A DNA stretch of 64,000 bases, from positions 1-64,000 of the IMG/VR virus record IMGVR_UViG_3300027896_005002; one strand, 5' to 3'. Numbering within the stretch: position 1 is the first letter of the stretch; each line of letters opens with the position of its first letter. The notes under the pieces are model-generated. The model made no database searches. It was given only the letters and a program-made list of their open reading frames with translations, and had not been told where the DNA came from. Shown here in pieces: positions 1 through 64,000 of this stretch. Both the position numbers and the translations under genes were made by a program.

Positions 1-2
1 CT

Positions 3-3000
3 TATGCCACTATAACCTGACAATCCCGAATATCCTGATGTACCTATACCCGAATAACCTGATTGTCCACTATAACCAGATATGCCCGAATAACCACTTT
101 GACCCGAATATCCTGATGATCCTTGACCAGAATACCCTGATATTCCTGAATAACCAGATGCACCTTCACCTGAATAACCAGATTGTCCTGAATAACCTGA
201 TGTTCCTACACCACTATAACCACTTTGTCCAGAATATCCACTTATACCTGAATAACCACTATGCCCAGAATATCCACTAATTCCTTGAGGTCCTGAAGGT
301 CCTGGAGCTCCACTTAAAGCAACTTCCCAAGTTGAATAAGTTCCTGATCCTGTAGTAAGAGTTATATTTACAACTAATGATCCTGTCCCAAAATCATAAG
401 ATGAAATTGATCCCTCCATCTTATTTGAACTATCATAAGCTATAATAATAGTCTGACCTATTGATAAAGCTAATCCTGCTTCAACAGTTAAATTTTGAAC
501 TCCCGTTCCAATAGTTAATGTAGTAGTTGAAGAAGTAGTATATCTATCACCTTCAAGTCCTGAATAACCTGAAGTACCTAAACCAGAATAACCACTAATA
601 CCTGAATATCCACTCTGTCCTGAATATCCTGAAATACCACTATATCCTGAATTTCCTGAATATCCACTTTGTCCTAATTCTCCTGAATATCCTGATGATC
701 CAGAATCACCTGAATATCCACTCGATCCAGAATACCCTGATGCTCCAGAATATCCACTTATACCTGAATAACCAGATGACCCAGGATTATCGCCACTAAA
801 TCCTGAATATCCACTAACACCCAATCCTGAATAACCACTAATACCTGAATATCCACTAACACCCAATCCTGAATAACCACTATATCCCAAACCTGAATAT
901 CCACTAATACCTGAATAACCGCTATATCCCAAACCTGAATATCCACTAATACCTGAATAACCGGATTGTCCTTGACTTCCTGATACACCTTGTTGTCCTT
1001 GTAAGAATATTATCCACGATGCAAAAGATCCAGATCCACTAATATTACTAACACTAACTGTCATATTTGGATGACTATATGCAGTAATACTACCTTGCAT
1101 ATAATTATTTAAATTTACTGAATAAGAAATGCTAACTCTCTGACCAACAGTAAATGATAAAGAATTTGCTCCATCTAATACAAAACTCTGAGTAAGAAAA
1201 CTTATTGTCATTGAAGTAGTAGATGTTCCATAAAAATTAGAACTTATTCCACTATATCCACTAAGTCCTGAAATTCCAGAATAACCACTTTGTCCTGAAT
1301 AGCCTGAAGATCCAGGATTATCACCACTAAATCCTGAAATTCCACTATACCCTGATGATCCGGGATTATCACCACTAAATCCTGAAACTCCACTATATCC
1401 ACTTTGTCCTGAATATCCTGATGATCCAGGATTATCACCACTAAATCCTGAAACTCCACTATATCCACTAAGACCACTGTATCCCGAATGACCTGACAAA
1501 CCTGAATATCCGCTTCGACCTGAATATCCGCTTCGACCTGAATATCCAGATACTCCTAATTCACCTGAATATCCTGATTGTCCAGAATATCCAGATATTC
1601 CTGAATAGCCTGACATTCCAGAACTACCAATTCCTGAATAGCCTGATTCACCTGAATATCCAGACGCTCCAGAATAACCCGATGTTCCTATTCCAGAATA
1701 TCCTGAAGTACCTACACCAGAATATCCTGAAATTCCGGATTGTCCTTGACTTCCTGATACACCTTGTTGTCCTTGTAAGAATATTATCCACGATGCAAAA
1801 GATCCAGATCCACTAATATTACTAACACTAACTGTCATATTTGGATGACTATATACAGTAATACTACCTTGCATATAATTATTTAAATTTGCTGAATAAG
1901 AAATACTAACTCGTTGTCCGACAGTAAATGATAAAGAATTTGCTCCATCTAATACAAAACTCTGAGTAAGAAGACTTATTGTCATTGAAGTAGTAGATGT
2001 TCCATAAAAATTAGAACTTATTCCACTATATCCGGATGACCCTGAATATCCGCTTTGACCTGAATAGCCTGAAATTCCAATTCCAGAATATCCACTTGCG
2101 CCAATTGTTCCAGAATAACCACTTACACCAACTTCTCCTGAATAACCGCTTACACCAACTTCTCCTGAATATCCTGAAACTCCACTATATCCACTTTGTC
2201 CTGAATAACCTGATGATCCGGGATTATCACCACTAAATCCTGAAACTCCACTATATCCACTTTGTCCTGAATATCCTGATGATCCAGGATTATCACCACT
2301 AAATCCTGAAATTCCACTATACCCTGAAATTCCACTATCACCAGAATATCCGGAAATTCCACTATAACCGGATGTTCCTACTCCAGAATACCCTGATGTT
2401 CCTACTCCAGAATACCCACTTATACCACTATAACCTGACAATCCTGAATATCCACTAATTCCACTATAACCGGATGTTCCAATACCTGAATATCCACTAA
2501 CGCCTATTTCTCCCGAATAACCTGATGTACCTACACCAGAATATCCTGACATTCCAGAATAACCAGACATTCCTGAATATCCACTTATTCCACTATATCC
2601 TGACGATCCAATGCTACCTGAATATCCACTTTCGCCAATTGTTCCTGAATACCCTGAAGTACCTACACCAGAATACCCTGAAGTACCTACACCAGAATAT
2701 CCCGACATTCCACTATATCCTGATCGACCACTATAACCCGATATTCCACTATATCCTGAAACGCCACTATAACCTGATATTCCACTGTATCCTGATGTAC
2801 CGATGCCAGAATACCCACTAATACCTATTTGACCAGAATATCCACTAACACCCGAACCTGAAAAACCAGAATATCCTGATCGACCACTATAACCTGAATA
2901 CCCTTTTTGACCTTCTATTGATACTAACCAATTTGAATATGTACCTGATCCCTGAATTGTATCAACATTAACTGTTAACAATCCAGAACCATTATTATAA

Positions 3001-5843
3001 TTTGTTATTTGACCAAACATATTATTATTAGCATCATAACTAATAACAATATATTGTCCTGAAATTAATGACAATCCCAAATCAACTGTAAAGGTCTGAA
3101 TTCCCAAATTAATCGTCATTGTATCTGATGATGATGTATTATATTTATCCGATTTTCCTGAATAACCTGACAATCCTGAATAACCTGAAAGACCAGATGA
3201 CCCTGACAAACCACTTATTCCAGAATAACCTGACCGACCAGAATAACCCGATTGTCCTGAATATCCACTAAATCCTGAATTTCCACTGTATCCTGAAGCA
3301 GCCTGTCCTGAATACCCAGATTGACCTTGACTACCCATTTGACCAGAATATCCCGAATTTCCTGAATATCCTGATGATCCAGGATTATCACCTGAAAAAC
3401 CTGATAGTCCACTATATCCTGATCCTCCTGAATATCCACTCTGTCCAGAATATCCACTTCTACCTGAATAACCTGATGATCCTGACAGTCCACTATATCC
3501 TGAAGCAGCCTGTCCAGAATATCCTGAAATTCCTATTCCTGAATATCCTGAAACTCCACTATATCCTGACGTTCCTGACATACCAGAATATCCTGATTGT
3601 CCTGAATAACCTGATGATCCAGGATTATCACCACTAAATCCTGAAACTCCACTATACCCTGAAGAACCACTCAGTCCAGAATAACCACTAATACCTGAAT
3701 ATCCACTTATGCCAGAATAACCACTATTGCCGGATTGTCCAGAATACCCTGACATTCCAGAATATCCACTTATACCAAAACCAGAATATCCTGATGTTCC
3801 AGAATATCCTGAAACACCAGAACCACTATATCCTGAAACACCAGAATAACCACTGCGTCCTGAAGTTCCTGATAATCCACTATAACCAGAAATTCCTGAA
3901 CTTCCAGAATAACCTGAAAATCCTGATTGACCTGAATATCCACTTACACCACTATATCCCGAAACACCAGAATAACCAGAAATTCCTGAATAACCTGATG
4001 TGCCACTTCCACTATAACCTGACTTTCCTGACCATCCACTCATTCCACTATAACCACTAATTCCAAAATCCCCAGAATAACCACTATATCCTGAAATGCC
4101 TGAATAGCCTGAAATACCGCTATATCCCGAAAATCCTGATAATCCTGATCGACCACTATAGCCAGAACTTCCTGAATTACCGCTACCACCACTATATCCT
4201 GAAACTCCAGAATACCCTGATTGTCCAGAATAACCTGATACTCCAGAATACCCTGAATATCCACTCCGTCCACTATAACCGGATTGTCCTGAATAACCTG
4301 AATTACCAATAGCACCAGAATAACCTGATGTTCCACTATACCCCGAATATCCTGAAGTCCCTGAATATCCAGAATAACCGCTTCTACCACTATATCCGCT
4401 TCTACCACTATATCCTGATTGACCTGAATATCCGCTACTTCCAGATATTCCAGAATATCCTGATGTTCCACTACCTGATATTCCTGAATAACCTGAATAT
4501 CCACTTCTACCACTATACCCTGAACCACCGGAATAACCACTATTTCCTATTGCACCAGAATATCCACTACTTCCCGATATTCCAGATTGTCCAGACAATC
4601 CACTATATCCTGATTGTCCACTCAGTCCTGATCGTCCCGAATATCCACTTATACCTGAATATCCTGATTCTCCGTCAATACCATCAATACCTGAATATCC
4701 TGAATTTCCAGAAGCCCCAGAATATCCACTTAAACCTGGCCTACCTGACCATCCACTTATTCCACTTCCTGATGCCCCTGAATATCCACTTAAACCTGAA
4801 TAACCTGAACGACCACTATATCCACTTACTCCAGAATATCCTGAAATTCCCGAATATCCTGACAATCCACTATAACCTGATTGTCCACTTAATCCTGATC
4901 TTCCAGAATAACCACTTATTCCTGTAGGTCCAGGAGCAGCACTTAATGACACATTCCAATTACTATATGTTCCAGAACCAATAATTGACGTTACATTAAC
5001 TACGAAATAACCATTTACAGGATTGTAAACAACAACATTGCCTTTCATACTATTACTTGCATCATAAACTATTAAAATTTCTTGACCAATTGAATACGCT
5101 AATTGTGTGCCAATTGTTAATGTTTGAGATCCTGTACCAATTGTTAGAGTCGATGATGATGTTGTTGTGTATCTATCACCCATTATTCCAGAATATCCAC
5201 TATACCCAGAATATCCAGAATATCCACTATGATTGACAATAATTTCTCTTCTACGAGGAAAATGTTGAGCAAAACTATAAACTTCAACGTGAATTAAATC
5301 ACTGTTACCATGTTGATCAATACCAAAAAACTTTAATACTGTATTTGTATTAATAATAATTGGTGAAACATATAGAATTGAAGCTATAGTTGGTACAGAT
5401 CCATCTAATGTATAATAAATACTTGTATTTTGTTTGTCAGAAGTTAACGTTATTTCTTGTGTAGAAACGAACGTTCCTCCGTGAGGAATTGCAATTACAT
5501 GAGGTTTTACAGTATCAGTCGTTACAATTGCAAATGAATAATTATCAGTGTATATAACATTAAGACCATCTTTGACATTAGAATCTATAGTAATAGTTGA
5601 TGCTACAGGAAATAAATTTGTATGTGCTATATAAACATTATATCCATGAACTACAGGTGTAATTGTTCCTGAATAAATAGGCGACTGAAATACACCGTCA
5701 ATAATAGCATCTATAGAATTTATTTTGACATTCAAAGTTGTTATAAGAATTGTTGTGTCAGTGCGAATTTCAAAATATACAGGCGATGTTTCTGGAACGC
5801 CTGTTGCACCTGAATCTGGTGATCTACTTTGGAAAGTTATCAT
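3..5843 (-). CDS. Giant virion fibre-like protein (>1947 aa, open at window edge): N-terminal Ig-like and Fn3-associated/chitobiase C-terminal-like domain, then Gly-X-Ser (mostly GYS) triplet repeats interrupted by five ~75-aa beta-rich domains
   Basis: Absent from the ORF track because it has no stop in the window. ATG at 5843 follows AAGGA and reads MITFQSRSPDSGATGVPETSPVYF...GGTFVSTQEITLTSDKQNTSIYYTLDGSVPT...SGYSGYSG. The same frame still reads GLSGYSGI at positions 26 to 3. Confidence 0.9.
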   Translation of the reverse strand, partial: MITFQSRSPDSGATGVPETSPVYFEIRTDTTILITTLNVKINSIDAIIDGVFQSPIYSGTITPVVHGYNVYIAHTNLFPVASTITIDSNVKDGLNVIYTDNYSFAIVTTDTVKPHVIAIPHGGTFVSTQEITLTSDKQNTSIYYTLDGSVPTIASILYVSPIIINTNTVLKFFGIDQHGNSDLIHVEVYSFAQHFPRRREIIVNHSGYSGYSGYSGYSGIMGDRYTTTSSSTLTIGTGSQTLTIGTQLAYSIGQEILIVYDASNSMKGNVVVYNPVNGYFVVNVTSIIGSGTYSNWNVSLSAAPGPTGISGYSGRSGLSGQSGYSGLSGYSGISGYSGVSGYSGRSGYSGLSGYSGASGSGISGWSGRPGLSGYSGASGNSGYSGIDGIDGESGYSGISGYSGRSGLSGQSGYSGLSGQSGISGSSGYSGAIGNSGYSGGSGYSGRSGYSGYSGISGSGTSGYSGISGSSGYSGQSGYSGRSGYSGRSGYSGYSGTSGYSGYSGTSGYSGAIGNSGYSGQSGYSGRSGYSGYSGVSGYSGQSGYSGVSGYSGGSGNSGSSGYSGRSGLSGFSGYSGISGYSGISGYSGYSGDFGISGYSGMSGWSGKSGYSGSGTSGYSGISGYSGVSGYSGVSGYSGQSGFSGYSGSSGISGYSGLSGTSGRSGYSGVSGYSGSGVSGYSGTSGYSGFGISGYSGMSGYSGQSGNSGYSGISGYSGISGYSGLSGSSGYSGVSGFSGDNPGSSGYSGQSGYSGMSGTSGYSGVSGYSGIGISGYSGQAASGYSGLSGSSGYSGRSGYSGQSGYSGGSGYSGLSGFSGDNPGSSGYSGNSGYSGQMGSQGQSGYSGQAASGYSGNSGFSGYSGQSGYSGRSGYSGISGLSGSSGLSGYSGLSGYSGKSDKYNTSSSDTMTINLGIQTFTVDLGLSLISGQYIVISYDANNNMFGQITNYNNGSGLLTVNVDTIQGSGTYSNWLVSIEGQKGYSGYSGRSGYSGFSGSGVSGYSGQIGISGYSGIGTSGYSGISGYSGVSGYSGISGYSGRSGYSGMSGYSGVGTSGYSGVGTSGYSGTIGESGYSGSIGSSGYSGISGYSGMSGYSGMSGYSGVGTSGYSGEIGVSGYSGIGTSGYSGISGYSGLSGYSGISGYSGVGTSGYSGVGTSGYSGISGYSGDSGISGYSGISGFSGDNPGSSGYSGQSGYSGVSGFSGDNPGSSGYSGQSGYSGVSGYSGEVGVSGYSGEVGVSGYSGTIGASGYSGIGISGYSGQSGYSGSSGYSGISSNFYGTSTTSMTISLLTQSFVLDGANSLSFTVGQRVSISYSANLNNYMQGSITVYSHPNMTVSVSNISGSGSFASWIIFLQGQQGVSGSQGQSGISGYSGVGTSGYSGIGTSGYSGASGYSGESGYSGIGSSGMSGYSGISGYSGQSGYSGELGVSGYSGRSGYSGRSGYSGLSGHSGYSGLSGYSGVSGFSGDNPGSSGYSGQSGYSGVSGFSGDNPGSSGYSGISGFSGDNPGSSGYSGQSGYSGISGLSGYSGISSNFYGTSTTSMTISFLTQSFVLDGANSLSFTVGQRVSISYSVNLNNYMQGSITAYSHPNMTVSVSNISGSGSFASWIIFLQGQQGVSGSQGQSGYSGISGYSGLGYSGYSGISGYSGLGYSGYSGLGVSGYSGISGYSGLGVSGYSGFSGDNPGSSGYSGISGYSGASGYSGSSGYSGDSGSSGYSGELGQSGYSGNSGYSGISGYSGQSGYSGISGYSGLGTSGYSGLEGDRYTTSSTTTLTIGTGVQNLTVEAGLALSIGQTIIIAYDSSNKMEGSISSYDFGTGSLVVNITLTTGSGTYSTWEVALSGAPGPSGPQGISGYSGHSGYSGISGYSGQSGYSGVGTSGYSGQSGYSGEGASGYSGISGYSGQGSSGYSGQSGYSGISGYSGQSGYSGIGTSGYSGLSGYSGI
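961..2033. repeat. Near-identical ~299-bp in-frame duplication (961-1259 and 1735-2033) inside the fibre gene
   Basis: Both copies start CCGGATTGTCCTTGACTTCCTGATACACC and end AACTTATTCCACTATATCC. The 774-nt offset is a multiple of 3, with only a few substitutions. Confidence 0.9.
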
Positions 5844-5845
5844 AT

Positions 5846-6283
5846 TTAATCCTTAATTGCAAAAATATCATTAAAAGCCTGAATTAGTCTGTCTTCCAGT
5901 GATGACAAAATATATTTGTCATACAATTTTTTTTGAATTGCTAGCCAATCAATATTACAAACTTTATCATCAAACAAATGATCATAATAAATTTTTCTAC
6001 TAGTATTAAATGACAAAAAAGGCGCATTTTCATTAATTGTATGAATTTTGATATCATTTGCATTTAAGAAATCTAGTGCATTTTGTAGTACCTGACCACT
6101 TCGACATGTCCATAAAATAGTGTGAAAATTATCGTAAATCCAGTTTATAACTTCTTTTGCATATGGAAGTAAAACAAAATTCTTACTATGAACGTCTTCA
6201 TTCAATTGAACAATCGTGCCGTCAAAATCAATTGAAATAATAATTCTGTGTGTGTCTTTAAACAAATTTCCATTTGTATCCAT
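5846..6283 (-). CDS. HAD-superfamily hydrolase (small phage HAD phosphatase-like)
   Basis: Motif I ISIDFDGTIV, motif II ILWTCR, motif III/IV RKIYYDHLFDDK. Probable start is ATG 6283 (MDTNG) rather than 6331. Confidence 0.8.
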   Translation of the reverse strand: MDTNGNLFKDTHRIIISIDFDGTIVQLNEDVHSKNFVLLPYAKEVINWIYDNFHTILWTCRSGQVLQNALDFLNANDIKIHTINENAPFLSFNTSRKIYYDHLFDDKVCNIDWLAIQKKLYDKYILSSLEDRLIQAFNDIFAIKD

Positions 6284-7019
6284 AAGCACTTTTACTCTTA
6301 TTTCTACAACAATTAATAATGTTAATTGCAAGTATATTTAATGATTCTTTAATTTTCATTGCATTATCCCAAATTTTTATAAACTCATTTTTTTTCGTTA
6401 ATTGTATTATAGACTTTGAATATTTATCACACGTTAATTTATTAACATCATGCCATTTTTTCAAATTACTAATATAACCATTTTCATATAAATTTTTCTG
6501 TGCATCTGAACAATGCTTTTTTGATTCATCTGAATATTTTTTATGTTTCGATCCTAATTGTACTCTACTTTTTAATTCATTTCTCCATTGTGGATGTTTT
6601 TTACCTAATATTGCTAATCGTAATTTTTCTTTAGTTTCTTTGCTTTTCTTAACACCTAATGTCGATCCTGCTATTTTTGAAACATTATAAATCGGTTGTA
6701 ATAAATCTAAATAATGTTGTTCTCTACTTATTAATTGACTTACATCATTTACTTCCTCCAATATTTCAACTTTAAAAGACTCTATAGAATATTTATTAAA
6801 TGCTCTTTGTAAAATAATAGAATGATGTTTATTTTTATTAAGCATTCTTATATGCAAATTCATTCTATGCCGTAAATTTTTTGTTGATCCTATATAAACT
6901 TTATCTGATATCTTATTTTTAATGCAATAAACACATGAACAAATTGATAATGTTTTAAATAAATCTACATTCCAAAAATCTTTTAAATCTTGTATCATCT
7001 GAATAACCGTCAAAATCAA
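6258..7019 (-). CDS. Free-standing GIY-YIG homing endonuclease with NUMOD3- and NUMOD1-like DNA-binding modules
   Basis: CVYCIKNKISDKVYIGST, REQHYLD, GVKKSKETKEKLR, and C-terminal IINCCRNKSKSAYGYKWKF. Alternative ATG at 6998. Confidence 0.85.
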   Translation of the reverse strand: MILTVIQMIQDLKDFWNVDLFKTLSICSCVYCIKNKISDKVYIGSTKNLRHRMNLHIRMLNKNKHHSIILQRAFNKYSIESFKVEILEEVNDVSQLISREQHYLDLLQPIYNVSKIAGSTLGVKKSKETKEKLRLAILGKKHPQWRNELKSRVQLGSKHKKYSDESKKHCSDAQKNLYENGYISNLKKWHDVNKLTCDKYSKSIIQLTKKNEFIKIWDNAMKIKESLNILAINIINCCRNKSKSAYGYKWKFV

Positions 7020-7498
7020 TATGTTTAAGGTTTAATTTTTTACATTTTTTATAGTTAATAATTTGACAAAATCAACAGATTCATGAATTCCAACAGCACC
7101 TAAACCTGCAACAAAACCAGCAATTAAACTAGCAGTTAAATTCATACCAGTTAGTAAATTATTTATAATACCACTAAGAATACCAAGAATCATTGCAATA
7201 TATGGTTTTGCTGCTTTCATTTTTGGTGTATTAAAAAAAGCAGCAATTGGACCGAAATTTGTCAGCGAGATTAATAATTTAATTACAACTGCTGATACAA
7301 TTAACCACGTTACATCACCGGCTTTTAATCCTTTAATCGCATTAATCACATCACTAGTGTTTTTAACTAAAGAATCAACAGTTACTTTAGTTGAATCGAC
7401 TGCCAACACGACAAAAGCTGCAACAAAAATAAATGCTGTAAATAAGACTACTTTCAGCTTCATATGTCCTCCTACCTATGTTATTGATTTTGACGGTT
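7005..7498. repeat. Perfect 17-bp inverted repeat (7005-7021 / 7482-7498) with a 14-bp third copy at 6219-6232
   Basis: AACCGTCAAAATCAATA at 7005-7021; its reverse complement TATTGATTTTGACGGTT at 7482-7498; CCGTCAAAATCAAT at 6219-6232. Confidence 0.85.
7032..7463 (-). CDS. Multi-pass membrane protein, holin-like
   Basis: Signal-like N-terminus, 3-4 hydrophobic segments, GLGAVGIHES and a basic C-terminus. Strong AGGAGG RBS. Confidence 0.5.
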   Translation of the reverse strand: MKLKVVLFTAFIFVAAFVVLAVDSTKVTVDSLVKNTSDVINAIKGLKAGDVTWLIVSAVVIKLLISLTNFGPIAAFFNTPKMKAAKPYIAMILGILSGIINNLLTGMNLTASLIAGFVAGLGAVGIHESVDFVKLLTIKNVKN

Positions 7499-7622
7499 TG
7501 TATAACTTTTGAACTTGCGCAACAATAAATACTACTATGTTGGCATCCTGAACTATTATTGTTTTATTAACTTTTTATTAATTTTAGAGGAGATAATTAT
7601 AGCGGAATATTAAAGAAGTCGC

Positions 7623-8108
7623 CTAATTTTTAACAACCCAATCTGTAGGTGTTAATACTTTTTCATTTTTTCTATGTTCATATTCTGCAAAAATTTTGCC
7701 TTTATCTTTGTCTGACTTAATTATTACATCAACATCCCAACCACTTGGCAAACAATATCGTAACTTTTCTTGAGGACCATCTAAATTATCTGGATAAAAG
7801 CAATCAAACATTTCTTTTGATATATTTGTTTCAGATTCTTGTTGTAATGGTAAATGTTTTACACCAAGACTATATTGCGGGTCTTTTCCTGATTCTTTTG
7901 TCATTCTAATTCTAGCATAAGCAATAGATTTGTCGCAATTTTTAACATCTCTAAGTTTGCCCTGTTTTATGATTTTAGGTTCAATACTTAAACAATCTTT
8001 TGGCAATTCTCGTAATTCTAGTCTTTTCTCCTGTTCTTTATGAACTTCACCATTCATATCCTGAGCAAATTTTATAAATTCTTTTTGAATTGTTGACAAA
8101 TGATTCAT
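7623..8108 (-). CDS. CYTH/triphosphate-tunnel-like protein with N-terminal leader
   Basis: ExExR-type motif EQEKR, ARIR, ESETNIS, KLRY, WDVD, AEYE. Confidence 0.6.
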   Translation of the reverse strand: MNHLSTIQKEFIKFAQDMNGEVHKEQEKRLELRELPKDCLSIEPKIIKQGKLRDVKNCDKSIAYARIRMTKESGKDPQYSLGVKHLPLQQESETNISKEMFDCFYPDNLDGPQEKLRYCLPSGWDVDVIIKSDKDKGKIFAEYEHRKNEKVLTPTDWVVKN

Positions 8109-8114
8109 TTTAAT

Positions 8115-8234
8115 TCATTCTCCCAAAGGATCTTCAAAATGTATTTTAGGACAAAGAAATTCGATAATAAATGAAACTATTATAATATAACAAATCATAC
8201 CAATAACCCATTTTAAAAATACAGGTATTGTCAT
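8115..8234 (-). CDS. Small 39-aa membrane peptide
   Basis: MTIPVFLKWVIGMICYIIIVSFIIEFLCPKIHFEDPLGE fills the gap between adjacent genes. Confidence 0.45.
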   Translation of the reverse strand: MTIPVFLKWVIGMICYIIIVSFIIEFLCPKIHFEDPLGE

Positions 8235-8235
8235 A

Positions 8236-9153
8236 TTAGCCTATCAAAATTCTATTGAATCGTGTGCCCGTCCAACGTTTAATGTTTTGTCCGGTCGTCC
8301 AAGGTCCAAGAGCTGCTCCTCTTGAATATGTGTATCGATCTTGTCTTAATCCAACAGTACATAGAATTCTCTTTTTTGCCATTTCTAATTGTTTATCAAT
8401 AGTTCCTTGTAGACTGTTAGCAAAACCTGAATATTTGTCGGATCTTCTAACATCAAGACTTATACCTGCAAGTGAATAATTAAATTCTTCCCCTGCCCAT
8501 AAAATGGCTAAATCATATAATGCATATACTTGAGCCTCAAGAAGCATTAATGGTTCCCAAGCCGATGGATATGTTAACAAATTATAATCGGTTGCCGGAG
8601 GAAATAGATTAACATAATTTGATGCATCTTCAAGATGATTAGCTAAACTATCATCTCTCCATTTATATCCACGAGTTTGCGTAAAACCAGCTATTTCTTG
8701 TTCAGATGATGGTGGTGAAAAATGATAATCTGCATCAGGATTTACATCTCTTAATTTTACTCTTAATTTATGAATTAGTCGTTTAATAGACTCAGGATAT
8801 TCTTCATCTAATATAGTTAGCTTTGAAACAATTTCAAATTCTTCTTTATTTGCAAGTGATATTGATGTTGGTATTTCTTTTACATTCCAAACTATTTTGT
8901 GCATACCAATATTTTCAGTATCAGGAATAACCCATGGAGCAAAATAACTTCCAACAGCAAATTTAATAGGAATTCTATTATTGCCACCAATTAAAACATC
9001 TGTTCCAGAAGTTGAGTCATACAAATCAAAAGTGATAGAATAAGGATCTTTTAGATTACCATTTCTATCATACACAAAAACGTTCAGATTATCTTTTGAT
9101 GTCGTATCACCTCGTCTTATTGCATTCATATATTCTCCTAAGCGCAGCCACAA
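8236..9153 (-). CDS. Virion neck / head-tail adaptor-like protein with N-terminal Ig-like domain
   Basis: Structural-module context. The helical C-terminal part (LRVKLRD...EFNYSLAGISLDV) resembles adaptor proteins, and the N-domain is paralogous to neighbouring ORFs. Probable start at MNAIRR. Confidence 0.5.
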   Translation of the reverse strand: MWLRLGEYMNAIRRGDTTSKDNLNVFVYDRNGNLKDPYSITFDLYDSTSGTDVLIGGNNRIPIKFAVGSYFAPWVIPDTENIGMHKIVWNVKEIPTSISLANKEEFEIVSKLTILDEEYPESIKRLIHKLRVKLRDVNPDADYHFSPPSSEQEIAGFTQTRGYKWRDDSLANHLEDASNYVNLFPPATDYNLLTYPSAWEPLMLLEAQVYALYDLAILWAGEEFNYSLAGISLDVRRSDKYSGFANSLQGTIDKQLEMAKKRILCTVGLRQDRYTYSRGAALGPWTTGQNIKRWTGTRFNRILIG

Positions 9154-9680
9154 CCAGATAACACTTGAAAATTAATGCCTGTACTTATTTGTCCTACGCC
9201 ATAATATAAAGTATTACATGCTCCTGATTGTTTTGCTGCACCATCAACTGTGTTTGATCCTCCTGTCGAAGCAATATCTGAACCTATACAATTTTCACTT
9301 CTTGTTCTATAAACACTAAATGTATTAGCTTTTGAGATTGTTTGTCCAAATTGTGTGTCTGTTATTTCCCAAACAATAGTATATTGCCCCGGATAAGTTA
9401 TTGGTGTCCATATATAATTAGCATAATATTGTCCAGTTGCATATCTTGATGCTATTTGATTTGTTTGATATTTTACAGGTTTATTTTTTGGACATGTAAT
9501 ACTATAACGAACCATATAAGGATCAAATAAAATATTATTAAAATATGTAAAAATAGACATGTACTTCACAACATTTGGAGCACTACTTTGAAAACCTTTT
9601 ATTTGTGATCCAAAAAAGTTTAAAATAGCTTGACCAGTTCCATTACTGGTGCAAATTATTTCAGAACCATTATAAATCAT
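9138..9680 (-). CDS. Virion structural protein, Ig-like paralog
   Basis: DPYMVRYSI...TGQYYA...GQYTIVW pattern shared with neighbours. Confidence 0.45.
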   Translation of the reverse strand: MIYNGSEIICTSNGTGQAILNFFGSQIKGFQSSAPNVVKYMSIFTYFNNILFDPYMVRYSITCPKNKPVKYQTNQIASRYATGQYYANYIWTPITYPGQYTIVWEITDTQFGQTISKANTFSVYRTRSENCIGSDIASTGGSNTVDGAAKQSGACNTLYYGVGQISTGINFQVLSGCGCA

Positions 9681-9681
9681 A

Positions 9682-10062
9682 TTAGTGAGGTACCCTATAA
9701 TATAAAGAATTTAAAGTTAAAGTATCACCAGTAGAATAATTAACACCAACAAGTTCAATATCTCCGCCACTGCCTTCAATAGTAACAGTTCCAGATATTT
9801 TAACCACTGACAAATTATCAAGTATTTGAAATTTAGTTACTGTTCCGGTAGTTGTAACAGTTGCACTTTTTGGAAAACTATTTGCAATAGCTTGACCACT
9901 GACTGACAGCGCAAATGCTACTACATCTAAAAGTATAGTTGCAACTGTTAAATTTGCATCTGTTAAAAAAATTATTGATCCAGCATTTAATTCACCACAA
10001 ACTGCATCAGCAATTAAATTTTTTGTAATCATATCATGTTCTATCATATTTATCCCTTTCAA
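9682..10062 (-). CDS. Small beta-rich virion structural protein
   Basis: TGTVTKFQILD...ISGTVT..GSGGDIEL pattern typical of phage structural proteins. Confidence 0.45.
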   Translation of the reverse strand: MKGINMIEHDMITKNLIADAVCGELNAGSIIFLTDANLTVATILLDVVAFALSVSGQAIANSFPKSATVTTTGTVTKFQILDNLSVVKISGTVTIEGSGGDIELVGVNYSTGDTLTLNSLYYRVPH

Positions 10063-10475
10063 ACAACAGCCGGTAATTCTGTAAATTTAACTAATACCGG
10101 ATTATTAATTGGTTCTGTCAATGTCGTATCTGGATATGTTGATCTGCAAAATTCACCAGCATAAAAAGCCTGTCTTGAAACATAAAAATCTTGTAAATAA
10201 GTATTAATCGCTGAATCATAATATTGTTTAATATTCCATTGTATAATATGTCGACCAACTCTAAATATTAGAGGGTCAATTCTCAATGGCACAAAATATG
10301 ATCCAATATCAAACTTCATTGGAATACTATTTATAGTCTGTCTAATAATTTCTTTAGATCCTGTTGTATAATCAAAAATTGTGTAAGAAATATAATAAGG
10401 ATCAGTCAACTGTTCACCATTGAAAATATAAATATGTAAATCATTTTTTGATAGTATTTTTCCTAAATAAATCAT
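10059..10475 (-). CDS. Virion structural protein, Ig-like paralog
   Basis: DLHIYIFNGEQLTDPYYISYTIFD...IPMKFDIGSYF aligns with the N-terminus of 8236-9153. Confidence 0.5.
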   Translation of the reverse strand: MIYLGKILSKNDLHIYIFNGEQLTDPYYISYTIFDYTTGSKEIIRQTINSIPMKFDIGSYFVPLRIDPLIFRVGRHIIQWNIKQYYDSAINTYLQDFYVSRQAFYAGEFCRSTYPDTTLTEPINNPVLVKFTELPAVV

Positions 10476-10477
10476 AT

Positions 10478-10825
10478 TTATTCTTTCGTAAACTTAACAA
10501 CTAATCCTCCAGCAAAATAACCATCAGATAATACTTGAAATTCTCTTTCTGATGTCATGTCATAATGTGTATCTGGGTTTTCCCCTCTTGCATGAACATA
10601 ATATTTTTGATTAATTAATGCTGTTGATGGTATTAGCCATTGCATTGCATAAAGCCCTGTATCCAAATGTGTTAAGCTTGTTAATGGTACAACTAATACT
10701 TCTGTACTACCATTAAAATATGTAACAGTATAAGCTGCATTAAACACATCAATTAGTTGGCCTGTGTCATCCATAAATGTAAATTCAAAGTCTACAACGT
10801 CATTTCTTTTATAAATTGATGCCAT
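10478..10825 (-). CDS. Virion structural protein, Ig-like paralog
   Basis: DTGLYAMQWLIP pattern shared with neighbours; ends VKFTKE, similar to VKFTE in 10059-10475. Confidence 0.45.
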   Translation of the reverse strand: MASIYKRNDVVDFEFTFMDDTGQLIDVFNAAYTVTYFNGSTEVLVVPLTSLTHLDTGLYAMQWLIPSTALINQKYYVHARGENPDTHYDMTSEREFQVLSDGYFAGGLVVKFTKE

Positions 10826-10894
10826 AATACCCTCACTTAAATTGATAATACAATATGTTATCTATTATTAAAAAATCAAAACAAAATAAAATCG

Positions 10895-11644
10895 TCATAC
10901 ATTACGAACATTCTCTATTTTATTATAAGTACTTATGCAATTCCTCAATCCATCATCTATTTTAATTTTTGCTTGCCAATTTGGTACTATTACATTTTTA
11001 TTATCATCTGCAAAATCATTTTGCATTTCTATAACATTTTCAATATTTTCAACAAAAGACAATGGCAATTCAAGCATCATTAATATTTTTCTAATAATAT
11101 TATATTCACTTATTTTAATATTAGTCTTTGCTACATATGTAATGCCGCTTTTTCCATGATTTAAAATGCATTCTATCGCGGAACAACAGTCACTAATGTA
11201 TATCCAATCATACATACTTGAACCATCGTTTTTAATCATCACTAATTCTCTACTAACTGCATTAATAATAGATTTTGGAATAAATTTTTGAAGTTGTTGT
11301 CGAGGACCATAACATCGAGCAAGTCTAATAACTATATCAGACTGCACAGGATCATCATTCCATGATAAAACTTGAATAAATCTTTTTACATTACATTTAA
11401 TTTGTTGTGGAATGAAATTAATAACAATATCAATGTCATATAGTTTAAATAAATGCTCTGATTTATTAATATCTATCTTTTCAAATACAACTGTATCTCT
11501 TACTTTATCTAAATTTTTTGTTTCTTCCTTATCAATAACAATGATTCTATCATTATTATATTTAGCATTTAATAATTCAACAAAATGAGACCCGACAAAA
11601 CCCATTCCACCAATTACTAAAATTGTTTTATTGTAATTTCTCAT
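10895..11644 (-). CDS. dTDP-glucose 4,6-dehydratase-like NAD-dependent epimerase with internal deletion (possibly inactive)
   Basis: Rossmann GGMGFVGSHF, YGPRQ..KFIP and YDWIYISD are present. The central segment that carries YxxxK is missing. Confidence 0.7.
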   Translation of the reverse strand: MRNYNKTILVIGGMGFVGSHFVELLNAKYNNDRIIVIDKEETKNLDKVRDTVVFEKIDINKSEHLFKLYDIDIVINFIPQQIKCNVKRFIQVLSWNDDPVQSDIVIRLARCYGPRQQLQKFIPKSIINAVSRELVMIKNDGSSMYDWIYISDCCSAIECILNHGKSGITYVAKTNIKISEYNIIRKILMMLELPLSFVENIENVIEMQNDFADDNKNVIVPNWQAKIKIDDGLRNCISTYNKIENVRNV

Positions 11645-11788
11645 TCTTTTTTTCTTTTATTTTAATAGCGCCAACTACTTCCATATTAGTCTTCACTTTA
11701 TCATTATTCATCATTTTATTACTTTGATTCATAAGATTTTTGGCATCTTTTTTTCTTTCATGTAAATGTAATGAATATTCAATTTCAT

Positions 11789-12787
11789 TCATAATCCCTC
11801 CATTCTCAAATTTTCAAATAATATCTTTTGCTTATCTGTTAATTGTATTGGAATATCAACAATAAACTCAATAATCTCATGTCCTCTAACTTTAGTTATT
11901 CTGTCCGGTAAACCTTTATTTTTAATAATTAATTGTCTAACATTTATAATATTTGGACTTACCATTATTTCATTATCATTTTCACATAACATCTTAATAT
12001 TAATTTTACAACCTAATACAGCTTGTGATAATGACAAATGTGCAGTATAAATAATATCTTGCCCTCGTCTAGCAAAATATTCATGAGATTTAATTTTCAA
12101 TTGTACTACTAAATTTCCACAAAGACCGTTATTCTCACCACAATGACCATAATATTTTAATATTATAATATTCTCATTTACTCCCACATCTATATCTAAT
12201 GTAGCAATCGAATCTTTTAATACTCTACCGGTCCCAGAACAATTATTACAATCTAGCTTTAGAGCATGCCCTGACCCATTACATTTTGAACATATAATAA
12301 CGTTATTTATAGTAAAATATCCCATTGTTTTAGTATTAAATAGCTTTCCTTGACCTTTACAATTGGGACATATTTGTTTTTCAAAATTTGTCGTGCCACT
12401 GCCAGAACAACAAACACATTTTTCATATTTTTTATATTTTATTGTTTTCTTACAACCTTTTAACACTTCCTCAAACGTTAAGTCTAAATTAATTGCTATA
12501 TCTTTGCCTGTTGATCCTCGACGAATTGTTGAAAATGAAAAATTTGAAAAATCAAATTGCTGTTGTAAATCATATTGTTGTCTTTTGATGGGATCTTTAA
12601 GAACATCATATGCTGCAGTTACTTCAGTGAATTTTGATGCAGCTTCGCTACTATGATTTTTATCAGGATGGAAATCTTTTGCGAGTTTAAAATATGCAGA
12701 TTTTATTTGACTATCAGTCGCATCCTTAGATAATCCAAGTATTGAATAATAATCTTTATTAACAACCCTAGCCATATCTACTGTCAA
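11789..12787 (-). CDS. dnaJ: DnaJ (Hsp40) co-chaperone
   Basis: J-domain DYYSILG...FHPDKN, four CxxCxGxG repeats, and a C-terminal substrate-binding domain. Confidence 0.92.
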   Translation of the reverse strand: MTVDMARVVNKDYYSILGLSKDATDSQIKSAYFKLAKDFHPDKNHSSEAASKFTEVTAAYDVLKDPIKRQQYDLQQQFDFSNFSFSTIRRGSTGKDIAINLDLTFEEVLKGCKKTIKYKKYEKCVCCSGSGTTNFEKQICPNCKGQGKLFNTKTMGYFTINNVIICSKCNGSGHALKLDCNNCSGTGRVLKDSIATLDIDVGVNENIIILKYYGHCGENNGLCGNLVVQLKIKSHEYFARRGQDIIYTAHLSLSQAVLGCKINIKMLCENDNEIMVSPNIINVRQLIIKNKGLPDRITKVRGHEIIEFIVDIPIQLTDKQKILFENLRMEGL

Positions 12788-13302
12788 TCAGAATCAGACG
12801 TGATATGACACATCGTTTTCAATGACCTGGTGGCATCCGTATAATCAGACGCATTTACAATACATTTCTTATCAGAAATATTATTGAAATATCCTAATTT
12901 TAATTCTAAAATTGATAAATTAGACGACGTTGGATCAAATACAAAAATAGTTTTTGAATTTTTATGACTAACAGATTCAATACTACATTTTTTTGTTTTT
13001 AAATATGAAGCAAAATATAAATCAGGTGTAATAATTTTATTTTCATCATTATCAAGATGACATAATGTTTTTAAAGCCCTAATAGCATCAGCGAAAGCAA
13101 TAGCTATTACAGAACATTTTTCTGAATGGTCATTATTGAAATATCCATGTTTTAATTCTTGAGCTGATAATTTAGAATCACTGATATCAAAAACAAATGT
13201 TGTTTTCGATCCTTCTCTTTCAATGTCAACTATCTGGCAGGATTTTGCTTTCAAATAGGCGGCAAAATATAAATCAGATGTCGATAATTTTTGTTCATTC
13301 AT
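12784..13302 (-). CDS. Protein with two tandem small domains (DUF5659-like)
   Basis: TSDLYFAAYLK...KTTFVFD is repeated as TPDLYFASYLK...KTIFVFD. Confidence 0.55.
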   Translation of the reverse strand: MNEQKLSTSDLYFAAYLKAKSCQIVDIEREGSKTTFVFDISDSKLSAQELKHGYFNNDHSEKCSVIAIAFADAIRALKTLCHLDNDENKIITPDLYFASYLKTKKCSIESVSHKNSKTIFVFDPTSSNLSILELKLGYFNNISDKKCIVNASDYTDATRSLKTMCHITSDSD

Positions 13303-13314
13303 ATTTCATCCTAT

Positions 13315-13833
13315 TTACATTTTTTTTATTTTTTTCTGAATTTCTGCAAGCTTCTCACTAACAGTATCTATAAAAGCTTCTAATTCCACTTTATTATCAG
13401 CAATGTCGTCTTTTATCTTTTTTATTAATGTAGCTACATCAGCTCTAGTTTTCTTAATTTCACTATTATCATTATTAGATTCATGAGTATGGTTTTTTAA
13501 AGAAACAACAGTATCATTTATTTTTGTAATCTTATTTACTATTTCATTAAGCAATTCATTTATTGATTCAAATTGCCGTAAATTATTTGACCGTTCTTCA
13601 TCAACTAATGTTTCAATTACAACAATTTTCTGATTAATGTCACTACATGAATTATCAATGTGATTTGAGAGTGACAATCCGTGATCAGTAATAGTGTTAA
13701 TAGCTGAACGAATTACATCATTTTCAATTTTTGAAATTTTACTGTCAATTCTATTATCAAATTGACCCAATTCAATCTGTTTTGCTAAAATTTCTTTTAC
13801 TATTTTTTCAATCCATTCTCTAAATCCAAACAT
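13315..13833 (-). CDS. Hypothetical coiled-coil protein
   Basis: ORF with AGGAG RBS and heptad-rich sequence. Confidence 0.6.
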   Translation of the reverse strand: MFGFREWIEKIVKEILAKQIELGQFDNRIDSKISKIENDVIRSAINTITDHGLSLSNHIDNSCSDINQKIVVIETLVDEERSNNLRQFESINELLNEIVNKITKINDTVVSLKNHTHESNNDNSEIKKTRADVATLIKKIKDDIADNKVELEAFIDTVSEKLAEIQKKIKKM

Positions 13834-13860
13834 ATTAATCTCCTTAATTTTATTAATCTA

Positions 13861-13890
13861 AAAAGGGAGCTCGATCGAACTCCCTTTTTT
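13861..13890. terminator. Intrinsic terminator (bidirectional)
   Basis: AAAAGGGAGCTCGATCGAACTCCCTTTTTT hairpin with A/T tails. Confidence 0.75.
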
Positions 13891-13902
13891 ACGATCTTAA
13901 AA

Positions 13903-14316
13903 TTAACCAATGCAAATAATCAATGCCTGCGATGATCCTAAACTACTAGTTACTGTTGTTGTTGTCAATGCAGCATTATGAACAATTGTAATTCCACTAA
14001 GAACTACTGCAGGCGCTGTAGGAGTTGTATTATTGATAACTTGCACTCGAGGAATAACACCCAAATTATGAGTTATCACAATTGAACCACCATTGCTTAG
14101 CGTTGCAGTATCATTAATGCTAATCTTATTTGCAGCAAGAAAACGATGAATGTCACCAGCCTGATAGCTCAAAAGAACTTCTGTTGTGTCCAGAAGATAC
14201 TTCGAAGCACCAGCATTCAATTTAATATCACGAAGAATTGGTGACACACCTTTGATGTAACTTCCAAGATCATTGAACTCCAATACTCCACTTGACAAAA
14301 GACTTGTAATCTTCAT
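13903..14316 (-). CDS. Probable virion structural protein
   Basis: AGGAGG RBS; ITHNLG..PRVQV motif common in phage fibre/decoration domains. Confidence 0.5.
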   Translation of the reverse strand: MKITSLLSSGVLEFNDLGSYIKGVSPILRDIKLNAGASKYLLDTTEVLLSYQAGDIHRFLAANKISINDTATLSNGGSIVITHNLGVIPRVQVINNTTPTAPAVVLSGITIVHNAALTTTTVTSSLGSSQALIICIG

Positions 14317-14339
14317 ACAATCTCCTCCTATGTTTTAAA

Positions 14340-14822
14340 TTAAGTTGTTGTTACCAATTTACCACTCGTATCAACTGCTGTAGGTATGAATCGTTTTTCT
14401 GCATCGTTCCAACCTACTACAGCAGTTGTCCGTAATTCTGGATATTGCAATCTCATTAAGCCATTAGCCGTATACGGTGCAATAACTATCGGGCCCTCAA
14501 ATGCTTGTTCGGCACCTGAAATGACCGCTTTCATTTTAATGTAATTTGTAATATCATTATTCCATCCGGGTATCAAACTTGGAACAACATTCAATACTAC
14601 TTTTTTGTAATAAGAACGAATTCCAAATGCTTCTGGCTGAATATTAGGACCATTCTGTACACTACCTAATAATTTACTAAATCCACCGGAAGATGAAGAA
14701 TCCCAATATACATTATAAGATTCAGGTGTCGTCAAATTACTTGCATTTGGTCTAACGGGCCACATCAAGGTTATCCGATCAGACAACCTATAAACTACTT
14801 GAATCTTATTATTTATTGCCAC
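14340..14822 (-). CDS. Probable virion protein (Fn3-like)
   Basis: GTG start after AGGAG; ITLMW...SYNVYW pattern. Confidence 0.45.
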   Translation of the reverse strand: MAINNKIQVVYRLSDRITLMWPVRPNASNLTTPESYNVYWDSSSSGGFSKLLGSVQNGPNIQPEAFGIRSYYKKVVLNVVPSLIPGWNNDITNYIKMKAVISGAEQAFEGPIVIAPYTANGLMRLQYPELRTTAVVGWNDAEKRFIPTAVDTSGKLVTTT

Positions 14823-14837
14823 TTGCCCGTCTCCTGT

Positions 14838-15311
14838 TTAAGATTTTTTACCAATTTTCATCTTATTTCTAATTTTCATCTTAATTTCTTTCTTAATATC
14901 AGCTGCTGTATGCTTTGCCTCAACTGGTCTTCTATCATCTCTTGCAGCAACTAATTCATCAACGCCAGGTGTAACTTCATCTGCTAATTGATCAGGTTCG
15001 AATTCCTTTGCACCAAGTACACCTTCATCAATTCTTCTTTTTTCAGCTTTTGGCCCATTAACTTTTACTTTACCAATCGCAGGCTTTAATGGCTCAGTCT
15101 CATCCTGCTGCTGATTTTTTATTAAATTACGTTTCAAAATTGAAGCTGCTTCTGCATCCGAAATCTTTATAATCCATCGCGCCCTAAGTGCAGCAGCCAT
15201 AGATCTTGAAGATAATTCATAATTTTCATCTTTTGGGTCAAAAACATCATCTTTATCTAAATAAATGTTTTTGTCAGTTAATCTGAATTTTTCTTGAACT
15301 AAATACTTCAT
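14838..15311 (-). CDS. Hypothetical protein, basic C-terminus
   Basis: ORF with GGAGG RBS. Confidence 0.6.
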   Translation of the reverse strand: MKYLVQEKFRLTDKNIYLDKDDVFDPKDENYELSSRSMAAALRARWIIKISDAEAASILKRNLIKNQQQDETEPLKPAIGKVKVNGPKAEKRRIDEGVLGAKEFEPDQLADEVTPGVDELVAARDDRRPVEAKHTAADIKKEIKMKIRNKMKIGKKS

Positions 15312-15352
15312 TTTAATCCTCCATTCATATAAATTTTTTGAATTTGTTTAAT

Positions 15353-16108
15353 TTATTTATCCGCTTTGCCAACTTCATCTCTTTTATCTTTGAATGTTCC
15401 AGGACCAATATCTATCCATTCTTTATCTCCAGTCTGAGAATCCATATTAGCATCTGGATCATCTTTCTTCTCATTATGCTCGGAAGGATGAGTTGCTTCT
15501 TTTTTCAATAATTCTGCTGTTGCTTGCTGAATCAAACCTTCATCATCATCAGCCAATTCTTCTTCTTCAAGATCACTATCAAGTCCAAGATCATCATCAC
15601 TAACATCACCTTCAGGCGCACCAATTTCTTCACTATAATCTTCATCCTCTTTTTCCATGTCATCAGCCATCTTATTCAAATTAACAGCTGATTTTGTCAA
15701 ATTGGCGGCAGTACGTCTCAAACTGCTTGCAGTAGCAGCAGCTCGACCAATAGCATCTCTTTTATCACTTTGCCAATTATTCTTAGGAGCAACTTCCTCT
15801 TCATGACCTTTACCAATCTGACCAGTTTGACCCTTACCTGCATCATAATCATTCTGGACAGTTGCATCATATCCCGACGACAATTCATCAATATAACTAG
15901 CTTTCCTTGAACCTTTCATTTTTTCCTCCTTACAATTATTTATTTGACTATTATCGGATGCATGAATCTCGTAATCTGTCTTATCTATGGGCTGAAATAT
16001 ATTATCAAAATCACTATTATCAAAATCATGATACTTATCAACTAACCCATTATTATTTATATCATTTATCTCACGATTTGTTAATGTATGCGCTTGTCTT
16101 CTTTTCAT
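15353..16108 (-). CDS. Acidic low-complexity head-associated protein
   Basis: D/E-rich with repeated DKRD.(I/V)G.A. A second in-frame start at 15919 has an AAGGAGG RBS. Confidence 0.6.
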   Translation of the reverse strand: MKRRQAHTLTNREINDINNNGLVDKYHDFDNSDFDNIFQPIDKTDYEIHASDNSQINNCKEEKMKGSRKASYIDELSSGYDATVQNDYDAGKGQTGQIGKGHEEEVAPKNNWQSDKRDAIGRAAATASSLRRTAANLTKSAVNLNKMADDMEKEDEDYSEEIGAPEGDVSDDDLGLDSDLEEEELADDDEGLIQQATAELLKKEATHPSEHNEKKDDPDANMDSQTGDKEWIDIGPGTFKDKRDEVGKADK

Positions 16109-16201
16109 AATCTATATCTCACTACTTACTACAATATAAAAGAAAAATTAAATATAAAATTTATTTACTAAAATAAGTTAATTATAAATTGTGAAGAAAA
16201 T

Positions 16202-19200
16202 TTAAACTGATTTTTTTGCTTCCGCTCTAAAATTTATTAAAGGATGAGGGATTTGCTCTGGCATAATTTGTATATCAGTAAATCCCGCCCACGTTAAATG
16301 ATCCCATAACATTTCCGGATACCACCCCCATAAATGGGGTGAAGTAATATCACCTTGACCGCCCTTATCTGTAGTATTAACTGGACAAAAGAAACAATTC
16401 AATATACCATATCTTGTTTTTTTATCTGCAGTTACAAACATCTTACATAATTCTTCAATATTTGGTACTTCAATTACAAGTTTTCCACCTGGTTTTAATA
16501 TTCGTTTCCAATTGTTAAGAACCTCGACCACCTTGTATGGATTTATATGTTCTAGTAAATGCGATGCCAAAATCTCTTCAACAGAATTTTCTGGTAAATC
16601 TAATTCATAAACATCAGCAATAATCAATGCTCGCATATCATACTTATCAACACTAATATATCCAGGAAATTCCACACCACCAGATCCTAAATTCAATTTT
16701 ATGTGTTTATTGTAACGAAGCATGTTTTTCATACCATTAACTTTAATTACATGCGTACTATATTCAGGAAATTCTTTGACAGAAAAAGTTCCTTCACCAA
16801 TATGATATATTGGAAATCGACCTTCATTTGTAAAAGTAAAAATTAAATCATTATCCGGAACTACGACCTGTTTATATCCTGCAATTTGTGCTTTAACGCA
16901 AAAATCTATATCTTCTCCTCCTCCAGGACTATATGATTCATCAAGTAATCCAATCTTATCAAAAACTTTACTTCGTATCATAACGCAGAAAAATATCATT
17001 ACATCATATCCGGCATAATTATCATACAATTGTAATGGTCCAGTGATTCCCACAGTTTCATCATTCAAAAATGGATGAACTAAAATATCTATCCAGGCAT
17101 TATGCAGCAATCCCTTATCTAAAAGAATAGTATCATTATTTAAAAGAATGATATAATCACCTACTGCAGCTTTTATTCCAATGTTTGTAGCTTTAGTAAA
17201 TCCAAGTCCGTCATCATACCAAATAAGCTTAAAAGGATGACCCAAACTATCAATATAATCTGCAGTATTATCTTTACAACCATTTGCCACAACAATTATT
17301 TCAACATCGTCAAGTTTAGTAAATTTTTTAATACTATCAAGACATGGTTTCAAACAATCTTCTAAATGATTGTATGTCGGAATGACAATTGAATATTTTG
17401 GCTTTTTCTGATGTTTACTATAAAGAATGTTTCTATTATATCTCATAGTTGAGACATTTTTTTGTTTTTTGTCAATTGTTGTCGGACTACTTGGATGATA
17501 TAATGGAAAATCATTCTTTAAACCAATAGGAACAATTGAATAACCGGCTTTTGATATTCTTAAACTAAAATCAGTATCACTTAAATATCCTATTCCAAAA
17601 TTGCAGTCAAATCCATTTATTTGATCCCAAATGTATTTAGGATACATTGCGCAACCACTATGTAATGCTAGCCCTAAAAATGGGTAATCTGCAATAAAAA
17701 TTCCTGTAGCACCTGTTAATTTATCATTTAAAAATGGTTCATATAATTTGCTAATCCATGAATCAACCTCTTGAGGCAATAAAAGAGAATCATCATCAAG
17801 TAATATCAAATAAGATCCTCTAGAAGCAATTGCAGCCGAATTAACAGCAATTGGAACCCCAACTTTTTTATGATGATCTATTAATGTTATCCTTCTTTTT
17901 AAAGATTCTAAATGTGTAATAGCAGCATTATCACAACCATTTGCAGATACAATAACTTCTTTATCAATAAGATTTGTAAATTGAAACACTCTATTTAAAC
18001 AATCAGAAATAACATCATTTGAAGCACATGTCGGAATGATAATACTAAATTTTGGTCGTCTGCGCAATACTATTAAACCATTTGAACCAATTATTTCAAA
18101 ATCCATTTCCCAATTATCATTTGTTTGCAAAAAATCCTGTACAGCAAGTTGTAGTCCTTTTCTATCTAAATTAGTTTGCACTTCATCTTCTTGACCATAT
18201 TTTGTCGTATCATGCAATAAAATATATTTTCTAACTTTATTTGCATGAAGTGTTAATTCTTGTGATAATTGTTTATAAGTGTGTAATGTGTCTATAAATA
18301 ATAAATCAGTTTCTTCTATCTCAGTTGTCAAAACGTCATGCTCAATAAATTTGAAATCAATACCATTTTCTTTAGCAACATCAATAGCTTCATGAATATT
18401 TTCACATGTATAAATGTCATATGACGTCATTTTAATAGGCTTAGCTACAAGAAATGCATATGTAGAAAATACACCACGAACACCAAATTCTGTTATACAT
18501 TCGCATCTACAAGCATATTTTCTCAATGTCGGAAATAATTTGTTAATATCACATTCATGATTCAAAGCAATATTATAAATTTTTTCTAATCTACTTGCAT
18601 ATTTATCTTCTAAAATTTTGTTGTTTCTTTGAATAATTTCATTTTTCATATCTACTTTATTAAACGTTCCATTACCTTCATGATATATCGGAAAACTGTA
18701 ATCTGTCACTCCTTCACCAAATTGTTTTGATCCATCATTAGGAACTTGAACTAATCGATAACCAATTAATTCTGCTCTAAGTGAAAAATCACCATCTTCA
18801 CCCATTCCTGGATTAAAATTTTCATCTAAAAATCCTATTTCATTTACTAATGATCGTTGAAACATACAACACCAAAAAGCAATTGATGTTCGATTTATTC
18901 CTCCACAGTCCCAGATGAATTTTATAGGACCAGTTATCCCTATGTTTGCACATTCAATAAATGGATTTTTTAATATTTCTATCCATCTATTTTTAGGTTG
19001 TTCAAGTAATATAATATCATCATTCAACAAAATAATAAAATCACCCAAAGAATTTTTTAAACCTATATTTACAGCTTTAGTATAACCTATTGGTTGTTCA
19101 AATTGTATAATTTTAGTATTTTGCAAATCGCTTCTGACATTGTCACAACCATTTGCAACAACAATTAGTTCAACATTATCCAAATCGGTGTATTTAACTA

Positions 19201-19261
19201 TACTATCATAACATGATATTAGATTATTAAAATTGCAGGTGGGGATTATAATTGAAATCAT
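16202..19261 (-). CDS. Multidomain glycosyltransferase: GT2 - SAM methyltransferase - GT2 - GT2 - SAM methyltransferase
   Basis: Three SIIIPT/SIVIPT...LNDD/LDDD/LNND GT-A domains; EFGVRG...LFIDTLH...LLHDT; and LNLGSG...SHLLEH...LKPGGKL. Confidence 0.85.
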   Translation of the reverse strand: MISIIIPTCNFNNLISCYDSIVKYTDLDNVELIVVANGCDNVRSDLQNTKIIQFEQPIGYTKAVNIGLKNSLGDFIILLNDDIILLEQPKNRWIEILKNPFIECANIGITGPIKFIWDCGGINRTSIAFWCCMFQRSLVNEIGFLDENFNPGMGEDGDFSLRAELIGYRLVQVPNDGSKQFGEGVTDYSFPIYHEGNGTFNKVDMKNEIIQRNNKILEDKYASRLEKIYNIALNHECDINKLFPTLRKYACRCECITEFGVRGVFSTYAFLVAKPIKMTSYDIYTCENIHEAIDVAKENGIDFKFIEHDVLTTEIEETDLLFIDTLHTYKQLSQELTLHANKVRKYILLHDTTKYGQEDEVQTNLDRKGLQLAVQDFLQTNDNWEMDFEIIGSNGLIVLRRRPKFSIIIPTCASNDVISDCLNRVFQFTNLIDKEVIVSANGCDNAAITHLESLKRRITLIDHHKKVGVPIAVNSAAIASRGSYLILLDDDSLLLPQEVDSWISKLYEPFLNDKLTGATGIFIADYPFLGLALHSGCAMYPKYIWDQINGFDCNFGIGYLSDTDFSLRISKAGYSIVPIGLKNDFPLYHPSSPTTIDKKQKNVSTMRYNRNILYSKHQKKPKYSIVIPTYNHLEDCLKPCLDSIKKFTKLDDVEIIVVANGCKDNTADYIDSLGHPFKLIWYDDGLGFTKATNIGIKAAVGDYIILLNNDTILLDKGLLHNAWIDILVHPFLNDETVGITGPLQLYDNYAGYDVMIFFCVMIRSKVFDKIGLLDESYSPGGGEDIDFCVKAQIAGYKQVVVPDNDLIFTFTNEGRFPIYHIGEGTFSVKEFPEYSTHVIKVNGMKNMLRYNKHIKLNLGSGGVEFPGYISVDKYDMRALIIADVYELDLPENSVEEILASHLLEHINPYKVVEVLNNWKRILKPGGKLVIEVPNIEELCKMFVTADKKTRYGILNCFFCPVNTTDKGGQGDITSPHLWGWYPEMLWDHLTWAGFTDIQIMPEQIPHPLINFRAEAKKSV

Positions 19262-19301
19262 ACATCTCTCTCTGAAGAATTTTAATTTATTTAATTTATT
19301 G

Positions 19302-19335
19302 AAAAAAAAGAGAGCGGTTAATAACCGCTCTCTTT
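19302..19335 (-). terminator. Intrinsic terminator downstream of major capsid gene
   Basis: Minus strand AAAGAGAGCGGTTA-T-TAACCGCTCTC followed by T8. Confidence 0.85.
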
Positions 19336-19353
19336 AACAATCTCTCAGAAATG

Positions 19354-20226
19354 TTATCTTGTAACCAAAATCTGAGATACACCTCTTGGGTTCCAAATAC
19401 CAATCCCAATTTGTTCGAAGATACTCCAGCCGATCAGGCGGCTGTCAGGATCATCAGCTGGAAGAACAGTGATGTCGATACGTTGAGGCATAATTCCTAA
19501 GAATTTTTCCTCTGTGCATACATAAACTGTTCCAATAGGTACGATACGTGATACAATGATTTCAGCACCCCAAAGCATTGCCATAAGACCAGTAGCCAGC
19601 AAGCTTTTCTGAGTGACTGGATCGAGTTGATCACGACCCCATTTTCTGATGTCACTATAGTCACGAGCATTCATGAACATGCGAGCAACTCGCAAGTCAT
19701 GTTTTTCAACTTCTGCCATAGCATCAGCGAGAGAGTCACGATCGAGAGAACCAGCAGCGTTCGTTACAGCATTGAAAGCAACGCCAGTTGTCGGATCGAT
19801 CTGCGTTAGAGCAACATCAAAGGCAGCAAATCCAAGTTCATCTTCAGCAGCCTGAATTTCCTGTTTTGCTTTGTCCTGAGCACGGTCAATCAGATTATAA
19901 CGTCTTTCCTTTACCTGTGTGAATGGAATCTTGGGATTTGAACCAAGTTCGAACAACGGTATAAGAATACGTTTTCCTTTAACGATCGTTTCTGGTGTTT
20001 GACCTTCTTCAGAGATTACGATAGCCGGAACATTGATGTCCTTATCGTAATAAGGAAGTGCGCCTTGAGGAAGAGGATCAACTACGATTGCTCTACGAAA
20101 AACGCCTTCGTAGTCAAGTCTTTCACGCAGAGGGTTTTGCATCGAAGCAGCAAGTTTCATTTTACCTTCTGCTGTTGAAAGGAGCTTATTAATAACAGCT
20201 TCTTTTTGTGCAGGATTGAGTTTCAT
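19354..20226 (-). CDS. Major capsid protein (HK97 fold)
   Basis: 290 aa with LRERLDYEG, LWGAEIIVSRIVPIGTVY and IGWSIFEQIGIGIWNPRG. Distinct high-expression codon usage; follows the protease, scaffold and decoration genes; followed by a terminator. Confidence 0.85.
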   Translation of the reverse strand: MKLNPAQKEAVINKLLSTAEGKMKLAASMQNPLRERLDYEGVFRRAIVVDPLPQGALPYYDKDINVPAIVISEEGQTPETIVKGKRILIPLFELGSNPKIPFTQVKERRYNLIDRAQDKAKQEIQAAEDELGFAAFDVALTQIDPTTGVAFNAVTNAAGSLDRDSLADAMAEVEKHDLRVARMFMNARDYSDIRKWGRDQLDPVTQKSLLATGLMAMLWGAEIIVSRIVPIGTVYVCTEEKFLGIMPQRIDITVLPADDPDSRLIGWSIFEQIGIGIWNPRGVSQILVTR

Positions 20227-20297
20227 TTAGTGTCTCCTTTAAAAATTCTATTCTAATGTTAAAAGTCAGTAATTAATCCCATATAGCAATTAAGCTA

Positions 20298-20816
20298 TTA
20301 TATAATAGTATTGAATCCTAAGAATGGGTTAGTTGCTGACGGAGCTTTTGTTACATAACCAACGATCATTGAACCAGTATTTTCTGTAGTTAACAAACCG
20401 AAATTTGAAACATACAGAGGTAAACCAATAGAGTTTACCCATGCAACACCAAGTGCTCCACCGGCTTCTGTCACTGTTTCATAAATATCAGTCTCATATG
20501 ATCCAGGACCTGTCATAACAGTAACTTTTCCAGATGCAACTGCAGGTGTATTTTCAAAAGCCTGACCAGCAGCGTCATTAAGGAAAAAACCAATGACTTG
20601 CGGAATGTCACCTGATGCTGTATTATCAGCAGAAATATTTACAGTGTAGCTATCAACCATCATTGCAGCCATTCCTGCCATTGCTCCGGCAGGAGCATTA
20701 ACACTAATACGACCAAGTGGTCGCGTAGCTTGAGCTGCTGTATTCGGACGAGTGAAACCAGTAGCTGCAAGATTGTACAGCGTGTTTCTATTTCCAGGGT
20801 ATTTAATAATTAACAT
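20298..20816 (-). CDS. Capsid decoration/cement protein
   Basis: Directly upstream of the capsid gene; ASGKVTV...YETDIY...LYVS..GLLT...VGYVTKAPS pattern. Confidence 0.65.
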   Translation of the reverse strand: MLIIKYPGNRNTLYNLAATGFTRPNTAAQATRPLGRISVNAPAGAMAGMAAMMVDSYTVNISADNTASGDIPQVIGFFLNDAAGQAFENTPAVASGKVTVMTGPGSYETDIYETVTEAGGALGVAWVNSIGLPLYVSNFGLLTTENTGSMIVGYVTKAPSATNPFLGFNTII

Positions 20817-20848
20817 TTCATCCTCCTATAGTTTGTCTTAATAAAAAA

Positions 20849-22675
20849 TTATTCAGTCTTACGCCATAGACTTTCGAGTTCTTGAACCTGTGAATCGCCA
20901 GCCATATCATTATGTTCGATTCTATCAGAAGCAACTTTTGTATGACCTTCATTGGCAATTTTCTTAGTATCTTTTTTTCCAGCTTCTTTGTCAGTGTCAT
21001 CCGGTTCAATTTCACCAACGTCGTCTGCTTCATCTTCATCAATGTCACCAGCAACTGCAGCATTAATTTCCTCATCGGATGGCATTGCATCGTCTGCATC
21101 ACCTGCAGGTTCTTCACTTGCTTCTTTTGTATCTTCATCCAATAAAGAGGCCAAAGGATCATCATCTTTCGGAGCATCTATAACATCGTCAGTTTTCTTA
21201 GCATCTGAATCATCAGCATCTGTAGCGGCTTTAATTTCTGCTGTCATTTCTGGTTTAGCAGCGTCTTCTACTTTGCCAGTATCTACACTTGCAACAGCAG
21301 GTTCAGCTGTCTTGAAACTTTCCATTGACTCTATCGGTTTTGCATCATCATCGCATTTTTTACCATCATCACCACATTTTTTTGCATCGTCATCATCATC
21401 ACTTGTTTTCGCCATTGAAGCTTCAACTGTTGATGCAAGTTGTTCAGCTTCATCAGCTATTTCATCTTCTACATCAGCTTCATCAGTTTTGCCTTCAGCT
21501 TCAAGATCGTCAGCTTTCTTTCTGTGTTCAGCTGCAATCTTTTTATAAATGGAAGCAGCTGCTGCATATTTTTCATCGTCGTCATCTTCATCATCTTCTT
21601 CATCATCAGCAGTCTTAGTAGCTATTACGCTGTTTGCCATCTGTTCTGCTTCACCGGCAATTTCATTTTCAGTTACGGCAGCTTCTTTGTTTCCTGCAGT
21701 TTCAAGTTCTTCAGCTTTTTTCTTATGATCTGCTGCAATTTTCTTATAAATAGCTGCTGCAGCTTCAATTTCCATATCTTCATCAGAAAAATCATCATCA
21801 TCAAATTCATCTTCTTCATCAACATCATCAATTAATTCATTGTCACCATCACCAACATCATCAGGACTTTCATCACTTGCAATTTTCTTTCCTTGAGCAT
21901 CTACACCTTTTGGTTGATCTTTAATTTGAGCAGCAACATCAGTAGATGTTCCTTTATCAGCTTCAGCTTTGTACTGAGCATATTCATTAGCGACATTAAA
22001 GGCTTCTTTCGCAAGTGATTCACATCTTGCAGCTTTTGAATCTTCTTCATCAGCAGTATCTTCATCACCAGATACTTCAGCATCTTCAGCGGCTTGACGA
22101 TGTAATCTTGATTTTCTAGCAAATCTTCGGCCAGCAGTAGCAGCATCATCTTCAGAAGCATAAAGTTTAATGCCGGCAACTTTCTTTTCAAGTAATGCAA
22201 CTTCTTCTGTCGACATTGCCGTAATTTTCATTGCTTCCTTTTTAATCGTTTCAGCATCATTTGCAATCTTATTCTGACCAACTAATGTTTTTACAATTGC
22301 AAGTGCTCTGCGAGCTTTCTTTTCAACCATTGCTTCTTTTTCAAGCTTAGCAATCTTTTTCTTTAAATAAATATTCTCATCAGCGATAGAAGCTTCTTTT
22401 ACTGATTTACCTTTAGCATCAGTATTAACAGCTTTTAAAGCTACACTTTGTTCTTCGCCCTTTGTATCTACATCAGGTTCTGCACCTGGATTTGTCATCT
22501 GCTTAGCGCATTTTGCATTCAACTTTGTAACTAAACCAGCAGCAAATTCTTTTGCTGTCTTTGTCTGAAAAGTATCTGCCCCTGCACGAATAATTTTTGT
22601 CACGCTACCATTCTTTAATAGCTGAATTCGATCGCCAGAGGTATGCACCCTTGCGGTCCATAATTCATTACTCAT
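20849..22675 (-). CDS. Head scaffolding/core protein
   Basis: Highly acidic, Ala/Lys-rich helical protein between protease and capsid, with an internal repeat (AAAIYKKIAA.H.KKA..LE..G). Confidence 0.65.
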   Translation of the reverse strand: MSNELWTARVHTSGDRIQLLKNGSVTKIIRAGADTFQTKTAKEFAAGLVTKLNAKCAKQMTNPGAEPDVDTKGEEQSVALKAVNTDAKGKSVKEASIADENIYLKKKIAKLEKEAMVEKKARRALAIVKTLVGQNKIANDAETIKKEAMKITAMSTEEVALLEKKVAGIKLYASEDDAATAGRRFARKSRLHRQAAEDAEVSGDEDTADEEDSKAARCESLAKEAFNVANEYAQYKAEADKGTSTDVAAQIKDQPKGVDAQGKKIASDESPDDVGDGDNELIDDVDEEDEFDDDDFSDEDMEIEAAAAIYKKIAADHKKKAEELETAGNKEAAVTENEIAGEAEQMANSVIATKTADDEEDDEDDDDEKYAAAASIYKKIAAEHRKKADDLEAEGKTDEADVEDEIADEAEQLASTVEASMAKTSDDDDDAKKCGDDGKKCDDDAKPIESMESFKTAEPAVASVDTGKVEDAAKPEMTAEIKAATDADDSDAKKTDDVIDAPKDDDPLASLLDEDTKEASEEPAGDADDAMPSDEEINAAVAGDIDEDEADDVGEIEPDDTDKEAGKKDTKKIANEGHTKVASDRIEHNDMAGDSQVQELESLWRKTE

Positions 22676-22895
22676 TTAATCCTCCTTGGATTAATGTTAA
22701 CCCTTGCTGTTAAATTTCCAATCTTTGTTGTAAATCAAAGCATCAATGATTTATGTAATCAGAAGTAAAATTAAAACAATTGAAACTCTGGTTGAATCAC
22801 AATAACCGACATTAATCGAGTTACGATTTAATTTTATTAATTTTTAAGTAAAATAAGATGTGAAAAAATATAAGATTTGATCAAATAAGTAGTGA

Positions 22896-24581
22896 CTACC
22901 ACATTGTAGCATCAACGTCAATATTTATATTGTCATCTTTTATAGATGCTTGAAATTTAAATAAAGTATTGTTAAGTTTCGTATTTATACAAAAAGATTT
23001 ATCATATTTTCTGCTTGCTTGTTTGGGCTTAATACACATAATATCATGTTGCACATTATCAATATGATTTTCATATTTATCTAAAAGTTGTGCTTGCTTT
23101 TCATTCCAATTAGCTGATTTAAATTGATAATATCGTCCATTCCACTTTCCAGAAAAAGCAACTAATTTATTTACACTAGCCCACTTAATTTTACCTTCAG
23201 TAAACATAGATTTTGGCAATTTTTCTTTTGTTCCTAATTTACTTCCTTCAATCCATCTAACTTCAATACCATCATCATCCTTTTTTAACACTTGGAATTT
23301 ATCATCTGTATCAACAATAGTGCCTTGACGTTCAATAGATATATCATCATCAGTATATTTTTTTGCACATTTTTTCAATTGATCTTTATAATCCTGAATT
23401 GAAAACTTAGATATATTTTCGACTGGAATATTTTTAATCATGCCAACTCTTGGAAAATAAATAGCACAAGTATCAGCAACTTTTGCAATTAATCTACCTA
23501 CAGTTTTTTCTGATAAAAAATTAAATAAATCAGAAGCTTTCCTATCACTTGATGGAATATCATATCTACTATTTAATATTACTAATGATCCATAATCTTC
23601 GCATTTTGCAGTTTTCTTTTTCCCTTTTCCAGCATCAATTACAGATTCTTCTTGTTGTTCATCAAATTTCTCTAATACATTATGAGGATCAGTATAAGGA
23701 ATATCTGCATGAACATCTTCCGGTATGTAATCAACATTTTGTTCTTTTTCCGATGGATGCATAGCAGCAATTTTTGCAACTTCATTTTGAAAATCCATAG
23801 AATTTATACTCCTACATAAAATATTAGACAATAATTGCATTGAAACCTTATCTGATGCTACTAATTTTCTAAAAACAGCACCTGCAAAAGCAGGATTTGC
23901 AACAATTGAACAATCATAAAATGTATTTTTATAACATAATTCGCATGCTTTTCTATATTTACCATCAGCACACTTATATACCTGATTCTTATTTTTAATA
24001 TGTATGCAATATTCTTTTTCATCGTGTGCTACATTACCACATATAGAACATACAGTATATTTTGTCGTACATCCCATTGAAACTGCATTTGCCAAACCTG
24101 TTTCAATATTATGTACTAAATCTTCATGTCTTTTGTCAACGCAAAATAGTAGATCAATTAATACAGTATCTCCCATATCACGCGGTACAGCGTCTAAAAC
24201 TTTTCCTTTTGCGCGTTCAGGGTTTTGATCATGTTCAACATATACTGTACCATTAGTTATAAATGTCTGATAATCATTTAATAATTCATCTTTAGTCCAC
24301 GCATCACCATTTGTATTAATATATTTTTCAGTATCTTTTGTAATGTAATAATCTGAATTTGGCTCAAGATTAACAGAAGCCATGATTGTAGTATGTATAT
24401 ATATATAATTATCAGGATCAATTTGACATACTACTCTTTGATCATCAGTCGGTTCTAAATTTTTATGTATAACAATACCTTCAGCTGTCGACACTTTATT
24501 TTTTACATCGGTCCACTCTGATGCAGACTTAATGAAATTATTCGACACTATTGAAAAAATGGCACCGTGTTTAATAAACAT
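22896..24581 (-). CDS. Prohead maturation protease (herpes/HK97-type fold with Zn-finger insert)
   Basis: NTNGDAW, VYVEHDQ..AKGKVLDA, AVSMGC...CSICGN...CIH, DCSIVANPAF; located between portal and scaffold. Confidence 0.75.
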   Translation of the reverse strand: MFIKHGAIFSIVSNNFIKSASEWTDVKNKVSTAEGIVIHKNLEPTDDQRVVCQIDPDNYIYIHTTIMASVNLEPNSDYYITKDTEKYINTNGDAWTKDELLNDYQTFITNGTVYVEHDQNPERAKGKVLDAVPRDMGDTVLIDLLFCVDKRHEDLVHNIETGLANAVSMGCTTKYTVCSICGNVAHDEKEYCIHIKNKNQVYKCADGKYRKACELCYKNTFYDCSIVANPAFAGAVFRKLVASDKVSMQLLSNILCRSINSMDFQNEVAKIAAMHPSEKEQNVDYIPEDVHADIPYTDPHNVLEKFDEQQEESVIDAGKGKKKTAKCEDYGSLVILNSRYDIPSSDRKASDLFNFLSEKTVGRLIAKVADTCAIYFPRVGMIKNIPVENISKFSIQDYKDQLKKCAKKYTDDDISIERQGTIVDTDDKFQVLKKDDDGIEVRWIEGSKLGTKEKLPKSMFTEGKIKWASVNKLVAFSGKWNGRYYQFKSANWNEKQAQLLDKYENHIDNVQHDIMCIKPKQASRKYDKSFCINTKLNNTLFKFQASIKDDNINIDVDATMW

Positions 24582-24629
24582 CTTGTCTCCTATTAATCAA
24601 TTTTAGATTATCAATTAATAAAAGTAAAA

Positions 24630-25037
24630 TCAATCAACTGTAAAATTTTCAATTAAATCTTTTAAGGAAGTATATACATGTTTGCATATTAGATATTTGC
24701 CTGTAGGATCACGTACGACTGGTCGGCTCAAATCAGAAAATGTTCTTTCACTATATCCTTGATCAACAGCATTAAAATCAGGACCATTCCATTTCCAAAA
24801 CCTGCATGAACAACTAGCCAAAACATGTCTATTTTTTATTTTTCTTAACATGGATGGTTTAGTTAATTGTTGTGGCATATTAATTATAGTTATTCTAACA
24901 ACTTTTCCATTGACTTTATAAACCCAACGATTTCCACTGTGACGCACAAGTATTGGCTCATGCTCAGTCGCACGATTAATTATTTCAACAGGAGTATTTG
25001 ATAGTAAATAAGAAATTGTTACAGATTCTTTTTTCAT
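24630..25037 (-). CDS. SWIM zinc-finger protein
   Basis: SCSCRFW...ICKHV. Confidence 0.65.
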   Translation of the reverse strand: MKKESVTISYLLSNTPVEIINRATEHEPILVRHSGNRWVYKVNGKVVRITIINMPQQLTKPSMLRKIKNRHVLASCSCRFWKWNGPDFNAVDQGYSERTFSDLSRPVVRDPTGKYLICKHVYTSLKDLIENFTVD

Positions 25038-27619
25038 ATTGTCAATGACCTAATATCTGTTATAATGGCATCTATTGTATCTCTAAATGCTTTTCTAATA
25101 TTAGATTCATTTCTCTGAAATACTTCAATAGACTTGCTTACAACATTTTTTGGATCTAATTTTTGTGCAACTTTTCTATTTGCTGTCGACATTAATTCAA
25201 TTTTCTGAATTAATGTCTGTGCTTTTTTAGCAATATCATCACTAAATGTTCCTTTAACACTTTGTGTTGCACTAAAAATTGAATCGGTAGGACAAACTAA
25301 ACAGTGATACACTGAAGCATAAATTTGTTTCACTCTTTTTTCTATATTTTCATTTAATAAAGAATTCGCAACTTTGTTAGTTAATCCATAATAAGCTGTA
25401 GTAATTTCATTTTCAGCTGCACTCATTAATTTTCTGGAATGTTCATCAATACCAATTTTCATTAATTGTTTTGATCTATCAGATAATTCTGTTGATACTT
25501 TTTTCTGATTATCAACCAATTCTTTTACTTTTTGAGGTGATTGAAACGGCATATTATCATAACCAACAGAAATTTCCGATACCGGTTTTAAATCAACCTT
25601 TATCTCATCCTCTTTTTCTTCACTAATTGCTTGTTTTAATCTACTATCATCAAATTGTCTATCTAACATATTATCTGCAATAAACATTTTTGGTACTTTT
25701 TTATTCTGCAAATCTTTCCGCGGTGGTTTTAATTTCTTTCCAGTATCTTTTACTTCATATTTTTCTTTAGATTCCTCAACTTTTTTATTTGAATGATTTA
25801 ACTGTCGATTATGGCGACGTTGTTCTCTACTTTCAGCAGTTTTTATTTGTTCAGGTAACTGTTGATCTGGTGTTTTTGCCTGTTTTGGTACTTCATATTC
25901 AACGATTTCAATTTTTGGTTTTATTATTAATGATCCATCATCACCATAATCAATATCAAAATTCTTTGCAAATTTAGTAATAGGAACTTTACTAGACCCA
26001 AACATTCCAAAACCACCACCACCTTGATCTTCAAGTTCAATACCATAAGCGTCTGCATAAACTTTTGCAACACCAGGCCCTAAAGATCGACCAACTTCCA
26101 TCATTATTGACCGTCTTAATTCATTATACGTTGGATCTAAAACTGTATCTTCATTTGCTTTTAATCTTTCAGCAATTGATTCTTGATTTAATCCCATATG
26201 TTCTAACCACGTTCCAACATCAACTTTGCCTTCAGTTACTGCTTGTGCAAGCATTTGTTTATGTTGAGTATCATCTGTTAGATTTAATTTGTTCCATCTA
26301 ACCTTGGGATATAATAAAACTTCTTTAGGATCATTTTTAGAAGTTCCAGGAGCATATTCAATAAAATCATTATTTCTAGCTATTGGTATAAATAAATTTC
26401 GTTCAATAAATGATTCTAATACTTCTCTAAATATTGCATACCTTTGATTCAAAACTTCAAGTACAGTTTGTCCACCTGCAAATCTACCTTCACCAAGTAA
26501 AACATTTTTATTAATCATTAAACCAACTAATAAATCTTCAGTCACCCATTCTCGTTCTGTCGCTAATTGCATTAGTCCACTACTAGTTCCAACAAGTTCC
26601 CAATGTAACTCATAATTAGTAATAATTGCAGAGTCTGGATTCAACATTGCATCTTCAACTTGTTCTCTAATTTCATTTACATCTGCTCTACTAGCATAAT
26701 CTGCCCAAATTAAATGCTTTGGCGTCAAATGTCTTGTAGCAATGGCATCTTGTGACTGTCTTAATCTATCCTTATAAACTAATGTTTTGAAATTTCTCTC
26801 AATAATTGATGTTCCCCAATCAATATAATCTGCTAATTTTCTTGCCAAATGTGAAACATGAGATCCTTCACTAGGATCTGTTGACAATGGTATTTCTTTA
26901 CCAACATTTACTTTTTCAATGACATCTTCTGATAATGTTCTATATAAAGCACCTGTTTTTTCATCACTTTCTCCAGCATGTACAATATGTCTTAATTTAT
27001 CATCAGGTACCAAACTAACAGTCATTGAATTTGTCAATCCCAATTTTTCAAGATGAATATAATCAGGATTTAAACATGTTAATCTATCCCATTTTGAACC
27101 TGAAGGATTCATTTGTGCCCATGGAAATACATTACCTACTTTATAATACTCAACACCAAACATTAATAATTTGTTAAATAAGTCAATCCCAGTATTGCCA
27201 ATCATATCAACATAATGTTCTAATACTCTATTAGCTTTCTTTTTATTAACTGATGTTGGAAGATCTAATCTAATTTTAGATAATGGTAGTTCTGAATGCA
27301 TATCAACAGCAGTTGACACTAATGCATCATATTTATAAAAATAGTTGCACCAGCTATTGATTTCAATCCTATCCTTTGGAAGCATCAATGATGATGGTTC
27401 AAAATCAGGATGATAGAATGTAGGTATTGATTGTCTTATATCTGCAGCGGCAGTTTTAGCAAAATGATTTACAATTTTTATTGCCTTATTATTGTGTTTT
27501 CTAACAGGTCCTCTATATATTTCTGACTGCAATGATGGCTGAGGCTCTTTAATTGCACTATTCTTAATAGCTGCAGATTTAACAAATTTTATTTTTGGTA
27601 TTTTTGTCATTATGAACAC
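25034..27619 (-). CDS. Portal protein with long C-terminal extension
   Basis: LVSTAVDMHSELPLS, EYYKVGNVFP, LNPDYI, WGTSIIERNFKTL, PKVRWNKLNL; located between terminase and protease. Confidence 0.75.
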   Translation of the reverse strand: MFIMTKIPKIKFVKSAAIKNSAIKEPQPSLQSEIYRGPVRKHNNKAIKIVNHFAKTAAADIRQSIPTFYHPDFEPSSLMLPKDRIEINSWCNYFYKYDALVSTAVDMHSELPLSKIRLDLPTSVNKKKANRVLEHYVDMIGNTGIDLFNKLLMFGVEYYKVGNVFPWAQMNPSGSKWDRLTCLNPDYIHLEKLGLTNSMTVSLVPDDKLRHIVHAGESDEKTGALYRTLSEDVIEKVNVGKEIPLSTDPSEGSHVSHLARKLADYIDWGTSIIERNFKTLVYKDRLRQSQDAIATRHLTPKHLIWADYASRADVNEIREQVEDAMLNPDSAIITNYELHWELVGTSSGLMQLATEREWVTEDLLVGLMINKNVLLGEGRFAGGQTVLEVLNQRYAIFREVLESFIERNLFIPIARNNDFIEYAPGTSKNDPKEVLLYPKVRWNKLNLTDDTQHKQMLAQAVTEGKVDVGTWLEHMGLNQESIAERLKANEDTVLDPTYNELRRSIMMEVGRSLGPGVAKVYADAYGIELEDQGGGGFGMFGSSKVPITKFAKNFDIDYGDDGSLIIKPKIEIVEYEVPKQAKTPDQQLPEQIKTAESREQRRHNRQLNHSNKKVEESKEKYEVKDTGKKLKPPRKDLQNKKVPKMFIADNMLDRQFDDSRLKQAISEEKEDEIKVDLKPVSEISVGYDNMPFQSPQKVKELVDNQKKVSTELSDRSKQLMKIGIDEHSRKLMSAAENEITTAYYGLTNKVANSLLNENIEKRVKQIYASVYHCLVCPTDSIFSATQSVKGTFSDDIAKKAQTLIQKIELMSTANRKVAQKLDPKNVVSKSIEVFQRNESNIRKAFRDTIDAIITDIRSLTI

Positions 27620-27645
27620 CTTCCTGAACTATAGTATTTCATAAA

Positions 27646-28152
27646 TTATACTGCCCCGCCAGTATCAACAGTCGTGTTCAAATCTACTATCTTGTTAAGA
27701 CCCATTTGGTCATTCAATTGTTCAAGTTGATTTACCAATTTTTCTTGTAAACCAGTTTTTTTATCATCTACATTCTTTTCAATATCTTTTAGCTTTTTCA
27801 TTATACCACTCATATCAGCATTTTCAGTGTCTTCTTCAGCATCTTCACCTTTATCTTCATCTTTAGATTTACCTTTTTTATCAGCTACAGGCGACTTTGC
27901 CTCATCCTTTTTTTCAGGTTTTGCATCATTTTTTTCATCCTTTTTTGGACTAGCAGAATCTTCTTCTCCACCTGAAGATCCTTCCAATGTCTGTAATTCT
28001 TTTTCTATAGCATCTAATTCTTCAGGAGTTTTTGCATCCTCAATTTTTTTCTCAAGCTCTTTTATTTTTTCATCTTGTGCGCGCTTTGAGATTGCTGAGC
28101 TTTCTTTTGTTATCAAATCTTCCAGCCACGGTGGCATTTGGTTCCCTAACAT
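27646..28152 (-). CDS. Charged low-complexity hypothetical protein
   Basis: ORF with GAGGAG RBS. Confidence 0.6.
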   Translation of the reverse strand: MLGNQMPPWLEDLITKESSAISKRAQDEKIKELEKKIEDAKTPEELDAIEKELQTLEGSSGGEEDSASPKKDEKNDAKPEKKDEAKSPVADKKGKSKDEDKGEDAEEDTENADMSGIMKKLKDIEKNVDDKKTGLQEKLVNQLEQLNDQMGLNKIVDLNTTVDTGGAV

Positions 28153-28450
28153 TTTGTTTCTCCTCTCTCATCTTTTTTATTGAAATTAATTGATAAATTT
28201 GCAAGCTACAATCTACATCTAAGTATTCTAATTCTTTTTGCAAACTATCAATAGATTGCACAATATTTGCAACTTCATTTTTAATTTTGTTTTTCCTATG
28301 TAACAACTTATTGGGTATTGAATCAACAAATGTCATGTTAGATTCAAGATCCCTATAAAATTCAACAGCAGATTGCTTTATATTATCAGCTATATCACTG
28401 GATTTTCGTCTACAAGCTTGATAATTTTTTACTTCTTCATCAATATTCAT
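28070..28450 (-). CDS. Hypothetical protein
   Basis: ATGA overlap with the terminase stop. Confidence 0.5.
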   Translation of the reverse strand: MNIDEEVKNYQACRRKSSDIADNIKQSAVEFYRDLESNMTFVDSIPNKLLHRKNKIKNEVANIVQSIDSLQKELEYLDVDCSLQIYQLISIKKMREEKQNVREPNATVAGRFDNKRKLSNLKARTR

Positions 28451-30357
28451 ATTATTCTTTGTCTCGTTCTCATTATGCCAAGTTGCCTAGCATAAATCAA
28501 TTTATCAAAATCTGATCTACCTTTACGTCCAAGATTGACATTAGCCATGCCAATTTCAGCAGATCTTGAAACAACAGATGTAGAAATAATTTTTGCTGCA
28601 GATGCATCAGATTCATCATCCATTGCTATAGCAACAACATTAGCTAAAACGTCAGCTAAGTCATCAGTTACTACATCGCCAGACTTAGGCGCTTCAACAA
28701 CAAATTCTTTTTTTCCAACTTTTTTCTCTTGTAAATAAATTAGTTCGTCAATTCCATCTTTATTATATAAGAGTGATATCTTCCTATCATATATTATAGA
28801 CCGTAAATTTTTATAAATTTTCATATTATATTGTCTTGAAAAATGCGTTTTTGTAGCATCAATTCCAGCCTTTACAAATTTTTGAATTGACGCAGCAGAT
28901 TCAAATTGGTCATATACTATTTTAGCAACTCTAAAATTTCTAGTTAAATCTAATACATAATTATCAATGAATTCAATATCAATAAAATCAAACTCTGAAA
29001 ATTCAGGATCATCTACATGCCATCGTTTCCACTTATCAACTATTGCAATTAATCTACCCAAAGAATCTTTCTCACAGTGAACCATTGCTAATGCATAACC
29101 ATTATTATTTGTTGCTGGGTCCAGTGCAATATAATGTTTATATCTACCTGTCTGTCTGTCTGTCTCAGGTCTATAAACTGGAATTTTCTTTAATTGACCT
29201 TCATCGTCATATTGTTCATCATATCTAATAACACTAACACACTCTCGTATTTTTTCAGGAAATTTAAAAAACCCTGATACTGTCGTTGAAAATTGTGCTC
29301 CAAATTCAGTCCAATATGAATCAGGATTCTTTTTATACCGATTTTGTAACCATTCAAAAGTAATTGATACATTCATTTCCCATGTCGGCATCTGCAACAT
29401 TCGAGTATCTTGATCTTCAAATGACTTAGTATAAATATCATAAAATACACCACTTTTTGTATTTGGGCTTGAAATGTCAATAATCTTACTATCTTTACCA
29501 AAAGTTGCTCCCGATGGTGTCAAACTTTCATAAACTTTTTTACCACCTCTATTGCCTTCATTATCAACAAAATGTGCTAACTCATCAAATAAAGCAACAA
29601 TAACTGATCCACCTCTTGAACCTCTAGCAGAACATAATAATGATTCAATTTTAATTGATGCTCGTTTTTTTAATGGCTTACCGTATCTCTTTTCCTCTTC
29701 TTTCATTTTTTTAATATCATGTTTTGTTTTTAAATTTATTTCTTCATTATTGAAACTAGCAATATACGGTAAAAACCACTCACAATTAAATATTCTATTT
29801 TGAATTTGTGTAGAAAGTTCTAATGCTTGATCACCTGATGAAGCAACATTAACAATTTTAATTTTTTCATCTTCAGCCATTTTATAATAAGCCTGTGGAT
29901 TATCTTTTATAATTAATTTGTATGACTCATAAGTTGATATAATAGAAGCAATAAAAGTTTTTCCACCTCGTCTGCCACAAGCTAATAATAGTTCTGATGA
30001 TGCAAAAATTTCATCAATTGATGTAGATTCTATATTAATTCTCTTTTGATTTATCAGATACTGCGCATATTCTTTTTCAGTAAATAATTTACCTTCTTCA
30101 TCGTAAGGAAATGATCTTATTAAAATATCTCGTTTTGTATCATTAAATGGTAAATGATAAAAAACTTTTAAAATAAATCGTTGTGCCGGTTGTAAAGTTT
30201 TAATATTTAAATAAAATGGCGATTCAATAAATGTTAGAATATCAACCTCAACATCTTCATCTACTAAATTATCACAGTACTCATTAAAGATATCTTCAAA
30301 TGAAGATACTTGTTGATTTTCTTCAACTTCAACTAATTTTTGTGAAACTTTTGGCAT
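28447..30357 (-). CDS. terL: Terminase large subunit
   Basis: Walker A CGRRGGKT, Walker B ALFDELAHF, ISSP coupling motif, RNase H-like YIALDPA and DDLADV. Confidence 0.92.
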   Translation of the reverse strand: MPKVSQKLVEVEENQQVSSFEDIFNEYCDNLVDEDVEVDILTFIESPFYLNIKTLQPAQRFILKVFYHLPFNDTKRDILIRSFPYDEEGKLFTEKEYAQYLINQKRINIESTSIDEIFASSELLLACGRRGGKTFIASIISTYESYKLIIKDNPQAYYKMAEDEKIKIVNVASSGDQALELSTQIQNRIFNCEWFLPYIASFNNEEINLKTKHDIKKMKEEEKRYGKPLKKRASIKIESLLCSARGSRGGSVIVALFDELAHFVDNEGNRGGKKVYESLTPSGATFGKDSKIIDISSPNTKSGVFYDIYTKSFEDQDTRMLQMPTWEMNVSITFEWLQNRYKKNPDSYWTEFGAQFSTTVSGFFKFPEKIRECVSVIRYDEQYDDEGQLKKIPVYRPETDRQTGRYKHYIALDPATNNNGYALAMVHCEKDSLGRLIAIVDKWKRWHVDDPEFSEFDFIDIEFIDNYVLDLTRNFRVAKIVYDQFESAASIQKFVKAGIDATKTHFSRQYNMKIYKNLRSIIYDRKISLLYNKDGIDELIYLQEKKVGKKEFVVEAPKSGDVVTDDLADVLANVVAIAMDDESDASAAKIISTSVVSRSAEIGMANVNLGRKGRSDFDKLIYARQLGIMRTRQRII

Positions 30358-30358
30358 A

Positions 30359-31630
30359 TTAGTTTAAATTCCGAATTGCTTCTTTATGATAACAATTTTT
30401 TTCACCACAATCACAAACTAATTGACTAGCAAATTTACTAACCTTATATTTTTCATCAACAATATATGCTGATCCAATTTTAACAATAGTTTCTGGCACA
30501 TAAACAAATCTTAAATTCTTATCCATGGCTTTCTTAAGTAATAAAATATTAACTGCTGTTCTTAATTTTTTTAATCTTGGATTTTTTTGCAATTGAACTT
30601 CAGCACGTTCAAGCTCTCGTCTAATTGTTGATCGTGGTATTCTTTGACCTTTACTTTCAAATTCATTTGAAATTTCACCTATACTCATTGGTTTACCTTC
30701 AACAGTTAAACCATATGTCATTTTAATCAATTGTTCTCTTAATGGATCACCTAATTCACTAATTGCTTTTAAAACTTCATCTGATGTTCTAGCTTTAATA
30801 ACTTGTTGTTCAGGTGTATCATAAAATGGACTTTCAGCGGGTAAATCTTCAGGTGGTATATCTGTAGATATCTGTTCTGGACCTATTACTTCATGCAATG
30901 TTCTAGATTTTTCATCGGCATCACTAACTTCAGATTCTAATGAGATAGCTTCACTAGTAAGCAGATTTGAAATTTCACCTGGTGTCACAGTAATCTTTAA
31001 GTTAGGATCTGCATTAATATCTCTTGCCATCTGTTCAAGATTTGGATATCGATCATCTGGATGATTATGTATATATTTTTGAATTATTCTAAGTTTTTTT
31101 CTATCAGTAGGCTCCATTGTTACTGTCCGTCTAAATACTTTACGAACTTCACTTTTTAAATGATTATTTAATGTTATTTTTAAATAATTAAATAACCCTG
31201 GATTATTAGGATCAGCTCTTCCCAATGTATCAACAAATATCAATTGAGCCATTTGTTTTATATCTTCTAAATCTTCACGAGATGGATACCTCGAACCAAT
31301 AACACGTTTAATTGCAGCACCTATCATTGGCATAAAATTATCCTGCAATTTTTCAAACTCTGCTTGAGATCCCGTTGTTTGAAAAGTCTTAAGTGAATTT
31401 TGTACTTGCGGTAATGTCATTTTAAAATTCTTAAAATCTTCATCATCACCATCTTTTAATTCCCTAAATTTGTCACTAGGTTTTGCTGTTAAAGTTCTTC
31501 TAGAACCAGGATGTTTTTTCAAATATACTCTTTGCTCATCTAAAGTTAATTCATCCCAATCGCGAGAGCATTTTACAACATTTGCTATTTTACTATTTAA
31601 TAACCTTTCTAATATCAAAACCTTAAACAT
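30359..31630 (-). CDS. Sigma70-family RNA polymerase sigma factor with N-terminal extension and C-terminal SWIM-like Zn finger
   Basis: Region 2-like EDIKQMAQLIFVDTLGRADP..GLFNYL; region 3-like PNLEQMA...ISLESEV...TLHEVI; region 4 HTH MSIGEIS...RSTIRRELERA; C-terminal CDC...CYH. Confidence 0.75.
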   Translation of the reverse strand: MFKVLILERLLNSKIANVVKCSRDWDELTLDEQRVYLKKHPGSRRTLTAKPSDKFRELKDGDDEDFKNFKMTLPQVQNSLKTFQTTGSQAEFEKLQDNFMPMIGAAIKRVIGSRYPSREDLEDIKQMAQLIFVDTLGRADPNNPGLFNYLKITLNNHLKSEVRKVFRRTVTMEPTDRKKLRIIQKYIHNHPDDRYPNLEQMARDINADPNLKITVTPGEISNLLTSEAISLESEVSDADEKSRTLHEVIGPEQISTDIPPEDLPAESPFYDTPEQQVIKARTSDEVLKAISELGDPLREQLIKMTYGLTVEGKPMSIGEISNEFESKGQRIPRSTIRRELERAEVQLQKNPRLKKLRTAVNILLLKKAMDKNLRFVYVPETIVKIGSAYIVDEKYKVSKFASQLVCDCGEKNCYHKEAIRNLN

Positions 31631-31642
31631 ATTTAAACTCCT

Positions 31643-32056
31643 TTATTCCTTCAATAAATGATTAAGCTCATCCCTTTTTGTTATGCCTGCGTCACTTTTA
31701 GCTTTATTTATAACAGTATTAGCACTATTTTGTTTTTGTAAAATTACAGATATTCTTTCAGACTCTTTCTTTTTTACTTCATCTTGTGATATATTACCAT
31801 ATTGTTTTTTCTGTCTTTTATTTTTATTATCATAAATCGCTTGCCATCTTTTATTAGCGTCTTCACCCACAATCTTGTCAATAGATGTGTTAGTACTATT
31901 CTTTACTACAAAACTAGTTGATGACATAATCTTTTCAGATTCATTACCGCAAACGGGACACCGAGCATCAAAGTTATTTAATGTTTTTAACTCTTCAAAT
32001 TTTTGACCACAAGTTTTACAAACAAATTCATAAATCGGCATATAAATCTCCTTCAT
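31643..32056 (-). CDS. FmdB-family zinc-ribbon protein
   Basis: MPIYEFVCKTCGQKFE...CPVCG...KIMS. Confidence 0.8.
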   Translation of the reverse strand: MKEIYMPIYEFVCKTCGQKFEELKTLNNFDARCPVCGNESEKIMSSTSFVVKNSTNTSIDKIVGEDANKRWQAIYDNKNKRQKKQYGNISQDEVKKKESERISVILQKQNSANTVINKAKSDAGITKRDELNHLLKE

Positions 32057-32064
32057 TTTTAAAT

Positions 32065-32865
32065 TTAAGTCTGCTTTATTCCGACAACTTTCTCAAAAAA
32101 TGTATCTAATTCCAATCTTAACTGTATTTTTTCTTTAATCTTATCAGCAGATACATCAATAGCTCTTTTATATACCTCAAAAGCTATACTGGTGAATTTA
32201 TCTTTTAACAATTTAATAGAATCTTTCAATTCCTCTCGAGAAATTAGTCTATCACCAATATACCACATATCAATAAATTCGCAACCTAATTGAAATAAAT
32301 ACTCGACTTTCTCATCAACAAAAACTTCAAATTCAGAATTTGATAAATTAGAAAATTCATCACTTAAAAAAGATGTCTTTATACAGTCTTTAATATCTTC
32401 ACGTAACATCGATTCAACAAATCTATTATAACTAATGTAATCTTCATGAGCACTTATACTTATACTTTCATGTAACTTTTTACTAAGTAAATTAGCATAA
32501 TCTGCCAATAATATTGATTTGACATTCTTGAGTTTTTGTTCAACATATGTCATTTGTATATTAATAATTTCAATATAATCAATTCGACAATTTTTTGTAA
32601 CAATTTCAGATGTTTTTGCAACTATATAACTAAAGTCAATATTATGTGGACAATTTTTATGAGGTACATCTTTTCCACTACGTCTTAAATTGTCAAATGA
32701 TAAAAATGAATTTCCAATTTTTAAATTTGGTTTTGTAATTATTATAAATAATGTCACACACAATACAACAAAAATAATTGTCACTATTACTTTTTGATCT
32801 GACGCATATATAAATATTTTTGCAATTGAATCCCATACACCAGTTGCTTTAGTCGTATCAATCAT
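32065..32865 (-). CDS. Membrane-anchored hypothetical protein
   Basis: N-terminal transmembrane segment; GAGG RBS. Confidence 0.6.
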   Translation of the reverse strand: MIDTTKATGVWDSIAKIFIYASDQKVIVTIIFVVLCVTLFIIITKPNLKIGNSFLSFDNLRRSGKDVPHKNCPHNIDFSYIVAKTSEIVTKNCRIDYIEIINIQMTYVEQKLKNVKSILLADYANLLSKKLHESISISAHEDYISYNRFVESMLREDIKDCIKTSFLSDEFSNLSNSEFEVFVDEKVEYLFQLGCEFIDMWYIGDRLISREELKDSIKLLKDKFTSIAFEVYKRAIDVSADKIKEKIQLRLELDTFFEKVVGIKQT

Positions 32866-32877
32866 GTTATCCTCATT

Positions 32878-33123
32878 CTATATGTAAACTCGAATTTTTG
32901 TCCTATCCTTATATCTTTTACCAAAACAATCTGTACAAACAACTTCACCATATGCTATTTCAATAATTTCATGTGTCTTTTTATCAACAATTTCAATCGG
33001 TATTCTTAACATTGAATCCTTTATCTCATTGCAGTCTGGACATCTTAATCCAGTCCTAATATTCATATTAATCTCTCCCATTGAAATTAATTTTATAAAT
33101 TTCAAAATACAGTATTCTAACAC
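32878..33123 (-). CDS. Small Zn-finger protein
   Basis: CPDC...CTDC; likely start at MNIRTG after GGAG. Confidence 0.5.
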   Translation of the reverse strand: MLEYCILKFIKLISMGEINMNIRTGLRCPDCNEIKDSMLRIPIEIVDKKTHEIIEIAYGEVVCTDCFGKRYKDRTKIRVYI

Positions 33124-33200
33124 TTCAATTTTTCAAATAGACAACACACAAGATTTATAAAATTATAAACCGATAAGAAGGAAAATTAAGGGGTAGGAAA

Positions 33201-35240
33201 CTAATCTTTTTTGGATTTTTTGTGGAACTTAAATTCTATAGGAGTACCATCAAGAGAAAACATTCGTTTACAACGCGGAAATTTCGAACATCCACCAAAT
33301 TGCTTACCAGATTTTTTGCCTGTTCTAATAATAATCGGTGATCCACATTTATCACAAACAACACCTGTAAGATATTCTGCCGGCTTTTTCTCTACTATTA
33401 AAGGTTGATTATTTGTACCAATTTTAAAGATCGCTTTACACGGTTTATCTTTATTTGTATAACCTGCGCAACCATAAAAATAACCATATTTACTAAATCG
33501 CTTAACTAATTTATTTTTACCACAAGTTGGACATATTATATCTGTTTCCTCATATTTTTTAGTATCATCTTTTCTAACATTATTCAATCTTTTCTTTAAT
33601 TCAATAAAGAAATCATCAACTACTTTATACCATATAACATCACCAGAAACTATTGCATCTAATCTGTCCTCTACTCTTGCAGTATAATTCAAGTTCATCA
33701 ATTCTGGAAATGATTGTAATAAATACCTTGCAACTTTTTTTCCTAATTCTGTAGGCACAAAAGCTTTACCATTCTTTTCAATATAAAATCTCGCCAATAA
33801 TGTTGATACGATCGTTGCATAGGTCGACGGTCTACCAATTCCTTGTTCTTCTAATGTTTTAACTAATGATGCAGTATTATATGCAGCTGGAGGTTTTGTA
33901 AAATGTTGCTTGCTATCAACAACTGTTAATTTTACAATTTCATCTTCTTGAACTTGAGGTAATAATTCATCTTTTGAATCACTATACGGCCAATATTTTA
34001 AAAAACCATCAAATACTAATGTTTGACCATTAGCAACAAATATATGTTTTTCATTATCTGATTCAACTTCAACTTTTGTTACGTCAAATTCTGCATCAGA
34101 CATTTGACAGGAAACAAATCTATAATAAATCGCTTCATACAATTTATATTCATCATCAGGTATACTTTGCCTAACTTGACTTAAAGTAAATTCTAAATGT
34201 GCAGGTCGAATACCTTCATGAGCTTCCTGTGCAGATATATTTTTTGATTTAAATATTCGTGGACTTTCAGATAAATATTTTTGTCCCTCTTTATCTAAAA
34301 TAAATTGTCTGACTGCACTTAAAGCTTCAGAACTAATATTTACAGAATCTGTTCTATGATAAGTAATTAATCCTGTAGAATCATGACCAACAATTTGAAA
34401 ACCTTCATATAACCTTTGAGCATTTTTCATTGTTCTATCACCATCCCAACCAAAAGATGATGAACAAAATTGCTGTAAAGAAGCTGTATTAAACAATGGT
34501 GATGGTGATCGTTTTTTCTTCGTTTTTGTTGTAGATTTAATCGACCACTTTTTGACATCTCTAATCAATTCTAAAGCAGCATCCGTCTGCTGCTTATTAA
34601 CTAATTTTTCATCGCTTTTATAATTTGCAGAAAATATATTATTTCTTGGCGTTGAAAATTTACCTGTTATATCCCAATATTCTTCTGGTTTAAAAGCATC
34701 AATTTCATCTTGTCTTTCAACAATCAATTTTAACCCAATTGATTGAACTCTACCAGCAGATGTTCCTTTACAAACATATTTCCATAAAATCGGTGATACT
34801 TTGAATCCTACTAAAAAATCTAATACGGATCTTGCCTGTTGAGCATTATATAAATGTTCATCAAGTGTCGTAGGATTTTGAATCGCTCGTAATATTGCTG
34901 ATTTAGTTATTTCCTGAAATCTTGCGCGTTTAATAGGACATTTTTTTCCTACAACAAATTTTGCAATATGCATTCCAATAGCAGTACCTTCTCTGTCGTC
35001 ATCAGTTGCTATTATAACTTCATCGCATTCTTTTGCTAATGCTCTTATTTCATTAATGACTTGCTTTTTCTTAGGTATTGCAATATAATTTGGTGTATAA
35101 TTATTTTCAATATCTATTGCAGTAACTTTTGGTTCAATTTGATAACAGTGACCCACACTGGCTTTTACCCTATATTCAGGCCCCAAAAACGATTGAATCA
35201 CTCTTACTTTACCTGGAGATTCCACAATAAATAATTTCAT
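33201..35240 (-). CDS. topA: DNA topoisomerase I (type IA)
   Basis: IVESPGK, ATDDDREG, SAGRVQS, LITYHRTDS (catalytic Tyr), QEAHEGIRP, GIGRPSTY, C4 zinc ribbons. Confidence 0.95.
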   Translation of the reverse strand: MKLFIVESPGKVRVIQSFLGPEYRVKASVGHCYQIEPKVTAIDIENNYTPNYIAIPKKKQVINEIRALAKECDEVIIATDDDREGTAIGMHIAKFVVGKKCPIKRARFQEITKSAILRAIQNPTTLDEHLYNAQQARSVLDFLVGFKVSPILWKYVCKGTSAGRVQSIGLKLIVERQDEIDAFKPEEYWDITGKFSTPRNNIFSANYKSDEKLVNKQQTDAALELIRDVKKWSIKSTTKTKKKRSPSPLFNTASLQQFCSSSFGWDGDRTMKNAQRLYEGFQIVGHDSTGLITYHRTDSVNISSEALSAVRQFILDKEGQKYLSESPRIFKSKNISAQEAHEGIRPAHLEFTLSQVRQSIPDDEYKLYEAIYYRFVSCQMSDAEFDVTKVEVESDNEKHIFVANGQTLVFDGFLKYWPYSDSKDELLPQVQEDEIVKLTVVDSKQHFTKPPAAYNTASLVKTLEEQGIGRPSTYATIVSTLLARFYIEKNGKAFVPTELGKKVARYLLQSFPELMNLNYTARVEDRLDAIVSGDVIWYKVVDDFFIELKKRLNNVRKDDTKKYEETDIICPTCGKNKLVKRFSKYGYFYGCAGYTNKDKPCKAIFKIGTNNQPLIVEKKPAEYLTGVVCDKCGSPIIIRTGKKSGKQFGGCSKFPRCKRMFSLDGTPIEFKFHKKSKKD

Positions 35241-35512
35241 GTTTGTACCTTTATCACTTTTAGCGGCAATTTTGAATCATCAGGCCATTCCATTTGATAA
35301 CCACAAAACTTCCACCAATTATCACCAAGTTTGCGAATATGGTCCTTCCATTTTTTACTTCGTTCATATTCACGTTCAAACTGCCAACTTGGATTATTCA
35401 AAAAAATTGGAGATGGTGGATTCAATTTTTTCCATGTTTCATACTCATTTTTACAAAACATTATCCATTCTTGTTCTAATTCAAAACTAATATCATCTGA
35501 ATTTTCATTCAT
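35237..35512 (-). CDS. Hypothetical Trp-rich protein
   Basis: Translationally coupled to both neighbours (ATGA overlaps). Confidence 0.55.
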   Translation of the reverse strand: MNENSDDISFELEQEWIMFCKNEYETWKKLNPPSPIFLNNPSWQFEREYERSKKWKDHIRKLGDNWWKFCGYQMEWPDDSKLPLKVIKVQT

Positions 35513-35733
35513 TTAACTTTACTTGCAAGATAATCAACTAAATCATCAAGTTTGTGAAAATTAGCAATATCTTCATCGGGAATTTCAAGACTAAAAGCTT
35601 CTTCCGTAGCAATTATAAGATTTACACAATCTAAAGAATCAATGTTAAAGGCAGTGGCATCATCTACTATGTCGATACAAAGTTCGTCAGCAATAATTTG
35701 TTTTAATTTGTCTTTAATAGTATTTCTATCCAT
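35509..35733 (-). CDS. acpP: Acyl carrier protein
   Basis: IDSLD phosphopantetheine site and EEAFSLEIPDED; 74 aa, acidic. Confidence 0.88.
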   Translation of the reverse strand: MDRNTIKDKLKQIIADELCIDIVDDATAFNIDSLDCVNLIIATEEAFSLEIPDEDIANFHKLDDLVDYLASKVK

Positions 35734-35745
35734 AAATTATCCTTT

Positions 35746-38313
35746 CTAATCTTCATCTTTTGATTCAATAACAGCATCATCAACATCTGATTCTTGAATA
35801 CCCTCAAGCATTTTTTCATCAGTAACTACACCGATATATGCTACAGCAGCAATTGAATCATCCTTTAGTTTTTGAATTTTACAACCTTGTGTATTTCGAC
35901 CAAGTTTATGAATTTGATTTATTCTTAATCTTATTAATATCCCCTTTTGTGTAATGACAATAAATTGTTCATCTTCATTTTCAATAACATTTGCAGATAT
36001 AATCTTTCCTGTAACAATATTAACATTCATGCAAATTATACCACAACCACCTCGATTCTGTGTTCTAAATTTTGTTAATACAGTCTTTTTAGAATATCCA
36101 CGCTCAGTAACAACTATTAAACAACTTGATTCAATTTTTATCAAATTTGAAGAAACAATACAATCATTATCTGATAATTTAATTCCTCTAATACCAATAC
36201 TATGTTTTCCTGCAGCTCTAACAGAACTACTTGGAAATCGAATTGACATTCCTCCTCTTGTAACTAATAATAAGTCAACATCATGATCCAATAGTTTTAC
36301 ATCTACTAATGAATCATCATTTTCCAAACCAATTATCATTGTACCCGTAGATCGAGGTCTTTGTAATTTCTCAGCTTTTAATTTCTTAACCTGACCATTT
36401 TTGGTAACAATAATAAAATGCTTACCTGTTAAATCTGATATTGGAATAACCCTAACAACTTTTTCATTTTCATTTAATTTTAAAATATTTAATATTGAAC
36501 TACCGGCTGCAGTTCTTCCCAAAGAGGGTATGTCATAAGCATTCATCTTATAACATAAGCCTTTATTTGTAAAAACCAATGTATAACTTCTAGTTGATAG
36601 TTGAAAAATACTTTCTACATAATCTTCATCCTTAATATCAACACCAATTAATCCTCTTCCTTTAACATTTTGCAATTTATATTCAGTTACTGGTGTTCGT
36701 TTAACTAATCCATTATGAGTAACTGTGATAACAACATCTTCCTCTTGTATTTCCTCAATATCATCAATATTTTTTTCATTCTCATCAATATCTAAAATCT
36801 TCGTCTTTCTTTCATCTCCAAACCGTGTTTTAATATCAATCAATTCATCTTTTATTTGCTTAATTATCAAATCTTCAGATTCTAAAAATTCGGTCAACTT
36901 TTTGATAATTTTGGCAATTTCTATATGGTCATTAACAATTGTATCGCGTTCAAATTGAGCTAATTTCTGAATCCTCAAATCTAGAATTGCTTTGATTTGA
37001 ATATCATCCAATCCATATTTTCTTAATTTTGTATATGTTTCCTCAGTCGAAGAAGATGTTTTAACATCTATCAATATTTGATCCAAATTATCAAAGACAA
37101 TTAAAAATCCTTCTAAAATATGACATCGTTCTTTGTTCTTTCTTAATTCAAATTCGGCGCGTCTAATAACAATATCTTTTCTATGAATTAAAAAATGTTT
37201 AAATATTTCCTTCAATCCAACCATCCTTGGCATGTTATTTACTAATGCTCTCATATAAATAGCATGCTTACATTGCAATTCTGTGCGTCGATATAAAGTA
37301 TTCAAAACCATTGAAGCTTGAACACCTTTTCGTAATTCAATTACAATCCTAGTTCCTGTTTTATCAGATTCATCTCGCAGATCAGCTATACCATCAATAC
37401 CTTCTAACTTTTCTTCCTTACTCTGATATAACTCCGCAATACGAGTAATTAAATTTTCTCTATCTAATTGATATGGTAATTCCGTAATGATAATCCTATG
37501 TTTTTTGCCTTTTTCATCAATTTCTGCTTTTGCTCTTAAAGTAACAGAACCTCGACCAGTTTCATAAATTTGAGCAAGATTTGTTTTAAACATATAAGCA
37601 CCAGATGGAAAATCTGGACCTTTAATATACTGCATCAATTCCTGAACAGTAATATCTTCATTAGCAATATAAGCAATTAAAGCATCAACTACTTCAGTTA
37701 AATTATGTGGTGGAGTAGATGTAGCCATACCGACTGCAATTCCAAGTGATCCATTTATCAAAAATAGCGGCACTTTCGTTGGCAATACTTTGGGTTCCTG
37801 TAACGTACCATCATAATTTGGCATAAAATCCACAGTATCTTTATCAAGATCTGCCAATATTACATCATCCGAGATTTTTGCCAATTTCATTTCTGTATAT
37901 CGATGAGCAGCTGGAGGATCTTCTAACGATCCAAAATTTCCTTGACCAAAAATTAACGGATATCTTGTAGTAAAAGGTTGTACTAATCTAACAGCAGCTC
38001 CATAACTTTCACCGTGAGGATGATATTTGGCCATTACAGTGCCAACAACATTTGCAGATTTTTTTGTAACTTTATTATTGGTTAAACCCATTTCATGCAT
38101 TGTATATAAAATTCTACGAGCAACAGGTTTTAACCCATCACAAATATCTGGTAATGCTCTTTCCTTAATAACACTTAAAGCATAAGCCAAATACATCTTT
38201 GGTAAAATTTCGTGCGCTTTAACGTCAAATTGACCAATTTCTATGCCAATATTAACGTCAACTTCGTCGCCTTCATCAATATCATCTAATTCATCAGACA
38301 TTCTTACCACCAT
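35746..38313 (-). CDS. gyrA: DNA gyrase subunit A
   Basis: RALPDICDGLKPVARR, YHPHG, AAHRYTE (catalytic Tyr), GIAVGMAT, GPDFP, six-blade C-terminal pinwheel. Confidence 0.95.
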   Translation of the reverse strand: MVVRMSDELDDIDEGDEVDVNIGIEIGQFDVKAHEILPKMYLAYALSVIKERALPDICDGLKPVARRILYTMHEMGLTNNKVTKKSANVVGTVMAKYHPHGESYGAAVRLVQPFTTRYPLIFGQGNFGSLEDPPAAHRYTEMKLAKISDDVILADLDKDTVDFMPNYDGTLQEPKVLPTKVPLFLINGSLGIAVGMATSTPPHNLTEVVDALIAYIANEDITVQELMQYIKGPDFPSGAYMFKTNLAQIYETGRGSVTLRAKAEIDEKGKKHRIIITELPYQLDRENLITRIAELYQSKEEKLEGIDGIADLRDESDKTGTRIVIELRKGVQASMVLNTLYRRTELQCKHAIYMRALVNNMPRMVGLKEIFKHFLIHRKDIVIRRAEFELRKNKERCHILEGFLIVFDNLDQILIDVKTSSSTEETYTKLRKYGLDDIQIKAILDLRIQKLAQFERDTIVNDHIEIAKIIKKLTEFLESEDLIIKQIKDELIDIKTRFGDERKTKILDIDENEKNIDDIEEIQEEDVVITVTHNGLVKRTPVTEYKLQNVKGRGLIGVDIKDEDYVESIFQLSTRSYTLVFTNKGLCYKMNAYDIPSLGRTAAGSSILNILKLNENEKVVRVIPISDLTGKHFIIVTKNGQVKKLKAEKLQRPRSTGTMIIGLENDDSLVDVKLLDHDVDLLLVTRGGMSIRFPSSSVRAAGKHSIGIRGIKLSDNDCIVSSNLIKIESSCLIVVTERGYSKKTVLTKFRTQNRGGCGIICMNVNIVTGKIISANVIENEDEQFIVITQKGILIRLRINQIHKLGRNTQGCKIQKLKDDSIAAVAYIGVVTDEKMLEGIQESDVDDAVIESKDED

Positions 38314-38603
38314 CTTTTCATATGTTCACGAAGCTTTTTAAAATCATTTGTCATCATTGCATCATTAGCAAGTTCTATCAATTCATCTTGAAATATTCCA
38401 TAAGCAAAATTATATATTCTTGCTTTCTCATTAGCATTTATAGTTTTTTCAATATAATAAGCACATTTATTTGCACTATGAGCATGTGCACCGTTTCCAA
38501 AATTTTTTAATTTCCTAATTACTTCTTCTGCTTCATTTTTTTGATCTAATATCTCATTAAATTTTCGTTCTAACATATTAAGCATCAATTTCAGATTCAT
38601 CAA
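38304..38603 (-). CDS. Hypothetical protein between gyrB and gyrA
   Basis: ORF overlaps both neighbours. Confidence 0.5.
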   Translation of the reverse strand: MMNLKLMLNMLERKFNEILDQKNEAEEVIRKLKNFGNGAHAHSANKCAYYIEKTINANEKARIYNFAYGIFQDELIELANDAMMTNDFKKLREHMKRWW

Positions 38604-40491
38604 TTGTTAAAGCATTTGTTGTAATATATTCTTTTCGAGGACCAACGTCATCACTCATTAATATTTTGAAAATATTATCAGTTTCTATGTCATCAGTAAT
38701 AATAACTCTTGCGAGTCTTCGCGTTTTAGGATCCATTGTTGTCACAGCTAATTGTTCAGGATTCATTTCACCTAAACCTTTAAACCGTGTAATAATTGCG
38801 CTTTCTGCATTCTTAGCATTTTTCTTCCATGCTGTCAATTCTTCATCATCATTTACATATTGATCATGTTTACCTACTCTTATTTTATATAATGGAGGCT
38901 GTGCTAAATAAATATGACCTTCTGTTATCAATGGTTTCATATATCGATAAAATAATGTTAATAATAATGATCGAATATGAGCGCCATCAACATCGGCATC
39001 CGTCATAATAATAACTTTTGAATATCGTAATTTTGATAGATCATTTGTTTCAATGTTATATCCAATAGAAGCAATTAATGATTGAATTTCTTTATTATCC
39101 AATATTTTCGTTAATACATTCTTTTCAACATTTAATACTTTACCTTTTAATGATAATACTGCTTGAAAATCCCGATCTCTACCTTGTTTTGCAGACCCGG
39201 CAGCACTTTCTCCTTCAACAATCAATAATTCACATTTTTCAGGATTTTTGCATGAACAATCAGTCAATTTTCCAGGTAATGAAAATGATGACAAAATATT
39301 TTTTCGTCGAACAGTATCCCTTGCTTTTCTAGCCTCTTCAGCTGCAATACATGCCTGAGCAATTTTACCAGCAATTGCCATTGCTGTATCATTAAATTCT
39401 GCAAAATAATCATTTATTGCTTTTAAAACTTGATCGTAGACTATTTTTTTGATTTCTGGATTACCTAATGTAGATTTTGTTTGACCTTCAAATTCAGGAT
39501 TAGGTAATTTTATGGAGATGATAGCTGTTAGACCTTCAAGAATATCTCTTGGTGTTGGTCTAATATCTAATCCTTTATATAATTTTTTCTTTTCTGAGTA
39601 AATAAGAATAGCATCTAATAATGCAGATTTAAATCCAGATAAATGTGATCCACCATCTCGAGTATTTACATTATTTGCAAATGATAAAACTTCTTCTGAA
39701 TATGTTTTATTATATTGAAATGCTATTTCAATTCTTATTTTTTCAATTTGCTCATCCAAATAAATAATTGGACTAATTACTTCTTTGTCATTATTTAAAT
39801 TTTCAATAAATGCAGTTATTCCACCATCAGAGAAAAATTCAACTTTTTCATTAGTTTTTTCATCTAAAAGAATTATTTTAACGCCTTTATTCAAATACGC
39901 CAATTGTTGTAATCGATTATAAAGAATTTTGTATTGAAATTCAATAGTTTGAAAAATACTATGATCAGGTTTAAACTTAATTTCAGTTCCAGTTAACTTA
40001 GAACTTTGGCCTTTAATAAGAGGACCTGTAATTACCCCCTTTTTATATGATTGTGACCATGAAAATCCATCTCTACAAACTGTTAAAAACAAATCTTCCG
40101 ATAAAAAATTAACTGCTGATACACCCACACCATGTAAACCTGATGATGTCTTATATGAATCATTATCAAATTTTCCACCTGAACGAAATGTCGTCATTAC
40201 CATTTCTACAGCAGGTTTATTCGTATCCGGATGGATATCAACAGGTATTCCTCGACCATTATCTTTTACAGTTACAAAACCATCTTTATGAATGACACAA
40301 GTTATTTCATCACCATAACCATTTGTAATTTCATCAATACAATTATCTACGACTTCATATACTAAATGATGTAATCCAAAAGATCCTGTGTCACCAATAT
40401 ACATTGCAGGTCTTAATCTGCAATGAGTTCTATCATCCATTTGTTGGATAGATCTTGCATCATATTTTTTGTCTACGACATCATTATTCAT
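38578..40491 (-). CDS. gyrB: DNA gyrase subunit B
   Basis: RPAMYIG, EVVDN, DNGRGIP, GLHGVGVS, VEGESA, MTDADVDG, RFKGLGEMN. Confidence 0.95.
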   Translation of the reverse strand: MNNDVVDKKYDARSIQQMDDRTHCRLRPAMYIGDTGSFGLHHLVYEVVDNCIDEITNGYGDEITCVIHKDGFVTVKDNGRGIPVDIHPDTNKPAVEMVMTTFRSGGKFDNDSYKTSSGLHGVGVSAVNFLSEDLFLTVCRDGFSWSQSYKKGVITGPLIKGQSSKLTGTEIKFKPDHSIFQTIEFQYKILYNRLQQLAYLNKGVKIILLDEKTNEKVEFFSDGGITAFIENLNNDKEVISPIIYLDEQIEKIRIEIAFQYNKTYSEEVLSFANNVNTRDGGSHLSGFKSALLDAILIYSEKKKLYKGLDIRPTPRDILEGLTAIISIKLPNPEFEGQTKSTLGNPEIKKIVYDQVLKAINDYFAEFNDTAMAIAGKIAQACIAAEEARKARDTVRRKNILSSFSLPGKLTDCSCKNPEKCELLIVEGESAAGSAKQGRDRDFQAVLSLKGKVLNVEKNVLTKILDNKEIQSLIASIGYNIETNDLSKLRYSKVIIMTDADVDGAHIRSLLLTLFYRYMKPLITEGHIYLAQPPLYKIRVGKHDQYVNDDEELTAWKKNAKNAESAIITRFKGLGEMNPEQLAVTTMDPKTRRLARVIITDDIETDNIFKILMSDDVGPRKEYITTNALTIDESEIDA

Positions 40492-40555
40492 ATAGTCTCC
40501 ATATATATATAATCACAATTTTAGTCATAGAAATCATAGATTTATAACAAAGATT

Positions 40556-40822
40556 TTATTGAAGATCATTGACTGATGATACCGATTTATTATGATTTGC
40601 AGCTTTTTTTCCAGCTTTTAAATTTTTTTCAGTCATTGATTTTTTAAAGCGAGAACTTGAGGATGAAAATCCATCACCTTTTAAAATAAATCCCGATCCA
40701 CCTGTAATTAATCTGTGTGTACTGTCTTTACATTTATTACACTTTATTTCTGGAGTTTCATTTACACCATGCATTTCTTCTTGTATATTACCACAATTAT
40801 TGCATTCATATTCATATATCAT
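40556..40822 (-). CDS. FmdB-family zinc-ribbon protein
   Basis: YEYECNNCG...CNKC...RLITGGSGFILKGDGF. Confidence 0.8.
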   Translation of the reverse strand: MIYEYECNNCGNIQEEMHGVNETPEIKCNKCKDSTHRLITGGSGFILKGDGFSSSSSRFKKSMTEKNLKAGKKAANHNKSVSSVNDLQ

Positions 40823-41208
40823 TTTTTCTTATCCTTTGTTACTGATTTTTTATACCAGTCTATTAATCTTTCCCTTACATTTTCAAAACTACCTAAATGA
40901 AAGTTCTCAACCTCCTTACCATATTTCCATAAACTACCTACTAAAAATGATTTTTTAGCATCCCAAGAAATTACAGCATTAGCATATTTACCAATTATAT
41001 AAATAGGAGCACTTTGTGTCTTAAATAATTTTATAGCTTCATCAACAGCTTTTACATTTGATAACAACCAACCATTACGAACTATACCATTGTCGGTAAC
41101 ATAATTCATATGTTTAACAGCAAATTTCATCTTAAGCATTAAATTAGTTTGATCAAATAATGCAGCAACAGGAATTCTTGATCCTTTTTTAATTGACTTC
41201 ATTTGCAT
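40819..41208 (-). CDS. Hypothetical protein
   Basis: Coupled ORF within the operon. Confidence 0.55.
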   Translation of the reverse strand: MQMKSIKKGSRIPVAALFDQTNLMLKMKFAVKHMNYVTDNGIVRNGWLLSNVKAVDEAIKLFKTQSAPIYIIGKYANAVISWDAKKSFLVGSLWKYGKEVENFHLGSFENVRERLIDWYKKSVTKDKKK

Positions 41209-41390
41209 TGTTCCAAAAGAATGATATCTTTTTTCCTTATTGTTATTTTATGACCTCTAATATCTCTAACCGTTATAAATCTTCTAAAACTAAATATACT
41301 TTTAAACTGTTTTTCTACTTTTTTAAATTCACCATCATTAACAATAATGCCAATAGCATTATTTAATTGTATTATATTTTGATTATGCAT
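41199..41390 (-). CDS. Hypothetical protein
   Basis: Coupled ORF within the operon. Confidence 0.45.
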   Translation of the reverse strand: MHNQNIIQLNNAIGIIVNDGEFKKVEKQFKSIFSFRRFITVRDIRGHKITIRKKDIILLEQCK

Positions 41391-42006
41391 TTAACACAGT
41401 TTTAATTTCAGAAGCAATTTGGTTTATATATCCTTCTCGTTCATTCATTGGCATATATGTAAAAATATAACTCGTATGAAATGCACTAACAATAGGTTTA
41501 TTAAGTTTCAATCTTTTTATTGCAACTTTTGCTGCTTTACCAAATGTAACTATTAATTTTATATTTTGCATTAATGCAATTCTTTTTGCTAAATACGACA
41601 AACAATTATCAATTTCATCTATTGTTGGTCGTCGATATTCTGGAGGACTACAACATACTGCATTAAAATGTTGTATATCTTCCCATCCTACATTTGCACG
41701 ACCGTAAATCTCCATCAATAATTTTCCAACTCTTGCAATATTTTGTATCCTATTGTCATATATATCGTGAAATTGTTCTAATTTTTCAATGTAAACTTCA
41801 CCTTTATGTGGCTTATATACACCCGGTGCTTCAGCAATAGAACATATTCTAGCATTAAGATAATGATTAAAATCAAATCCTAAAACTGGACAATTATGAA
41901 TTCTTTTTTGTCGTAAAGTAAACAATTCCTCACATTTATTACAATTAAAGATTTCTTTTTCAAGATCATTTATTCTTTGCTTTAATAATGAATGTTTCAT
42001 TCCCAA
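41383..42006 (-). CDS. Uracil-DNA glycosylase-like protein (family 4/5, Fe-S type)
   Basis: CNKC..L...R, AEAPG, NAVCCSPP..RRPT.DEI.NC, IVTFGKAA, FHTSY. Confidence 0.8.
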   Translation of the reverse strand: MGMKHSLLKQRINDLEKEIFNCNKCEELFTLRQKRIHNCPVLGFDFNHYLNARICSIAEAPGVYKPHKGEVYIEKLEQFHDIYDNRIQNIARVGKLLMEIYGRANVGWEDIQHFNAVCCSPPEYRRPTIDEIDNCLSYLAKRIALMQNIKLIVTFGKAAKVAIKRLKLNKPIVSAFHTSYIFTYMPMNEREGYINQIASEIKTVLNA

Positions 42007-42191
42007 ACACTTGCAGCATCAGCTAAGCCATCCGGTCGAGTATCATCATTTTCATCTTCAACCGGTTGTGTATATTTACATTTAGGATAATTCGTACAAC
42101 CTAAAAATCGTTTATTTTCTCTATTTTTTCGTTTAATTAATCTACCATCACATCTAGGACAGTCCCAAATTGTAATATCATCATCTTTCAT
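41997..42191 (-). CDS. Stand-alone topoisomerase-type C4 zinc ribbon
   Basis: CPRCDGRLIKR...FLGCTNYPKCKYT. Confidence 0.8.
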   Translation of the reverse strand: MKDDDITIWDCPRCDGRLIKRKNRENKRFLGCTNYPKCKYTQPVEDENDDTRPDGLADAASVWE

Positions 42192-43258
42192 AAAAATATC
42201 GGCCTTTTTTGAATATTACTATTAAGAAACACATTTATATGATCATATCTGTCACAATATTTACACTGCTCAAAGCATTTACTACAATTCAAAAATTTGT
42301 TAACAATATCATAATATTTTTTACTACTATAAATATTACTTAACTTACTTTCTTTAACATTGCCAATTACAAAATCTAATTGTTGTTTGTCCATTGAAAA
42401 AACAGGTTCATACATATAACAACAAGGAAATACATTACCATCTGCAGCTATTAGTCCAAATAATTGAGGAGCAAAACAAGATTTATAATCTATATAATAA
42501 TTTGAAACAAAATGTTTTCTAACGTTACTTTTATCAATTTCTCCGCCATAAATCATTAAATCTTCGAAAATTTTAAGTATTTTAGTTTCTATTGTTTTAG
42601 ACTTTTCATCATTTCTATTTTTTTGTAAATGTGAAATTATTTCTCTCGATAACCATAAGAAAATAGGTACTTGAAAATTGTTTATCCTTAAAAACGATAT
42701 TAGATTTTTAGAAAAATTGTCTATGTTGTACTCATGAATTGTTATATTAATTCTAGTTTCACAATGTGACATTTTATTTTTTTCAAGTAATATTCTTAAA
42801 TTTTCTGTCCATTCATCAAATAAATCAACTCCACGAGTTTCTGCATAATTTTCTCTAGTAAAACCATCAGATGAAAAACGGATCCAATTACAATTTCTTG
42901 ATAATGATGTCCAATCAATATTTGGTTTTCCTAATCCAGAAGTTATTATACCAATATAGTAACCATCAGCTTTTAACTTTTCAATAATTTTTTCAATATC
43001 TTTATGTAATAACGGTTCACCTCCTGAAAAAACTATAGTTTGTAAAGTAGGAAAATTTTTCAATTCATTTAAAACATTTTGTTCTAAAACATCAGTATTA
43101 AGTTTTGTCTTTACGGGCCATTTCCAATGCTCACAACCTTTACATTTACAAACACAAAAATCAGTTAAATTAATTTGCAATGTAACCAAACACTGTTCAG
43201 GAGATGATTTAACTTTATATGCAAATGGTAATAATTTCTCATCAACAGAAAATTTCAT
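42188..43258 (-). CDS. Radical SAM / SPASM-Twitch domain protein
   Basis: CxxxCxxC (CVCKCKGC), FSGGEPLL, CFAP...IAADGNVFPCC...IGNV...CKYC. Confidence 0.9.
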   Translation of the reverse strand: MKFSVDEKLLPFAYKVKSSPEQCLVTLQINLTDFCVCKCKGCEHWKWPVKTKLNTDVLEQNVLNELKNFPTLQTIVFSGGEPLLHKDIEKIIEKLKADGYYIGIITSGLGKPNIDWTSLSRNCNWIRFSSDGFTRENYAETRGVDLFDEWTENLRILLEKNKMSHCETRINITIHEYNIDNFSKNLISFLRINNFQVPIFLWLSREIISHLQKNRNDEKSKTIETKILKIFEDLMIYGGEIDKSNVRKHFVSNYYIDYKSCFAPQLFGLIAADGNVFPCCYMYEPVFSMDKQQLDFVIGNVKESKLSNIYSSKKYYDIVNKFLNCSKCFEQCKYCDRYDHINVFLNSNIQKRPIFL

Positions 43259-43809
43259 AATAACACCTTAAAATTAAATTTATCATTTAAAAATTTTCTT
43301 GATATATCAATCACATCTTTAATACTATGTGATCCTGAATCTATACTAATAGATTTTATTTTTGTTTTTAAAAAAATACGATTAAAATGTGATGTTAATT
43401 CATCATAATCATCCTGACTATAAACATTGTTTTTATCTTTTTTTCGTGCCAATAAATATTTATAATCGCAATATAAATATATTAATGCAACTTTATATCG
43501 TGATAATTTATCATCAATCATTTCAAATCTTCTCATTGCTTTGTCTTTAGTAATACGATTAAATGCTTGACTATAAGCATATTCAGATAAATGCAAACGA
43601 TCAAATAAGATATTATAATCTCTTGACATGAATTGAGCAAACCATGCAATAGAACAGTTATTGCCTAATGCAAAATCTGATATATTTGCTATCCGGGCAT
43701 TTGCAAATTCGGGAAATAATCGTTTACTTGCGAAGAGGTCAAAGTGCTTGAAACTATTTGCTAGCGTAGATTTACCTGTATCGTGCAGACCTTCTATAAT
43801 CACAAACAT
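43255..43809 (-). CDS. P-loop nucleoside monophosphate kinase (thymidylate-kinase-like)
   Basis: IIEGLHDTGKSTL and FDRLHLSEYAY. Confidence 0.8.
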   Translation of the reverse strand: MFVIIEGLHDTGKSTLANSFKHFDLFASKRLFPEFANARIANISDFALGNNCSIAWFAQFMSRDYNILFDRLHLSEYAYSQAFNRITKDKAMRRFEMIDDKLSRYKVALIYLYCDYKYLLARKKDKNNVYSQDDYDELTSHFNRIFLKTKIKSISIDSGSHSIKDVIDISRKFLNDKFNFKVLL

Positions 43810-43843
43810 GATAGTATTAATTTACCATTTTTTTCATTGAATT

Positions 43844-45007
43844 TTATTCGATATCTATTTCTAACAAATCAACAACATTATCTGAATTTAAATCAATTGT
43901 TGATCCTGTTGTTTTATACATTTCAGACATAAAATTCAAATATGGATCATATCGTAAAATCCTAGATTTATCCGCATCAAATATTAACATTGTATCATCT
44001 ACTCGTCCAGGTTTTAATACCGTAATAGTTTTAGCAATATAATTTGAATCACCTGTATTTTCAAACGACGAATTAACTCTCAAAATTTTAATTCCATCAT
44101 TCAAATAAAGATAATTATTTGCAAGTTTAACCATTCCTAAATATGTAGTATCAGGCACACCTGCTATTACTTGATTTTCAAACATCGAAAAAGAATCTGT
44201 ACCTTCAACTGTTTTTAATATATTTTTAGATTTGCCACAAATAAAAAAGCTATCTACATTATATCCTCTAACAAATCCTGTTGGCATTAATTCATTGCCA
44301 TTATCCATAAGAGGTAAACTTACTTTTTTACTTACAAGATTTGTAGATATTCGTTCAATTTTAATATTTCCACTAGTCGTTAATCCCAATATATATATAT
44401 CATGCGTTATGTCATCGTTGTACAAATAATATGGTTTATGTGTTAATACAGCTGATGTACTATATAAAGTACCACTACCAACAATTGTAATATCAATTGG
44501 TATATTACTCAAAGCATTTTGATAAGTCGTTGCAACTTTAATTAAGTTTGTTGAAACAGCAATAGTATAATATGTAGTATTAACTATTAAAGGTCTTGGC
44601 ATTCTGTCAATGCCAGGATGTTTTAAATTAAATTTTATTGTATCACCTGTATGATAAATATGAGGCGTACCGTCAGTTACAATGTCATCTGTATGATTTG
44701 TTATAGTAATATTATTATCTATATTTGCAGTAACAATATTCATTTTTTGTTGTGTTATATCTGGAAATTGTCCTAAATAAGATAAATTTGAGCCTAATTT
44801 AACAATTCTATTATTATTATAATCGCATAAAAATATAAATTGATTGTCTGAATCAGCAACAACTGATGACGGAAATCGTAATGTGCCTGGCACACCATAC
44901 ACACCATAACTTGTACCGTCATAATGTGATATTGAATTATTTGAATCCAATCTTTTTACAATATGTTTATCTGTACATTGAACAACGTAGGTTTTGAAGT
45001 CACTCAT
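43844..45007 (-). CDS. NHL-like beta-propeller protein (paralog 1) with inserted beta domain
   Basis: Shared N-motif QCTDKHIVKRLD...YGVPG..LRFP...CDYNNNRIVKL and shared C-motif ILRYD..LNF. Confidence 0.7.
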   Translation of the reverse strand: MSDFKTYVVQCTDKHIVKRLDSNNSISHYDGTSYGVYGVPGTLRFPSSVVADSDNQFIFLCDYNNNRIVKLGSNLSYLGQFPDITQQKMNIVTANIDNNITITNHTDDIVTDGTPHIYHTGDTIKFNLKHPGIDRMPRPLIVNTTYYTIAVSTNLIKVATTYQNALSNIPIDITIVGSGTLYSTSAVLTHKPYYLYNDDITHDIYILGLTTSGNIKIERISTNLVSKKVSLPLMDNGNELMPTGFVRGYNVDSFFICGKSKNILKTVEGTDSFSMFENQVIAGVPDTTYLGMVKLANNYLYLNDGIKILRVNSSFENTGDSNYIAKTITVLKPGRVDDTMLIFDADKSRILRYDPYLNFMSEMYKTTGSTIDLNSDNVVDLLEIDIE

Positions 45008-45015
45008 ATATATCC

Positions 45016-46899
45016 TTAACTAAAATTTTTTTCTAACAATCCAGAAACATATTTTAAATCTGTAGTTATTGTGCTTCCAGAATCTGTAAATACAGTTTCA
45101 ATAAAATTCAGATTCAAATCATATCTTAAAATTGACATTGTTTCTACATTATATATTAATAAACTATCACCTAATCCAATTGATAATCCATATAATGTCT
45201 TTGAAATAAAATCAGAATAATTAATAATTGTCAAATCTGAACCTTTAATAACAGCTTTTGCTAATCTTTCACCAGTATTCAAAAATATAGCTTGTTGATC
45301 ACTCATCATAACCATTCCTACATATCTTTTTGGCACTTTATCAAATGGTGCAACGATAAGTTGTTTTTCAACAGCTTGAGAAAATGGTGATCCGTTCTCT
45401 AATACACTGTATAAAGTATTTCTTATTCCACAAATTAAAATCTCATTAAAATCGAGCCCTCTACAAAACCAAAATGGTTTGAAATTAAAATTACTTAATT
45501 GACCAAAAAGATTATTAGAATAACCTTGATCAGTCAATGATGTTGATAATTTTTGTATACCAACATACATAAATAAATCTCTACCAGAAATTGTTACAAA
45601 ATTTATTCCCAATACATAAAGAAAGACATTTAATTCATCATAAAATATAGCACATGGTTTACCAATAGTATTACTCGTATTGTATTGATTTGAAAATCGT
45701 AAAAACTCATCCAATTTGATAACTCTTGAATTCTCATAATCACAAACATAAATTTGATTACCGACATCCATAGTAATATTTTGAGGAAAATTTAATCCTG
45801 TTAATCCACTACCGGGTGTCCCAAATATTCCAAAAAAAGCATTATCATATATTGCAGGTACAGGATTTGTCGTATCAAATCGTTTTACTACATGCTTTTT
45901 AGTTTGTTGTACAATAAATAATTTATTTCCAGTAAGAGGTACTGGTGTATAAACACCATTAAGAGCGCCTATTGTTGTTATGCCTAATGTACGGACATCA
46001 CCATTAAAATCATCAATAGGAACATCATTATCAATATTATGACCAATTGCATTAAAAAAACATGGACTATTATCAATTGGATTAAATAATGCTGCTGCTG
46101 GATTTTCAAGTAAAGGATTTAAAAATCTCAAATTATGAGAACCAATATATGCACTGACATTACTAAAATCAGTTCCTCCATGTGGCGCAAAAGTAATGTT
46201 ATAATCAATTGACAATCCACCACCACCAACATTACCATCAGAATTAATACATGTATCATTTTGGCTCGAAAATATATTATTTAATATTTTACCTTGATGA
46301 ATATTAATTAAATTTATACCAGTTTGACCAGTATATAGAGTATTACTAACTATAACAATATTCGTGACGCCTGAACCTTCTCGTGTTTCTATAAAATTCG
46401 TTAATGCATCAAATTGTCCAGTATTAGTAAAAATACTATTAATTACTTTTAATGAAATAGAGCCTTGTGAATATCGATCGAGTACAGATGCATGATCAAA
46501 ATAACATTGTTCTACAAAAATTGATGTTTGATGATATGCAGCAATTACATTAGTATAATAACCGGCACCAGTAATTTTAAGTTGATATAAATAGACAGAC
46601 CCTGGTGATCCAGATCTATCAAAAGCAATAGATACTAATTCAGTATCATCTCGTAATGGAATATGCCATGTCGGTTTATTTATATTACTTGGCCATGATT
46701 GTATAGTTAATGAAAATGGAACTAATAAAAAATTACCTAATTCAGGTTCCATAATAATACCATTGTCTACTACATCAATTGTATCATCATTTGCAAGTCC
46801 TGGTATTCCTGCTATAAGACCAGTCAAAGAATGATATCCTTCATTAGGAATTAAACCTGTTTGCGTTGTAGACCCAGCATTCAAAAAATAAGTTGTCAT
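45016..46899 (-). CDS. Beta-helix + NHL-like beta-propeller protein (paralog 2)
   Basis: N-half resembles a parallel beta-helix (ILNNIF, IDYN, DFNGDVR...IGA); C-half is the shared propeller. Confidence 0.7.
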   Translation of the reverse strand: MTTYFLNAGSTTQTGLIPNEGYHSLTGLIAGIPGLANDDTIDVVDNGIIMEPELGNFLLVPFSLTIQSWPSNINKPTWHIPLRDDTELVSIAFDRSGSPGSVYLYQLKITGAGYYTNVIAAYHQTSIFVEQCYFDHASVLDRYSQGSISLKVINSIFTNTGQFDALTNFIETREGSGVTNIVIVSNTLYTGQTGINLINIHQGKILNNIFSSQNDTCINSDGNVGGGGLSIDYNITFAPHGGTDFSNVSAYIGSHNLRFLNPLLENPAAALFNPIDNSPCFFNAIGHNIDNDVPIDDFNGDVRTLGITTIGALNGVYTPVPLTGNKLFIVQQTKKHVVKRFDTTNPVPAIYDNAFFGIFGTPGSGLTGLNFPQNITMDVGNQIYVCDYENSRVIKLDEFLRFSNQYNTSNTIGKPCAIFYDELNVFLYVLGINFVTISGRDLFMYVGIQKLSTSLTDQGYSNNLFGQLSNFNFKPFWFCRGLDFNEILICGIRNTLYSVLENGSPFSQAVEKQLIVAPFDKVPKRYVGMVMMSDQQAIFLNTGERLAKAVIKGSDLTIINYSDFISKTLYGLSIGLGDSLLIYNVETMSILRYDLNLNFIETVFTDSGSTITTDLKYVSGLLEKNFS

Positions 46900-46907
46900 T
46901 TTATTCC

Positions 46908-49493
46908 TTATAAAGTATTGGTTTCTGCTATGTCTTCAACATCATAAGCATCAGTACCAATAGTTCCATCAGTATTTGAATAAACAATATTAACAAAATT
47001 TAAATTTGTATCATATTTTACTATTTTTTGTTTATCAGCATCATAAAGCATGAGTGTTTCATCTAGTTCACTTAATTTTAATCCTATTAATGTCTTTGTT
47101 ATAAAATTTGTGCGACCAATACGTTCAAATGATGAATTAACTTTTATAACACTTTTACCATCATTAAGATATAAAAATCCTTCATCAGAAACAATACCTT
47201 TATATAAAACTTGAGATTCACCAACATCACATATTATATTTTTTCTAACAAATAATGAAAAACTATTATCAGATTCTACAGTTTGATACAATGCTAAATT
47301 TACACCAGATATTAAAATACTATTAGCATCAAATCCCAAACATATACCGGTTGGATAATGTATTACATCACCAGGATTATTTAAATTTCCACTAACTTTT
47401 AAACTACTTAATGATGTAGATAACTTTTCTATTCTAATTTGATATGCATAATTAGATGTAAAAAAAACACCGACAACATATAATGAATTATTATTGTCAT
47501 CATACATAATTACCACTGGATTGCCAATTGTAGAAATTGTACTATATTTACTAACAAAATTTAATGTAGAATTTAATTTAACAATTCTATTATTAACTGT
47601 GTCACATACATAAATATTATTATCACCATCAATTGTAATACCATTTGGATAATTTAACATTGAATCTGTCGTTCCAGGCGTTTGATATACTCCAAATTCA
47701 TGTCCATCATATATTGCAGGTATTATAGAAGAATCTAAACTCTTTATAATATGACGTTTTGTTCGTTGTGTTAAATACATTTTAATAGTTGGTAAAACTG
47801 TAAAATCTACTGCACCTATTCCTATACGAACAGAATTCCATAAGCCTTGTTCATATTCTGTATAAGGAGGATTTCCGGGTTGTGTAGGTGTCAATGTTCC
47901 CACTGCTAATATAGAATTAGAAAAATTTGATCTACTACCATCCCATATAGGAGGAGGAGGTTGAATCCATCCAACTTGACAGTTAGTTAAAGTAGGTCTT
48001 ACAAGAGGCGCTACAGACATTGCACTATTTTTAAATATACCATCATCGACGTTTGCAGTTGATCCAAGTAAACAATCTATAAAAGTTGATTGCTTGTTAA
48101 AATAGACTGCACCAATACCAATTCTATTTGATCCCCATAAACCTTTTTCATATCCTACATAAGGTGCAATTCCGGGTTGTGGGGGACTTTCAGTACCCAA
48201 AGAAAGTATAGAATTATAAAATCCCTGTTTATCACCATCCCATTGCGGAACGGTAGGTTGAGTCCATCCTACTTGACATTCATCTACTAATCCACCTATT
48301 TGAGGAGTGTCAGCCATAGCACATCTTACAAAATTACCATTGTCAACATCTACAACAGATCCAAGTAAGCAATCTACAAACACTGATGGTGCTAAAACAT
48401 TTATATATCTATTCTTTAAAAGTTCAACATATCTCACTCTTAACATCACATTAAATTTTCCTGAATTATAATAATCGTGAGAAGGATTCTCGTCTGCTGA
48501 ATGACCTCCATCACCAAAATCCCAATAATAATCTAAAGAAAAACCCAATGGATTAGACACAATATGTAAAAAATCTACATGAAGCGGGTGAAATCCTACT
48601 CTGGGAGACGCAGAAAAATCACTCTGCACCATCACCATCCATGACCTTCCTAATAAAACATCTAAAAACTTATTTGACGGTGATGCATTGACGTCAGAAA
48701 TGCCAACCTTTACAAAGATACTCAAATCAAAGTTCCATATATACAAATCTGTCCCTACTCCTACATACAATATTCCATAATCATTATCTAAATATATGCT
48801 ATTAATGTTTCCTGGAATAGACCCTAAAGTAGAAGTTACTCCATTATACATATATAAGATAGTGTTTCCTGAACCATCGGGAGCATAAAAATATACTATC
48901 TCTCCTGTAGTTGTATATCCACCTACTCCTCTTCCCACATAATCAGTTTCCACAAACTCACTGGTTAATGAGTTCCATTTCGCAAAATATCCTATATCTG
49001 GATTAGATATTCTAGTTCCACAAGCATACATATTAGAAGGCGTATTAAAAATTTTAATGCTTTGTATTTCATAAGGAAAAGAAAAAAGTTGAACAGAATC
49101 AGTCATATCAAAAAAACCATAAAAATTAGCGGTATAAATATGACCGTTAAAATACGTTATAGATTCATACCCGCCTGTATAGAATGGAATACCTCTCCAA
49201 GCCAACCATCCTTCCTCTTCAGTCCAAGTATGTACAGCATTAAAAGTCCCACATATATATATTTTTGTTCCATCTGTAGTTAAATCAAGAAAGGCATCAA
49301 TTGAACCCGACATTTGAGAAGATGCAAACCAATTAAAAAGATCCGAAGTATAATACAATATTTGCCCTGTATATCCAAAATCACCTCGATTCATGGCAAA
49401 TATCTTGCCTCCACAAATAGCATATCTACTATCTCCCCCAGAAGCAAGAAGATGAATTAATATTTGATTATAATTAAAATCAGGTGCTGACAT
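46908..49493 (-). CDS. Propeller + PKD + duplicated ~95-aa module + NHL-like propeller (paralog 3)
   Basis: YYWDFGDG...NPSHDY; two F.DCLLGS...CQVGW.QP...GLW...RIGIGAV.F repeats; C-terminal shared propeller. Confidence 0.7.
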   Translation of the reverse strand: MSAPDFNYNQILIHLLASGGDSRYAICGGKIFAMNRGDFGYTGQILYYTSDLFNWFASSQMSGSIDAFLDLTTDGTKIYICGTFNAVHTWTEEEGWLAWRGIPFYTGGYESITYFNGHIYTANFYGFFDMTDSVQLFSFPYEIQSIKIFNTPSNMYACGTRISNPDIGYFAKWNSLTSEFVETDYVGRGVGGYTTTGEIVYFYAPDGSGNTILYMYNGVTSTLGSIPGNINSIYLDNDYGILYVGVGTDLYIWNFDLSIFVKVGISDVNASPSNKFLDVLLGRSWMVMVQSDFSASPRVGFHPLHVDFLHIVSNPLGFSLDYYWDFGDGGHSADENPSHDYYNSGKFNVMLRVRYVELLKNRYINVLAPSVFVDCLLGSVVDVDNGNFVRCAMADTPQIGGLVDECQVGWTQPTVPQWDGDKQGFYNSILSLGTESPPQPGIAPYVGYEKGLWGSNRIGIGAVYFNKQSTFIDCLLGSTANVDDGIFKNSAMSVAPLVRPTLTNCQVGWIQPPPPIWDGSRSNFSNSILAVGTLTPTQPGNPPYTEYEQGLWNSVRIGIGAVDFTVLPTIKMYLTQRTKRHIIKSLDSSIIPAIYDGHEFGVYQTPGTTDSMLNYPNGITIDGDNNIYVCDTVNNRIVKLNSTLNFVSKYSTISTIGNPVVIMYDDNNNSLYVVGVFFTSNYAYQIRIEKLSTSLSSLKVSGNLNNPGDVIHYPTGICLGFDANSILISGVNLALYQTVESDNSFSLFVRKNIICDVGESQVLYKGIVSDEGFLYLNDGKSVIKVNSSFERIGRTNFITKTLIGLKLSELDETLMLYDADKQKIVKYDTNLNFVNIVYSNTDGTIGTDAYDVEDIAETNTL

Positions 49494-51437
49494 TTATTCC
49501 TCTGTAATATAAAGATGTCCATAAACAGTTAATCCTTTTCCCACTATTCCACTAACATCTATATTAGTAGCTATCAATACTACATCCTTACATTCATACA
49601 TTCTATGTATATCTCCTCTTGTATATAGTATAGCATCTTTTATCCTTGAATCAGTGTTATCAAAAGTATCTTCAGGCACCAAACGTAAGTCCCCGACACC
49701 TATATTCCCTATTCTCCAATTTCCATTTATATCTGGCATTTGACTTTGCCAGTGATTACTATAAATTCCAAGTATCTCTTCTACATCCGTATTTAACGTT
49801 CTTATTCCTTTAATACTAAAATAATTTTCTATCTGATTAGAAGAAGAATATACCTTTAACTCATCATATGTAAATTGATCATTAAATGTTCCTAAATGTC
49901 CCGATCCTGTATAAGAATTATCTATTGTTGCATAAAGACATGTAAAATTAAATAATGTTTCAACAATATTACTTGGTATATAATTAGTCTTATATGCTTT
50001 TGCACGAAGTGTTACTCCATCTAAAGCTATATAGAAAGGATTTACATAAAGTAAAGAAGAAGGAGAAGGTTCTGTACCATCAAGAGTATATCTTATAGAA
50101 ACCCCAGGAGTAGAACATGATAATCTTACCAAAACTGGATTTGTAAAACTCCCTCCATTAGGATCAATTATAGGATCTTCACAAAATGGCGTTTGTGCAT
50201 CTATATAAGCAATTTTTGTATTTTCAACTATTCCCCATCCAGATATAGTAGCTCTTAGTACTACTGTATAAGTGTTAATCGCTGTATAAATATGAGATGG
50301 ATTTTGAGTACTGCCATGAGATGATCCATCTCCAAAATCCCAATCCCATACTGTTATCCTATCTGAAGGTTGGGTAAGGTCTGTAAAATTAACTGTCAAC
50401 GGAATGGGTCCTGAAACAGGGTCTCCACTAAAATCAGCTGCAGGTTCTAATACAGAAATATAATTTATTTTTATCTTAGAATGCGGCCCAGATTCATCTG
50501 TAACTATAAGTGATATAGTATACTGGTTTGGTACATTATATAAATGCGGCGGAGGGGTCTGTAAAGAACTATGCAATGATCCGTCTCCAAAATCCCAATC
50601 CCAACTTATTGGACTTGGCCATGTAGATAAATCAGTAAATTGTACAGTAGAACCTGCATACAATGATGTCGGGGTACCTGAAAAATCAGTTCTTATTGTA
50701 CTTTCATATTCAAAAATGTCCTCCTGTTGAGAATTTGCATAAAGAACTTCGGTTGGCGTAACACACATACCTAACCAATTATGGAATGGTTGTCCCAAAG
50801 CAACAAAATCTCCAATACCCGCTGTTCGTTTATAAACATCTCCTGCATAATCACTTATATAGACATCCCCATTAGAAAGATCAGATGCTATACCATAATA
50901 CCATAAAGGATGTCCATCTCGTATAAAAGGTAAACCCAGTGGAATAAAATCTCCAATACCCCCAGCTTGTACAAAAATATCATCTTCCCAAGAAGCTGCA
51001 TAAATATCACCATTTAAGGCGGAACCCATGCCTCTCCAAGCTCTCGTAGTCTGAGTCTGTTCTATCCAATCAACTCCAACTTGTTTAAATATTTTCCAAT
51101 CATTTATTGCTAAATATATATCACCATTAGGTGCGACTGTTACTGCAAATGCACCGCTATCTGAGTCTACATATATAAAATCACCAATACCTCCACTCCT
51201 TTTAAACAAACCATCACCATAGGACACTACATAAATATCCCCGGTATTCGGATTAGCAGCCATATTTGTCCAATTTAATTGTTGTTGATTTAAAGCAATA
51301 AAGTCACCGGATCCTCCTGCTTGTATATAAATATCTCCACCATTACCAATGCAAGCATAAACGTCACCATTAGGCGCAGCGGTCATCCCAGACCATCCTA
51401 AGGCTCCTTGATTTAATGCTACAAATTCATAAGGCAC
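49494..51437 (-). CDS. Beta-propeller + two PKD domains + Fn3-associated domain virion protein
   Basis: Repeats of NGD(V/I)YA...GGIGDF; two WDWDFGDGS motifs; IRYTLDGTEPS. Confidence 0.75.
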   Translation of the reverse strand: MPYEFVALNQGALGWSGMTAAPNGDVYACIGNGGDIYIQAGGSGDFIALNQQQLNWTNMAANPNTGDIYVVSYGDGLFKRSGGIGDFIYVDSDSGAFAVTVAPNGDIYLAINDWKIFKQVGVDWIEQTQTTRAWRGMGSALNGDIYAASWEDDIFVQAGGIGDFIPLGLPFIRDGHPLWYYGIASDLSNGDVYISDYAGDVYKRTAGIGDFVALGQPFHNWLGMCVTPTEVLYANSQQEDIFEYESTIRTDFSGTPTSLYAGSTVQFTDLSTWPSPISWDWDFGDGSLHSSLQTPPPHLYNVPNQYTISLIVTDESGPHSKIKINYISVLEPAADFSGDPVSGPIPLTVNFTDLTQPSDRITVWDWDFGDGSSHGSTQNPSHIYTAINTYTVVLRATISGWGIVENTKIAYIDAQTPFCEDPIIDPNGGSFTNPVLVRLSCSTPGVSIRYTLDGTEPSPSSLLYVNPFYIALDGVTLRAKAYKTNYIPSNIVETLFNFTCLYATIDNSYTGSGHLGTFNDQFTYDELKVYSSSNQIENYFSIKGIRTLNTDVEEILGIYSNHWQSQMPDINGNWRIGNIGVGDLRLVPEDTFDNTDSRIKDAILYTRGDIHRMYECKDVVLIATNIDVSGIVGKGLTVYGHLYITEE

Positions 51438-51594
51438 TGTAACCTCTATTCTGTTTAATTATTCTTTAAACATTATGTATTTTTATTATACAATATAAAA
51501 CTCATTTATATCATCTCATATAAATTCATTATAAAGATCACTGTTTTCGCACTTATTATCCAAATTAAAAACTACTTTTATATATCATTTGCTT

Positions 51595-52818
51595 TTAAAC
51601 AGAAACAGTTTTTCTACTTTTATTTGATATCTCAATATTTTTCTTTAAAGAATCTTTAATATTTTCATTATCACTATTTCTATATTTTATCCTTAAATTA
51701 TCATCATGATCAATATGAATTAATGAAGTGAAAGCAAATGAATGTTCATACAATCCAATATCAATAAACTTATGAAAAATATCTTCATCTTCATATCCAT
51801 ATCCATTCATCGACTCATTGAACCCATTTACCCTTTTAAAATTTGATAATTCAACAAAAAATGTACCTAACGTATGTCTATCATTAGGCAACCCTCCTCT
51901 AAAAAAACAATTTTTTACTTCAAAAATATTTAAATTACTTGCAATTTTTACATCTGAATCTATAAACATTACATACTTTGTAGTAACAAATTTAGCTCCA
52001 AAATTTCTTGATTTAGATCCATGAAATTCTTTTTGTCCATCTACTCGTATAATTTTTACCAATTTATTGAGCTCTTCAATTTCTTGCAAATTTATATCAC
52101 TAGACCAATCAACGACAATAATATTAGTAAAACCATAATTTAACCATGATTTATAACTCTGTAACAGGAAACTTTCTCGATTCATGCACACAGTAACTAA
52201 AGTAACATCATCATTATTAAAATTAAAATTAATTTTTGGATAATTAGATAAAAATTCATGACCTTCAAATTTAACTAAAATTTTATTATTATCTTGTCTA
52301 GTAAAACAAATATCTTGATTTGAAATTTGCTGCCATAATCCTGCAATATTATTTAATGTTAAACCAATAGCAAGATGTTTAAAATATCCTTCAGGTATTA
52401 TTTGAAATCTATGCTTATACTTAGCTAATAAACTAGACATGTGTCGTTTATCAAAAACAGAAAAATTATTTATAATTTCATACACTAATTCACGATCATT
52501 ATGACTTATATACATAACACATTCATAAGGACCTTTAAATAAATAGGATAACTCAGGATTAAAATCAAACCATTTAGTAATAATTATGTCAGAATCCATC
52601 CATATAGAATCAGGATTATCCCTCAAATATTGTAGTCGAAATAAAGAACTAGCAAATCGAATGTCTGAAAATTTAGACAAATCAAAATTTTGTGGAAACT
52701 TAGTAATTAATTTATATTGAACATTCTGTGGTTTATCATTTTTAATTTTATCCATGAAAAATTTGTAACATTCTGGAATTTTATCACTATTGAAAAACTG
52801 TACAATCTTCATGTTCAT
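51595..52818 (-). CDS. Two-domain glycosyltransferase (DxD-type N-domain + GT2/GT7-like C-domain)
   Basis: WMDSDI; VTVCMNR...IIVVDWSS...SRNFG...FIDSD...VNGFNESMNGYGYEDED. Confidence 0.8.
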   Translation of the reverse strand: MNMKIVQFFNSDKIPECYKFFMDKIKNDKPQNVQYKLITKFPQNFDLSKFSDIRFASSLFRLQYLRDNPDSIWMDSDIIITKWFDFNPELSYLFKGPYECVMYISHNDRELVYEIINNFSVFDKRHMSSLLAKYKHRFQIIPEGYFKHLAIGLTLNNIAGLWQQISNQDICFTRQDNNKILVKFEGHEFLSNYPKINFNFNNDDVTLVTVCMNRESFLLQSYKSWLNYGFTNIIVVDWSSDINLQEIEELNKLVKIIRVDGQKEFHGSKSRNFGAKFVTTKYVMFIDSDVKIASNLNIFEVKNCFFRGGLPNDRHTLGTFFVELSNFKRVNGFNESMNGYGYEDEDIFHKFIDIGLYEHSFAFTSLIHIDHDDNLRIKYRNSDNENIKDSLKKNIEISNKSRKTVSV

Positions 52819-52832
52819 TTATTCCAAATTGA

Positions 52833-54128
52833 TTATGCTGGAAAATTTGATTGATCATACCATACCCAATAAGAGATATATGCTGTATCAGTCCAATTAT
52901 TATACAGTCCTACTTTAACCGAATCAATTGCTGGATCATGATAAATAGCAGGATCACTATGTTTTGCATCTAGCATATATACATTTAATGTTCCAGGATT
53001 TGTTCTACTAGATGCTGAAAGATGTACCGGATCAGCATTATAAATAAAAGTAATAACTACATTACCATATTGATTATTAGTAAAATGAAAAAAACCAGAA
53101 ACCATATTTGTTAATGGTTCATCACCTGGTAAATAAGCTGTAATAAAACCAAAACCAACAAGACTTCGACTACCAGTACCTTCTGTAAAAATAATTGGTA
53201 AATCTTCTTGCTCTGCCAAATATATTCTATCAGCCTTAAAATGCGCTCCAACTGATGTAGGCGGGTCAGGATGACCAACAGGATCACCACCATAAAGAGT
53301 TTTATTTGCTACACTATACCAAATACTATTTACGGCATCATTACCTGTATCATAAATAGCAGTATATGGCGAATTAATAATTACTCTTGCTGGACTTATT
53401 GGCCATAAATTAATATCTGTAGAACAATAAATTCCAGTACTAGCACCAGCCCCGCTATTATCACCAATACTTAAAAAATTAAAAGTTGATTCATTAACAT
53501 AATTAAAAATAACAGAAAATATACCAGGATCTAAAAATGTTGCAAGAACAGATCCTATATATGTTGCAAATCCTACACCATTAACTATCATTGTACTATA
53601 AAAACTTGAGTCTATCGCTACATAAGGAACAAAACTTATAACGGCAGTACTATCTTCAATTTCAAATTTTGACACTAATGGTGCATTTCCAATACCAACA
53701 TTAGTTCCATCAGTTTTTACTGGCGATGAAGCTATAGAACTTGCACTAGTAAATTTCGCCAAATAACCGGATGATCCTGATCCAGCAAATGCTCCTGAAA
53801 TACCTGAATAACCACTAATTCCTTGCGTACCTGGTGGTCCTTGTATTCCTTGTGAACCAATATGCCCTGAATAACCTGAATAACCTGAATAACCTGAATA
53901 ACCAGATATACCTTGAGCACCAGAATATCCAGAAAAACCAAGACCTGAATATCCTGAAAATCCAGTGACAAAATGATTGCCATCTTTGTCTTTCATAACA
54001 ACATGATGAGTATCATTTGCAATTCCAGCTTGACATGGATCTAAATTTGCAATTAAATCTACTTCAGTATTATTTATCCATGTTATATGTTTTGGCACTG
54101 AATTAGGTTCATTATATTGATTACCCAT
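52833..54128 (-). CDS. Fibre-like protein with short Gly-X-Ser repeat
   Basis: GFSGYSGLGFSGYSG...GISGYSG, YLAKFT, GTNVGIG. Confidence 0.65.
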   Translation of the reverse strand: MGNQYNEPNSVPKHITWINNTEVDLIANLDPCQAGIANDTHHVVMKDKDGNHFVTGFSGYSGLGFSGYSGAQGISGYSGYSGYSGYSGHIGSQGIQGPPGTQGISGYSGISGAFAGSGSSGYLAKFTSASSIASSPVKTDGTNVGIGNAPLVSKFEIEDSTAVISFVPYVAIDSSFYSTMIVNGVGFATYIGSVLATFLDPGIFSVIFNYVNESTFNFLSIGDNSGAGASTGIYCSTDINLWPISPARVIINSPYTAIYDTGNDAVNSIWYSVANKTLYGGDPVGHPDPPTSVGAHFKADRIYLAEQEDLPIIFTEGTGSRSLVGFGFITAYLPGDEPLTNMVSGFFHFTNNQYGNVVITFIYNADPVHLSASSRTNPGTLNVYMLDAKHSDPAIYHDPAIDSVKVGLYNNWTDTAYISYWVWYDQSNFPA

Positions 54129-54137
54129 ACATCTCCT

Positions 54138-55088
54138 TTACGGAAAAAATTCAACAAAATCTGAAATATCATATGCATCAGTTGCTATTAACCCATCATT
54201 AGGATATGAATATACATCATCTATATATGTTAACTCTGAATCAAATCGCATAATTTTTCTTTTATTTGCATCATATGTCAACAATTGACCGGTCATTCTA
54301 TTTTCAGTTAATCCTAATAATGACCTGGAAATATTCTGCGTGTTGCCAATTTTATTAAAAGTGCTATCAACTCTAATTAATTTTTGCCCATTATTAAAAT
54401 AATAATCATCATTGGAATGTTTAATCACTTTATTGTAATTTGTATCAGTAAATGTACTATAAATTGTTCCTTTAGTAGTCTCACCATGGATTACCTGTCG
54501 AACTAAAGGTGAAAATGTTTGTGTTGCAAAATAATAATTTGTAATATAAATATATTCATCTATTCCAGTAATAAAATATTGAATATATACAGTTTCAAAA
54601 TCAGGTGTAGGTGATACAAAATAAAAACCTGTAGGCTTACAATTATTATTCTTTAAAGTATATAAAACATCACTCACAACAGGATCTGTTAAACTATTTG
54701 CTGATAATTTTATTATTCTAAGATTTAATTTAGAATCAACTACAATTACAAATATATTATCTTGCAGCATAGTAACTCGCCATTCATAACTTATTGCATA
54801 GGGATAACCATAATTCTCTGTTAAATATGATGCAACAAAAAATCCTTCTGGAAAAAAACTATCAAGTAAAAGTACTCTTTTATTACCAGTATCAGAGATA
54901 TAAAAATTAGTATTCGACAAACTAACATCTGAAATACATTGGGGACAATTCAATTTTGTGAGGGAATTTCCTGGAATACCAAATACACCAAATTCAATAC
55001 CATTATACACTGCAGGATCAACAGTAGCATCCAGACTTTTCAAAATATGACGTTTTGACCTTTGCGTCAAATAAATTGTTCTCGACAT
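54138..55088 (-). CDS. NHL-like beta-propeller protein (paralog 4)
   Basis: YLTQRSKRHILKSLD...FGIPG...LNCP...DAYDISDFVE. Confidence 0.7.
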   Translation of the reverse strand: MSRTIYLTQRSKRHILKSLDATVDPAVYNGIEFGVFGIPGNSLTKLNCPQCISDVSLSNTNFYISDTGNKRVLLLDSFFPEGFFVASYLTENYGYPYAISYEWRVTMLQDNIFVIVVDSKLNLRIIKLSANSLTDPVVSDVLYTLKNNNCKPTGFYFVSPTPDFETVYIQYFITGIDEYIYITNYYFATQTFSPLVRQVIHGETTKGTIYSTFTDTNYNKVIKHSNDDYYFNNGQKLIRVDSTFNKIGNTQNISRSLLGLTENRMTGQLLTYDANKRKIMRFDSELTYIDDVYSYPNDGLIATDAYDISDFVEFFP

Positions 55089-55107
55089 ATAACTTTGTCT
55101 CCATAAA

Positions 55108-56526
55108 CTAAGAAATTTCTACAATATCTGTTACGTCATATGCACTTGTCTGAAGTGTATCTCCAGTACCATGAAATACATTCTCAATAAAATTAAGATT
55201 TGCACTATATCTCGAAATTGTTTGTGTATCAGCATTATATATTAACAATGACTGATATCTAGGATCGTGAATGTCACCAACATTACTAACTTTTAAACAA
55301 CGAATAGTTTTTGCAATAATATCCGTATCACCTTCATTTACAAAACTACTATTAACTCTCAAAATTTTTCGACCATTATTAACAAAAATATATCCATTTG
55401 GATGTTTTACAATCGCATTAAAAGCTGTATTCATAAATTCATTTGGCCACGTTGGTAATTCACCAATTACAGTTTGTGTAGTAAAAACAGAAAAGTTTGT
55501 TGATTCAATTGTTTGAAATAAACTACCAACAGCATAACCGCCATTAATAGGGCGCACATTTGGTAAATAAACAGTCCAAGGAAAATGTGTTCCTGAACCA
55601 TTTGTTGATGTAACATTTACTACTAAATTACCATTTATATGATTATATGAAGTAATAGTCCCTTGCATATTATTAGATACATCGTACTTAATAATAATAT
55701 TTTGCCCTGCAGAAAATGCTAAACCTGTTCCTATAACAAGTGATTGACTGCCAGTTCCAATAGTTAAATGCGTCGATGATGATGTTGTTGAACTAGTTGC
55801 ATAAGTAGGACTTGAAACAACTCTAGCAGCTCCACTTACTATAAAACTATTTGAAGCAAATCCTCTACAAATTCCCGTCGGTCTAAACCACGCAGTTTGT
55901 ATATTGTTTAAATTTCCACTAACTTTTACACTAACTAAATTTGTTGTAAGTCTTTCAATTCTAATAAAAGGACCACTATGATCTGGTAAATAAACAGACC
56001 AAGAAGAATATGTTCCTGAACCATTTATTGATAATACATTAACAACTAATTGACCATTTATCGGATTATAAGAAGTAATCATTCCTTGCATGTTAATTGA
56101 TGGATTATTAAAATATTCAATAATAATATTTTGTCCGACTGAATATGACAAACTCGTTTGTATAACTAGAGATTGACTACCCAATCCAACAGTTAACGAT
56201 GTTATTGATGTTGATGATGGTGGTTCTCCTGCACCCATGCCAACTACATACAAATCATTTGTAATATCATCATACATTATAGCATATGGTTTACCTATAG
56301 TATTTGCAGTACTATGCTCTGAATGATACGTTAAATTGGGATAAAGTTTTACAACTCTTGAATGATCACAAACAAACCAATATCCACTATTTGCAACACC
56401 CCATGGATAATTTAATGTACTATTAGTCTCACCTTTAACACCAAACGTACCAAAACTATCACCTACAACACCATTATTTACGGCTTTAACAACATGACAT
56501 TTAGTTCTTTGTGTAAAATGAATCAT
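55108..56526 (-). CDS. NHL-like beta-propeller protein (paralog 5) with two inserted fibre-type domains
   Basis: FTQRTKCHVVK...LNYPW...SAYDVTDIVE; two inserts of the LT.G.GSQSL.I...L.(Y/F)S.GQ...MQG.ITSYN...GSGT...W type. Confidence 0.7.
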   Translation of the reverse strand: MIHFTQRTKCHVVKAVNNGVVGDSFGTFGVKGETNSTLNYPWGVANSGYWFVCDHSRVVKLYPNLTYHSEHSTANTIGKPYAIMYDDITNDLYVVGMGAGEPPSSTSITSLTVGLGSQSLVIQTSLSYSVGQNIIIEYFNNPSINMQGMITSYNPINGQLVVNVLSINGSGTYSSWSVYLPDHSGPFIRIERLTTNLVSVKVSGNLNNIQTAWFRPTGICRGFASNSFIVSGAARVVSSPTYATSSTTSSSTHLTIGTGSQSLVIGTGLAFSAGQNIIIKYDVSNNMQGTITSYNHINGNLVVNVTSTNGSGTHFPWTVYLPNVRPINGGYAVGSLFQTIESTNFSVFTTQTVIGELPTWPNEFMNTAFNAIVKHPNGYIFVNNGRKILRVNSSFVNEGDTDIIAKTIRCLKVSNVGDIHDPRYQSLLIYNADTQTISRYSANLNFIENVFHGTGDTLQTSAYDVTDIVEIS

Positions 56527-56542
56527 TTACATCCTCTTAAAT

Positions 56543-56570
56543 AAAAGGCCCACTATCCGTGAGCCTTTTT
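56543..56570 (-). terminator. Intrinsic terminator
   Basis: Minus strand AAAAGGCTCAC-GGATA-GTGGGCCTTTT. Confidence 0.65.
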
Positions 56571-56588
56571 AACAAACAACGCGATTTA

Positions 56589-58499
56589 TTAAAATAATCC
56601 TTCGCTAGCTAACCTTGCAACAAAAGCTTCTGTATTATCATAAGTTTCTACATTGCCATTTTTATCAACAATATACTCTTCAAGTACAGGTTGACCATTT
56701 TCTTCTTTATAATTAGTCTTTATTGTAATATAACCATCACCTTGCTTTACAGTGTCAACTGTTGAATAACTTTTGTTTGATTCAGCAAAAGTTACCTCAG
56801 GCATTGTAATAACTTCATCAAAAATATCATCTACTACTTGAGCAATCCTTTCATTAACTGATGATTTCTTTTTCTTCTTCTTGTCTTCTTTATAATGAGG
56901 TTCTGGCTTCTTCGTTAATTTTCCACCAGGACCCCATTTTTCACCAGGTTTCTTTTTTGACATCCACCAACTATTATGAACAAAAACACCTGCATCTAAA
57001 GCAAAATTATGATACTTATCAACCGTAAAATCATAGACATCTTCTTTAACATCAAGTACTTTTGCACTAACAACTTTATGATTAATTTTTAATTGGTACT
57101 TTTTCTCTGTTTCAAAAATAAGATTATCTAAAGTACCAAAAGTTTTGATAGCAGTACAAAAATCAGGATTGTTAATTGAATGTCTATGTTCATCCCATGT
57201 ATTTTCATTAATTGGTAAATTAGCTTCAATAATTCTTTTTGTTACTTTCATTGATTTTGCTTTTACCATATTACCAAATTTAAATTTTTCATCTACATTA
57301 ATTTTAATTTGATCAACTGTACCAAAGTGTAAAATTGCTGTAGAAAAAGATGGATTACTTTTGTATCCCATATGCTCAAACCATGTATTTTCATTAATTG
57401 ACAACCCATAATCCATTATTCTTTTTGCTATCCTCAAAATTTTTGATTTTGTAATCGTGCCATCAATATTTCTTTCTCTAATAGCTTCAATTGCTTCTTC
57501 AGATTCATTATATTTTCCTAAAGCAATTTTTCCAGCTTCAGCACCTAACATTCCATTTTCCTTACAGTTTTTAATTTGCTCACCGCGATGCTTTTGCCAC
57601 AATAATTTCATATTACGTCTTCCAATAATAGACGCCATTATTCGACCTTCTTCAGACTTATTATATTCAATTAGATATTTTGCACAATCAGCTCTACGAT
57701 GAAGTATTGAATGTTCACTACCAGTAAGTAATTTGATATTATTTGGATGGTTATTATCTTTATTAAAATCGTCATGATGATTAATAAAACCTCTTGTCCA
57801 TTCTTTACCAAACTTCATCTTAGCAACAAGTCTATGAACAAAATGTTTTTTTCCATCATTCGACCAACATCGTTTATAACCGTCACAAAAACTTCCTTCA
57901 TATCTATCAAAATAAATCGGCATCAAAGATTCATTACATTGCAAATTCTGAGCTTCTTTATAAGAACCATCAATTAACATAAACTTATGATTTTTAGTAC
58001 ATCTAATTGATTGTCCATTATCAAGAATAATCTCAATAAGCTCAGCATTATTAATTGTTTTATGAAAATTAAATGCTTTTCCTACAACAATTTTATTTTG
58101 ATCAACATCAAAAGAATAAACAAATGTTTCTTTATCTATACCAAATTCATCAACTAATTGTTTTATTGATAACACTCTTCCATCCAACAGTGGTACTTTA
58201 GTATCACCAGTAAAACACAATGCCCAAGGATTTGTAATATTCTTGTGCTTTTTCATTGCACGTGTTGTTCCTCCCCATCCTGGAGGAGATACAGCTACTT
58301 TTTCGTTTGCCAATACTTCACTGGCAACACGATCAATATTTTCATTCATACTACCTCTCCTTAAACGATTCTTAAATTGTTCCTCGATTAGTTCTTTACC
58401 ATCACTCGGCAAATCAACAAATCTCTTCTCTAACTGATCATGTCCATTTTCGGCATAATCAGTTCGTTCACGTAATGGCTGTAACTTCTCGTCTAACAT
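56589..58499 (-). CDS. Intein-containing precursor of a ~221-aa probable head protein
   Basis: Exteins join as ...MKKHKNITNPWAL|SWWMSKKKPG... Confidence 0.8.
   Translation of the reverse strand: MLDEKLQPLRERTDYAENGHDQLEKRFVDLPSDGKELIEEQFKNRLRRGSMNENIDRVASEVLANEKVAVSPPGWGGTTRAMKKHKNITNPWALCFTGDTKVPLLDGRVLSIKQLVDEFGIDKETFVYSFDVDQNKIVVGKAFNFHKTINNAELIEIILDNGQSIRCTKNHKFMLIDGSYKEAQNLQCNESLMPIYFDRYEGSFCDGYKRCWSNDGKKHFVHRLVAKMKFGKEWTRGFINHHDDFNKDNNHPNNIKLLTGSEHSILHRRADCAKYLIEYNKSEEGRIMASIIGRRNMKLLWQKHRGEQIKNCKENGMLGAEAGKIALGKYNESEEAIEAIRERNIDGTITKSKILRIAKRIMDYGLSINENTWFEHMGYKSNPSFSTAILHFGTVDQIKINVDEKFKFGNMVKAKSMKVTKRIIEANLPINENTWDEHRHSINNPDFCTAIKTFGTLDNLIFETEKKYQLKINHKVVSAKVLDVKEDVYDFTVDKYHNFALDAGVFVHNSWWMSKKKPGEKWGPGGKLTKKPEPHYKEDKKKKKKSSVNERIAQVVDDIFDEVITMPEVTFAESNKSYSTVDTVKQGDGYITIKTNYKEENGQPVLEEYIVDKNGNVETYDNTEAFVARLASEGLF
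56973..58217 (-). mobile_element. Intein (415 aa) with HNH homing endonuclease
   Basis: N-terminal CFTGDTKV, block B IRCTKNHKF, C-terminal VYDFTVDKYHNFALDAGVFVHN followed by Ser+1; HNH motif VHRLVA...HHDDFNKDNN..NIKLL..SEHSILH. Confidence 0.92.
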
Positions 58500-58735
58500 T
58501 AATAAATGTTAAAGTTCTTATCATATCCACCAGTTCCAAATCCTTCTTTCGAACGATTTGTAAGCGGAGATGATACACCGTCAATAGTAGTAACACTTGA
58601 ATCTACTCGACGTGTTGTTCCAGTTGTTGTTGGCTCAATCTGAGCAAACTTCGGGTCATCAAATCTAAAAGTTTCAACTTTTGATGCAACACCTGCAACA
58701 ACAGCTTCTTTTAAAGTAGTGTTAATAGCACTCAT
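58499..58735 (-). CDS. Small hypothetical protein
   Basis: AGGAGG RBS; stop overlaps the next start. Confidence 0.65.
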   Translation of the reverse strand: MSAINTTLKEAVVAGVASKVETFRFDDPKFAQIEPTTTGTTRRVDSSVTTIDGVSSPLTNRSKEGFGTGGYDKNFNIY

Positions 58736-58880
58736 ACTGTCCTCCTAAAAAATGTTTAAGATACTGTTATTTAATTTCATTTCATTTTTAAATAGAATAA
58801 ATATTAACTCATTATTAATATAAATGAAATCAAAGTAATTTTATTTTGATAAATATGTTACTAAAAAGGAGAAATAATTA

Positions 58881-59888
58881 ATGAACCATCTAGCAACTAT
58901 TCAATCTGAATTCGTTAAAGAAGCTCGTAAGTGGAAAGATCTAACTTATGACGAACAAAAAGGCTATTTAAAAAGACATCCTAGAACAAAAAGAAAATTG
59001 ACTGCTAAACCCGATGGTTCTTCTACAAGTCAAGAATCTTCACAAGCTGCTGGATCAGACGACGAATCTACAAAAAATAAAATTCTTAACATGACATATG
59101 CAGATTTTGCTGAAAAATTGTCTGGTCAATCAAAGTCTTCTATAAAAGATAGAATTGAAAAATTACAATTCAAAATGGATAGAACACAAGCAGCAGCTGC
59201 ACGTAGAGAACAACGAGCACAAGGAGACTTAGATGGTACAGCTTTTGAAGCAGCATATGAAAGAAATCGACCACTAGAAATTGAACAAAAATTACTTAAA
59301 CATTTTCTAGAACATGGTAATAAAAAACTACCTCCAGAATTACAACAAGAATTTGATGAAGTTAACAAACACAAACAACGACATTCCGAGTATAAACAAG
59401 AACAAAAAACAGAAAAAGAAAAACATGCACATCTAATTGGTAAAAAAATTACTTGGATATCATCAAAATATCACGGTCAAGAGATGTCTGGCATTGTCAT
59501 TGGTATAAAATCTGGCCGACATGGCGGTATTATGGCAAAAACAGACACTGGTTGGAGAGTGCCTATTAGCTTAATTAAATCAACATCTGGTTCATCTAAT
59601 GTTGAAAAAAATAAAGAAAAAGTCGAACAAAATCTTGTCAAGGCAAAAGATTTAATTGGCAAAAACATCACTTGGAAATCTAAATTCACACCTGGTAAAC
59701 GACATTTTAGAAACATGCCAGGTGCATATATGATAAAACAACCACCTCCAGGCTATGATTCTGAAAAAGGCACAGCTAGCGGAAAAGTCACAGAAGCCAG
59801 AGGTTCAAAAGTCGTAGTTGGTGGTTGGAGAATACCTTTAGCACTTATTCACGAAGTTGATGGTAAAAAATTCTCAAAATGGAAATAA
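58881..59888 (+). CDS. Hypothetical protein with shared N-terminal leader/module and two SH3-like repeats
   Basis: AGGAG RBS; LIGK.ITW...SG.V...GWR(V/I)P..LI occurs twice. Confidence 0.7.
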   Translation: MNHLATIQSEFVKEARKWKDLTYDEQKGYLKRHPRTKRKLTAKPDGSSTSQESSQAAGSDDESTKNKILNMTYADFAEKLSGQSKSSIKDRIEKLQFKMDRTQAAAARREQRAQGDLDGTAFEAAYERNRPLEIEQKLLKHFLEHGNKKLPPELQQEFDEVNKHKQRHSEYKQEQKTEKEKHAHLIGKKITWISSKYHGQEMSGIVIGIKSGRHGGIMAKTDTGWRVPISLIKSTSGSSNVEKNKEKVEQNLVKAKDLIGKNITWKSKFTPGKRHFRNMPGAYMIKQPPPGYDSEKGTASGKVTEARGSKVVVGGWRIPLALIHEVDGKKFSKWK

Positions 59889-59955
59889 ATATTATACTTC
59901 GATTTCAAACATGATTAGAAAATTTTATAGATATAAATTATTGTAAGATCATTCT

Positions 59956-60300
59956 ATGAATTTGACTGTCATATCAAAATTTTGGCATGAGATAGAACAA
60001 CTACTCATAGCAGTTGAACAACATCTCGGAGTTTGTAATCATGTTTACTTTGCAAGCGGCACATTAATAATTGATAAAGTAAATAAAATAATAGATAATA
60101 ATATAATAGGAACTGGCGTATTAGGAAGTGGTATAATCGGGCTTAATCTTAATGGAAAAGGTTTTATTACTCACAATCCTGAATTACAATATTTTAAAAA
60201 CAATAGAATTTATCAACCTCAACATATTACAATATTAGTACGAAAAATTTACCTTGACATTAAAGGTGAAACTAAATTTTATAAAAAAGAAACTGAATAA
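59956..60300 (+). CDS. Hypothetical protein
   Basis: ORF only. Confidence 0.45.
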   Translation: MNLTVISKFWHEIEQLLIAVEQHLGVCNHVYFASGTLIIDKVNKIIDNNIIGTGVLGSGIIGLNLNGKGFITHNPELQYFKNNRIYQPQHITILVRKIYLDIKGETKFYKKETE

Positions 60301-60368
60301 TTCTTTTATAATTGGACAATCTTTGATTTTAAGCTTGATTATTTTAATAATAAATAAGGACTATAAAA

Positions 60369-60434
60369 ATGTTAACACTTCGACAGACACAACCGCAGCA
60401 ACCCCGTCAACCACGGAGTAATATGCTCATGTGA
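60369..60434 (+). CDS. Attenuator leader peptide MLTLRQTQPQQPRQPRSNMLM
   Basis: AAGGA RBS at 60356-60360, ATG 60369, TGA 60432-60434; 11 of 12 consecutive codons are Arg/Gln/Pro. Confidence 0.8.
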   Translation: MLTLRQTQPQQPRQPRSNMLM

Positions 60435-60494
60435 GACTGTCGAATTATAAATAAATAAAAAAGGTCTCACATGAAAATGTTGAGGCCTTTTTTT
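60379..60494 (+). promoter_or_regulatory. Ribosome-dependent transcription attenuator (1:2, 2:3 antiterminator, 3:4 terminator)
   Basis: TTCGACAG (60379-86) pairs with CTGTCGAA (60437-44); TCATGTGAGACT (60427-38) pairs with GGTCTCACATGA (60463-74); terminator hairpin at 60463-60487. Confidence 0.8.
60457..60494 (+). terminator. Intrinsic terminator of the attenuator
   Basis: GGTCTCACAT-GAAA-ATGTTGAGGCC followed by T7. Confidence 0.85.
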
Positions 60495-60516
60495 ATGACC
60501 AAAAGAAAGTGAGACA

Positions 60517-60849
60517 ATGCAAACATCTTATTTTGCAAAATCAGCAAAAGATAAAAACGCCATATCAATAGCATTGAAAAGTCCAGACTGGTTTGAAGGC
60601 AAAGAATATAAGAAGTTAGCACCAAAATATTGGTTACTTAAAAAATATAAAGACGATGGTAATGAAGAATTTTATACAATACAATACCAGAAAGAGGTCC
60701 TAGATCTATTAGATCCTAAACAGGTATATGAAGAACTAGGAGAGAATGCAATTTTATTATGTTGGGAAAAATCTGGAAAATTCTGTCACAGACGCTTAGT
60801 AGCAAAGTGGTTTAAAGAAAAATTAGGAATAGAAATTAAAGAATTATAA
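60517..60849 (+). CDS. DUF488-family protein
   Basis: TSYFA, ISIA..SP.WF, LAPK, LLCWEKSGKFCHRRLVAKW. Confidence 0.75.
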   Translation: MQTSYFAKSAKDKNAISIALKSPDWFEGKEYKKLAPKYWLLKKYKDDGNEEFYTIQYQKEVLDLLDPKQVYEELGENAILLCWEKSGKFCHRRLVAKWFKEKLGIEIKEL

Positions 60850-60857
60850 ATATTTGT

Positions 60858-60933
60858 CCAGGTGTCGCCTAGTGGTTAGGGCACTACATTTGGGATGTAG
60901 ATATCGTGCGTTCAACTCGCACCACCTGGACCA
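60858..60933 (+). tRNA. tRNA-Pro(UGG)
   Basis: Acceptor CCAGGTG/CACCTGG, anticodon arm CTACA-TT-TGG-GA-TGTAG, encoded CCA. Confidence 0.93.
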
Positions 60934-61007
60934 TCTTAATCTTAATTTTAGTGAGGCGTATGGTTTAATAATCAGTTTATAACGTTCATATCTAAAAAGG
61001 AGACGAT

Positions 61008-61985
61008 ATGAACTTAAAAACTGAACGAAATCTAACTATAGTTCAACTTCAACAATCAAAGATTACTTGTAACAAATGTAATAGATCAATTAGTAAAGCA
61101 AATTTTGATAAACATGTATGTTTAAGTGAAACTAATCCAAATATTAAAAGTATTAGAAATCTATATAATGATGGTTTATCATTACGAAAAATAATAAAAG
61201 AGGGTTTTAATGAACAATATGTTAAATTTGTACTTAAAGGTTGTAAAAGGTCTCCAAGTGAAGCTGGCAAGTTAGCACATAAAAAATATCCTGAATCTTT
61301 TAAATTATCAGAAGAAACAAAAGAAATATTAAGACAAAAACGTGTAGCTTACTTAAAACAAAATACTGGAACATCTGCATTTCAGCGACGACAAAATGGT
61401 AAAATGAGTTATGGCGAACAAAAATTACATGATTTATTTGTTAAAAATGATATATACAAAAAATATGATGTCGTAAATGAATATTGCGAACATCCATATT
61501 TTTTAGACTTTGCTTTTGTTAATGAAAAAGTAGATGTAGAATTTGATGGACATTGGCATTTTACAGAAAAACGACAACAATTTGATAAAAAACGAGATAA
61601 ATATTTACAGCAAAAAGGTTGGAGTATATATAGAATAACATATTATCAACTCGATAATTTTAATATCAATGAATTAATAAATTTTATTGGTGATGCTAAA
61701 AACAAATATTATAAATATGATTTAGTAAAATATTATGAAATTAAAAAACAAAAGCACAAAGAAAAAAAAATTAAAAAGTTACAACAAAGAGTAATAATTA
61801 ACAATAAAATTGATGCACAAAAAAATAAAAAGATACAGGATAAATTACAATTACTTTCTACAATAGATATGACAAAATTTGGTTGGGTTGAAAAAGCATC
61901 AGATTTATTAAATATAACACATACATCTGTAAGACGGTTTGTAAATAAACATTATAAAAAAGAATTTTTTAGACGAAAAAAATAA
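61008..61985 (+). CDS. Vsr/DUF559-type endonuclease, probable free-standing homing endonuclease
   Basis: SYGEQKL...YFLDFAF...VEFDGHWH...DKKRDKYLQQKGWSIYRI; NUMOD3-like LSEETKEILR. Confidence 0.8.
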   Translation: MNLKTERNLTIVQLQQSKITCNKCNRSISKANFDKHVCLSETNPNIKSIRNLYNDGLSLRKIIKEGFNEQYVKFVLKGCKRSPSEAGKLAHKKYPESFKLSEETKEILRQKRVAYLKQNTGTSAFQRRQNGKMSYGEQKLHDLFVKNDIYKKYDVVNEYCEHPYFLDFAFVNEKVDVEFDGHWHFTEKRQQFDKKRDKYLQQKGWSIYRITYYQLDNFNINELINFIGDAKNKYYKYDLVKYYEIKKQKHKEKKIKKLQQRVIINNKIDAQKNKKIQDKLQLLSTIDMTKFGWVEKASDLLNITHTSVRRFVNKHYKKEFFRRKK

Positions 61986-61990
61986 TTTAC

Positions 61991-62067
61991 GAGGGTGTCG
62001 CCTAGCGGTCTAGGGCAACGGTTTTTGAAGCCGTCATTCGGTGGTTCAAATCCATCCACCCTTGCCA
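61991..62067 (+). tRNA. tRNA-Gln(UUG)
   Basis: GAGGGTG/CACCCTT acceptor, ACGGT-TT-TTG-AA-GCCGT, TTCAAAT loop, CCA. Confidence 0.9.
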
Positions 62068-62071
62068 TTAT

Positions 62072-62150
62072 CGGAGTGTAGGCTAGACTGGTTTAGGCCA
62101 CATGCTTCGGGAGCATGTTCTCAGCAGTTCAAATCTGCTCACTCCGACCA
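62072..62150 (+). tRNA. tRNA-Pro(CGG)
   Basis: CGGAGTG/CACTCCG, CATGC-TT-CGG-GA-GCATG, CCA. Confidence 0.93.
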
Positions 62151-62154
62151 AATT

Positions 62155-62226
62155 TGGGGTGTAATTCAGTCGTAGAATGCATGTCTCTGAAACATGATGT
62201 CGTAGGTTCAACTCCTACCACCCCAG
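62155..62226 (+). tRNA. tRNA-Gln(CUG), CCA not encoded
   Basis: TGGGGTG/CACCCCA, CATGT-CT-CTG-AA-ACATG. Confidence 0.9.
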
Positions 62227-62233
62227 TAAATTC

Positions 62234-62310
62234 GGGCCTGTAGCTCAGCTGTATAGAGTGCGTGTCTTCGAAACACGATGTCGTCAGTTAAAATCTGACC
62301 AGGCCCACCA
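62234..62310 (+). tRNA. tRNA-Arg(UCG)
   Basis: GGGCCTG/CAGGCCC, CGTGT-CT-TCG-AA-ACACG, atypical T-loop TTAAAAT, CCA. Confidence 0.88.
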
Positions 62311-62323
62311 ATTAGGAGATTCC

Positions 62324-63175
62324 ATGGAAAGTATAGACAATTGTCATAATTGTACAAAATGTATTTTACTAGATAGTAAATACTGTTATAAAGATTGTAA
62401 GACTTGTAAATCAAAATTCTTATGCTTTACATTTAGTCGAAATAATGAAATTAGTATTTGCTTCGTTGACACAGCTGATAAAAATTATATTGGTACAAGG
62501 AATTCAATACAATTGGGTTTATTAGATGAAGCAATTTTTTCAACATCTCAAACTATAGAAAAATATCTGAAATCTATCTTATTATATAATAATAATGACA
62601 TCCGTAAAATGGGCGGAAGAAATGGCCATAATATTTTAGATTTGAAAAAAGAAGCACAAAAATGTTTAAATGGATTTGATTTAGATATAACTTATACTGT
62701 AGGAAAAACAAAATATTCTTTTTATGAAATAATCGACAAAAATGTTGACCGTTATGGTATAATTTCAGCACCAAACTTTCCTTTTTTATCTTTATTAGAT
62801 GATGCAGTTTTTAAAATTCGTCCTTATTGTAGAGACATAGATCTTGAAGCTTTAGTTTATAAAATAGATAAATTAGAAGTTTTGGAAATGATTCCAATTA
62901 ATAAATCAATTGGAGGTTATTTAGAAGAAATCATTAAATTTAAACCGACATCGTTTAATAATAAACTTTCATTGCAAAAAAAATGTCTTTATTGGGAAAA
63001 TAAACATACTTTAGCAAGTGGAACGCAAACAATTCCAAACATAAAAAAATTTGGTGAACATTTATATTGGCCAAAATGTTCAAAATGTTTAAATAATTGG
63101 CGAGAAAATCATTATAAAGTAACGCAAATTCAAAAAGAATATTTAAAAACTTTAGACTATAAAATGTGCCTATAG
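62324..63175 (+). CDS. HEPN-domain-like protein with Cys-rich N-terminus
   Basis: AGGAG RBS then ATG 62324; EAIFSTSQTIEKYLKSILL...GHNILDL pattern. Confidence 0.65.
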   Translation: MESIDNCHNCTKCILLDSKYCYKDCKTCKSKFLCFTFSRNNEISICFVDTADKNYIGTRNSIQLGLLDEAIFSTSQTIEKYLKSILLYNNNDIRKMGGRNGHNILDLKKEAQKCLNGFDLDITYTVGKTKYSFYEIIDKNVDRYGIISAPNFPFLSLLDDAVFKIRPYCRDIDLEALVYKIDKLEVLEMIPINKSIGGYLEEIIKFKPTSFNNKLSLQKKCLYWENKHTLASGTQTIPNIKKFGEHLYWPKCSKCLNNWRENHYKVTQIQKEYLKTLDYKMCL

Positions 63176-63242
63176 CTGAGTTGGATACAGCACCAGATTG
63201 CGAATCTGGAGGTCAGTGGTTCGAATCCACTTAGGCACACCA
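63166..63242 (+). tRNA. tRNA-Arg(GCG)
   Basis: GTGCCTA/TAGGCAC, CCAGA-TT-GCG-AA-TCTGG, TTCGAAT, CCA. Confidence 0.93.
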
Positions 63243-63302
63243 TTAATATAATAAAGCAAAATGAATGCGAATCAACAAATAATTCTCTTAAGGAGGTCTA
63301 CG

Positions 63303-63803
63303 ATGGAATGTGCTACTCTTTTACAAATATGTTCTACTCTTATACAAATATGTGCCACTATTTTTATAGGACTTCTTGCTTTAAAAATTCAGAGAAAAAT
63401 ATTAAAAGCGCATAAAGAAAAATTACACAGTGATTCTTTTGATAGAAAATATAAAATTTTTGATGAAACTATTGAATATATGCGTTCTGTCGTGAATTAT
63501 AATTGGAAAGAAAAAAAATCTAATGAATTTTTTTATGAGAATATTTTATTTAGACAGAGAACAATAACTAAAGCAAAATTTCTTTTTTCAGATGAAGTAA
63601 CAAGTTTTATGGAAAAGATTGCAAACATTGCTAGTGATTTAAACATTCTTCATGATCAAAAAGAACAACTTGGTTCAAATGTACTTGCATTTAACTCTAA
63701 AGAAACTGTAGGCATGGAAATTATAACAAAGACCAAAGAATTTCATAATCAATTTAAAATTTATCAAGAAATTTTTTCTGCTTCTTTAAAAGGCGACAGA
63801 TAA
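63303..63803 (+). CDS. Membrane-anchored hypothetical protein
   Basis: AAGGAGG precedes ATG 63303; N-terminal hydrophobic helix. Confidence 0.6.
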   Translation: MECATLLQICSTLIQICATIFIGLLALKIQRKILKAHKEKLHSDSFDRKYKIFDETIEYMRSVVNYNWKEKKSNEFFYENILFRQRTITKAKFLFSDEVTSFMEKIANIASDLNILHDQKEQLGSNVLAFNSKETVGMEIITKTKEFHNQFKIYQEIFSASLKGDR

Positions 63804-63820
63804 TTAGTTCTTTGTTTAAA

Positions 63821-63849
63821 CGTAGGTTCAAATCCTACCTGGGACACCA
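63821..63849 (+). pseudogene. Orphan tRNA 3' fragment (T-arm, acceptor strand, CCA)
   Basis: C-GTAGG-TTCAAAT-CCTAC-CTGGGAC-A-CCA, with no complementary GTCCCAG 5' strand upstream. Confidence 0.75.
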
Positions 63850-63851
63850 TT

Positions 63852-64000
63852 ATGAAAAACACTGGCTTTTCTGAAATAACTACTGAACGACTTTACTATA
63901 ATAGTCAAGATCCTTGGTACATGGAAGTCGCTATTACTGGTCGTTGCAATTTTTCATGTAAATATTGCAATAGATTCAATAATGATATTGATCTTGCAAA
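63852..64000 (+). CDS. Radical SAM protein, 5' part (runs off window)
   Basis: MKNTGFSEITTERLYYNSQDPWYMEVAITGRCNFSCKYCNRF contains CxxxCxxC. Confidence 0.8.
   Translation, partial: MKNTGFSEITTERLYYNSQDPWYMEVAITGRCNFSCKYCNRFNNDIDLA

Follow-up and report, generated by a model that had tools for sequence, protein, structure and literature searches.

A leader ORF matching its downstream tRNA genes, and a putative attenuator, in a 416-kb phage

How might a phage adjust the synthesis of its own tRNAs to the need for them? The question is raised by a locus in a 416-kb phage (IMG/VR record IMGVR_UViG_3300027896_005002), in which a 21-codon open reading frame, built from the codons that six downstream tRNAs read, precedes a terminator that can apparently be switched. 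We analysed positions 1 to 64,000 of this record (64,000 nt, hereafter the window). A preliminary description had proposed that the locus is a leader-peptide attenuator, which senses the decoding of Arg, Gln and Pro codons and gates the tRNA array. Our analysis confirms the sequence features on which this proposal was based, and comparison with related phages supports its interpretation, although, in the absence of experimental data, both the rise of read-through upon ribosome stalling and the physiological trigger (host tRNA depletion, anticodon nucleases or plain supply homeostasis) remain inferred.

Organization of the locus

The elements of the locus, all on the plus strand, are as follows.

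60313-60351 (+), candidate sigma-70-like promoter(s), TGGACA-18-GATTAT and TTGATT-17-AATAAT
60357-60361 (+), Shine-Dalgarno (SD)-like AAGGA, 7 nt before the ATG (-12 to -8)
60369-60434 (+), leader ORF, ATG to TGA, 21 sense codons, peptide MLTLRQTQPQQPRQPRSNMLM
60379-60391 (+), region 1, 5' arm of the enclosing hairpin P1
60381-60416 (+), control run of 12 codons, of which 11 are Arg(CGN)/Gln/Pro codons, with 8 different codons
60427-60444 (+), region 2, containing the stop codon; 60427-38 pairs with region 3 (antiterminator) and 60430-44 pairs with region 1
60457-60494 (+), intrinsic terminator, with stem, GAAA loop (60473-76) and T7 (60488-60494)
60463-60474 (+), region 3, 5' arm of the terminator and alternative partner of region 2
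60517-60849 (+), DUF488-N3a protein gene, the first gene after the attenuator
60858-60933 (+), tRNA-Pro (TGG)
61008-61985 (+), DUF559 endonuclease-like ORF inside the array, probably a homing endonuclease
61991-62310 (+), tRNA-Gln (TTG), tRNA-Pro (CGG), tRNA-Gln (CTG) and tRNA-Arg (TCG)
62324-63175 (+), 283-aa ORF of unknown function, the end of which overlaps the next tRNA by 10 nt
63166-63242 (+), tRNA-Arg (GCG)
63261-63803 (+), 180-aa ORF of unknown function
63822-63849 (+), 3' remnant of a tRNA (T arm, acceptor 3' strand, CCA)
63852-64000 (+), start of a radical-SAM gene

The promoter candidates are consensus matches at background frequency and are therefore weak on their own. However, relatives possess better ones at the same place, namely TTTACA-17-TATATT in L023/L096 and TTGACA-17-TATATT in L200 (L-numbers designate the loci and phage contigs compared in this study). 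The codon run reads exactly as given in the preliminary description and makes use of rare codons (CGG 0.9, CCC 1.6 and CCG 4.2 per 1000).

The minimum-free-energy fold of 60340-60500 contains the helix 60379-86 with 60437-44, continued by CACA/TGTG and inner pairs, as well as the terminator hairpin at 60457-60493. The energy of this fold is -40.8 kcal/mol (z = -5.4), and 0 of 200 shuffled sequences fold as well. The alternative helix, 60427-38 with 60463-74, consists of 12 bp (11 Watson-Crick pairs plus one G-U) and contains the TGA stop codon at 60432-34. It can be read directly from the sequence and was recovered by a duplex-folding calculation at -19.6 kcal/mol (p = 0.0005 against 2000 random windows of the same sequence). 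This helix is crossed by the pairing of region 1 with region 2 and is mutually exclusive with the terminator.

Both ARAGORN and Rfam identify six tRNAs, all of which are Pro, Gln or Arg tRNAs, and each has a cognate codon in the leader. No further tRNAs were found up to contig position 66982, and in the tRNA remnant only the generic T arm matches other tRNAs. Homologues of the DUF488 gene lie within 4 kb of the leader in all close relatives, and homologues of the DUF559 ORF sit inside the arrays of L133 and L004. The 283-aa ORF yielded only a weak HEPN hit, below the cut-off. On the contig, the radical-SAM gene is followed on the same strand by a PTH2 peptidyl-tRNA hydrolase gene (contig 64733-65122), after which the strand flips.

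The module recurs in other phage lineages

In order to verify whether this arrangement is maintained, we searched related phages for leader ORF and terminator units preceding tRNA clusters, a test suggested in the preliminary description. The same module was found in eight other phage contigs, representing five further lineages: L018/L133/L019, L023/L096, L197, L199 and L200 (the latter also in L291/L292). Each possesses a start codon, an ORF of 17-22 codons, a terminator and an alternative helix that is either kept by compensatory changes or rebuilt from other sequence. A comparable AAGG, AAGGA or AAGGAG lies 7-13 nt before the start in 8 of the 9 other leaders compared and in L212. The exception, L200, looks leaderless and is located directly behind its TTGACA-17-TATATT promoter. 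Folding against shuffled sequences was run for six leader regions, and each folds better than its shuffles, with z from -3.3 to -6.8.

Notably, an alternative helix between the stop-codon region and the 5' arm of the terminator is present in all nine leaders, with energies of -13.7 to -26.7 kcal/mol and p <= 0.005 against random windows in each case. On the alignment of relatives, 86% of the cells of this helix are paired and 4 pairs change on both sides; 0 of 500 shuffles reach the observed covariation score, and slid controls give only 25-49% paired. In L023/L096, L197, L199 and L200 the helix is built from unrelated sequence at the equivalent place. For the terminator, 96% of cells are paired across relatives and 3 pairs change on both sides. 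The column-wise count for the pairing of regions 1 and 2 is poor (65%), because the 5' part of the alignment is offset, but each relative folds an equivalent enclosing hairpin.

The position of the tRNA genes is also informative. In five of the eight contigs the tRNA starts only 15-40 nt after the T-run. In L018, L019, L133, L023, L096, L132 and L212 the first tRNA starts 11-18 nt after the T-run, and in L200 about 40 nt after it, which leaves no room for a separate promoter. Thus, in most relatives the terminator must be read through for the tRNAs to be made. In the window, by contrast, 363 nt and a protein gene separate the terminator from the first tRNA and ORFs interrupt the array, so that internal promoters cannot be excluded; L199 has a TATAAT box just before its first tRNA.

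These observations bear on the possibility that we are dealing with an ordinary constitutive terminator, which ends the upstream operon (58881-60300), the short ORF and the alternative helix being due to chance. AT-rich intergenic DNA indeed yields many short ORFs, a simple terminator scan did not rate this site, and the terminator is kept in equilibrium folds of the full-length leader (see below). Nevertheless, the start codon, frame, length, codon composition, terminator and alternative helix recur in five other lineages with compensatory changes, the codon enrichment is strong (p down to 4e-11), and in the seven relatives in which tRNAs start 11-18 nt after the T-run a constitutive terminator would silence them. 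We therefore consider this explanation very unlikely.

Ribosome position and the predicted fold

To model the switch, we folded transcripts truncated before region 4 with a 30-nt ribosome mask. In all ten leaders, the 5' arm of the terminator stays sequestered while the A site is on any codon up to the end of the control run, and is released when the ribosome sits on the last ~5 codons or the stop codon. In most leaders the antiterminator forms in truncated transcripts even without a ribosome; the role of hairpin P1 and the untranslated state are unclear. Furthermore, equilibrium folding of the full-length leader keeps the terminator, and the switch must therefore be kinetic.

Leader codons follow the tRNA array

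In the window, 11 of 20 leader codons match the amino acids of the array against a background of 0.105 (p = 1e-6). Across leaders the amino-acid match is 47-74% against backgrounds of 6-13%, with p from 4e-4 to 4e-11. The numbers of tRNAs with a cognate codon in their own leader are 6/6, 4/4, 4/4, 8/8, 2/2, 7/9, 3/3 and 7/7. The chance that a random ORF covers as many is 3e-4 for the window and 5e-5 or less for L019, the latter being the resolution of the simulation.

Strikingly, the codon set changes together with the tRNA set. P/Q/R leaders precede Pro/Gln/Arg arrays, whereas L023/L096 have a P/Q run and only Pro and Gln tRNAs. The L200 leader is N/P/Q with no Arg codon, and its array comprises Asn x2, Gln x2 and Pro x3, with no Arg tRNA in the next 10 kb. 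AGG occurs in the leaders of the four arrays that hold tRNA-Arg(CCT) and is absent from the window, L199 and L200, which lack that tRNA. A separate leader type, found in two phages (L132 and L212), has consecutive GCR ACA ATT AGA ATG codons (Ala-Thr-Ile-Arg-Met) and precedes tRNAs with anticodons TGC, TGT, GAT, TCT and CAT. The leader-by-array matrix is block-diagonal. The match is nevertheless imperfect: L023/L096 leaders carry AGG and AGA, but no Arg tRNA was found within 3.9 kb, while the L197 leader covers 6 of its 8 distinct anticodons (7 of 9 tRNA genes) and has two Asn codons without a tRNA-Asn. It should also be noted that only about six independent lineages exist and that the P/Q/R leaders share ancestry, so the codon-set changes amount to few events. 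The peptide sequence drifts, with only 3 of 23 alignment columns invariant across the five peptides, while its composition is kept and rare synonymous codons are used. This points to the codons, and not the peptide, as the selected feature.

An attenuator might alternatively report general translation status or amino-acid starvation rather than the supply of particular tRNAs. Gln, Pro and Arg all derive from glutamate, and the P/Q/R set equals the glutamate family; classical attenuators sense charged tRNA, and amino-acid supply would thus also be read. Moreover, in truncated folds the terminator needs a ribosome at the end of the ORF, so any slowing of translation gives read-through. However, the N/P/Q set of L200 and the A/T/I/R/M set of L132 and L212 are not biosynthetic families, yet they equal the tRNA genes downstream. 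In addition, synonymous codons are spread so that each isoacceptor has a codon, and making more tRNA does not relieve amino-acid starvation. This reading is unlikely, albeit less so than the other alternatives.

Another possibility is that the ORF encodes a functional Q/P/R-rich micropeptide, or that the terminated ~130-nt leader RNA acts in trans as a small RNA, its link to the tRNAs being incidental. Leader peptides and attenuator RNAs with trans functions do exist, as exemplified by peTrpL and rnTrpL in Sinorhizobium (PMC7298713, PMC7968998), and the leader region is strongly structured. The poor conservation of the peptide and the presence of a non-homologous leader type of another composition before another tRNA set make this improbable, although such a role would not exclude attenuation. 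Similarly, stalling could be caused by the nascent peptide itself, through a proline-rich arrest sequence with EF-P dependence, since proline codons slow peptide-bond formation and the proline-codon leaders mgtL and mgtP are known sensors (PMC3641672). Yet no leader has consecutive prolines, the A-T-I-R-M type has no proline in its control run, and the peptide sequence is not conserved; we regard this explanation as very doubtful.

Comparison with known regulatory systems

The locus resembles the multivalent leader-peptide attenuators of amino-acid operons (thr, sensing Thr and Ile; ilvGMEDA and ilvBN, sensing Ile/Leu/Val; also trp, his, leu and pheA) in having a short SD-led ORF with a run of control codons, regions 1-4 forming a pause/anti-antiterminator, an antiterminator and a terminator with a U-run, a stop codon at or in region 2, and several amino acids sensed by one leader. 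It differs from them in that it is carried by a phage, that each downstream isoacceptor is represented among the codons, and that the output would be tRNA genes, not biosynthetic enzymes. The genes downstream are tRNAs, a DUF488 gene, an endonuclease-like ORF, unknown ORFs, a radical-SAM gene and PTH2. There is no sequence or Rfam relationship either: a covariance-model search of 58000-64000 at E <= 1 against the curated families (His, Thr, Trp, Leu and Phe leaders, T-box and others) returned only tRNAs and chance hits overlapping them.

The pheST attenuator (pheM leader) likewise controls a component of the translation apparatus that serves the very codons in the leader, giving feedback on decoding, but it regulates an aminoacyl-tRNA synthetase, senses one amino acid and is chromosomal, whereas here the tRNAs themselves would be regulated, for up to eight isoacceptors at once. 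In T-box riboswitches, which control translation-related genes, terminator/antiterminator decisions are also set by the state of a particular tRNA; these, however, bind uncharged tRNA directly through a specifier codon and need no ribosome or ORF, while the present element probably has a translated leader instead. In the mgtL and mgtP leaders of Salmonella mgtA/mgtCBR (PMC3641672), the translation speed of short ORFs with Pro codons selects between alternative stem-loops, but those leaders control Mg2+ transport and virulence genes, respond to proline or osmotic state and have no link to tRNA genes. Finally, phage tRNA genes have been considered as codon compensation or counter-defence, replacing or supplementing host tRNAs (PMC10264068, PMC11464382), and, interestingly, the neighbourhood in relatives holds tRNA repair genes (Rnl1, RtcB, a PNK-like kinase, Thg1 and a CCA-adding enzyme). 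Those studies concern what the tRNAs do, and our literature searches revealed no earlier description of a sensing element that switches such arrays on demand.

A putative feedback sensor of decoding capacity

Taken together, the locus is most likely a trp/his/thr-type ribosome-mediated transcription attenuator, the regulated product of which is the phage's own tRNA array. We hold this explanation with fairly high confidence, although translation of the ORF, its coupling to transcription and the direction of the switch in vivo are inferred, there being no transcription, translation or tRNA-level data and the host being unknown. In the proposed sequence of events, transcription starts just upstream of 60355 and a ribosome loads on the leader. 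If the ribosome is slowed on any CGN, CAR or CCN codon of the control run, it covers region 1 and leaves region 2 free to pair with region 3 before region 4 is made. The terminator then cannot form, and RNA polymerase runs on into the DUF488 gene, the six tRNAs and probably the genes beyond, including the peptidyl-tRNA hydrolase. If, conversely, all these codons are read quickly, the ribosome reaches the last codons and the TGA and masks region 2, so that the terminator forms and transcription stops. The phage thus probably makes these tRNAs only when ribosomes stall on the corresponding codons. Because the leader holds at least one cognate codon for every tRNA in the array, the unit would act as an OR-gate sensor of decoding capacity, in which the tRNAs feed back negatively on their own synthesis.

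Architecture of the leader and its genomic setting

The contig IMGVR_UViG_3300027896_005002 (416,029 bp, also recorded as Ga0209777_10000009) is viral, and its first 64 kb (G+C content 31%) encode, among others, gyrase A, a topoisomerase, glycosyltransferases and an intein-bearing protein; at 56589-58499 (-), a 636-aa protein is interrupted by an intein with an HNH endonuclease domain. A blastn search in distant mode revealed no close relative of the region among GenBank phages. All the elements noted in the preliminary description, namely a short ORF with a run of Arg/Gln/Pro codons, mutually exclusive helices, a GAAA-capped terminator and a downstream array of Pro, Gln and Arg tRNAs, are indeed present:

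60369-60434, ORF of 21 sense codons with a TGA stop, preceded by AAGGA 7 nt upstream of the start; codons 5-16 read R Q T Q P Q Q P R Q P R
60379-86 with 60437-44, followed by CACA/TGTG and inner pairs, enclosing hairpin
60427-38 with 60463-74, alternative 12-bp helix containing the stop codon
60457-60493, terminator with a GAAA loop, and T7
60517-60849, DUF488-N3a gene
61008-61985, DUF559 endonuclease-like ORF inside the tRNA array
63166-63242, tRNA-Arg with anticodon GCG
63822-63849, orphan 3' part of a tRNA (T arm, acceptor strand, CCA)
63852 onward, radical-SAM gene

Folding of the region 60340-60500 yields the enclosing hairpin and the terminator with an energy of -40.8 kcal/mol (z = -5.4), and none of 200 shuffles does as well. 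Notably, the alternative helix scores -19.6 kcal/mol (p = 0.0005 against random windows) and is more stable than the terminator stem alone (-14.8). The leader is followed by six tRNAs (Pro-TGG, Gln-TTG, Pro-CGG, Gln-CTG, Arg-TCG and Arg-GCG), and none were found in the next 3 kb of the contig. No Rfam family other than tRNA matches. The orphan tRNA part lies directly after a 180-aa ORF and lacks its 5' part, so that an insertion or deletion may have destroyed a seventh tRNA; it could not be assigned to an isoacceptor. Peculiarly, the tRNA-Arg at 63166-63242 carries the anticodon GCG rather than the usual bacterial ACG (inosine).

Related leaders in other phage contigs

The DUF488-N3a gene that follows the terminator was used as an anchor to retrieve related loci (designated by L numbers). 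A frame-aware scan of these loci for R/Q/P-rich windows picked out two short ORFs just upstream of tRNA-Pro/tRNA-Gln pairs, in L002 and L004. DNA patterns taken from those, followed by protein homologues of DUF488 and their contigs, brought the total to eight further contigs with the same module: L018 (= L002, L211), L133 and L019 (= L132); L023 (= L004, L214) and L096; L197; L199; and L200 (= L291; identical in L292). Each has a start codon, an SD-like site in all but L200, an ORF of 17-22 codons with a run of the control codons, an enclosing hairpin and a strong terminator. In L200 (8691-8862), the leader sits directly behind a TTGACA-17-TATATT promoter whose -10 box ends 6 nt before the ATG, so the leader mRNA may be leaderless.

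Other searches were less productive. The upstream 114-aa ORF and the endonuclease-like ORF retrieved only the contig under study, an alignment of leader peptides returned 599 pattern hits, none confirmable for so short a query, and two relaxed DNA patterns in viral contigs gave only the four known members plus chance hits. A scan of bacterial and archaeal genomes gave one hit, in a Phycisphaerales MAG with no tRNA nearby, whereas a P/Q/R-rich hit next to tRNA-Pro in L236, another retrieved locus, proved to be an off-frame artefact inside a normal gene. Short ORF plus terminator units also precede two large mixed arrays of 22 and 35 tRNAs (L213:3560-3743; L247:1159-1387), but these arrays cover nearly all amino acids and codon matching cannot be assessed there.

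A DUF488-N3a gene always lies within 4 kb of the leader, upstream or downstream, and in L004 (4001-4933) and L096 (9043-9972) it is fused to an Ogg-type HhH DNA glycosylase domain. DUF559 endonuclease-like ORFs (35-57% identical) sit inside the tRNA arrays of three lineages (61008-61985 in the window; L133:452-1612; L004:2573-3865) and look like homing endonucleases that target tRNA clusters. In L133 (1676-1757 and upstream), the tRNA-Pro after the leader appears to be interrupted: its first 29 bases are 90% identical (26 of 29) to the start of the L018 tRNA, unrelated sequence then follows, and ARAGORN calls an 82-nt gene further on, which may reflect an intron or an insertion. Phage-encoded tmRNA genes were found in L019:7230-7641 (= L132:11270-11681), where the gene lies about 4 kb downstream of the tRNA array, and in L010:6564-6922. 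tRNAs with the anticodon CTA (amber suppressor) occur at L291:13542, where one ends the same-strand unit, and at L234:3296 in another DUF488-bearing huge-phage contig, the latter hinting at stop-codon recoding.

Conservation of the alternative helices

On the alignment of the six closest sequences, the terminator is 96% paired, with 3 pairs changed on both sides, and the antiterminator is 86% paired, with 4 such pairs; 0 of 500 shuffles reach the covariation score of the antiterminator, and slid registers give 25-49% pairing. The terminator's 5' arm (region 3) therefore co-varies with both of its partners. Strikingly, in L023/L096, L197, L199 and L200 the sequences differ, yet a helix again joins the stop-codon neighbourhood to the terminator's 5' arm, with energies of -13.7 to -26.7 kcal/mol and p <= 0.005 in each case.

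Equilibrium folds of the full-length leader nearly always keep the terminator, wherever a ribosome is placed, as expected if the switch is kinetic, and such folds cannot test a kinetic switch. We therefore folded transcripts ending before region 4, the partner of region 3 in the terminator, with a 30-nt ribosome footprint. In these folds the terminator's 5' arm stays sequestered while the A site is on any codon up to the end of the control run, and is freed once the ribosome sits on the last few codons or the stop. The switch point coincides with the end of the control run in all ten leaders. In most leaders, however, the antiterminator also forms without any ribosome, so termination seems to need a ribosome that has completed the ORF.

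Leader codons follow the anticodons of the array

Between 47 and 74% of leader codons specify amino acids of the downstream array, against backgrounds of 6-13% (p from 4e-4 to 4e-11). Nearly every tRNA has a cognate codon in its own leader, 6/6 in the window and 8/8 in L019, and the chance of covering as many is 3e-4 for the window and 5e-5 or less for L019. The leader of the window uses eight different codons, several of them rare in the phage (CGG 0.9, CCC 1.6 and CCG 4.2 per 1000). Peptide sequences drift while composition is kept. Stalling caused by the nascent peptide itself is unlikely, since there are no consecutive prolines and the peptides are not conserved.

The codon set changes together with the tRNA set. 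Arrays behind P/Q/R leaders are purely Pro/Gln/Arg, with up to ten tRNAs in L197, one of which ARAGORN could not assign. Only Pro and Gln tRNAs follow the P/Q run of L023/L096, whereas Asn x2, Gln x2 and Pro x3, with no Arg tRNA for 10 kb, follow the N/P/Q leader of L200. The correspondence is nevertheless imperfect and rests on few independent lineages: the L023/L096 leaders contain AGG/AGA without an Arg tRNA, and 6 of 8 distinct anticodons (7 of 9 tRNA genes) are covered in L197. The anticodon GCG of the tRNA-Arg in the window is shared by L133, while L018, L019, L197 and L199 have ACG. ARAGORN also reports tRNAs with eight-base anticodon loops (cttg, cttt) that it cannot assign, in L003:1936-2085 (= L212:7936-8085) and L197:5779-5853, one of them inside the P/Q/R array of L197.

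Interestingly, a second, unrelated leader type was found in L132 (1661-1820) and in the related L212 (2272-2440). Here, a short ORF carries the consecutive codons GCR ACA ATT AGA ATG (Ala-Thr-Ile-Arg-Met) within its last 8-9 sense codons and is followed by three hairpin arms (A:B or B:C plus a T-run). tRNA-Met (CAT) begins 11 nt later, followed by Thr-TGT and Ile-GAT and, further downstream, by Ala-TGC and Arg-TCT. The leader-by-array matrix is block-diagonal. L132 carries both module types 4.7 kb apart, while L212 and L133, two separate contigs with 99-100% identical shared proteins, carry one type each. The possibility that the P/Q/R set reflects the glutamate family, from which Gln, Pro and Arg all derive, is not supported, because the other sets are not biosynthetic families.

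Position of the terminator relative to the tRNA genes

In L018, L019, L133, L023, L096, L132 and L212 the first tRNA starts 11-18 nt after the T-run, and in L200 about 40 nt after it; these tRNAs can only be transcribed through the terminator. In the window the DUF488 gene lies in between, as does a 119-aa ORF in L197. No promoter-like site was found between 60495 and 60857, although internal promoters are possible in the window and in L199. The same-strand unit that starts with the attenuator runs on through the radical-SAM gene to a PTH2-type peptidyl-tRNA hydrolase gene (contig 64733-65122; L191:8726-9115), which is its last gene and lies just outside the window. This enzyme recycles tRNA from stalled translation, which fits the theme.

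Possible function and implications

In the absence of experimental data, the best reading of these observations is a trp/his/thr-type attenuator whose output is the tRNA array, giving negative feedback on decoding capacity for the listed codons. The trigger could be host tRNA cleavage, host tRNA decay or simple supply control. DUF488 neighbourhoods in related phages (L192, L193, L199, L202 and L204) hold tRNA repair and maturation genes, namely a T4 Rnl1-type ligase, RtcB, a PNK-like kinase, Thg1, a CCA-adding enzyme and NUDIX, and the repair genes make damage to tRNAs a reasonable guess.

In textbook cases tRNA genes are controlled at the promoter (growth rate, stringent response). Full-text literature searches, in which most subscription journals were not represented, found no leader-peptide control of tRNA genes in phages or bacteria, and at pheU and pheV of E. 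coli MG1655 we saw only a promoter directly before each tRNA. The class of mechanism is known; what appears new is the output, the one-codon-per-tRNA design and the phage setting.

A further possibility, which we regard as only slightly more likely than not, is that in a group of huge phages tRNA genes are organised as self-sensing modules, each array being headed by a short 'checklist' ORF that contains a codon for every tRNA in that array and is coupled to a terminator switch, with one genome able to carry several such modules with different codon sets. Each array would then be made only when decoding of one of its codons fails, for instance after host tRNA cleavage by anticodon nucleases or host tRNA decay during infection. 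This would be a new regulatory logic for tRNA genes, autoregulation through the ribosome.

If confirmed, the arrangement would offer a compact, programmable codon or tRNA sensor for synthetic biology. It would also show that phages can measure, codon by codon, whether the cell can still translate, and top up only the tRNAs that are missing. Finally, it would give a direct handle on the long-standing question of why phages carry tRNAs (codon compensation versus escape from tRNA-targeting defence), as the leader would tell which codons the phage expects to become limiting, and when.

What the first reader, a model, noticed from the sequence alone, without database searches (positions are those of the whole stretch)
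60381..60416. Leader samples isoacceptors one by one and predicts missing tRNA genes
Seen: the control run uses three different Arg codons (CGA, CGT, CGG), three different Pro codons (CCG, CCC, CCA) and both Gln codons, including GC-rich codons unexpected in this AT-rich genome. CGA, CAG, CAA, CCG and CCA have exact anticodon partners in the array, and CGT is read by Arg-GCG through wobble. CCC and CGG have no exact partner in the window. Inference: the sensor monitors individual tRNA species rather than amino-acid supply, and tRNA-Pro(GGG) and tRNA-Arg(CCG) may lie further downstream or have been lost. All monitored codons start with C (anticodon G36), which hints at one threat directed at this tRNA class.
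Basis: partly seen in the sequence, partly recalled or inferred. Interest (0 to 1): 0.75.

Follow-up and report, generated by a model that had tools for sequence, protein, structure and literature searches.

The report
Codon-matched leaders controlling phage tRNA genes
A giant freshwater phage places a tiny gene in front of each block of its tRNA genes, written in the codons those tRNAs read and joined to an on/off RNA switch; this looks like a previously undescribed way for a virus to make replacement tRNAs only when they run short.

Summary
Codons 5-16 (60381-60416) of a 21-codon ORF (60369-60434) are CGA CAG ACA CAA CCG CAG CAA CCC CGT CAA CCA CGG. The six tRNA genes downstream are Pro-UGG, Gln-UUG, Pro-CGG, Gln-CUG, Arg-UCG and Arg-GCG.

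The ORF is the leader of a trp-type attenuator. It has a 1:2 hairpin, an antiterminator whose 5' arm spans the stop codon, and a terminator followed by seven T. The design is general. I found 17 leader-terminator-tRNA units in 7 related phage genomes, including all four tRNA blocks of this 416-kb genome. Each leader is enriched in codons read by its own block.

The match goes beyond amino acids. Of 74 informative synonymous codons, 61 are readable by the unit's own tRNAs, against 35.5 expected.

No tRNA-Pro(GGG) or tRNA-Arg(CCG) exists in the record. Wobble by UGG and UCG can read CCC and CGG. Two relatives do carry both genes in the homologous block, so loss is possible. The "all codons start with C" idea fails, because relatives monitor AGG with tRNA-Arg(CCU).

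No literature, Rfam family or GenBank phage matched. I rate it a new variant of leader-peptide attenuation with tRNA genes as the output. No expression data exist.

The parts
60323..60351 (+). Candidate promoter (TTGATT, 17-nt spacer, AATAAT). It contains the 8-mer TGATTATT, which is shared with unit 2b and with L094. Not established.
   Evidence: Consensus scan and comparison of upstream regions. Inference only.
60356..60360 (+). Shine-Dalgarno AAGGA, 8 nt before the ATG.
   Evidence: An SD-like motif precedes all 13 leaders tabulated.
60369..60434 (+). Leader ORF of 21 codons plus a TGA stop.
   Evidence: It is 97% identical in variant L094, whereas the neighbouring DUF488 gene is 84% identical.
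60381..60416 (+). Control run of 12 codons; 11 are Arg(CGN), Gln or Pro codons.
60379..60391 (+). Region 1: the 5' arm of the 1:2 hairpin. It overlaps the first control codons.
   Evidence: hairpin 60379-60444, -22.8 kcal/mol, z -4.7.
60427..60444 (+). Region 2. Bases 60430-60444 pair with region 1, and 60427-60438 form the antiterminator 5' arm. It spans the stop codon.
60463..60474 (+). Region 3: the 3' arm of the antiterminator, which is also the 5' arm of the terminator.
   Evidence: antiterminator hairpin -18.0 kcal/mol, z -6.9. Covariation (92.7% of cells paired, 9 compensatory cells).
60457..60494 (+). Intrinsic terminator: a stem-loop followed by seven T (60488-60494).
   Evidence: -18.0 kcal/mol, z -6.5. 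(90.5% paired, 6 pairs with compensatory change). 100% identical in L094.
60517..60849 (+). DUF488 ORF lying between the attenuator and the first tRNA. This arrangement is seen only in this lineage.
   Evidence: Pfam PF22751/PF04343. Its context is not conserved in relatives.
60858..60933 (+). tRNA-Pro(UGG)
61008..61985 (+). DUF559/Vsr-like homing-endonuclease ORF inside the block.
   Evidence: A homologous ORF sits at the same place in L092.
61991..62067 (+). tRNA-Gln(UUG)
62072..62150 (+). tRNA-Pro(CGG)
62154..62227 (+). tRNA-Gln(CUG)
62234..62310 (+). tRNA-Arg(UCG). It reads CGA, and CGG by U:G wobble.
   Evidence: The wobble rule is established knowledge.
62321..63175 (+). ORF with a weak HEPN-like match, inside the block.
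   Evidence: E 2.9e-4, below Pfam's cut-off.
63166..63242 (+). tRNA-Arg(GCG). It reads CGU and CGC. Its acceptor stem matches the Arg-ACG or Arg-GCG tRNA that ends the block in relatives.

Best explanation
The 36 bases are the control codons of a leader-peptide transcription attenuator of the trp type. It gates transcription into a phage tRNA block: Pro-UGG, Gln-UUG, Pro-CGG, Gln-CUG, Arg-UCG and Arg-GCG, together with the protein genes embedded among them.

Proposed mechanism (inferred):
- When charged tRNAs for these codons are plentiful, the ribosome runs to the TGA at 60432. There it covers region 2, the terminator 60457-60494 forms, and transcription stops.
- When any of these tRNAs is scarce, the ribosome stalls inside 60381-60416. 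Region 2 stays free and pairs with region 3 (60427-60438 with 60463-60474). The terminator cannot form, and the tRNA genes are transcribed.
- Without translation, the 1:2 hairpin holds region 2 and termination is the default.

The output is the very tRNAs that read the control codons, so the circuit is a product-feedback supply controller for tRNA. Synonymous codons are chosen so that the codon boxes served by the block are each sampled. CCC and CGG are read by wobble (UGG and UCG). They may also be left over from an ancestral block that held Pro-GGG and Arg-CCG.

Shown: the anatomy, its conservation, covariation of the helices, and the codon-anticodon match. Inferred: stalling, read-through, and the physiological trigger.
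For: Anatomy in the window:
- SD, ORF, 1:2 hairpin (-22.8 kcal/mol, z -4.7), antiterminator (-18.0, z -6.9) and terminator (-18.0, z -6.5) with a T7 tail.
- The stop codon lies inside the antiterminator 5' arm.

Conservation:
- Homologous P/Q/R leaders lie directly upstream of Pro/Gln(/Arg) tRNAs in G012, G013, G014, L085 and L092, and in variant L094.
- Antiterminator: 92.7% of cells paired, 4 pairs and 9 cells with compensatory change, slid controls 24-48%.
- Terminator: 90.5% paired, with 6 covarying pairs.
- Window versus L094: leader 97%, region 2 100% and terminator 100% identical. The loop between them is 20% identical and the DUF488 gene 84%.

Generality:
- The same layout precedes the three other tRNA blocks of this genome and the blocks of G001, G013 and G014.
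- In all 13 units tested, the stop codon sits at an antiterminator arm that pairs with the terminator 5' arm (z -2.7 to -7.8).
- In 14 of 16 measured units the first tRNA starts 15-85 nt after the terminator.

Codon match:
- In each of the 16 units scored, the leader is enriched in codons readable by its own block (z 1.6 to 10; 13 of 16 below p 0.03).
- The true leader-block pairing ranks first of 24, 6, 24 and 6 permutations in the four genomes with three or more units.
- At the synonymous level, 61 of 74 informative codons are readable against 35.5 expected. This includes 41 of 53 against 26.1 expected outside the P/Q/R class.
- All codons readable and all tRNA species sampled: p 0.011 (window), 0.031, 0.0011, 0.0008 and 0.042 in five P/Q/R leaders.

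Context: a PTH2 peptidyl-tRNA hydrolase follows on the same strand.
Against: - There are no expression data. No RNA run was listed for this DNA.
- The host, the RNA polymerase and the promoter are unknown.
- Units in different genomes are homologous, so the pooled p-values overstate independence.
- Matching is imperfect. ACA (Thr) sits inside the run. G014 uses AGA although its block has CCU. G013 keeps AGG and AGA without any Arg tRNA.
- Every P/Q/R leader has a CCC or CCT codon whether or not a GGG tRNA is present, and both Gln codons whether or not a CUG tRNA is present.
- In the folded leader, 9 of the 12 wobble bases of the run are paired. The wobble bases of CCC and CGG pair with each other (C60404-G60416), so RNA structure may contribute to these two choices.
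- The design is absent from a more distant tRNA-rich phage, G009.
Confidence: 0.72

Rival explanations
1. The attenuator is real, but the particular synonymous codons are fixed by RNA pairing and by descent rather than by selection to sample each isoacceptor. The switch would then sense Pro, Gln and Arg decoding only in general.
For: - In the predicted 1:2 hairpin, 9 of the 12 wobble bases of the run are paired. C60404 of CCC pairs with G60416 of CGG, and CGU 60405-07 pairs with ACG 60413-15.
- Every P/Q/R leader has a CCC or CCT codon whether or not a Pro-GGG tRNA is present, and both Gln codons whether or not a Gln-CUG tRNA is present.
- The motif CAACCA is invariant in the seven aligned leaders.
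Against: - Arg codons change between relatives in step with the Arg anticodons; 20 of 21 are readable against 9.4 expected.
- CGG is present only where a CGG reader is present, in 6 of 6 genomes.
- Leaders of the other, non-P/Q/R classes show the same effect: Ser AGY with Ser-GCU, UCN with Ser-UGA/CGA, and ACG with Thr-CGU. There, 41 of 53 informative codons are readable against 26.1 expected.
- The mini-helix inside the run was not recovered in the three-sequence consensus fold.
Confidence: 0.15
2. It is a classical amino-acid-supply attenuator. Pro, Gln and Arg are all made from glutamate, so the leader would report glutamate or nitrogen shortage and control the embedded protein genes (DUF488, endonuclease, PTH2). 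The tRNAs would be passengers.
For: - Pro, Gln and Arg form the glutamate biosynthetic family (established biochemistry).
- In the window the first gene after the terminator is a protein gene, DUF488.
- A leader cannot tell an uncharged tRNA from a missing one.
Against: - In 14 of 16 measured units, tRNA genes begin 15-85 nt after the terminator, with no protein gene between.
- DUF488 lies behind the attenuator only in this lineage.
- The amino-acid sets of the other leaders (Phe/Asn/Ser/Cys, His/Met, Met/Thr/Ile/Ala/Val) follow tRNA content, not biosynthetic families.
- The matching operates at the level of synonymous codons.
Confidence: 0.07
3. There is no regulation. The hairpin is simply the terminator of the upstream gene, and the short ORF is a chance reading frame.
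For: Short ORFs and terminators are common in AT-rich intergenic DNA. The simple terminator scan did not list this site.
Against: - The run is the unique best window of 831,988 in the genome.
- The ORF, its SD and the three helices are conserved, with compensatory changes, in six other genomes.
- The element is more conserved than the flanking genes.
- Seventeen units share the layout and match their own blocks.
Confidence: 0.03

Closest known systems
Leader-peptide transcription attenuators of amino-acid operons (trp, his, leu, thr, ilv, pheA of enterobacteria)
   Same: Both have a short translated leader with a run of regulatory codons, 1:2, 2:3 and 3:4 alternative helices, a stop codon placed so that a terminating ribosome masks region 2, and an intrinsic terminator with a U tract. 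Like the thr and ilv leaders, this one monitors several amino acids at once.
   Different: Here the regulated genes are tRNA genes, so the sensed molecule is the product itself. The element is viral. One genome holds several units, and each unit's codon set is tailored to its own tRNA block, down to codon boxes. There is no sequence membership: the best Rfam match is Thr_leader at 21.7 bits against a cut-off of 55.
pheST attenuator (pheM leader) of E. coli
   Same: It is a leader-peptide attenuator in front of a translation-apparatus gene rather than a biosynthetic one (own knowledge).
   Different: It controls an aminoacyl-tRNA synthetase, uses a single amino acid, and is bacterial. The E. 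coli tRNA-Phe gene pheV itself has only a promoter and no leader.
T-box riboswitches
   Same: Both make a transcription read-through decision that depends on the state of a specific tRNA, defined by a codon-like specifier.
   Different: A T-box binds uncharged tRNA directly, without a ribosome. It has a stem I, a specifier loop and the T-box sequence. No T-box family matched, and here the codons lie in a translated ORF with an SD.
Phage tRNA genes as replacements for tRNAs cut by host defences (PMC11555353, PMC12445682; T4 versus PrrC from own knowledge)
   Same: Both involve phage tRNA blocks that keep translation going when host tRNAs are depleted. This gives the attenuator a plausible trigger.
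   Different: Those studies concern what the tRNAs do. None describes a sensor that switches phage tRNA genes on, and no such report was found in nine literature searches.

Membership tests
Ribosome-mediated (leader-peptide) transcription attenuator | Short ORF with a start codon and SD, upstream of the regulated genes on the same strand | tested here: met
   AAGGA at 60356-60360, ATG at 60369, 21 codons. SD-like motifs precede all 13 leaders tabulated.
Ribosome-mediated (leader-peptide) transcription attenuator | Cluster of regulatory codons related to the regulated function | tested here: met
   11 of 12 codons are readable by the six downstream tRNAs, the unique genome-wide maximum. Enrichment is seen in all 16 units scored.
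Ribosome-mediated (leader-peptide) transcription attenuator | Intrinsic terminator between the leader and the regulated genes | tested here: met
   60457-60494, -18.0 kcal/mol, T7 tail. Covariation.
Ribosome-mediated (leader-peptide) transcription attenuator | Mutually exclusive antiterminator whose 5' arm is masked by a ribosome at the stop codon | tested here: met
   60427-60438 pairs with 60463-60474, and the TGA at 60432 lies inside the arm. This holds in 13 of 13 units. Compensatory changes.
Ribosome-mediated (leader-peptide) transcription attenuator | 1:2 hairpin that sequesters region 2 when the leader is not translated | tested here: met
   In the window it is -22.8 kcal/mol, z -4.7. 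It is present but weaker in relatives (z -1.5 to -3.3) and poorly aligned by MAFFT.
Ribosome-mediated (leader-peptide) transcription attenuator | Read-through rises when the cognate charged tRNA is limiting | not testable with these tools
   No RNA data were listed. A reporter or Term-seq experiment is needed.
Ribosome-mediated (leader-peptide) transcription attenuator | Regulated genes encode amino-acid biosynthesis enzymes or synthetases (the scope of all described members) | tested here: not met
   The regulated genes are tRNA genes. I therefore file this as a new variant of the kind, not as a member of a described family.
Rfam leader families (Thr_leader RF00506 and others) | Score at or above the family's gathering threshold | tested here: not met
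   The best match is 21.7 bits against 55, E 0.81.
T-box riboswitch | Stem I with a specifier loop and the conserved T-box sequence, detectable by the Rfam model | tested here: not met
   No T-box match at E up to 1 in 59800-64000.

The most novel reading that the evidence does not exclude
Giant phages of this clade run a modular tRNA homeostat. Every tRNA block is under product feedback through a leader written in its own codons. Leader codon sets and tRNA gene content co-evolve, so leaders keep a record of gained, lost or anticodon-switched tRNAs. The circuit would act as a sensor that switches on replacement tRNAs when particular host isoacceptors are destroyed or run out during infection, for example through anticodon nucleases.
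Probability: 0.4. Interest if true: 0.92.

Novelty: new variant of a known kind. Interest (0 to 1): 0.85.

Why it matters
Leader-peptide attenuation has been a textbook mechanism for fifty years, but only for amino-acid supply genes and one synthetase. Here the same logic appears to control the supply of tRNAs themselves, in a virus, as separate units that each read out their own products.

If this is confirmed, three things follow:
- It explains how huge phages with near-complete tRNA sets decide when to express them.
- It gives a direct test of whether phage tRNAs are a response to tRNA loss, whether through host defence nucleases, host shut-off or codon mismatch.
- It provides natural, compact, isoacceptor-specific sensors of decoding capacity that could serve as reporters.

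It also offers a comparative rule, that leader codons mirror block anticodons, which can be applied to any phage genome.

Tried and rejected
- Synteny through the DUF488 gene. Fifteen homologous loci were found, but none has a leader upstream of DUF488, so the gene is an insertion here.
- First narrow DNA pattern. It found only the two known relatives and one chance hit in GC-rich coding DNA.
- Second pattern in viral contigs. Of 16 loci, three were known relatives or new finds (G012, G014 and the new L085); the rest were chance hits in coding DNA.
- Metagenome scan. It found six real stretches: two new (L092 and the variant L094), the window's own record, and copies of the G014 and L085 leaders. 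The other six were chance hits.
- Bacterial and archaeal genome scan. All 8 hits were chance matches, so there is no sign of the element in cellular genomes by that pattern.
- Patterns for class II leaders and for the G013 leader N-terminus. They found only genomes already held.
- GenBank phages by blastn. Only tRNA and endonuclease fragments matched.
- The hallmark protein used to find relatives turned out to be a topoisomerase. Its GenBank matches (W01-W03) have few tRNAs and were dropped.
- G009, a complete 276-kb phage with about 20 tRNAs. It has an ordinary promoter directly before its tRNAs and no leader.
- tRNA orthology by pairwise identity. This was inconclusive at 60-70%. Only the acceptor stem links Arg-GCG here to the Arg-ACG or Arg-GCG tRNA that ends the block in relatives.
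- My recollection that E. coli pheV has an attenuator was wrong.
- RNA evidence. One DNA run from a freshwater metagenome holds the region, and no RNA run was listed.
- The full tRNA content of the L092 record could not be listed because the record is not held. Synteny with G012 suggests the block ends at Arg-GCG.
- A Phe/Ser/Cys window scan was uninformative, because T-rich codons are common in this genome.
- The second-best P/Q/R window (220621, minus strand) is a low-complexity stretch of an ordinary protein.

Full report
**1. What is at the coordinates**

The window is the first 64 kb of a 416,029-bp virus record (31% GC, CheckV completeness 77%, from a freshwater metagenome). At 60369-60434 on the plus strand lies a 21-codon ORF. 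An AAGGA motif sits 8 nt upstream of it.

Codons 5-16 occupy exactly 60381-60416 and read cga cag aca caa ccg cag caa ccc cgt caa cca cgg. ARAGORN and Rfam agree on six tRNA genes downstream on the same strand: Pro-UGG, Gln-UUG, Pro-CGG, Gln-CUG, Arg-UCG and Arg-GCG.

The codons are unusual for this genome. AGA makes up 53% of Arg codons yet is absent from the run. CGG is 3% of Arg codons, CCC 7% of Pro, CCG 13% of Pro and CAG 18% of Gln. Among 831,988 twelve-codon windows in all six frames of the genome, the one starting at 60381 is the single richest in codons readable by these six tRNAs.

**2. Anatomy**

The RNA can form three helices:
- Region 1 (60379-60391, the first control codons) pairs with 60430-60444. 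The whole 1:2 hairpin is -22.8 kcal/mol, z -4.7.
- Region 2 (60427-60438, spanning the TGA at 60432) pairs with region 3 (60463-60474). This antiterminator is -18.0 kcal/mol, z -6.9.
- Region 3 also forms the 5' arm of a terminator hairpin (60457-60489, -18.0 kcal/mol, z -6.5) that runs into seven T at 60488-60494.

This is the 1:2 / 2:3 / 3:4 layout of the trp attenuator. A ribosome at the stop codon masks region 2, so the terminator forms. A ribosome stalled in the control run leaves region 2 free to block the terminator.

**3. Relatives**

The DUF488 gene that follows the terminator was a poor guide to relatives, because its context is not conserved. Two of its loci did carry tRNA-Pro and tRNA-Gln, and these were preceded by a homologous leader and switch.

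Pattern scans and a covariance model then found more. In all there are six distinct P/Q/R leaders (this genome, G012, L092, L085, G014 and G013) plus a near-identical variant, L094.

In a seven-sequence alignment:
- The antiterminator is 92.7% paired, with 4 pairs and 9 cells changed on both sides. Slid controls give 24-48%.
- The terminator is 90.5% paired, with 6 covarying pairs.
- A 1:2 helix exists in each sequence (-13 to -17 kcal/mol).

Between the window and L094, the leader is 97% identical and region 2 and the terminator are 100% identical. The loop between them is 20% identical and the neighbouring DUF488 gene 84%. The switch is the most constrained element in the neighbourhood.

**4. 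The design is general in this clade**

The covariance model also hit just upstream of the other two tRNA regions of this genome. Reading those sites, and scanning for strong terminators inside tRNA regions, gave 17 leader-terminator-tRNA units in 7 phage genomes.

This genome has four:
- The P/Q/R unit.
- A 46-codon leader before Lys, Lys, His, Leu, Leu, Ser, Asp, Ser, Met, Glu, Gly, Tyr and Leu.
- A 26-codon leader with a run rich in Val, Met, Ile, Thr and Ala before Met, Thr, Ala, Ile and Val.
- A 28-codon leader with Phe, Ser (AGT AGT AGC) and Cys codons before Phe-GAA, Ser-GCU and two Cys-GCA.

In G013, a leader with four His codons and two Met codons clustered in a nine-codon stretch precedes tRNA-His and tRNA-Met.

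In all 13 units tested, the stop codon lies at an arm that pairs with the terminator 5' arm far better than shuffled sequence does (z -2.7 to -7.8). In 14 of 16 measured units the first tRNA starts 15-85 nt after the terminator. The window, with DUF488 inserted, is one of the two exceptions.

**5. Statistics of the match**

Using whole leaders, which is conservative, each of the 16 units scored is enriched in codons readable by its own block (z 1.6-10). In the four genomes with three or more units, the true leader-block pairing ranks first among all 24, 6, 24 and 6 permutations. The units are homologous between genomes, so the pooled p-values overstate independence. The within-genome permutation test does not have that weakness.

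**6. Isoacceptors or amino acids?**

I held the peptide fixed and drew synonymous codons from genome usage. Of 74 informative codons (the amino acid is served by the block, but not all of its codons are), 61 are readable against 35.5 expected. The breakdown is 41 of 53 against 26.1 expected outside the P/Q/R class, and 20 of 21 Arg codons against 9.4 expected inside it.

Arg tRNAs and leader Arg codons, genome by genome:

| Genome | Arg tRNAs in block | Arg codons in leader |
|---|---|---|
| This genome | UCG, GCG | CGA CGT CGG |
| L092 | CCU, GCG | CGT AGG CGT CGC CGT |
| G012 | CCU, ACG | CGC AGG CGT CGT |
| L085 | CCG, CCU, ACG | CGT AGG CGT CGC CGG |
| G014 | ACG, CCG, CCU | CGC CGA CGG AGA |
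| G013 | none | AGG and AGA only, flanking the run |

CGG appears only where a CGG reader is present, in 6 of 6 genomes. Ser codons are AGY where only Ser-GCU is present and UCN where only UGA/CGA are. ACG appears in the one class I leader whose block holds Thr-CGU. For the window, the joint event "all readable and all six tRNAs sampled" has p about 0.011. For L085, with eight tRNAs all sampled, it is 0.0008.

It has limits. Every P/Q/R leader has a CCC or CCT codon whether or not a Pro-GGG tRNA is present. Both Gln codons occur whether or not a Gln-CUG tRNA is present.

**7. The predicted missing genes**

No tRNA-Pro(GGG) or tRNA-Arg(CCG) exists in the 416-kb record. No tRNA remnant is detectable in 59800-64000.

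Standard wobble makes them unnecessary. Anticodon UCG reads CGA and CGG. Pro-UGG can read all four CCN codons (own knowledge, from work on Salmonella tRNA-Pro cmo5UGG).

However, G014 and L085 carry both Pro-GGG and Arg-CCG in the homologous block. Loss or replacement in this lineage is therefore plausible.

Similar orphan codons occur elsewhere in this genome. There are six Asn codons in the class I leader but no tRNA-Asn gene, and an AGA in the class III leader but no tRNA-Arg(UCU). These tRNAs may be lost, or they may lie in the unsequenced 23%.

One structural caveat applies. In the 1:2 hairpin, the wobble bases of CCC and CGG pair with each other.

**8. The C-first idea**

This idea fails. 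G012, L085 and L092 have AGG in the leader with tRNA-Arg(CCU) in the block. His and Leu(CUN) tRNAs belong to another unit.

An alternative common denominator is that Pro, Gln and Arg are all made from glutamate. I list this as a rival, but it does not explain the other leader classes.

**9. Comparison with what is known**

The anatomy meets every testable defining feature of a leader-peptide attenuator. The exception is the kind of gene regulated. All described members control amino-acid biosynthesis genes or a synthetase.

Rfam gives only a sub-threshold Thr_leader match (21.7 bits against 55) and no T-box match. GenBank phages have no relative. A pattern scan of bacterial genomes gave only chance hits. 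E. coli pheV has no leader.

Nine full-text searches found no report of leader-peptide control of tRNA genes. Papers on phage tRNAs as counter-defence (PMC11555353, PMC12445682) and on huge phages with many tRNAs (PMC7162821) supply a plausible purpose but no sensor.

The design is not universal. G009, a complete 276-kb phage, has a plain promoter before its tRNAs.

**10. Verdict**

The element is best described as a codon-matched leader-peptide attenuator that puts a phage tRNA block under feedback from its own products. This is a new variant of a known mechanism, found so far only in one clade of freshwater huge phages. All functional steps remain inferred until read-through is measured.

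Noticed in passing
G000 90710-90509 (-), 76890-76750 (-), 316407-316262 (-): Three further leader, antiterminator and terminator units precede the other tRNA blocks of the same genome. Each has codons matching its own block: Lys/His/Leu/Ser/Asp/Glu/Gly/Tyr; Met/Thr/Ala/Ile/Val; and Phe/Ser-AGY/Cys.
   Followed up: yes
window 60517-60849: A DUF488 (N3a subclade) gene sits between the attenuator and the first tRNA only in this lineage and in L094. It is therefore placed under the switch. Its role is unknown.
   Followed up: partly
window 61008-61985 and 62321-63175: A DUF559/Vsr-like homing endonuclease ORF and an ORF with a weak HEPN-like match are embedded among the tRNA genes. The second overlaps the start of tRNA-Arg(GCG). 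L092 has a homologous endonuclease ORF at the same position.
   Followed up: partly
window 63852-64000 and G000 64733-65122 (+); G000 70441-70995 (-): A radical SAM gene and a PTH2 peptidyl-tRNA hydrolase follow the tRNA block on the same strand. An RNase T-like exonuclease lies near the next tRNA region. Together they look like a translation-maintenance module.
   Followed up: partly
G014 151440, 158885, 174894; G001 81989, 110035, 110110: Relatives encode suppressor-type tRNAs (anticodons CUA and UUA) and tRNAs with eight-base anticodon loops (CUUG, CUUU). Most of their leaders (five of seven) end in TAG, so a suppressor could in principle alter the switch.
   Followed up: no
G013 148075, 145470 and 131060 (-); window 60336-60343: All three G013 leaders are preceded by a shared promoter-like motif: a long A-rich box with TTGA/TTGC, a 17-nt spacer and TATATT. 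In this genome, unit 1, unit 2b and L094 share TGATTATT about 20 nt before the SD.
   Followed up: partly
G000 316407-316324 (-) and 76890-76813 (-): The class I leader has six Asn codons, but the record holds no tRNA-Asn. The class III leader keeps AGA, but there is no tRNA-Arg(UCU). Relatives have both tRNAs in the matching blocks.
   Followed up: partly
window 63166-63242; L092 (reverse complement) 5956-6032: The tRNA that ends the P/Q/R block has anticodon GCG here and in L092 but ACG in G012 and L085, with a shared acceptor stem. This looks like an A34/G34 switch that would remove the need for inosine formation.
   Followed up: partly
window 56589-58499 (-): The 636-aa ORF looks interrupted by an intein-like insert with an endonuclease-like middle part.
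   Followed up: no
L092 (reverse complement) 4420-4558: The tRNA-Pro after the L092 terminator starts like the G012 tRNA-Pro and then diverges. ARAGORN calls an 82-nt gene. It may carry an insertion or be a rearranged copy.
   Followed up: no
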